From: a bacterium
GTDB taxonomy: Bacteria; UBA8248
Direction of reading: 5' to 3'
Assembly: GCA_963692865.2 (NCBI GenBank)
Contig: CAXXHI010000007.1
Coordinates: 1-28,695 of the forward strand
Length of the DNA stretch: 28,695 bases
In this document: one piece after another, positions 1 through 28,695 of the stretch
Numbering within the stretch: the first letter of the stretch is position 1
Layout: each line of letters begins with the position of its first letter
Notes under the pieces: generated by a model
The model's input: the letters and a program-made list of their open reading frames with translations, nothing else
Told to the model about the DNA's origin: nothing
Databases searched by the model: none
Position numbers and translations under genes: made by a program

Positions 1-250
1 GTAACAATAATTAGCGGCGGGCAGATTTTGCGCGAGGCGCTTGAAACATGCGCAGCTTCCGGAGGCCGAAAAAGGCGTGAACGCGCCGCTACCGCCCCCG
101 ACCATGAACCGGCAAGTCCGCAGTATTTCGGATTGCTTGAAAACAACCGTTTTGTGAAGGCCCGTATATCAAGAGGAAAGGAGGTTCATCGGAGAAAGCC
201 GGAAATTCACGGAAAATCCCTTTTTCTATGTTTTCAGGAGGATTCACTCA

Positions 251-1906
251 ATGACGTGGAGAAATAAACCAATTCACAAGTTTTACGCTTTCGCGCTGGC
301 GGCGGTCTTCGCCGTGGCGCTGGCGGGTTGCGGCGGCGGCGGCGGGAAAACCGCCGATCCGGACCCGACGCCGCAAGAAGATTGCGTAGCGGGCGGGGGC
401 CGTTGGAACGCGAATGACACCTGCACGTCCGCAGCCGACCTTCTCAAGGAAAAGCAGGCGGCGCAACGCACGGCTATCAGCAACGCCATTACGACGGCGC
501 AAACCGCAGTGGCCGGACTGACTGACGATGCTTCGGATACGGCTATCAATTCCGCCGATAGCGCGGTTGCTGCGGCAAAGAAGGCTATCGCGGACGCCGC
601 CGACATTCCCGCCGAAGAAAAAGCCGCCTTCAATACGGCGGTTTCGACAATCGAAGGCAGTCTCACTACCAAGAAAGCGAGCATCGCGGATGCGCGGGAC
701 GACGCCGACAAAGCAATGAAGGCGGCCATGACGAAGATGGGCAAGGCGATGCACGCGGCGCTGGGGCCGCCCGCCGCCGACAACACAACCGTGCTGGACA
801 ACGCCACAGTTTCCCTGTCGTCGACAGGCCTCACAGTTGATGCCGCTGAAGGCGCGGGAGCACTCACCACAAACCCAGAGTCCGTAACGCTCAAGGCCGG
901 TGATTCCGCCGGTTCGCTGAGTGGTTGGAAGGGTATGGACTATGCCCTCACAACGGGAACCGGCGCCTCGAAAATCACCAACGAAGCGAGGGTGTTTACC
1001 AACAAAAGCGCGGCGAAAACGCAAGAGTTCACCAAGAAATATACGGATTTGACTGCTGGTTACTTGACCACTATTACCGCGTCGCTGGTCGGGGGTTCCA
1101 CCTTCACACATTCGGGAACCCAGAATCACGCCCATAACGCCACTGGTGAGGCGGCGTTCGAAGTAAGAGGCACTTATGACGGCGCGCCGGGGCAGTTTAA
1201 GTGCACGGGAACCTGCACCTCGACGAATGACGGCAAGGGCAGCCCGAGCGCATTGGGTGGAACCTGGAGTTTCAAGCCCGACGTTGGCGCGATGGTATCC
1301 GTTCCCGATGCCCACTACCTGTATTTCGGCTGGTGGGTGAGAAACGACAAGGACGGCGCGCCCACGGCGGCCAGCGCGTTCACGGGTAGATTTGGAACCG
1401 ATCCCGGCGATAGCACTGATAGCCTCGACCCGGCCGGGGATGGAACTGGTATAACCGGCTCGGCGACTTATACCGGCAACGCCGCAGGAATTTTCGCCAT
1501 GAGCAACCCGCTTGACGGCACGGGCGACGGCGGAGACTTCACGGCGGACGCCACGCTGGAGGCCACGTTCGGAAGTGGCGCAACGGCAGGCATGACCGGC
1601 ACGATTGACAATTTCCGGCTGAACGGCGGCTCCGGTGATCCGGGCTGGAGCGTGAAGCTGAATCGCGCTACTTGGGGTAGCAGCGGCGCGATCACCGCCC
1701 CCACTTCCGACCCCACGGTTTGGTCGATCAACGGCAATGAGGCGGATGCGTCCGGCACTTGGTCGGGCCAGATGTATGACGAAAAGCCCGGAACTACGAA
1801 CGGCGGAGACGGGAGCAATATCCCGACCACGGTAACCGGCACGTTCTCCTCCGAATTTAGCACCATAGGCCGCATGGTCGGCGCTTTCGGCGCGGACAAG
1901 CAGTAG
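251..1906 (+). CDS. Surface lipoprotein, transferrin-binding protein B (TbpB)-like, probable Slam-type substrate
   Basis: RBS CAGGAGG upstream; signal peptide with lipobox ALAG-C then poly-Gly linker; Ala-rich helical region; Thr/Gly-rich beta C-terminal domain (YLYFGWW, GSATYTG, FTADATLEATF) ending VGAFGADKQ as in TbpB-like barrels. Confidence 0.75.
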   Translation: MTWRNKPIHKFYAFALAAVFAVALAGCGGGGGKTADPDPTPQEDCVAGGGRWNANDTCTSAADLLKEKQAAQRTAISNAITTAQTAVAGLTDDASDTAINSADSAVAAAKKAIADAADIPAEEKAAFNTAVSTIEGSLTTKKASIADARDDADKAMKAAMTKMGKAMHAALGPPAADNTTVLDNATVSLSSTGLTVDAAEGAGALTTNPESVTLKAGDSAGSLSGWKGMDYALTTGTGASKITNEARVFTNKSAAKTQEFTKKYTDLTAGYLTTITASLVGGSTFTHSGTQNHAHNATGEAAFEVRGTYDGAPGQFKCTGTCTSTNDGKGSPSALGGTWSFKPDVGAMVSVPDAHYLYFGWWVRNDKDGAPTAASAFTGRFGTDPGDSTDSLDPAGDGTGITGSATYTGNAAGIFAMSNPLDGTGDGGDFTADATLEATFGSGATAGMTGTIDNFRLNGGSGDPGWSVKLNRATWGSSGAITAPTSDPTVWSINGNEADASGTWSGQMYDEKPGTTNGGDGSNIPTTVTGTFSSEFSTIGRMVGAFGADKQ

Positions 1907-1969
1907 CAGCGAAAAGCAAGACGCCTCAGGCTACCGGGGCTTTACCGCCCCGGGGGCCGAAGGCGAGTT

Positions 1970-2106
1970 GTGAAGGATAGCGAAAAAGGGGGTTGCCCGT
2001 TGGTTGCTTCCCTCGTGATAAGCAAACTGTACCGCTCCCTGCTTATGAGTTTGAGTCCTCCGAGGAGGGAGCGGGAACAACCGGGCAGCCCCCGTTCGCG
2101 CTTCAT
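1970..2106 (+). other. Long fold-back element, candidate structured RNA
   Basis: Nested complementary arms: 1970-75/2101-06, 1980-84/2095-99, 1988-98/2083-93, 2002-06/2078-82, plus inner alternative pairings. Confidence 0.45.
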
Positions 2107-2440
2107 GCGGACAGGCCGACGCGCCGGACGCGAACAAGGCGGGCGCCGGCTCCGAAAACGGCGAGACCCGGGACCCCCTGACGGACGACCCGGCGGCGAG
2201 GCGGCCGCCGCGGCGGGGCGAAACGCGCCGTTTAAGGACGCGAGGGCGGCGCTCGCCGCCCCGGAAGACGCGGCGAGCGGCGGCGGGAGGCCATGACCCG
2301 CTTCACGCAACCAGGCGGCGCATCGGTTCGGCCCGGACCGGCTTCGCCTCGGGGGTTGCGCCGCGCAATTCCCGCCTTCAGCCGGCCGTCGAGGGGCGCC
2401 CCGGCCCTTTTGCTTCGCAGAACCCCCGACCCCTTCAAGC

Positions 2441-3551
2441 GGTTGTTGAAAACCCCTCCTTGCCCGGATTGACGATCAAAACCGTCGAACCCTCCCCGTA
2501 GGGGCCGCATACCATGCGGCCCTGTTTTTTCGCCGCCCGGCAACGGGCCGCATACTATGCGGCCCCTACAGTCGTCATTCAAAATGGTATTGCAGGCCGG
2601 ACATATATGTCTGGCGTACCATGCGGCCCTGATTTTTTTGCCCTTCCGGCAACGGGCCGCATGATATGCGGCCCCTACAGTCGTGAATCGAGGGGCGCGC
2701 AGGAACCGCGCACGGGGCCGCCGAACCTCCCCCGCCGGTCGGTCAGGACCCCGCCGCAGGTCGGACATATATGTCCGACATATCATGCGGCCCTGTTTTT
2801 TCGCCGCCCGGACGCGGGCCGCATACTATGCGGCCCCTGCAGTCGTCATTCAAAATGGTATTGCAGGCCGGACATATATGTCCGACATACCATGCGACCC
2901 TGATTTTTCGCCGCCCGGACGCGGGCCGCATGGTATGCGGCCCCTGCGGGAAGCAACCCTCGAGGGGCTGTTGGAAAAGTCCCTCGATGCGGGAAAACCA
3001 CCGTCATTCCGGCCTTGAGCCGGAATCCATTTTATGATTTTCGCTTTCGTTTTCGCATTTGATTCCGACTCGCTGGTGGGAGCGCCGCGCCCGGATCCGG
3101 AACGGATGAGGCGGATATATATGGGGCGTCCGTATCTTCCCCGTCCGGGAGCGAGGACGTCCGGTCGAAGGGCCAAAGACAAAGGCGAAAATGGATTCCG
3201 GCTCAAGGCCGGAATGACGATCAAAACCGTCGAACCCTCCCCGCAGGCCGGACATATATGTCCGGCATACCATGCGGCCCTGATTTTTCGCCGCGTCCGG
3301 ACGCGGGCCGCATGATATGCGGCCCCTACAGTCGTCAATCGAGGGGCGCGCAGGAACCGCGCACGGGGCCGCCGAACCTCCCCCGCCGGTCGGTCAGGAC
3401 CCCGCCGCAGGCCGGACATATATGTCCGACATACCATGCGGCCCTGTTTTTTCGCCCTTCCGGCAACGGGCGGCATGATATGCGGCCCCTGCGGTCGTCA
3501 ATCGAGGGGCGCGCAGGAACCGCGCACGGGGCCGGGTTTTTCAACAACCCC
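2441..3551. repeat. Composite array of six REP doublets (REPIN/BIME-like) bounded by IS-like inverted ends
   Basis: Units at 2498-2569, 2592-2678, 2756-2840, 2863-2947, 3243-3329 and 3407-3492, each G(T/C)AG-hairpin ... hairpin-CT(A/G)C; ends GGTTGTTGAAAACCC (2441) and GGGTTTTTCAACAACCCC (3534-3551). Confidence 0.9.
3002..3219. repeat. CGTCATTCCGGC-type palindromic element nested in the array
   Basis: Perfect 32-bp inverted repeats at 3002-3033 and 3188-3219; each arm is itself a hairpin (ATTCCGGC-loop-GCCGGAAT). Confidence 0.9.
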
Positions 3552-3558
3552 TGGAGGG

Positions 3559-3723
3559 TCAGCCCTTCACCGCGCCGGCCGTCATGCCGGCGATGATCTG
3601 CCGCGCCGAGAAGAAGGTGAATATGAGCGGCGGAACCACGATGAGCGTGCCCATCGCCATGATGCGCCCCCACTCGGGGCCCGCGTCCGTGAGGAACAGG
3701 CTGGTGGCGACCGGCGCGCGCAT
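3559..3723 (-). pseudogene. C-terminal remnant of a carbohydrate ABC transporter permease (MalG/UgpE-like)
   Basis: Manual translation MRAPVATSLFLTDAGPEWGRIMAMGTLIVVPPLIFTFFSARQIIAGMTAGAVKG*, ending in the typical G(L/M)TAGAVKG; in-frame stop shortly upstream; below the ORF-track cutoff. Confidence 0.85.
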
Positions 3724-4094
3724 TTCCCCGCAACTGCGATGGCGTCAGAAGGGAAGAGCGCGCGTATGATGGCGGCGCCGGGCGGTTCGTTCGAGGGATG
3801 GGGAATTCCTGAAAAATTGGATAAAATTGTATAAATTCAGGGGGTTTTTCGATGAATAGACGGCAAATTGTTTTGGGGGATACGGCGCCGCGGAATCCGG
3901 GCGCAGGGGGATTGTGGCGCGATCCGCCTCCCGCGCGATGACGGCAAATGCGCGGAATTGCGGGGAATTGCGCCCCCGCCCGGGGCGCGCGCCCGGCGCG
4001 TCGAGAGGGCGTTCTCCCGGTCATGAACGCCGCGAGCGGCTCTCATCCCGCGCGCCGCGCCTGGGGGCGTTACGCCGTAAGGAATTGATATCGC

Positions 4095-4871
<777 letters not shown>

Positions 4872-5105
4872 TTCGTCGAACTCCTTTCGCGTTGCGTATA
4901 CGGGGTTCTCCATTGCGAGGAGAAGTATGGAAACTCTGATTCGGCGAGAAGATAGCTCATGGGACGGCGTTCGTCATCCGGTGATGCGACGGGAGGGATG
5001 ATTGTAAAGAATTTCAGAAAATTTCCCGCGCCGGATTCTTTCCGTTCTACATGACAGGCGGATAAGTGAAAAAGAATCAGCAAGCTGAGTGAAAAGAATT
5101 CATTG

Positions 5106-5132
5106 TTAGCAGCCGGACGACCTGAGTGCTAA
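5106..5132. promoter_or_regulatory. CIRCE element (HrcA operator)
   Basis: TTAGCAgcC-N9-GAGTGCTAA versus consensus TTAGCACTC-N9-GAGTGCTAA (2 mismatches), upstream of groES. Confidence 0.9.
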
Positions 5133-5138
5133 TGGCGC

Positions 5139-5167
5139 TTGACAAACATTCACATTTTCCATATACA
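5139..5167 (+). promoter_or_regulatory. groESL promoter
   Basis: TTGACA-17 nt-TATACA directly after CIRCE; the overlapping CTTGA...CCATAT also resembles a heat-shock sigma promoter. Confidence 0.75.
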
Positions 5168-5283
5168 GACTCGCGCAGAAACATAGGGCCTCGTCTTCGG
5201 ATAGCGCTTTCCCCCGAAGACGGCCCCGCAGTTCCAAATATTTGTTTCCAATCGCAGCAATTGCAATCCACAAGGAGGAAGTG

Positions 5284-5586
5284 ATGGCAAAGGTCAAAAC
5301 CAGGATACAGCCTCTTCAGGACCGCATTTTGGTGAAACGCCTGGATGCGGAAGAGGAGCAGATCGGCGGGATCATCATCCCTGATTCCGCGAAAGAGAAG
5401 CCCCAGGAAGGGGAAGTGATCGCCGTAGGCCCCGGCAAGGTGACGGATGACGGGAAGAGGCAGGCGCCCGAGGTGGGCGAGGGCGACAAAATTCTTTTCG
5501 CCAAGTATGCGGGCACGGAAGTCAAGTCCGACGGCGAAGAATATCTGATCATGCGCGAAGACGACGTGCTGGCGGTCATCAACTAG
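5284..5586 (+). CDS. groES: Co-chaperonin GroES
   Basis: [41 protein letters not shown]; RBS AAGGAGG. Confidence 0.98.
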
Positions 5587-7257
<1,671 letters not shown>

Positions 7258-7274
7258 GCATTTGCCTGGTGCTC

Positions 7275-7304
7275 AAGGGGGCCTCTCCGAGGCCCCCTTT
7301 TTTT
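7275..7304 (+). terminator. Rho-independent terminator of groESL
   Basis: GGGGGCCTC-TCC-GAGGCCCCC followed by a T run. Confidence 0.9.
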
Positions 7305-7446
7305 GTGAAGATTCTCAAATGGATGTCTTGAAGAGGAGCAACTCGTCTCATAAGATGAAGCGTGGGGAGTGTTCGACGACTCGTTCCGACGATTCGCCTT
7401 CCGGCGCGTATTCAGCCGGTGGCGGAGATCGAATGGAGGGGAGCAT

Positions 7447-8706
7447 ATGAGGAAAAATGAGTCGAAAAGGCTCCCTCTCATCCTCTTCCTGATATCGTTA
7501 TCGCTGCACCTGTTCGTCTTCGCGGCTTCGAGCCATGAATACGTTTGGAGAAAATCGGCCCGGACGAATCGACCCATCAAGTTTCAGTTGGTATCCGTCG
7601 AAAAACCCGAGCAAAAACTTCTCCCGAACCCCCGAAGCCGGTTTTTATCCAATGCCAACCGAAAAGAAAGTGGCTCCGGCAAACCCGGCAAGACCCCGCG
7701 CCTAAAGCGCGAATCTAAAGACCAGATTCCATCTCGTAGAGGTAGGCTCGGCCCTGAGATTGCGCCTTTAGCGCCGGTTCCAAAACCGAAGGGCCAAGTT
7801 CCAGCCCTCCCGCCGGCGAGTCCAAAACCCCCGTCAGCCGTAACGCCAAAACCTGAGCTTAGAAAGGCGGAAAAATCGAAGGAAAGGAAATCTCCCGCAA
7901 CTTCGGAGATAACGGAAACGCCCCGGCCGACGGAGACGGCGAGCCTGGCGCCGGCGCCAAAGCCTTCGGTCAGGGCCCCGTCGCCCGCGATTCCCCAAAA
8001 GGCGCAACCGAAGGCAAAGCCGCCGGCGGATAAAAAGCCGGAGAGAGAAGAAATAGAGGCCGAAGCGATTCCGAAGATAAAGCGCAAGCCCAAACCGGTG
8101 GTCAGGAAGAAAACGGAAAAAGTGGTCGTAAAGAAAAAGCCCCGAGAGAAGAACAGGAAAGCCGAGGCGAAGAAAAAGACGAAGGAGAGGGTTGAACTGG
8201 CCGCGTTGAAACCGGTTTCTCGACCCGTCCGACCGCGCCGTCCAGTTCCGAAACAGCCACAACCGAAAGACCCTTTGGCGCTGTTTCGAGTGAAGCCCCG
8301 GCCCGAAAGTAAACCCGAGCGCCCCAACTTCGGGCTCTCGGACGAGGCGGCGGACAGAATCGCGAAAAGAAGTTTGCCGGATGAAGATCTGAAAAAAGAA
8401 GAAGGCGATGCCATTTCGCTCGACACGCGCGATTTTCGGTACGCCTCTTATTTCGCCCATATCAAGAGGCGAATCCAGAACGCCTGGATTTGGCCTGTGG
8501 AGGCGCAGAAAAACAGGGGCGAACTGCTGTTGCGCTTTAAGCTGAGAAAAAACGGAACTTTGGAGGAAGTGCGTCTGATCAGGTCCGCAGGGGTTCGAAT
8601 TCTCGATGATCTGGCGATGGCCGCCGTCACCAAGGCGGCGCCGTTCGAGCCGTTTCCGGCAGGTCTTGAACGCAAGCCGATTACCGCCACTTTCGTGTAT
8701 GAGTGA
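7447..8706 (+). CDS. Energy transducer TonB/TolA-family protein
   Basis: N-terminal TM anchor (LISLSLHLFVF), long Pro/Lys-rich linker, C-terminal domain YFAHIKRRIQNAW...SAGVRILDDLAMAAVTKAAPFEPFP; start chosen from RBS GGAGGGG. Confidence 0.85.
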   Translation: MRKNESKRLPLILFLISLSLHLFVFAASSHEYVWRKSARTNRPIKFQLVSVEKPEQKLLPNPRSRFLSNANRKESGSGKPGKTPRLKRESKDQIPSRRGRLGPEIAPLAPVPKPKGQVPALPPASPKPPSAVTPKPELRKAEKSKERKSPATSEITETPRPTETASLAPAPKPSVRAPSPAIPQKAQPKAKPPADKKPEREEIEAEAIPKIKRKPKPVVRKKTEKVVVKKKPREKNRKAEAKKKTKERVELAALKPVSRPVRPRRPVPKQPQPKDPLALFRVKPRPESKPERPNFGLSDEAADRIAKRSLPDEDLKKEEGDAISLDTRDFRYASYFAHIKRRIQNAWIWPVEAQKNRGELLLRFKLRKNGTLEEVRLIRSAGVRILDDLAMAAVTKAAPFEPFPAGLERKPITATFVYE

Positions 8707-8747
8707 GCCGGGGGCATCGTTTCCGAATTTTGGGGCGATCTGTTTGG

Positions 8748-8776
8748 TTGACACCCGCAAGTGCTGATTTTAGGAT
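8748..8776 (+). promoter_or_regulatory. Sigma70-type promoter of the metal regulator
   Basis: TTGACA-17 nt-TAGGAT. Confidence 0.65.
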
Positions 8777-8816
8777 GATTTTTTCTGCGATTCACTGCGA
8801 ATCAGAGGACTGCCCT

Positions 8817-9488
8817 TTGCCCGAATCATCGCCGCGGTTGAGCAAACAGATCGAAGATTATTTGAAGAACATCTTCAAGCTTCAACAGGAATCGTCTCCC
8901 GTGGCGACGAGCGCGATTGCGGAGTGCATGGAAATCTCGGCGGCGTCGGTGACGAGCATGGTCAAGAAGCTCGATCACCAGGGACTGCTCACATATACGC
9001 CGTATAAGGGGGTCGTCTTAAGCTCAAGGGGAGAGAAGGTCGCCCTGGAGATTATCAGGCACCACCGGTTGCTCGAATTGTATCTCAACCAAAAGATGGG
9101 AATCGAGTGGGACAAGGTGGATGTCGAGGCCGAGGAATTGGAGCACGTCTTGAGCGAGGAGCTGGAAGCCGTTTTGGACAAGGAACTCGGCTACCCCACC
9201 CTGGATCCCCACGGGGATCCGATTCCCGCAAAAGACGGCACCATGGTTGACACGAAGGAAATTGGCCTCCTCTCGCTCGAGGCGGGGCGGGCCACGAAGA
9301 TCACCCGCGTATTGCAGGACGATCCGAACATATTGCGCTACCTGGGCGAGCTTGGCTTTTTCCCCGAAATGCCCATCGAGGTCATCGAGCAATCGCCTCT
9401 CGCCGGCACGGTAACGCTGCTCGTAAACGGAACCAGACATACCTTGGGCCGCGATATCGCCTCTCGAATTTTCGCGCTGAATGAATAA
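8817..9488 (+). CDS. DtxR/MntR-family metal-dependent transcriptional regulator with C-terminal FeoA-like domain
   Basis: EDYLK, SVTSMVKKL, RHHRLLELYL, EAEELEH, DPHGDPIP; TTG start inferred from RBS GAGGA. Confidence 0.93.
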   Translation: MPESSPRLSKQIEDYLKNIFKLQQESSPVATSAIAECMEISAASVTSMVKKLDHQGLLTYTPYKGVVLSSRGEKVALEIIRHHRLLELYLNQKMGIEWDKVDVEAEELEHVLSEELEAVLDKELGYPTLDPHGDPIPAKDGTMVDTKEIGLLSLEAGRATKITRVLQDDPNILRYLGELGFFPEMPIEVIEQSPLAGTVTLLVNGTRHTLGRDIASRIFALNE

Positions 9489-9533
9489 AACCATCATCGC
9501 TGCGTTCTTGACGCAATTTCATTAGGAGAAGAC

Positions 9534-10097
9534 ATGCCCGCCAGGAAAAGGACCACCAGGAAAAAGACCGCCAAACAGGATTTCGACCACCGCTTCCGCG
9601 CCACCTACGACAAGGACGTCGAGTGGCAGGAAGACGTGAGCAACGAACTGCTGACCCTGCCGCCGGGGGTGAAGGTGAAGATTTTCGCCCATGATCCGGT
9701 GATGAAGCGGATCGACATGAAGGTGAAGTTCCCGAAAGGCTACGTGGAGCCTCGTCACACGCACAAGAGCTGGCATTCCATTCTGGTGACCCGGGGCAGG
9801 ATGTGCGTGGCGGGCAAGGATTTGAGGCCGGGCGATTACGTTTTCGGATGGGACTTGCCGCACGGCCCGTATGAATATCCCGACGGCTGCGAGGTTTTCG
9901 TCGTCTTCATGGGCGAGGGCACGCAGCACGTCTGGGAGGAAGAAAAGCACCTCAAGCACAAACTGAAATGGGAGGCGAGGTCGGCCGCGGGCAAAAAAGC
10001 CGTAGCCAAAGGCGACACGGCGAGGAAGGAAGCCTTGGCCGAAAAAAGAGCCACCGCGAGGTCCGCGGCGAAGAGAAAGACGCGCCGCTCGGGATGA
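9534..10097 (+). CDS. Cupin-domain protein (ChrR-like) with basic N- and C-terminal tails
   Basis: EPRHTH...LRPGDYVF...PHGP cupin motifs; RBS AGGAG. Confidence 0.75.
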   Translation: MPARKRTTRKKTAKQDFDHRFRATYDKDVEWQEDVSNELLTLPPGVKVKIFAHDPVMKRIDMKVKFPKGYVEPRHTHKSWHSILVTRGRMCVAGKDLRPGDYVFGWDLPHGPYEYPDGCEVFVVFMGEGTQHVWEEEKHLKHKLKWEARSAAGKKAVAKGDTARKEALAEKRATARSAAKRKTRRSG

Positions 10098-10101
10098 GAC
10101 G

Positions 10102-11121
10102 ATGACGCCGCAGCGAATCGCCGTCATCGGCGCCGGCGCCTGGGGGACGGCGTTGGCGGATTTGTTCTCCGGTACCGGCCACGAGGTGATGCTCTGGGTT
10201 TTCGAGGCCGACCTTTGCGCCCGCATGGCGTCGGATCGCGAGAACGACTTGTATCTGCCCGGCGTCGCCCTGCACGAGAATTTGCGCTTCACCTCCGATC
10301 TGGCCGAAGCCGCCTCGGCGGGCCAGGACGTTCTCGTGAGCGTGATGCCGAGCCATGTCGTCCGGGCGGTGTGGACGAAGCTCGCGCCCTCGGTTCACGA
10401 GGAAACGCTCATCGCGAGCGCCACGAAGGGCGTGGAGGAGAAGACCCTCCTCCTGCCCACCCGGATTATCTCCGAATGCATCGGCGAGGCGGGGGGCGCT
10501 GAGCGCGCCCTCGCCTGCTTCTCGGGACCGACGTTCGCCCGCGAGCTCGCGGAGAGAAAACCCACGGCCATCACGGCGGCGTCGGACGATTCCGGGGCGG
10601 CGAAGGCGATTCAGGAGGCGCTCTCGGCGCCTGGTTTCAGGATATACACGGGCGCCGACCCGGTCGGCGTCCAGCTCGGCGGGGCGCTCAAGAACGTCAT
10701 CGCCCTGGCGGCGGGTATCGCCGACGGCATGGAGCTCGGCTACAACGCGCGGGCGGCGCTCATCGTGCGCGGTCTGGCGGAAATCGCTCGACTCGGCGCC
10801 GCGATGGGCGGCCGGGCGGAGACGTTCGCGGGCCTGGCCGGAATGGGCGATCTGGTGCTGACGTGCACGGGCGACCTGAGCCGGAACAGGACGGTGGGCG
10901 TGCGGTTGGGCAGGGGAGAGCCTCTCCGGAAGATACTCGAATCCATGACGGCGGTGGCCGAGGGCGTATCCACGGCGCCGGCGGCGGTGGGGCTCGCGGA
11001 TGAGCACGGCGTGGAGATGCCCATATGCCGCGAGGTGCACGCCGTGTTGTTCGAGGGACGCAATCCCGAAGACGCCGTGCGCGACCTCATGGCGCGTCCG
11101 CTCAAGGCCGAACTTCCCTAG
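10102..11121 (+). CDS. gpsA: NAD(P)H-dependent glycerol-3-phosphate dehydrogenase
   Basis: GAGAWGTALA, SGPTFA, GGALKNVIA, GLAGMGDLVLTCTGDLSRNR. Confidence 0.97.
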   Translation: MTPQRIAVIGAGAWGTALADLFSGTGHEVMLWVFEADLCARMASDRENDLYLPGVALHENLRFTSDLAEAASAGQDVLVSVMPSHVVRAVWTKLAPSVHEETLIASATKGVEEKTLLLPTRIISECIGEAGGAERALACFSGPTFARELAERKPTAITAASDDSGAAKAIQEALSAPGFRIYTGADPVGVQLGGALKNVIALAAGIADGMELGYNARAALIVRGLAEIARLGAAMGGRAETFAGLAGMGDLVLTCTGDLSRNRTVGVRLGRGEPLRKILESMTAVAEGVSTAPAAVGLADEHGVEMPICREVHAVLFEGRNPEDAVRDLMARPLKAELP

Positions 11122-11746
11122 GGGGTCAAACGCGAGTGAGGAGCGAGCGTTTGCAGACCGAGGAGAAGGGGTGCCAGCGTGATGCGATGCGAGAGGAAAT
11201 GCGGGCGGTTGCGGGGAAATGCGCAGTCGGCGAAAAACTTTTTTTGCCGCCGTATCTGAGTGCCGGACGCTAAGATTTATATGACAACCCTTTTGATTAC
11301 AACCACTTGCAAGAGATAAAATTTTCAGGAATTTATCCAAAAACCCCGTGAATTTATACAAATTTATACAAAATATCATTATTTTTATTATCAATCGTTT
11401 CCCTGAACCCACCGGCGTCGCCCCTCCGGCTGCGGCGGTCAAACCTTGGCAAAGAGCAAGAATCCATTCCAACCGAAGAAGCAGGAATTGACAGCCCGAT
11501 GACGGGAGATTTCCGGGCCAAGTAAAAAGATTTGCCGTTTTCACTCCCGCCGCACCACTGAATCCCATGAGAAACCTCCGCTCTTTCCGTTCAATTCCAG
11601 ACGATACGGGAAACCGCTTTCCCGCGCCGCGCGCACGATACCGCAGGGCGGGATTTCGGGGGGAAGAGGAATTGCGGGGAAATGCGTGGGTAAAGTCGAT
11701 TGAGAAAAGAAATGTGGGGTATACACTGCAACAACTTATACAAATT

Positions 11747-12661
11747 TCATAGTCTGGAAGAAATACGAGGCTCATAATCGAGTTGGGGCGCTTCCCCGGG
11801 TTGCTTCGGCAAGTCTTCGTTGAACAAAGGCGAATTCGAGTCCCATTCAATACGGGGCGTTACGTTACGCGCGGCCAGGATGGGCGCCGAAAAGACAAAA
11901 CGCTCGTCATACCGTCGGTAAATCGTCTCGAAGAATCGTTCGAAGCGTAAAGGGCTTTTCATTGGCGGGAAGGCGTCGAGCAGCTTCCCGGTGTTCGGGC
12001 CGCTCGTTTCCACCAAAGCGAGGCCGACCGCTTCGTATTTGCTGATCGTATCGCGCAAGTCGGCGCGCCCCTCCAGTTGCCTGAATGCTTCGTGGTAGCG
12101 GACGATTCCGTCCACCGGGTTTCCGTCTTGCCGGAGCGCAACGTCGTTATCGGCGAGTGGAGAAACGCTCCCGGCGCGATGCGCCCGAAGCACCGAGAAG
12201 TATCCGATCACGAGCGCGGCGTAGGTCATGTGCAGGTTCGTGCACTCACCAACCGCTTCCTCCATTCGGTTGGTGAGATTGCGAAACGCTTTCCCCGTGG
12301 TTTTACAGGAGACCCCAATGACGGGGCCGATGCCGGGTTTTTCCACGACTACGTCTACGCCTTTGGTCCTCAGACCGCCTAATACAACCGCCTCGCTACC
12401 GCTTGCCGCATTCAAGTCGAAGCGCAAGAGCTGGCTCGCGCCCTTCTTGACGGCTTTGAACGGCGGATGGGGCTTTATTTCATCGGGATGAAACCCGCCT
12501 TCGACGACCAGACGGCAGGCGATATACCAATGGAGCGGCTTTACGATATTCTGGCTTTGCGGCTTCTCTTCGGATGTGGCGAGGTGACGGAAGGTCTCTT
12601 TGGCCCCGAGCCAGTGGCAGACTTGCCAATCCTTCTTCGTGAACTCTTCAAGCCGCTTCAT
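11747..12661 (-). CDS. Putative type II restriction endonuclease (PD-(D/E)xK fold, distant PaeR7I/XhoI-like)
   Basis: TKGVDVVV...IGVSCK...FRNLTNRMEEAVGE; start overlaps the methyltransferase stop by 14 nt, RBS GGAGG. Confidence 0.7.
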   Translation of the reverse strand: MKRLEEFTKKDWQVCHWLGAKETFRHLATSEEKPQSQNIVKPLHWYIACRLVVEGGFHPDEIKPHPPFKAVKKGASQLLRFDLNAASGSEAVVLGGLRTKGVDVVVEKPGIGPVIGVSCKTTGKAFRNLTNRMEEAVGECTNLHMTYAALVIGYFSVLRAHRAGSVSPLADNDVALRQDGNPVDGIVRYHEAFRQLEGRADLRDTISKYEAVGLALVETSGPNTGKLLDAFPPMKSPLRFERFFETIYRRYDERFVFSAPILAARNVTPRIEWDSNSPLFNEDLPKQPGEAPQLDYEPRISSRL

Positions 12662-14195
12662 AGTGCCTCCAGGCCTGAAGCGCGGCGATGCCGTCTTGCA
12701 CAACCCTCTTTACATCCTCTGAAAGCGCCGTTTCGGATGGAGTCAGGATATTGCCCGCCTCCCGGGGTTCCAGCTTCAACATGCCTCCGCCTAAAGGATG
12801 ACCTTCGATTTCGCAGCTGAACTGGAATACGCCCGAGCGAAGCGCCGCCTGGATACGCGGCAGCATCGCCTTGTCCTTGAGCATGACTGCATGTAGCGAA
12901 TTCGTGCACGCGCAGCGCGCCGCATTCCGCACGAAGGAGACCCGGCGGCCGGACATGTAGCTGAGGAAGAAATCGGGAATCCTGACGTGTGGGACCACGT
13001 ACCAGGGATTGCGCGTTCGGCATTTGTATGCACCGGCGGCTTGCGCGGCTTGCGAACCGCGCAGGTATGCCTGCACTGATTTGGGGAGCCTCTGTTCTTT
13101 TCTCAGGCGCAAAAGCAGCGTTTTCTGATCCTCCCGGAGCCAGCGGCTGACCGTGGATGGATTGACCTGCACGGGCGGCAGGGAGCGCGCGTTTCGCACC
13201 GTCGTTTGCAGACAGTCGTTCGGGATACGAAGTTTCTCGACCTCGGACGGACTCAGGTGGAAAAAGTCGTTTGCGCCCGAGACGTAGCCGATGTTGACTT
13301 GCGCAAACTCGCGAAATCGCAGGCTGTTCTCGTCCGAAGCGAGTCGTTCGTAGAGTTCCCGGGCCGCGGCGGGCAACAGAAAGGGCCGCAGGCGCTTGCT
13401 CCATGAGTCCTGCCAAGTTTCCACATCTATGCGCGTTGTTCCGGTTGGCGGCTTTTCATGGAAAGTAAATTTCTCCAGAGCATTCAGTTTGATATGGGTG
13501 GTAGACCCGCCTTTGCCGTCTGCGTAGAGCAGCCAGCAGTCTTCCGATAATTCTGGGAAAAGTTTTTTTCTAACCGCGACGATTTGCAGGTGGTCAAAGC
13601 GTTCCGTCAGATATTCGATGAGCGGAGCGCTATACGGCGCATGTCCGATTTCCGCCGGAACAACGAAGGCCATGCGTCCGCCTTGATGCAGGAGGTGGGC
13701 CGTTACAACCAGGAAAAGCGGCCAGGAAGAGGTGAGTTTTGAGAAAGTGGCCCCAAGTTCGGCGCAAAGGGCGATGGCCCTTTGACGTTGAGCGCCTTTG
13801 AATCGCTGATAACGGATGAAGGGGGGATTCCCGGCGGCGCATTCGAAACGCTCTTCGGTGCTGCCCGCCCATGCGAAAAAATCACCCTCGTGAACCATCG
13901 CATGAGGCGCGCGACGGATGGCGGCGGGAGTGGCGAACGGGTCCAGTTCGATACCGACGCTATTTGGATGGCCGGCGATGAAACGTCCATCCCCGCAAGA
14001 TGGATCCAGAAGGCGATCATCCGGTTTCCTGACGGCCCAACCAAGCAGACTGCGCACTACTGGGTCGGGGGTATAGTAAGCTCCCTTCTCTTTTGCGCCG
14101 TTGCTGGAAAGATATCCACTATACCCGTTGTTACCCGTGCCCATATAACCATTCCCTTCCGCTTCGTTTATTTCACCAGCTAACGACTGCGGCAT
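12648..14195 (-). CDS. N6-adenine DNA methyltransferase (gamma class, TaqI/Eco57I-like)
   Basis: GAYYTP, motif I LDPSCGDGRF, motif IV AGNPPFIRY, C-terminal GGGMLKLEPRE; start could be 14144. Confidence 0.92.
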   Translation of the reverse strand: MPQSLAGEINEAEGNGYMGTGNNGYSGYLSSNGAKEKGAYYTPDPVVRSLLGWAVRKPDDRLLDPSCGDGRFIAGHPNSVGIELDPFATPAAIRRAPHAMVHEGDFFAWAGSTEERFECAAGNPPFIRYQRFKGAQRQRAIALCAELGATFSKLTSSWPLFLVVTAHLLHQGGRMAFVVPAEIGHAPYSAPLIEYLTERFDHLQIVAVRKKLFPELSEDCWLLYADGKGGSTTHIKLNALEKFTFHEKPPTGTTRIDVETWQDSWSKRLRPFLLPAAARELYERLASDENSLRFREFAQVNIGYVSGANDFFHLSPSEVEKLRIPNDCLQTTVRNARSLPPVQVNPSTVSRWLREDQKTLLLRLRKEQRLPKSVQAYLRGSQAAQAAGAYKCRTRNPWYVVPHVRIPDFFLSYMSGRRVSFVRNAARCACTNSLHAVMLKDKAMLPRIQAALRSGVFQFSCEIEGHPLGGGMLKLEPREAGNILTPSETALSEDVKRVVQDGIAALQAWRHYEAA

Positions 14196-14546
14196 CCGTC
14201 AAGTAGAGCAAATGCTCCTGATAGAGGCCATACTTCATTGTTTCCGCCTTCGGCTCGCGTTCTTGACTATCCGCCTGCTGTTGATCGACCTCTGCATCTC
14301 GTGTCCTCTCGACCGGTTCGCTTCCGTCGATTCATTGGTGGACTCGATAGACGTTGTTTCGTCGCGTTTCATTACGCTTCGGGGTCTCGTTCGGGCGTGG
14401 AATGAATCTGTATATCCATTCTAATGGGCGTTCGTCTTTCCGTCAACAGCTTTCGTCAAATTATCGCTTCCGTCCCTCCCACACTTCCGAAGTCCGTCCA
14501 CCCGGGTCCCTTGAAAAAGGGGTACGCACTCAACAGCAACAACCCC

Positions 14547-15383
14547 TCACACCTCAATCTCCAGCAAATCCCGTCCCAATATGACTTCGCCGCCGAAATC
14601 CCGCCGGACGTCCTCTTCGATCGCGCGCATGAGGCTTTCCGGCTTCTGGCGGAAGTGGGTGAGGACGAGTTTCTTGACGCCCGCGCTCGCGGCGATCTTT
14701 CCCGCCTGTGCGGAGGAGGGGAACAGGTAGCGCGTCAGGCGCTCGGTGTGCGCGTCGACGACCTCCGCCTGGGCCAGATAACAGCACAGCACGAGGGCGT
14801 CCGCCCCCCGCGCCAGGCGTTGAAGCCCTGCGCAGGGGATCGTATCGCCGCTGATGGCGACGCTCTTCCCCGCAGCCTCAAGTCTATAGCCAAGCGTCAC
14901 CCAGTCGAAATCGGGGATTCCCAATCCCTGGCCGTGCTCGACGAACTCCGCATACACCTTCCAGCTCCCGCCCTCACAGACGAGGCCCGCGCCGGTTTCT
15001 TCGACTTTCACCGGCTTCCAGCCCCCGACGGCGGGCTCTCCCTCGGCCCGGAAGCGGATGTCCTTCGCGTAGACCCGATCGATGAGGGCGGTTACGATCT
15101 CCGCCGTTCCCGCCGGCCCGTATACGCGCAAGGCGCCCGGACGCCCCTGTAGCCAGGTGCTCAGGATCACGTCGCCCAGATCGCTGATGTGATCGAAGTG
15201 ATGATGCGTGATGAAGACGGGATTCAGCTTCTCGAGGGGCGCGCCCGCGCGGACGAGTTGGGTCACCGCCCCGCGGCCGCAGTCGAAGAGCAGCCACTCA
15301 TCGCCCACGTTGACCACGAGAGAGGAACCCTGGCGCGCCGGGTCCGGCCGGGGGCCGCCCGTGCCGAGCAGGGTGATCTTCAT
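14547..15383 (-). CDS. MBL-fold metallo-hydrolase (RNase Z/arylsulfatase-like)
   Basis: LLGTGGP, FDCGRG, THHHFDH, SGDT, LVLTHF; ATGA overlap with the tctA-like stop. Confidence 0.9.
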   Translation of the reverse strand: MKITLLGTGGPRPDPARQGSSLVVNVGDEWLLFDCGRGAVTQLVRAGAPLEKLNPVFITHHHFDHISDLGDVILSTWLQGRPGALRVYGPAGTAEIVTALIDRVYAKDIRFRAEGEPAVGGWKPVKVEETGAGLVCEGGSWKVYAEFVEHGQGLGIPDFDWVTLGYRLEAAGKSVAISGDTIPCAGLQRLARGADALVLCCYLAQAEVVDAHTERLTRYLFPSSAQAGKIAASAGVKKLVLTHFRQKPESLMRAIEEDVRRDFGGEVILGRDLLEIEV

Positions 15384-16888
15384 TCTTCCTCCTCCGGCGG
15401 GAAGTGCGGGGCGCTCTTGCCGCGCATGAAGAACGGATAAAGCAGAAGGATCGCCGAGGCGATCCACGCGAGCAGGGCGAGCGGGTGCGCGATGAAGGTT
15501 TCATAGCTCCCCCGCGAGATGACGAGCGACTGGCGCACCTTTTCTTCAAAGAGCCTGCCCAGGACGAACGCGAGCACGAGCGGCGCGCCCGGATAGTTCA
15601 GCTTGCGCATCATGTAGCCCAGCAGCCCGAAGACGGCCATGAGCAGGACGTCCACCGGGTTGTTGCTCACGCTGTAGGCGCCGATTCCGCAGAAGAGAAG
15701 TATCATGGGCCAGAGGTAGCGGTAGGGCACGGTGAGCAGGCGGGCCCACATGCCCACCAGCGGCAGGTTAAGCAGGAGGAGCAACGCGTTTCCGGTGTAC
15801 ATGCTCGTCACCACACCCCAGAAGATGGCGGGGTGCTCGGTGATCAGCAGCGGCCCCGGCTGCACGCCGTGGGTGAGAAAGGCCGCCGTGAGCACGGCCA
15901 CTGCAGCACTCGGGGCGATGCCCAGCGTAAGCAGGGGAATCATGCTGCCCGCAGTGGCGGAGTTGTTGGCCGCCTCGGGCCCCGCCACGCCCTCGATGAC
16001 GCCCGTGCCGAACTTTTCAGGCTTCCTGGAGATGCGCCGCTCCAGGGAATAGGAGAGAAAAGGAGGCACGATGGTGCCCATGCCGGGCAGGATACCCATG
16101 AAGAACCCGACGACGCTCCCTCGCCCGATGGCCGGAGCGGAGTCGCGCCAGTCCTGGCGCGTGGGCCACAACCCCTTGATGCGGCCCTTGAACACTTCCA
16201 TCTTCTCTGATTTCTCCAGGTTGATCAGCACCTCCGAGATGCCGAACAGCCCGATCACCAGGGGAGCGAAGCCCACCCCGTCCATCAGGGTGAAGGTGCC
16301 GAAATCATAGCGCGGCGTGGATTCCACCGGGTCCAGGCCGACGGTGGAGAGCAGAAATCCGAGCAGGGCCGAAGCCGCGGCGCGCGGGCGCGAGCCGCCG
16401 CTGAACTGGACCACCAGCAGAAAGCTCAGGCACAGGAGCGCGACCAATTCGGGCGGGCCGATTTTGACGGCCATCTCGGCCAGGGCGGGCGCCATGAGCG
16501 TGATGCCCAGAACGCCCAGCGTTCCCGCGATGAACGAGCCCCAGGCGCAGATGGCGAGCGCAGGCCCCGCCCTTCCTTTCCGCGCCATCTGGTAGCCGTC
16601 CAGGGTGGTCACGACCGAAGACGCCTCGCCGGGCAGGTTGAGCAGAATCGACGTGGTGGAGCCGCCGTACATCGCCCCGTAGAACACCCCCGCCATGATG
16701 ATGATGGCGGCCGTGGGTTCCATCTTGATGGTGATCGGGAGCAGGAGGGACATGGTGGCGACCGGGCCGAGACCCGGCAGCACACCGATGGCCGTCCCCA
16801 CGAAAACGCCCATGAAACAGGCGAGGAGGTTGTGCGGGGCGAGGCTCACCGAGAAGCCGAAATAGAGGTTTGCGAAAAGATCGGCCAT
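15380..16888 (-). CDS. tctA: Tripartite tricarboxylate transporter large permease, TctA family
   Basis: GVLPGLGP, YGAMYGGSTTSILLNLPG, GPEAANNS, HGVQPGP. Confidence 0.95.
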   Translation of the reverse strand: MADLFANLYFGFSVSLAPHNLLACFMGVFVGTAIGVLPGLGPVATMSLLLPITIKMEPTAAIIIMAGVFYGAMYGGSTTSILLNLPGEASSVVTTLDGYQMARKGRAGPALAICAWGSFIAGTLGVLGITLMAPALAEMAVKIGPPELVALLCLSFLLVVQFSGGSRPRAAASALLGFLLSTVGLDPVESTPRYDFGTFTLMDGVGFAPLVIGLFGISEVLINLEKSEKMEVFKGRIKGLWPTRQDWRDSAPAIGRGSVVGFFMGILPGMGTIVPPFLSYSLERRISRKPEKFGTGVIEGVAGPEAANNSATAGSMIPLLTLGIAPSAAVAVLTAAFLTHGVQPGPLLITEHPAIFWGVVTSMYTGNALLLLLNLPLVGMWARLLTVPYRYLWPMILLFCGIGAYSVSNNPVDVLLMAVFGLLGYMMRKLNYPGAPLVLAFVLGRLFEEKVRQSLVISRGSYETFIAHPLALLAWIASAILLLYPFFMRGKSAPHFPPEEEE

Positions 16889-17343
16889 CAAAACCCCAGC
16901 AGACCGCGGGGGAAGTGCACGTTCAACGCCTTGACGAAGAGGAGGAAAGCCGCCGCCGAGGCGACGCCTGAGATCAGGAGACCCCGGAGGAGGGACTGGC
17001 GGTCGATGACGAGCCAGCAGAACGCCATGAAGATGAACGTCGTTGCGAGGAATCCAACAAATTCAAGCAAAAGCCCGAATAGCGCCGTCCCCGCCATGAC
17101 GGAGAGAACCCGTCTGTACCCGGCAAGCGTGAATACGGCCCCGGAGGACGCCTCATCCTCCGGGCTTTGACGGAGGTGCCGCGTCATCAGGTAGAGCGAT
17201 GTGGCCGCGAGACCTACGCATATCCAGAAAGGGAAAAATCCCGGTTCGGGCCGGTTGACGCTCCCAAGACCTAACCGGTAGGCGAACCAGCCCATGAGCA
17301 TTGAGACGGCGAGCAGCGCCGCGGGAGGGGCAATCTTTCGCAT
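16888..17343 (-). CDS. tctB: Tripartite tricarboxylate transporter small permease, TctB family
   Basis: PEPGFFP motif, about 4 TM segments, C-terminal FPRG, located between tctC and tctA. Confidence 0.9.
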   Translation of the reverse strand: MRKIAPPAALLAVSMLMGWFAYRLGLGSVNRPEPGFFPFWICVGLAATSLYLMTRHLRQSPEDEASSGAVFTLAGYRRVLSVMAGTALFGLLLEFVGFLATTFIFMAFCWLVIDRQSLLRGLLISGVASAAAFLLFVKALNVHFPRGLLGF

Positions 17344-17352
17344 GAGCCCGCT

Positions 17353-18321
17353 CTATTTTTTCTTGATGCCGACGGCCTTCATGATCTCCTTGGAAGTCTC
17401 GTGGTCCTGGCGGGCGAGCTTCTTCGCGCCCGCCCCGTCCACGAATTCCACCCGGAAGCCCGCCTTGTTCAGCTTTTTCACCACTGCCGGATCGCCTGCG
17501 GTCTTCCTGAGGGCTGCGGAGAGCTTGTCGAGAACGGCCTTGGGCGTTCCCTTCGGCGCCCACAGACCGGCCCATAGCCCGATGCTCGCCCGTCCGAGGC
17601 CCTTTTCCTTGAGCGTCGGAATTTTGGGGAACTTCGGGTCCCGCGCGTTGTCCGTGATGGCCAGGCCCACCAGTTTGCCCGCCCGGATGAGCGCCTGCAT
17701 CGCGCCGAATCCACCCGCCGAGAAGTCCACGTGGCCGCCCAGGGCGGCGTTTCGCGCGGGGCCGGAACCCTTGTAGTGCACGGGCGTCGCCTTAAGGCCC
17801 TGCATGGCGAGAATGGCCGCCATGGTGAGATACGGCGCGGTCGGCGCTCCGCTCGTGCCGTAGTTCAGTTTCCCGGGGTTTTTCTTGATGTGGGCGAGGA
17901 GGCCGTCGAGGTTCTTCCAGCGCATGTCGGGTTTGGAGACGATGCCCGTAGCCCCGAAGGCGTACGCGCCGATGTACTCGTAGTCATCCAGCCCGAAGGG
18001 CAGGGTGCGCAGCGCCGTTCCCACGGTGAGGGGCGCGGACATGGTCGAGAGAATGGTGTAGCCGTCCGGCTTGGCCTTCTTGACGTAGGTGTAGGCGATG
18101 GCGCCGCCTGCGCCGGGCTTGTTGACGAGCTGGATGGCGCCGCCGAAATTCTTCTGGAGCGCGGGGTGGATGATGCGGATCGTGGTGTCTCCCGGCCCTC
18201 CCGGCGGGAAGGAGATGATGAACTGAACGGGGTAGCCGGGGTATTTTGCGGAATGCGCGCTCTGGATCGGCAGGCAAACCAGCGCAACGACGAACAGGAG
18301 AAACAGCGAACGACGAGGCAT
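17353..18321 (-). CDS. tctC: Tripartite tricarboxylate transporter substrate-binding protein (TctC/Bug)
   Basis: Signal peptide, FPPGGPGD, VNKPGAGG, PDGYT, HYKGSG, IPTLKE; RBS GGAGG. Confidence 0.93.
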   Translation of the reverse strand: MPRRSLFLLFVVALVCLPIQSAHSAKYPGYPVQFIISFPPGGPGDTTIRIIHPALQKNFGGAIQLVNKPGAGGAIAYTYVKKAKPDGYTILSTMSAPLTVGTALRTLPFGLDDYEYIGAYAFGATGIVSKPDMRWKNLDGLLAHIKKNPGKLNYGTSGAPTAPYLTMAAILAMQGLKATPVHYKGSGPARNAALGGHVDFSAGGFGAMQALIRAGKLVGLAITDNARDPKFPKIPTLKEKGLGRASIGLWAGLWAPKGTPKAVLDKLSAALRKTAGDPAVVKKLNKAGFRVEFVDGAGAKKLARQDHETSKEIMKAVGIKKK

Positions 18322-18575
18322 GACGTTTTCCTCCATGCTGCAGGAAATGCGGGGAACCGCGCCGCCCCCGGCATATCTCCTGACTCAGGAACGAATAAAC
18401 CTCTTACGCGCAAATTGAACGTGGTTTCAGGGAGTATAGCAAAACGGCGCGCCGGGTGTCATCGGGCGAAATTTGCGCCCGCCGGAGAGATGCGCTCCCC
18501 CATCCTTCGATACGGCGCTTATGCGTCTACTCAGGATGAAGGTTCGGGGCACAGGGATACCGCTTTGCCGAAGGG

Positions 18576-18652
18576 TGTGTAGGGGCCGCATACATGCGGC
18601 CTGGCCTTTTTTCGCCACCTGTCATGGGCCGCATGTATGCGGCCCCTACACA
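18576..18652. repeat. GTAG REP doublet (same family as the 2498 unit)
   Basis: TGTGTAGGGGCCGCATACATGCGGCC ... GGCCGCATGTATGCGGCCCCTACACA. Confidence 0.9.
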
Positions 18653-18684
18653 AAAATCCTTCATTCGCAAAAGCGGCCTTTGAT

Positions 18685-18824
18685 CGTCATTCCGGCGCAT
18701 GCCGGAATCCAGGGACTTTGCTTTTCGTTCTTTGGGCGTCGTTTCGGTCGAATGAACGAGGAAATGGAACGCCGTAATTTACTCTTCTCATCGGTTCTAG
18801 ATTCCGGCTTTCGCCGGAATGACG
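18685..18824. repeat. CGTCATTCCGGC-type palindromic element
   Basis: CGTCATTCCGGCGCATGCCGGAATC ... GATTCCGGCTTTCGCCGGAATGACG. Confidence 0.88.
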
Positions 18825-18855
18825 GGCGTTGCGACCCTCCAAAGGGGTGGGTCCC

Positions 18856-18881
18856 GTAGGGGCGGACCTGTGTGTCCGCCC
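18856..18881 (+). repeat. Single GTAG REP of a different stem family
   Basis: GTAG-GGGCGGAC-CTGTGT-GTCCGCCC. Confidence 0.8.
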
Positions 18882-18907
18882 GACCCATTCACCTCCAGGG
18901 CGACCCC

Positions 18908-19348
18908 CTATCCCCCCAGATACGCGCTGAGATTCTCCAGGCACTCGGCCCAGCCTCCCCGGTGCTCGTCGCGCATGTTCTCGTCGGGGAATCCCTCGTG
19001 CGTGAGGGTGACAGTGGTCTCATCGCCCTCTCCGGTGAAATCGACCCTCACCAGGGTTTCGGGATAATCCCAATCCCCCCGCTCCCAGCGGAAGGTGAAG
19101 ACGAGACGCTCAGGATGCCGTATCTCGACGAACGCCCCGTTCAGGTAGAACGACTCCCCCTCGTCGGTCCGCATCTCGACGCGGTATCTCCCGCCGACGC
19201 TTGCATCCATCTCGACCGAGGGCGCGGTGTGGCCCTCCGTTCCCCACCACTGCTTTAGCGCCTCGGCTTGCGTCCACGCGGCGAAGACTCTCTCCCTGGG
19301 CGCCTGGAAGGTTCGTTTGATGAGCAGCGTCATTTTCGTTTCGATCAT
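18908..19348 (-). CDS. SRPBCC (AHSA1-like) domain protein
   Basis: RTFQAPRERVFAAWT...KQWWG...PERLVFTFRW...HRGGW; ATGA overlap with arsR-like gene. Confidence 0.92.
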   Translation of the reverse strand: MIETKMTLLIKRTFQAPRERVFAAWTQAEALKQWWGTEGHTAPSVEMDASVGGRYRVEMRTDEGESFYLNGAFVEIRHPERLVFTFRWERGDWDYPETLVRVDFTGEGDETTVTLTHEGFPDENMRDEHRGGWAECLENLSAYLGG

Positions 19349-19695
19349 TTCGAAGTCTCCGTGTCTGTCGTTTCATCGAGATATCGGGCGAGGGAATCGA
19401 GTCCCTCCTCCCAGAACCGTTTGTGGAAATCGAGCCATTCGGACGCCTCGCGCATCGCTTCGGCCTTGAGGCTCAGACGATGGACGCGGCCCCTTTTCTC
19501 TCTATGGATCAGGCCGGCGCGCTCGAGAACGCGCAGGTGTCTTGAAATCGCCGGCAGGGAAATATCGAATGGCGCGGCGAGGCCGGTGACGGTCGCTTCT
19601 CCCCGGGAGAGACGCGAGAGGATGGCCCGCCTCGTGGGGTCGGAAAGCGCGGAAAAAGTCGCGTCGAGACCGGCTTGCGCGTTCATGATCGGCAT
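19345..19695 (-). CDS. ArsR/SmtB-family transcriptional regulator
   Basis: FSALSDPTRRAIL, SLPAISRHLRVLERAGLI; start 19695 or 19686. Confidence 0.95.
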   Translation of the reverse strand: MPIMNAQAGLDATFSALSDPTRRAILSRLSRGEATVTGLAAPFDISLPAISRHLRVLERAGLIHREKRGRVHRLSLKAEAMREASEWLDFHKRFWEEGLDSLARYLDETTDTETSK

Positions 19696-19780
19696 GACCT
19701 CCTTGGTGAGAGGAATTCACTCCCAGCTAACGTGGTTGCGGGCTTCTCTCTTGAACAACATTGCTAACCAACGAGAGAGA

Positions 19781-19868
19781 AGAGAATCACTCCCCCTCAA
19801 GGGGGGAGTGAACTTCAAAAGCGTGCGCGCAACCCAAATCGCTTCCCGGGACTTTTTCAACAATCCCC
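19781..19868. repeat. CACTCCCCC hairpin plus solitary IS-like end
   Basis: TCACTCCCCCTCAAGGGGGGAGTGA (19787-19811) and GGGACTTTTTCAACAATCCCC (19848-19868). Confidence 0.75.
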
Positions 19869-19909
19869 TCCCGGTCGGGTCCAACCTTCCCTCATCGGTC
19901 AGGTTGGAT

Positions 19910-20428
19910 CTAAAACGCCCAGCCGAAACCGGTGATGAATCCACGCAGATAGCAGATCTGCCCGCAGTGCTGGTGATAGTCGCTGGCTACCCTTCCCAGG
20001 TATTCTCCGGTTTTGATGGCACCTCCTCCGATGTCGGTGATTTCCTTTTCGAGGTCTTCCGCCGAAAGTGATTTCAGTACCGGAGTCGTCCTCGCCCGGA
20101 CGGCGTTGGCGTAGCCGATCACGTCCTGTTTCGTGACTTTTAAGCGCATCACCCGTTCGAGCGAGTCGCCGAAGCCGATCTGTTTCGGCTCGGGCGCCAT
20201 ATCGAATTTCTCGTGCCATTTCTCGGCGATCCAGACCTGCTCCTCACAGGCTATCGCCGCCAAGGCGCAATCCTCGACCCTCGTCTTGTGCCACATCAGC
20301 CAGCCGATGGGGTTGTCCTGGTCGCTGGGCCGTTTCATGAGGTCCGCGTCATCGAGACCCTTCAGGGCCCGTTTCACGAGTCCGTCGCTCATCTCGAATG
20401 TGAAGGCGATCATTTGCGCTCCGTTCAT
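19910..20428 (-). CDS. DinB-family protein
   Basis: NPIGWLMWH..VED and HQHCGQICYLR; RBS AGGAG. Confidence 0.9.
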   Translation of the reverse strand: MNGAQMIAFTFEMSDGLVKRALKGLDDADLMKRPSDQDNPIGWLMWHKTRVEDCALAAIACEEQVWIAEKWHEKFDMAPEPKQIGFGDSLERVMRLKVTKQDVIGYANAVRARTTPVLKSLSAEDLEKEITDIGGGAIKTGEYLGRVASDYHQHCGQICYLRGFITGFGWAF

Positions 20429-20508
20429 GGAAAGCTCCTGTCATTGAGTAGTGCGTGAAATGATTTAACGATGAATCATATAACTCCCGGTTTCTGGTTC
20501 CATGCTTT

Positions 20509-20922
20509 TCAGATGAATTTCTCTTCGCGGTGGATGAAGCCGATGCAAAGGCCGAAGGCTCCGAATTGCAGCGCGAGATAGAGCGTTTCCATTAAGACAA
20601 ACGCAGACGCGCCCGCCACCTCCTGCTTGGCGACGAAGGCGAGCACGTGGGAAGTCCAGAAGAAGGCGCCCGTGATGAGGGCGAACCTGATCCCTCGCCG
20701 GAAACTGCTTCCCCCGGTCTTCAGCATCGGAAACAGGGCGCAGAGCAGAACCCCCTGAAGCACGATGCTCAGCAGACCGAGGAGAAAATCCGGCTCCCCC
20801 TCGAAGTAGCCGAACGATTCGTATCTCTCCTTGAAAAGCGCCACATGCCAGACCACGGCGAGAGAGAACGTGCAGATCGTATAGGCGGCGGTCCCCATGA
20901 CCAGCTTCCCGGCGCCCTTCAT
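20509..20922 (-). CDS. Small four-TM membrane protein (DUF1761-like)
   Basis: VVWHVALFKERY followed by hydrophobic helices; start MKGAGKL coupled (TGATG) to an upstream mini-ORF. Confidence 0.7.
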   Translation of the reverse strand: MKGAGKLVMGTAAYTICTFSLAVVWHVALFKERYESFGYFEGEPDFLLGLLSIVLQGVLLCALFPMLKTGGSSFRRGIRFALITGAFFWTSHVLAFVAKQEVAGASAFVLMETLYLALQFGAFGLCIGFIHREEKFI

Positions 20923-21056
20923 CACGCCCCCGCGCCCGGTTGAATGGGGGATGTCTCGTCCGCTTTTGAAGCGGCGGAAGGCGGTCTTCTCTCCAGGTCG
21001 TCTCCCGCTTCGATGGCTCGGCCCCGTATGCCGGAAACGATTTGCGCGCCGTTCAT
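20922..21056 (-). pseudogene. 44-aa mini-ORF beginning like dinB (MNGAQ); probable remnant or leader
   Basis: RBS and first 5 codons 26/28 identical to those of dinB; stop overlaps the next ATG. Confidence 0.5.
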
Positions 21057-21098
21057 GGGAAGCTCCTGCTTTTGAATGGTCATGAAACGACTTAATGA

Positions 21099-21114
21099 TT
21101 AACCGCATGGTTAA
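21099..21114. promoter_or_regulatory. Putative ArsR-type operator
   Basis: Palindrome TTAACC-GCAT-GGTTAA at the head of the minus-strand cluster that contains the ArsR gene. Confidence 0.65.
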
Positions 21115-21181
21115 GTATATAGCTTTCCGATCTTTCGGTCAACACGCCGCCGGGACCGGATTTGCGACCGCCCGCCTTGCC

Positions 21182-21372
21182 GGGATTGTTGAAAAAGCCT
21201 CATCAATCGGGTTTGGTCTGTAGGGGCCGCATATCATGCGGCCCTGCCTTTTCTTTACAATACGGGTCGCATGATATGTGCGGGGCGCTCCCTCCTCGGG
21301 AGCGCCACCTGCAAAAACCACCCTTCCCGGTTATGCTGAACACTCGTTCATCGGGACTCTTTCAACAACCCC
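21182..21372. mobile_element. MITE-like element with IS-like inverted ends enclosing a chimeric REP doublet
   Basis: GGGATTGTTGAAAAAGCC ... GGGACTCTTTCAACAACCCC; internal GTAGGGGCCGCATATCATGCGGCCC at 21220. Confidence 0.75.
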
Positions 21373-21497
21373 GATGAGGGAGGAATCGACCGAGCTGGAA
21401 GGGGGTGTTCCGGCAACCCGCCTTGCCGGGGAGCGGGATATGGGCCATGCTTGCGTGGCGTTCGCCTCGCCGCCCGAGGGTTTGAGCGGGTGAGTCC

Positions 21498-22211
21498 ATG
21501 AAGCAGCTTCTCATGAGGCCCCTGGCCTGGATGGCCGCCGTATTCCTGCTGCCCGCCTGCTGGGGGGCGGCGGTCTCGTTCGCCAGGATTCTCCCGGCCG
21601 CATTTCTCGCGGGCGGCGGTTCGTATCTGCCTGCGCCCGAGGGCTGGGCCTTCACCGCGGGCGTGGCCGCCTACGCCGTCTGGCACAGGCTGAAGCCGCC
21701 CGAGTTTCTCTACGCCTTCGTGCACGAGTTCACGCACATGGCCTTCGCTCTGCTCACGGGGAAGAAGGTGCGCTCGTTCGAGGTGAACCAGGGCAGCGGG
21801 AAGGTCGGTTTGAGCGGCACGAACCCCGTGATCACCTTGGCGCCCTATTTCTTCCCGCTCCCGACGATGGTGGTCCTGCTTCTGGGCGCGCTGCTCGACT
21901 GGGCTTTCGGATACCCGCTGATTTGGCAGGCTGCGGCGTTTCTCTCGGGCCTCACGCTGTGCCTGCACGTGCTCATGACGCTGCGCGCGCTGGGCGCGTC
22001 GCAGCCCGACATCGCGCGCGGCGGGCGGATTTTCTCCTGGGTCTTCATCTTTTTCTTCGGACTCGTCTTCATCGGCGGCGCCGCGCTCGTCTCGGCGGGG
22101 GGGTGGGGAGTGGCGGCCTTGTACGGCTTGTCGATATGGCGCGAAAGCCTGGATGCGTATGCGCTTCTGTTCGACCTGGTGGCGCGAATCGCATGGAGCA
22201 TCGGTTCTTGA
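21498..22211 (+). CDS. Membrane zinc metallopeptidase (M50/M50B-like)
   Basis: HEFTH motif, ITLAPYFFP, multiple TM segments. Confidence 0.8.
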   Translation: MKQLLMRPLAWMAAVFLLPACWGAAVSFARILPAAFLAGGGSYLPAPEGWAFTAGVAAYAVWHRLKPPEFLYAFVHEFTHMAFALLTGKKVRSFEVNQGSGKVGLSGTNPVITLAPYFFPLPTMVVLLLGALLDWAFGYPLIWQAAAFLSGLTLCLHVLMTLRALGASQPDIARGGRIFSWVFIFFFGLVFIGGAALVSAGGWGVAALYGLSIWRESLDAYALLFDLVARIAWSIGS

Positions 22212-22216
22212 ATCGC

Positions 22217-22825
22217 ATGGCGCATGAATTGAGGTTCAGGCTTTGGTGGGCAGCGCTTTTGCTCCTCGGGACGACGGGCTGCGCCTATGAGATATCGACG
22301 ATACAAGGCGTCGCCAGACCGGAGAAGATACGAGCGCTCGAACGCCTCGCCGTCGCTCCTTTTCGCTATCCGAACGATTGGACGGGGCTTTTCCGCGACG
22401 TCTACGCGCAGGCGGGGCTCCGGGCGCCCGATGTGAGGAAAATCGAGATGATAGAGGGCGCCTTCCTGATTCGAGACGCCTTGAGCGCCAAGGGCCATCT
22501 GGTCGTCCGCTGGCCCAAAAGTCTCGAAATAAAGAAGATGGACGATTTGCTAAACGAAGAAGGAGAAATCGCCGAGGCCCATCTTCCGTTGCTCGTGGAT
22601 TCGGGCGCGCAGGCGGTGGTGGTCGCCCGAGGCGGGCGCGCCTGCCCGGACGTCGAGGTGTGCGCCGCGAGGGTGGAGATACGCCTGCTGGACTTGACTT
22701 CCCGGGAAGTGTTGTGGAGGTCGCAAGCCGCCGCGACGACGGCGTTCTCCCAGGGGGACGAGATGAAGGCCGCCGTCGCCGAGGCGCTCGACGCCTTTCC
22801 CGGAAAATCGGCTTCTTCCGAGTGA
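22217..22825 (+). CDS. Putative lipoprotein (CsgG/LpoB/DUF799-like fold)
   Basis: WWAALLLLGTTG-C lipobox; RLAVAPF and VEIRLLDLTSREVLW; start uncertain (22193-22217). Confidence 0.65.
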   Translation: MAHELRFRLWWAALLLLGTTGCAYEISTIQGVARPEKIRALERLAVAPFRYPNDWTGLFRDVYAQAGLRAPDVRKIEMIEGAFLIRDALSAKGHLVVRWPKSLEIKKMDDLLNEEGEIAEAHLPLLVDSGAQAVVVARGGRACPDVEVCAARVEIRLLDLTSREVLWRSQAAATTAFSQGDEMKAAVAEALDAFPGKSASSE

Positions 22826-22855
22826 GGGCGGGAATCTCGCAGTGACGGATATCGG

Positions 22856-23018
22856 GTAGGGGCCGTTCGCGAACGTGGGGCGTTCATAAACGCCCCACCC
22901 GGAGAAACGGGCGCTTCACGAAGCGCCCCTACGCCGTCTCGGCCCGCAGATCATCGTCATTCCGGCTTTTGCCGGAATGACGGCAAACCCTCCCGCATCG
23001 GGCTTTTTCAACGCTCCC
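22856..23018. repeat. Repeat cluster: chimeric GTAG REP doublet, collapsed ATTCC hairpin and IS-like end
   Basis: REP hairpins 22856-22932; CGTCATTCCGGC-TTTT-GCCGGAATGACG 22955-22982; GGGCTTTTTCAACGCTCCC 23000-23018. Confidence 0.85.
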
Positions 23019-23157
23019 GTTTTCCGCTGTTTGGACAACCCCCGTCATGACGTTTTGTCGTCACTGTCCGGCGTCTTGTGACAAAATGGCAACTCGGCCA
23101 ACCAACGCACATTTGTATTTCATTGATATGTAAGGACTTGTTTAGGTTTTTGGGAAA

Positions 23158-23173
23158 TGGCACGGGAATTGCT
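23158..23173 (+). promoter_or_regulatory. Sigma54 (RpoN) -24/-12 promoter
   Basis: TGGCACGGGAATTGCT matches TGGCAC-N5-TTGCW; AT-rich IHF-like segment at about 23116-23140. Confidence 0.85.
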
Positions 23174-23183
23174 GTATATAAGG

Positions 23184-23402
23184 GCAAGCTGGCCGGAGCG
23201 TTCATGAGAAAGATGAACGCAGATGGAACCGTGCGGCGTCCAAACAACATATAATCGCTGATCGGGGCGTTCATAGGCGGCACGCCCCGGTTGGCAGGCG
23301 AGAGGAGTGGCCGATTGGGTCGGCGCTCCTCCGCCACGCAATCATACGTCTCGCGGCTATCCCCTGCGAGAGCCTCCTCCCGGAGACGGGAGGAGGTTTT
23401 TT
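23184..23402 (+). ncRNA. Candidate sigma54-dependent structured small RNA (about 220 nt)
   Basis: Lies between a sigma54 promoter and an intrinsic terminator; four hairpins, three with plus-strand G-U pairs; no long ORF of its own. Confidence 0.6.
23372..23402 (+). terminator. Rho-independent terminator
   Basis: CCTCCTCCCG-GAGA-CGGGAGGAGG then TTTTTT. Confidence 0.9.
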
Positions 23403-23534
23403 ATCGGCCTGATTTCCCTCCGCCCGGTTTTCAAGCGCGCGTCGTTGGGTTATGGTGCGTCCCGTACGAAATCATACGGCGTCCGTTCGATGAGACGCCG
23501 GGAATTCATCCATTCAGCGAGTGAGGAGTCAACA

Positions 23535-24533
23535 ATGGCTACGGACAAGGTGCGCCTCGCCTCTATCGGGCTGGGCTGGTGGGGCGGCGTTCTGGTGGAG
23601 GCGCTGGGCCGCAGCGGCGCGGGCGAGGTGGTGACGGGTTTCGCGCGCAGCGAGGACGCCCGCAAGGCGTTTTCCGAAAAACACGGCTGCCGGACGGCGG
23701 GCAGTCTGGACGAAGTCTGGAACGACCCGGAAGTCGAGGGCGTCATCGTCGCGACGCCCCACTCCACGCACCTCGATATGATCTCCTCGGCCGCGTCGGC
23801 GGGGAAGCACGTGTTCGTCGAAAAGCCGCTCACCCTCACGGTCGATGAGGCCAAAAAGGCGGTCGAGGCAACCTCGAGCGCGAGCGTCACCCTGCAGGTC
23901 GGCCATCACCGCCGCCGCTTCGGCGCGAACCGCAAGATGCGCGAGATGATCGAGGGCGGCGAGCTCGGCATGGTGCACCAGGTGGAGGCGAACCTCTCGC
24001 TCCCCATGGGTTTCGAATCCAGGCCGGGCTGGCGCAACGACCCCGCCGAATGCCCCGCCGGCTCGATGACGGGCCTCGGCGTCCACATGATCGACAACCT
24101 GCAGTACCTCGCCGGCCCCGCGAAGCGGGTGGCCGCGTTCAGCAAGAAGCTGCTCGGCAAGACGAATCTGGACGACGCGACGAGCATCATCATCGAGTAC
24201 GAGAGCGGCCCCCTCGGCCACATCGGCTCCTCTTTCGTCGTCCCCAAGATCTGCGACACGGCGGCCTTCGGCACGAAGATGCGCGCCTACAGCGAAGAAG
24301 AGGGCGGAAAGCTCTACGTGGCCAAGGTGGGCGAGGAGGCCCGCACGGAAGTCGAGGTCGTGGGCGGAGACGCCCTGGCGGATGAGATGGACGAGTTCTG
24401 CAAGTGCATCCGGGGCGAGGCGACTCCCGAGACGGGCGGGCCCGAGGGGCTCGAGGTCGTCGCCGTGCTCGAGGCGGTCGTGCGGAGCGCGGCGACGGGC
24501 GAGGTGGTGGACGTGGCGGCCCTTCGCGGATAG
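23535..24533 (+). CDS. Gfo/Idh/MocA-family oxidoreductase
   Basis: IGLGWWG, VATPHSTH, GKHVFVEKPL, GVHMID; RBS GAGGAG. Confidence 0.95.
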   Translation: MATDKVRLASIGLGWWGGVLVEALGRSGAGEVVTGFARSEDARKAFSEKHGCRTAGSLDEVWNDPEVEGVIVATPHSTHLDMISSAASAGKHVFVEKPLTLTVDEAKKAVEATSSASVTLQVGHHRRRFGANRKMREMIEGGELGMVHQVEANLSLPMGFESRPGWRNDPAECPAGSMTGLGVHMIDNLQYLAGPAKRVAAFSKKLLGKTNLDDATSIIIEYESGPLGHIGSSFVVPKICDTAAFGTKMRAYSEEEGGKLYVAKVGEEARTEVEVVGGDALADEMDEFCKCIRGEATPETGGPEGLEVVAVLEAVVRSAATGEVVDVAALRG

Positions 24534-24560
24534 CTTTTTGGAATTACTCTGGAGGAGACG

Positions 24561-26807
24561 ATGGCTCAGTTGACGCACGTCGGCGCGTCGCCGACGAAAG
24601 AGGACGCCCTGGCCAAGGCGGTCGGCGATACGGTCTACGGCGATGATTTCCACATGCCGGGCGAGATATACGGGAAAGCCGTCCGCGCCACGATGACGCC
24701 GGCGAAGATCAAGAAAATAGACGCAGGCGAGGCGCTCGCCCTGCCGGGCGTGCACTGCGTCCTCACGGCGAAGGACATCCCCGGACTGAACGCGGGCCGC
24801 TACCCCGATTACCCGGTGCTTGCCGAAGACCTCGTGGTCGACATCGGCGACGCGGTCGCGCTCGTGGCCGCCGACACCCGGGACTTGGCCGAAGAGGCGG
24901 CCTCGCTCGTGCGCGTCGTCTACGAGCCGCTGCCGGGCGCTTACGATTTCGCCGGTCTCGAAGAGGGCGAGGTGGTCTGCGACTGGAAGACGGACAAGGG
25001 AGACGTGGAGGCGGGCTTCGCCGAGGCGGACGTGATCGTGGAGAAGACCTATTTCTCCGCCTGTCTGGATCACGCCTTCATCGAGCCCGAAGGCGGCGTC
25101 GCCTGGGTGGACGAGCGCGGGGTGGTGAACATCCGCGTGCCCACGCAGATGATCGAGAACTACCAGAACGTGGCGCGCACGCTGGATCTTCCGCTCAGCC
25201 GCGTGCGGTACGACTGCCCGATGCTGGGCGGCGCGTTCGGCGGCAAGGAGCACCCCCTGCTCGGCGCTTTCATGGCGCTCTTGTCGATCCGGACGGGGCG
25301 CCCCGTGCGCATGGCCTACTCGCGCGAGGAGACCATGAACACCGGCAGCAAGAAGCACCCCTTCCTCATGAAGTACAGGACGGGCGCCACGAAGGACGGA
25401 AAACTCACCGCGATAGAAGTCGACATCGTCGGCGACGCGGGCGGCTACACGGCCAACAGCAAGGGCCTGCTCCTGGGCGCGCTCGTGGTGAGCGGGGGGC
25501 CCTACGAGATCCCCAACGCCCGGGGCCGCGCGCGCGCCGTCAGGACGAACAACCCCTTCACCGAGGCGATGCGCGGCGTGGGCGCGAACCAGGTGTGCTT
25601 CGCCTACGAGGCGCAGATGGACGAGCTCGCCGCGCGGCTGGGGATGGACCCCCTGGAGTTCCGCGAGAAGAACTTCATCGCCAGGGGCGAGACCCTCATG
25701 CAGAACCAGCCCGTGCCCACGCGCGTGATGCTGCCCGAACTGGTCGAGGAGACCAAAAAGCTCATCGGCCGCTCGGCGGGCCGGGTTCCTGAGAAGGATC
25801 ACGGCCCCTGGCGCGCCGGCGTCGGGTACGTCGCGAACATCGGCGGTTACGGGAGGCCGAGGAACGAGGGCGAGGTCTACGTGGGCATCGACGCAGACGG
25901 CAGCGTGAACGTGCGCGCGGGCGCATCGGACGTGGGCGCGGGCCAGACCGAGACGAACCGCCAGATAGCGGCCGAAGCGCTGGGCATTTCCTTGGAGGAC
26001 GTGACGGTCACGATGTCGGATTCCCACGTCACCCCGCTGGTGGGGGTCACTGCTGGGTCGCGCCAGACGATGATCTCGGGCGGCTCGTGCTACCGCGCCT
26101 CGGCGGAGCTGAAAGACAGAATCCTGAAGGGCGCGGCGGAGCTTCTCGAAGCGAACCCGGAAGACTTGGACATCCGCGAGGGGCGCGTCTACGTGAAGGC
26201 CGCCGAGGAGCGCGGGGTCGCCTTCGGGGAAGCCGTGGCCCAGTGCAAAAAGATGGGAATCGACCTCCACACCGTGGGCAAGACGAAGCTCGGCGTCCAC
26301 GAGTACGAGGGCAACGAGCAATACGGCGACGCGGGCGGCTGGATGGACTACGTGTTCGGCATCCACGCCGCCGAGGTCGAGGTGAACGTCGATACGGGCG
26401 AGCTTCGCGTGCTCAACTACTGGTCGGGCCACGACGTGGGCCAGTCCATCAACTTGCAGCACGTGGAAGGCCAGTTCGAGGGCGGCACGATGATGGGCGT
26501 CGGCCACGCCCTGACCGAAGAGGTCCTCACGCAAAAGGGCGCGCTCCTGAACAACGAGTTCCACGGCTACCTCATCCCCACCTCGGTGGACACGCCCGAG
26601 TGGGACAACGTGATCCTGGAATCCGGCGAAGGCCTGGGCCCCTACGGGGCGAAAGGCATCGGCGAGCCGCCCTGCACGGCGGGCGCCGCGGCGGTGGCCT
26701 GCGCGGCGGGCCAGGCGATTGGGGCGCGCATCACGCGCATCCCCATCACGCCGGACCACGTGCTGGAGGTGCTGGGGCGGCTCAAGACGAACGGAAGCCA
26801 AGGCTAG
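24561..26807 (+). CDS. Xanthine dehydrogenase-family molybdopterin-binding (large) subunit
   Basis: HAFIEPE, GGAFGGK, AMRGVG, AGSRQT, GQFEGG, KGIGEPP. Confidence 0.95.
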   Translation: MAQLTHVGASPTKEDALAKAVGDTVYGDDFHMPGEIYGKAVRATMTPAKIKKIDAGEALALPGVHCVLTAKDIPGLNAGRYPDYPVLAEDLVVDIGDAVALVAADTRDLAEEAASLVRVVYEPLPGAYDFAGLEEGEVVCDWKTDKGDVEAGFAEADVIVEKTYFSACLDHAFIEPEGGVAWVDERGVVNIRVPTQMIENYQNVARTLDLPLSRVRYDCPMLGGAFGGKEHPLLGAFMALLSIRTGRPVRMAYSREETMNTGSKKHPFLMKYRTGATKDGKLTAIEVDIVGDAGGYTANSKGLLLGALVVSGGPYEIPNARGRARAVRTNNPFTEAMRGVGANQVCFAYEAQMDELAARLGMDPLEFREKNFIARGETLMQNQPVPTRVMLPELVEETKKLIGRSAGRVPEKDHGPWRAGVGYVANIGGYGRPRNEGEVYVGIDADGSVNVRAGASDVGAGQTETNRQIAAEALGISLEDVTVTMSDSHVTPLVGVTAGSRQTMISGGSCYRASAELKDRILKGAAELLEANPEDLDIREGRVYVKAAEERGVAFGEAVAQCKKMGIDLHTVGKTKLGVHEYEGNEQYGDAGGWMDYVFGIHAAEVEVNVDTGELRVLNYWSGHDVGQSINLQHVEGQFEGGTMMGVGHALTEEVLTQKGALLNNEFHGYLIPTSVDTPEWDNVILESGEGLGPYGAKGIGEPPCTAGAAAVACAAGQAIGARITRIPITPDHVLEVLGRLKTNGSQG

Positions 26808-26838
26808 ACGAGCATATCAGCAGACATTCACTGAACAT

Positions 26839-26870
26839 AAAACGCCCCGCACGCGCTGCGGGGCGTTTTT
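26839..26870 (+). terminator. Rho-independent terminator (possibly bidirectional)
   Basis: AAAACGCCCCGCA-CGCGC-TGCGGGGCGTTTTT. Confidence 0.88.
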
Positions 26871-26902
26871 GCGTCGTCCGTTAAGACGTTAAGAGAAAAA
26901 AA

Positions 26903-27082
26903 CCACTCCCCCCTTGAGGGCTGTTGCCGATTTAGTAGGGACAGGTCGCGACCTGTCCCTACAATTTGAAGGTCTCCATTTTCTTGCTCATAAGCCGTAG
27001 GGACAGGCCCCTGTGCCTGTCCCTATCAAGCGCAACCTCAGAGATAGACATTATACGGGCGGCCACGGGGGGCCGCCCCTAC
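26903..27082. repeat. Cluster of a half CACTCCCCC hairpin and three GTAG REPs
   Basis: Perfect 28-bp palindrome GTAGGGACAGGTCGCGACCTGTCCCTAC (26935-26962); further REPs at 26997-27025 and 27057-27082. Confidence 0.85.
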
Positions 27083-27104
27083 GCCCCCGGTTTCTGTTTT
27101 TAGC

Positions 27105-27242
27105 CGTCATTCCGGCGAAAGCCGGAATCCATTTTTACGCCTTTTGCCTTTCGTCCGGATACCCGTGCATCGGTGGGGAATGAAACGCCGCCGTATGTTC
27201 ACCCGCATCCGCAAATGGATTCCGGCTTTCGCCGGAATGACG
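27105..27242. repeat. CGTCATTCCGGC-type palindromic element
   Basis: Perfect 30-bp inverted repeats CGTCATTCCGGCGAAAGCCGGAATCCATTT. Confidence 0.9.
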
Positions 27243-27441
27243 ATCAAGAACCTTCATCCCGCTTTCCCGCCGCATCACGGAATTCCCATGATTGGAACCT
27301 TACTCCGTCGTAACTCTAGATAGGATGAAATGAAGGAATACGCGCCACGGCTGCCGGATGAGAATGAACGGCAACGCCGCGTGTCCAGCGATACATAAGA
27401 GATTGCGCCGCCTGGATTAAACGATCAGGGAGGGACGCACG

Positions 27442-28605
27442 ATGCACACCACACTGTCGAACGAGGGCCCGGTTCTCCGGGCATGGGCCGTATCGAGACC
27501 GTTCCGGGCGTACGGCGCCGCCGTTCTGGCCGCCTGCGCGGTCGCAATCGGATTGCCGCTGCAGGCGCCCGCCGAGGCGGCGGGGAAGGGTTATCGCCTG
27601 AGCGGCCCCTACACGCAGGAAAATCTCGCCGTCTATCTGATCCACCGCGAGGGCCGAAACGCCGGCTCCGCGCCGCTCACCCTCGCCGAAGCGATGAGGC
27701 GGGACCTCGTCAAGGTCGTCGAAACCGGCAGCGTCGGCCGCCTCATGGTCCGCAATCTTGGCGGTCGTGAGGTCTTCATCCAGTCGGGTGATATCGTCAA
27801 GGGCGGCAAGCAGGACCGCGTCCTGCTCACCAGCCTCATCATCCCCCCGCATTCGGGCTACATCCCCATCGGCGCCTTTTGCGTCGAGGCGGGACGATGG
27901 GCCCCGCGCGGATTGGAGAGCGTGAGCGCATTTTCGGCGTCCGCGTACCGCATGCCTTCCAGGGCGGGCAAGATCGCGATCATGAAAAGCATGCGGCGAG
28001 AGACCGCTCCCGAAGCCGGTCGAAGCGGGAGATTGGGGGAGAGATGGCCCGGATTGAGAATCAGGCCCGGGGCGCGGCGGCGCACAGGCTCGTACTATCA
28101 GGGCGAGGTGTGGCGCTCGGTCGCGATGATGCAGAAGGGGTTGGGCCGGGCGGTGCGGGCGCGCGTCGCCGACGAACGCTCGCTCACGAGCCTCCTGTTG
28201 TCATTGGAGAACAAGCGCCTCGCCTCGGCTCTGGTGGGTTATGAAAAAACCCTGAGCGGCCTGCTGGAAAATCATCCGGATGCCGTGGGCTATGTCTTCG
28301 CCGTAGGCGGCAGGCTCAACAGCGGCGATGAGTTCGCGAGCGTCGGCCTGTTCCGCAAACTGTGGCGGCGGCAGCTCAAGGCGGCGGCGACGGAGGCCAT
28401 CGCCGAAAAAGGGGCGCAGAGGAACGAGCAGCCGACGCTCGCCGAGGTCGCCGCGTTCATCGACTCCGCGCGCGTAGCGAAGCCCGCCGGGAGAGCGATG
28501 CCGGGCGGCATGAGCCAGGAGACGCGCGTGGCGGACGGGTCGTTCTACATGGAAGTCCGTCGGGGGAACGGCCACTGGGTGCACCGCAATTTCGTCGCCC
28601 GCTAG
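27442..28605 (+). CDS. Exported DUF6569 (ARPP-1-like) domain protein
   Basis: Signal-peptide-like N-terminus; ENLAVYLI, GDIVKGGKQDRVL, FCVEAGRW motifs. Confidence 0.7.
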   Translation: MHTTLSNEGPVLRAWAVSRPFRAYGAAVLAACAVAIGLPLQAPAEAAGKGYRLSGPYTQENLAVYLIHREGRNAGSAPLTLAEAMRRDLVKVVETGSVGRLMVRNLGGREVFIQSGDIVKGGKQDRVLLTSLIIPPHSGYIPIGAFCVEAGRWAPRGLESVSAFSASAYRMPSRAGKIAIMKSMRRETAPEAGRSGRLGERWPGLRIRPGARRRTGSYYQGEVWRSVAMMQKGLGRAVRARVADERSLTSLLLSLENKRLASALVGYEKTLSGLLENHPDAVGYVFAVGGRLNSGDEFASVGLFRKLWRRQLKAAATEAIAEKGAQRNEQPTLAEVAAFIDSARVAKPAGRAMPGGMSQETRVADGSFYMEVRRGNGHWVHRNFVAR

Positions 28606-28632
28606 CCCGGAGCATATCGAAACCAAAGCGCC

Positions 28633-28673
28633 AGAGAATCACTCCCCTCTTGATGGGGTTGTTGAAAAAGTCC
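28633..28673 (+). repeat. Half CACTCCCC hairpin fused to an IS-like end; element likely continues past the window
   Basis: AGAGAATCACTCCCC (identical to 19781-19795) followed by GGGGTTGTTGAAAAAGTCC. Confidence 0.75.
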
Positions 28674-28695
28674 TTTCGGATCGAGCCGAACCATT

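Follow-up and report, generated by a model that had tools for sequence, protein, structure and literature searches.

The locus shown above raises the question of whether a sigma-54 promoter that stands ahead of an oxidoreductase operon belongs to a separate RNA gene or to a leader of that operon. A sequence-only reading of the window, by which we mean the whole 28,695-nt stretch of DNA analysed here and thus the entire contig (C8), had proposed a self-contained sigma-54 transcription unit with an RNA product. Our analysis leads us to regard the unit as probably an independent small non-coding RNA (sRNA) gene, of a family not described before. Comparison with related genomes supports a self-contained arrangement of putative enhancer, sigma-54 promoter, predicted structured RNA and terminator, the coordinates of which are collected in Table 1 together with those of the two genes that follow, here called GFO and XDH. 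The contig is a strain-variant duplicate of positions 1537567-1561826 on the main contig of the same genome (C1), in blocks that are 92-99% identical, and the 99% copy on C1 is therefore the same locus and not a paralog. The strain-variant contig aside, the unit is present at 1 place in the genome, so it is not the dispersed repeat that the sequence-only reading had named as the finding that would speak against it.

Table 1. Coordinates of the sRNA unit, its upstream sites and its neighbours. Positions are those of the window unless C1, the main contig, is named.
Feature	Position	Strand	Basis or remark
Distal dyad TGACGTTTTGTCG, GAC-W5-GTC type, putative activator site	23048-23060	.	Sequence and conservation
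Proximal dyad TGACAAAATGGCA, putative activator site	23079-23091	.	Sequence and conservation
AT-rich block TATTTCATTGATATGTAAGG, possible IHF/HU bending site (predicted)	23116-23135	.	Conserved as TATCTCATTGATAAATAAGG genus-wide
Sigma-54 -24/-12 promoter TGGCACGGGAATTGCT	23158-23173	+	0 mismatches to TGGCACG-N4-TTGCW
Predicted primary transcript, ~219 nt in this genome	23184-23402	+	Start placed from promoter geometry
Genome-specific 5' insertion, net 69 nt, with H1 and A-rich stretch	23187-23256	+	Alignment against genus loci
H1 hairpin	23198-23220	+	Predicted fold; inside insertion
H2, 16-bp stem, invariant apical-loop motif AGGCGGCAC	23257-23295	+	Fold and covariation
H3, 17-bp hairpin, GGCG..GGAG..GAUNGGNUCG..CUCC..CGCC, both arms almost invariant	23297-23335	+	Fold and alignments
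Single-stranded linker ACGCAAUCAUACG, contains CAU	23336-23348	+	Alignments; seed role putative
H4, 7-bp hairpin, C-rich loop, variable	23349-23371	+	Alignment fold
Intrinsic terminator, 9-10-bp G+C stem, GAGA loop, T6	23374-23402	+	Fold and covariation
Promoter-like block TTTTCA-N17-TATGGT (putative)	23428-23456	+	Conserved between sRNA terminator and GFO
GFO/IDH/MocA oxidoreductase gene (GFO)	23535-24533	+	Syntenic neighbour, outside RNA
Xanthine-dehydrogenase-family Mo-subunit gene (XDH)	24561-26807	+	Syntenic neighbour, outside RNA
Second sigma-54 sRNA unit: palindrome TGACATTTTGTCA, TGGCACGATTCGTGCT, ~185 nt without a gene, terminator	C1:1116177-1116560		
Third dyad promoter	C1:608955	-	Ahead of small membrane protein, Usp-like, RimK-like, ProA-like and cytochrome c genes

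The -24/-12 promoter had been called a consensus one, and it is indeed without mismatch; its C1 counterpart is the sole 0-mismatch site among the 149 sites with two or fewer mismatches on that 3.94-Mb contig. The box, in the form TGG[CT]A[CT]-N5-[TG]TGC, is kept at a fixed distance in 38/38 promoter-bearing copies of the unit (23 in the genus and 15 in six other genera). It lies 30-40 nt ahead of the H2 loop anchor in these copies and 102 nt ahead of it in the window, the longer distance being due to the genome-specific insertion. Upstream, the enhancer-like dyads of the earlier reading were found as two sites that are kept across genera. The distal dyad recurs 105-116 nt 5' of the -24 box in 21/23 genus loci and also in several other genera, and the proximal dyad lies 75-78 nt 5' of the promoter in most copies. 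The dyad pattern was matched in 33/38 promoter-bearing copies, at 64-78 and/or 97-124 nt upstream, and the remaining 5/38 carry GACA-W-TGAC variants at the equivalent position. The AT tract that had been seen ahead of the promoter is likewise present and conserved throughout the genus, and it may be a binding site for IHF or HU, a family for which the genome holds five genes. A similar AT-rich block is also found at the promoter of the second sigma-54 sRNA. Simple pattern scans of 22700-23700 listed neither a sigma-70-type promoter (by consensus) nor the terminator of the unit.

To define the transcript, its start was placed 12 nt 3' of the C in the -12 GC. The predicted fold of the plus strand has an energy of -114.4 kcal/mol (z -5.81), which 0/200 shuffled sequences match. 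The minus strand folds almost equally well (-104.7 kcal/mol, z -5.86), so the strand is not settled by energy; it is fixed as plus by the promoter, the T-run and the conserved G-U pairs. The sequence-only reading had also taken the G-U pairs to favour the plus strand, and at two pairs U-G is found in 28/28 sequences. Hairpins H1 to H4 and the GNRA-capped terminator were all located where that reading had placed them. Its description of H2 as 14 bp with three G-U pairs needs correction, as 16 pairs with four G-U pairs are predicted here. The fold of the single sequence holds H1, H2, H3 and the terminator without H4, which is supported by the alignment fold and is absent from two genera. The terminator stem spans 23374-23395 and is followed by T6 at 23397-23402.

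The earlier length estimate of about 220 nt agrees with the transcript predicted for this genome but not with the family as a whole, for which the conserved part is about 150 nt (23257-23402). This is because H1 and the A-rich strand, which had been read as parts of the RNA and are present here, both lie within an insertion seen only in this genome and are not conserved. The window has 70 nt (23187-23256) where other genus loci have 1 nt; the insertion is missing from 19 other genus loci of one alignment and from three further genus loci, and in other genus loci H2 follows within about 20 nt of the promoter. At its start the insertion repeats the 5' end of the RNA in diverged form (GCTGGCCGGAGCGTTCAT compared with GCTGATCGGGGCGTTCAT), and it is intact, with no gap, in DNA contigs of 3/4 public runs. 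The possibility that it is a mobile or dispersed repeat was rejected, as the genome has no other copy of it.

Conservation and covariation in related genomes had been proposed as a check on the unit, and both are evident: the unit is kept in seven genera, and its stems covary. In BLAST searches, the 3' 150 nt (23257-23410) were found in 22/22 other genomes of the genus at 78-94% identity, and identity falls to only 67-76% in the genus over the region of the promoter and dyads. With a covariance model based on 28 copies from the genus, we detected the RNA in 36/41 other genomes of the family, representing seven genera, and in 0/9 genomes from three other families of the phylum; the genomes of this search are our sample of the phylum, 51 in number. 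Within that sample, and as judged by the model, the RNA family is confined to one family of uncultured bacteria. One miss, in genome G024, is an assembly gap, since the contig stops 220 nt 5' of GFO, inside what appears to be the 3' half of the terminator. The four other misses make up one genus with AT-rich 2.1-Mb genomes, in which a membrane-protein gene stands directly ahead of GFO, with about 100 nt between the two genes and no RNA. A wider pattern scan of genome contigs proved too loose, returning at least 117 stretches, and the covariance model confirmed 6 of 80 loci taken from it.

In the MAFFT alignment of the 28 copies, 98.3% of cells pair, compared with 44-52% for structures slid by 1-3 columns. 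Both sides change in 9/49 pairs of this alignment, where the shuffled mean is 4.3 and 0/500 shuffles reach 9. The corresponding figure is 24/49 pairs (shuffled mean 11.1; 0/500 shuffles reach 24) in a model-fitted alignment of 43 copies, which leans towards the covariance model because it was fitted to it. Most of the covariation is in H2, with two-sided changes in 6/16 pairs in the genus and 9/16 over the 43 copies, and in the terminator, of which 7/9 pairs covary across genera. H3 barely varies, and 10/17 of its pairs in the genus and 7/17 across the 43 copies never do. The H2 loop AGGCGGCAC, the U.AU core of the linker and most of H3 (GGCG..GGAG..GAU-GG-UCG..CUCC..CGCC) are invariant in 43/43 copies.

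The sequence-only reading had expected cmscan to return no Rfam match, and no family of Rfam 15, those of GlmY/GlmZ, Qrr, CrcZ and Pxr included, was matched at the gathering threshold in the whole window. The best sub-threshold match (22.5 bits against a gathering threshold of 52) falls on a repeat region and not on the RNA, and with E up to 10 nothing meaningful was found on the RNA. Two distant homolog loci also gave 0 Rfam matches. A full-text literature search under Nitrospinota, the label carried by two members of the genus, retrieved no description of an sRNA in the text that it returned. The RNA would add a well-supported family, with a covariance model ready for use, to what is catalogued for a small phylum of uncultured bacteria.

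A second copy of the RNA (the b copy) is found in five species, 5.5-7 kb downstream of the first (the a copy) and beyond the last gene of the cluster, which encodes an ARPP-1 domain. A promoter match was found in 0/3 b copies anchored by script, and by eye TGGCAC is present in 0/5; each of the five lies about 135 nt 5' of a co-oriented symporter-like gene. The H2 stems of b and a copies differ by paired changes, which suggests that the structure of the b copies is under selection. In the genome studied here, repeats occupy the place expected for a b copy. Genome G043 has two copies, each with promoter and dyad, and downstream of the second are convergent genes, including one that looks ComEC-like.

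As the sequence-only reading had remarked, the window encodes no enhancer-binding protein. The genome has two strong Sigma54_activat genes elsewhere, one REC-AAA-HTH_8 and the other GAF-AAA-HTH_8, and one rpoN gene (Sigma54_DBD match). The gene for the REC-AAA-HTH_8 regulator lies on the main contig at a distance of about 40 kb and follows a PAS/HisKA/HATPase kinase gene. Both activators score below every NCBIfam equivalog cut-off, with best partial matches to AtoC/NtrC/ZraR (REC type) and NifA/FhlA (GAF type). Full-length orthologs of the REC-AAA-HTH regulator at 70-93% identity are present in every RNA-bearing genus and in G024, and in one RNA-bearing genome (G041) the best match to it reaches only 48%. 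In the genus without the RNA an ortholog is present in 0/4 genomes, and only a GAF-type relative (50-51% over the AAA part) was found there. The assignment of the NtrC-type activator to the RNA by this co-occurrence is only a hint, because the pattern amounts to a single loss event.

The main contig has 21 GAC-W5-GTC sites and 13 relaxed -24/-12 sites. In three cases a dyad lies 40-250 nt upstream of a promoter, with about 0.015 such pairs expected by chance (by arithmetic from the counts of 21 and 13), and we would like to note that only the third pair is an independent recovery, since the patterns were derived from the first two promoters. The three pairs belong to the RNA described here, to a second terminated non-coding RNA and to a usp/rimK-like/proA operon, for which the gene names are our own reading of N-terminal translations. 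The second sRNA is unrelated to the first; its unit is conserved in 21/22 genus genomes, has no Rfam match and directly adjoins a convergent HAD-like gene at its stop codon (our own reading, reverse strand). The regulatory logic would be legible from sequence, with sigma-54 and an NtrC-type two-component activator serving two sRNAs and an operon by way of a shared dyad and an AT-rich block, and a regulon of this small size could be rebuilt in a laboratory host.

The sRNA family is new, but the kind of regulator is familiar and does not amount to a new kind of system; in itself the RNA is one more sigma-54-dependent sRNA. GlmY and GlmZ of Enterobacteriaceae have a sigma-54 promoter, activator dyads and IHF sites, and their two-component system GlrK/GlrR (QseE/QseF) is encoded elsewhere. 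The unit described here is similar to them as a sigma-54 sRNA gene with upstream dyads and a candidate two-component system encoded at a distance, and differs in having no Rfam match, no glmS-type context and a host from another phylum. Pxr of Myxococcus is a self-contained and lineage-restricted unit made up of an enhancer, a -24/-12 promoter, a short structured RNA and a terminator; our unit has no sequence relation to Pxr but is likewise a self-contained, lineage-restricted sigma-54 sRNA unit. The Qrr RNAs are shorter than the window RNA, depend on Hfq and belong to Rfam families, whereas the window RNA matches no Rfam family and no quorum-sensing context was seen around it. The Qrr RNAs nevertheless resemble it in having paralogous copies, as seen here in the five species with a second copy and in the two promoter-bearing copies of G043. 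CrcZ and CrcY are related to each other, and Hfq takes part in the sequestration of Crc by them; in contrast, the window RNA and the second sRNA are unrelated, the search of this genome for an Hfq gene was negative, and the window RNA has no sequence or Rfam match to CrcZ or CrcY.

In Vibrio, LuxO and sigma-54 activate qrr1-4, according to the available text of PMC4878744, and as in that system a phosphorylated NtrC-type regulator working with sigma-54 would here have small terminated sRNAs as its main output. The available text of PMC6296734 describes how CbrB of Pseudomonas activates crcZ, crcY and an operon through CbrB sites, IHF and sigma-N, and how CrcZ and CrcY sequester Crc. CbrB with CrcZ/CrcY is the closest working counterpart. 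Similar to what is proposed for the unit described here, that system combines an NtrC-family two-component activator with sigma-54 promoters that have upstream sites and an IHF site, and the activator's targets there include two sRNA genes and also operons that code for proteins (PMC6296734, in the same text). Here the dyad precedes two sRNA candidates and one operon. The activator sites differ, being GAC-W5-GTC here and the CbrB subsites TGTTAC/GTAACA there, as that text gives them (PMC6296734).

Under the reading that we prefer, that of an independent sRNA gene, the NtrC-type response regulator (REC-AAA-HTH_8) would bind at 23048-23091, where the two GAC-W5-GTC dyads lie, DNA looping would be aided by the AT-rich block that separates dyads and promoter, and the regulator would then open the sigma-54 promoter at 23158-23173. 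Transcription would run from about 23184 to the terminator at 23374-23402. The predicted product carries H2, H3, the linker, the variable C-rich hairpin and the terminator in its last ~150 nt, and in this genome also the 69-nt 5' extension. It probably acts in trans and without Hfq or CsrA, as a gene for neither was found in the genome (97.4% complete), and it would then be an example of sRNA control in such a genome. It is also probably co-regulated with the second, unrelated sigma-54 sRNA and with the one stress operon that shares the dyad. The linker is the only AU-rich single strand of the RNA and carries CAU in nearly all copies, and a C/U-rich stretch follows it, either in the H4 loop or on the 5' side of the terminator. 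Since the order 5'-CAU ... CCUCC-3' fits an antiparallel duplex, the most likely mode of action would be base-pairing of both these segments with mRNAs, around the start codon and the Shine-Dalgarno sequence. A screen in which the loops of H2 and H3 and the linker with H4 were matched to 13,284 candidate start regions (crude ORF-plus-SD rule) found no target, the best duplexes being long, interrupted, G+C-rich, noisy and mostly inside genes. The start regions of GFO and XDH rank 1,865 to 12,182 of 13,284 in this screen.

Three other explanations have to be weighed against an independent sRNA gene that pairs with mRNAs. One is that there is no stable RNA at all and that what is conserved is instead a repeat, a gene for a small protein or a region that regulates at the DNA level. 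Some genomes do have open frames of 50-60 codons overlapping the unit, and dispersed repeats lie immediately 5' of it, at 22900-23012. However, no frame between the promoter and the intrinsic terminator that bracket the unit is open in all 20 loci examined, and the small ORF was rejected on this ground; the stem substitutions are compensatory, promoter and terminator flank the promoter-bearing copies, and the single place in the genome is not that of a dispersed repeat. We consider this explanation very improbable. The link of the RNA to the downstream operon is the reason that a leader role had to be weighed as well. Co-oriented GFO and XDH genes follow the RNA in 23/23 genus loci and 14/15 loci of other genera, and 37/38 promoter-bearing copies lie 110-290 nt 5' of a co-oriented GFO/XDH operon; in the window, the gap from the terminator to the GFO start codon (ATG at 23535) measures 132 nt, in keeping with the earlier figure of about 130. 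The sigma-54 promoter might accordingly serve the operon through a terminator-gated leader of the attenuator or riboswitch type, in which formation of the terminator depends on a ligand or protein bound by H2 and H3, the short RNA being the "off" product. The b copies give no argument against this, because they too stand ahead of a co-oriented gene, and riboswitches are typically paired with an enzyme operon plus a transporter, which here would be the symporter-like gene. Within the genus, moreover, the 3' arms of H3 (CUCCUCC) and of the terminator (GGAGGAG) could form a duplex with each other, but this strand exchange is not kept in genus g2, where the terminator sequence is different. The part that would serve as aptamer consists of two plain hairpins without conserved junctions, and the terminator is strong, with 6-8 U after it in all genus copies aligned. 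Further evidence against a leader comes from the second G043 copy, which has a full promoter and dyad and yet faces convergent genes, and from the stretch between terminator and GFO. There, every genus with the RNA has a promoter-like block (TTTC-type hexamer-N17-TATnnT, with a TTG-N3-TAT core), and the four genomes with GFO but without the RNA likewise carry the TTG-N3-TATnnT core. The block is recognised by its conservation, matches 8/12 consensus positions at 23428-23456 in the window and was not called by the pattern scan; its conservation, even in genomes without the RNA, suggests that the GFO operon has its own promoter. On balance we think a leader unlikely.

The third explanation accepts an independent sigma-54 sRNA but has it sequester a protein instead of pairing with mRNAs, with H3 and AGGCGG as the binding sites. 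The near-invariance of both H3 arms exceeds what pairing with an mRNA would need, and for this reason a protein-binding role stays in view. Several genera have AGGCGG twice, in the loop of H2 and at the foot of H3; the mRNA duplex screens gave no convincing target, and in the nearest analogue in regulation, CbrB with CrcZ/CrcY, the RNAs made are sequestering ones, as the available text of PMC6296734 describes. Against this, neither CsrA nor Hfq was found among the genes of this genome, AGGCGG is present in two copies only and forms no array, and no candidate partner protein is encoded beside the RNA, the two genes upstream having no RNA-binding domain in Pfam or NCBIfam. A CsrA sponge of the CsrB/RsmZ type was rejected separately, given that no CsrA gene was found in the genome and that GGA stands in a loop only at the terminator. 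Sequestration is, in our view, unlikely. We would give still less credence to a broader proposal, which is that a minimal sigma-54 system of one rpoN, two activators and three dyad promoters has two unrelated sRNAs and a stress operon as its main output and that H3 with AGGCGG is the platform for a novel RNA-binding regulator. Such a system would parallel the sequestration circuit of CbrB and CrcZ/CrcY, but without need of Hfq or CsrA.

Two contacts of the H3 loop were considered by eye and rejected. For the pairing of GAUUG in this loop with CAAUC in the linker, species with GAUCG keep CAAUC and there is no covariation; for a pairing of the loop with the G(A/C)AAUCA loop of a hairpin in the GFO 5'-UTR, one species gives a perfect match and others have mismatches. 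The motif GCGAGATG, the complement of CAUCUCGC, has 419 occurrences that follow no pattern. The CAUCUCGC stretch itself is one that the second sRNA has in common with relatives' copies of this RNA, and the window copy reads CGUCUCGC.

The window contig is a strain variant within its own assembly: the whole 28.7-kb contig duplicates positions 1537567-1561826 of the genome's main contig (C1), with 92-99% identity in blocks. The promoter/5' region of the predicted sigma-54-driven RNA contains single-base differences at positions 23174 and 23190, where contigs of public DNA runs match the C1 version. Depth in contigs of such runs was 10 to 150 times that of neighbouring sequence over 22900-23003, inside the first tract of dispersed palindromic repeats (see table). 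In the window, repeats also take up the site at which relatives carry a second, downstream copy of the RNA (b copy).

In the b copies at loci L022-L026, the -24/-12 box is only a degenerate remnant, and the dyad (GAC-W5-GTC, a putative activator site) is absent. Despite the degenerate promoter box, the stem of hairpin H2 in these copies contains paired changes relative to the promoter-bearing a copy. The four g22 genomes jointly lack the RNA, the NtrC-type activator and the unknown gene found upstream of the RNA elsewhere, and they retain the GFO/IDH/MocA oxidoreductase gene (GFO) and the GAF-type activator.

The predicted GFO 5' UTR contains a hairpin that shows covariation; the loop of this hairpin, G(A/C)AAUCA, is similar to the linker CAAUCA of the RNA and complementary to the H3 loop of the RNA, GAUUG. 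Consistent covariation between the GFO hairpin loop and the H3 loop was looked for and none was seen. The partner gene of the xanthine-dehydrogenase-family molybdenum subunit (24561-26807) is GFO; within the window, no Fe-S or FAD subunit genes are adjacent to this subunit, which scores below every NCBIfam equivalog cut-off.

Outside the window, C1 encodes a second candidate sigma-54 sRNA, unrelated to the window's RNA and without a match in Rfam. Here an AT-rich block separates the palindrome TGACATTTTGTCA from TGGCACGATTCGTGCT; structured non-coding sequence of about 185 nt comes next, followed by a terminator adjoining a convergent HAD-like gene. This candidate and its promoter are kept in 21 of 22 genomes of the genus. 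A third sigma-54-like promoter on C1 is followed by genes for a 66-residue membrane protein and then Usp-like, RimK-like, ProA-like and cytochrome c products, names assigned by reading the translations. The dyad CGACAAAAAGTCG is located 121 nt upstream of this promoter.

Locations of the repeats, RNA copies, comparison genomes, promoters and hairpin discussed in the text
Feature	Location	Details
Dispersed palindromic repeats	Window 22860-23012, 27000-27300, 28630-28695	e.g. GTCATTCCGGC...GCCGGAATGAC and GGGGCGTTCATAAACGCCCC
b copies of the RNA	Loci L022-L026, five species of the genus	Between ARPP-1-domain gene and symporter-like gene
Genus g22	Loci L208-L210 and L212	Four AT-rich 2.1-Mb genomes, same family
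Second sigma-54 sRNA candidate	C1:1116177-1116560	Locus L181
Third sigma-54-like promoter, TGGCATGAATTTTGCT	C1:608955, downstream region to about 605300	Minus strand
Covarying hairpin, predicted GFO 5' UTR	Window 23459-23500
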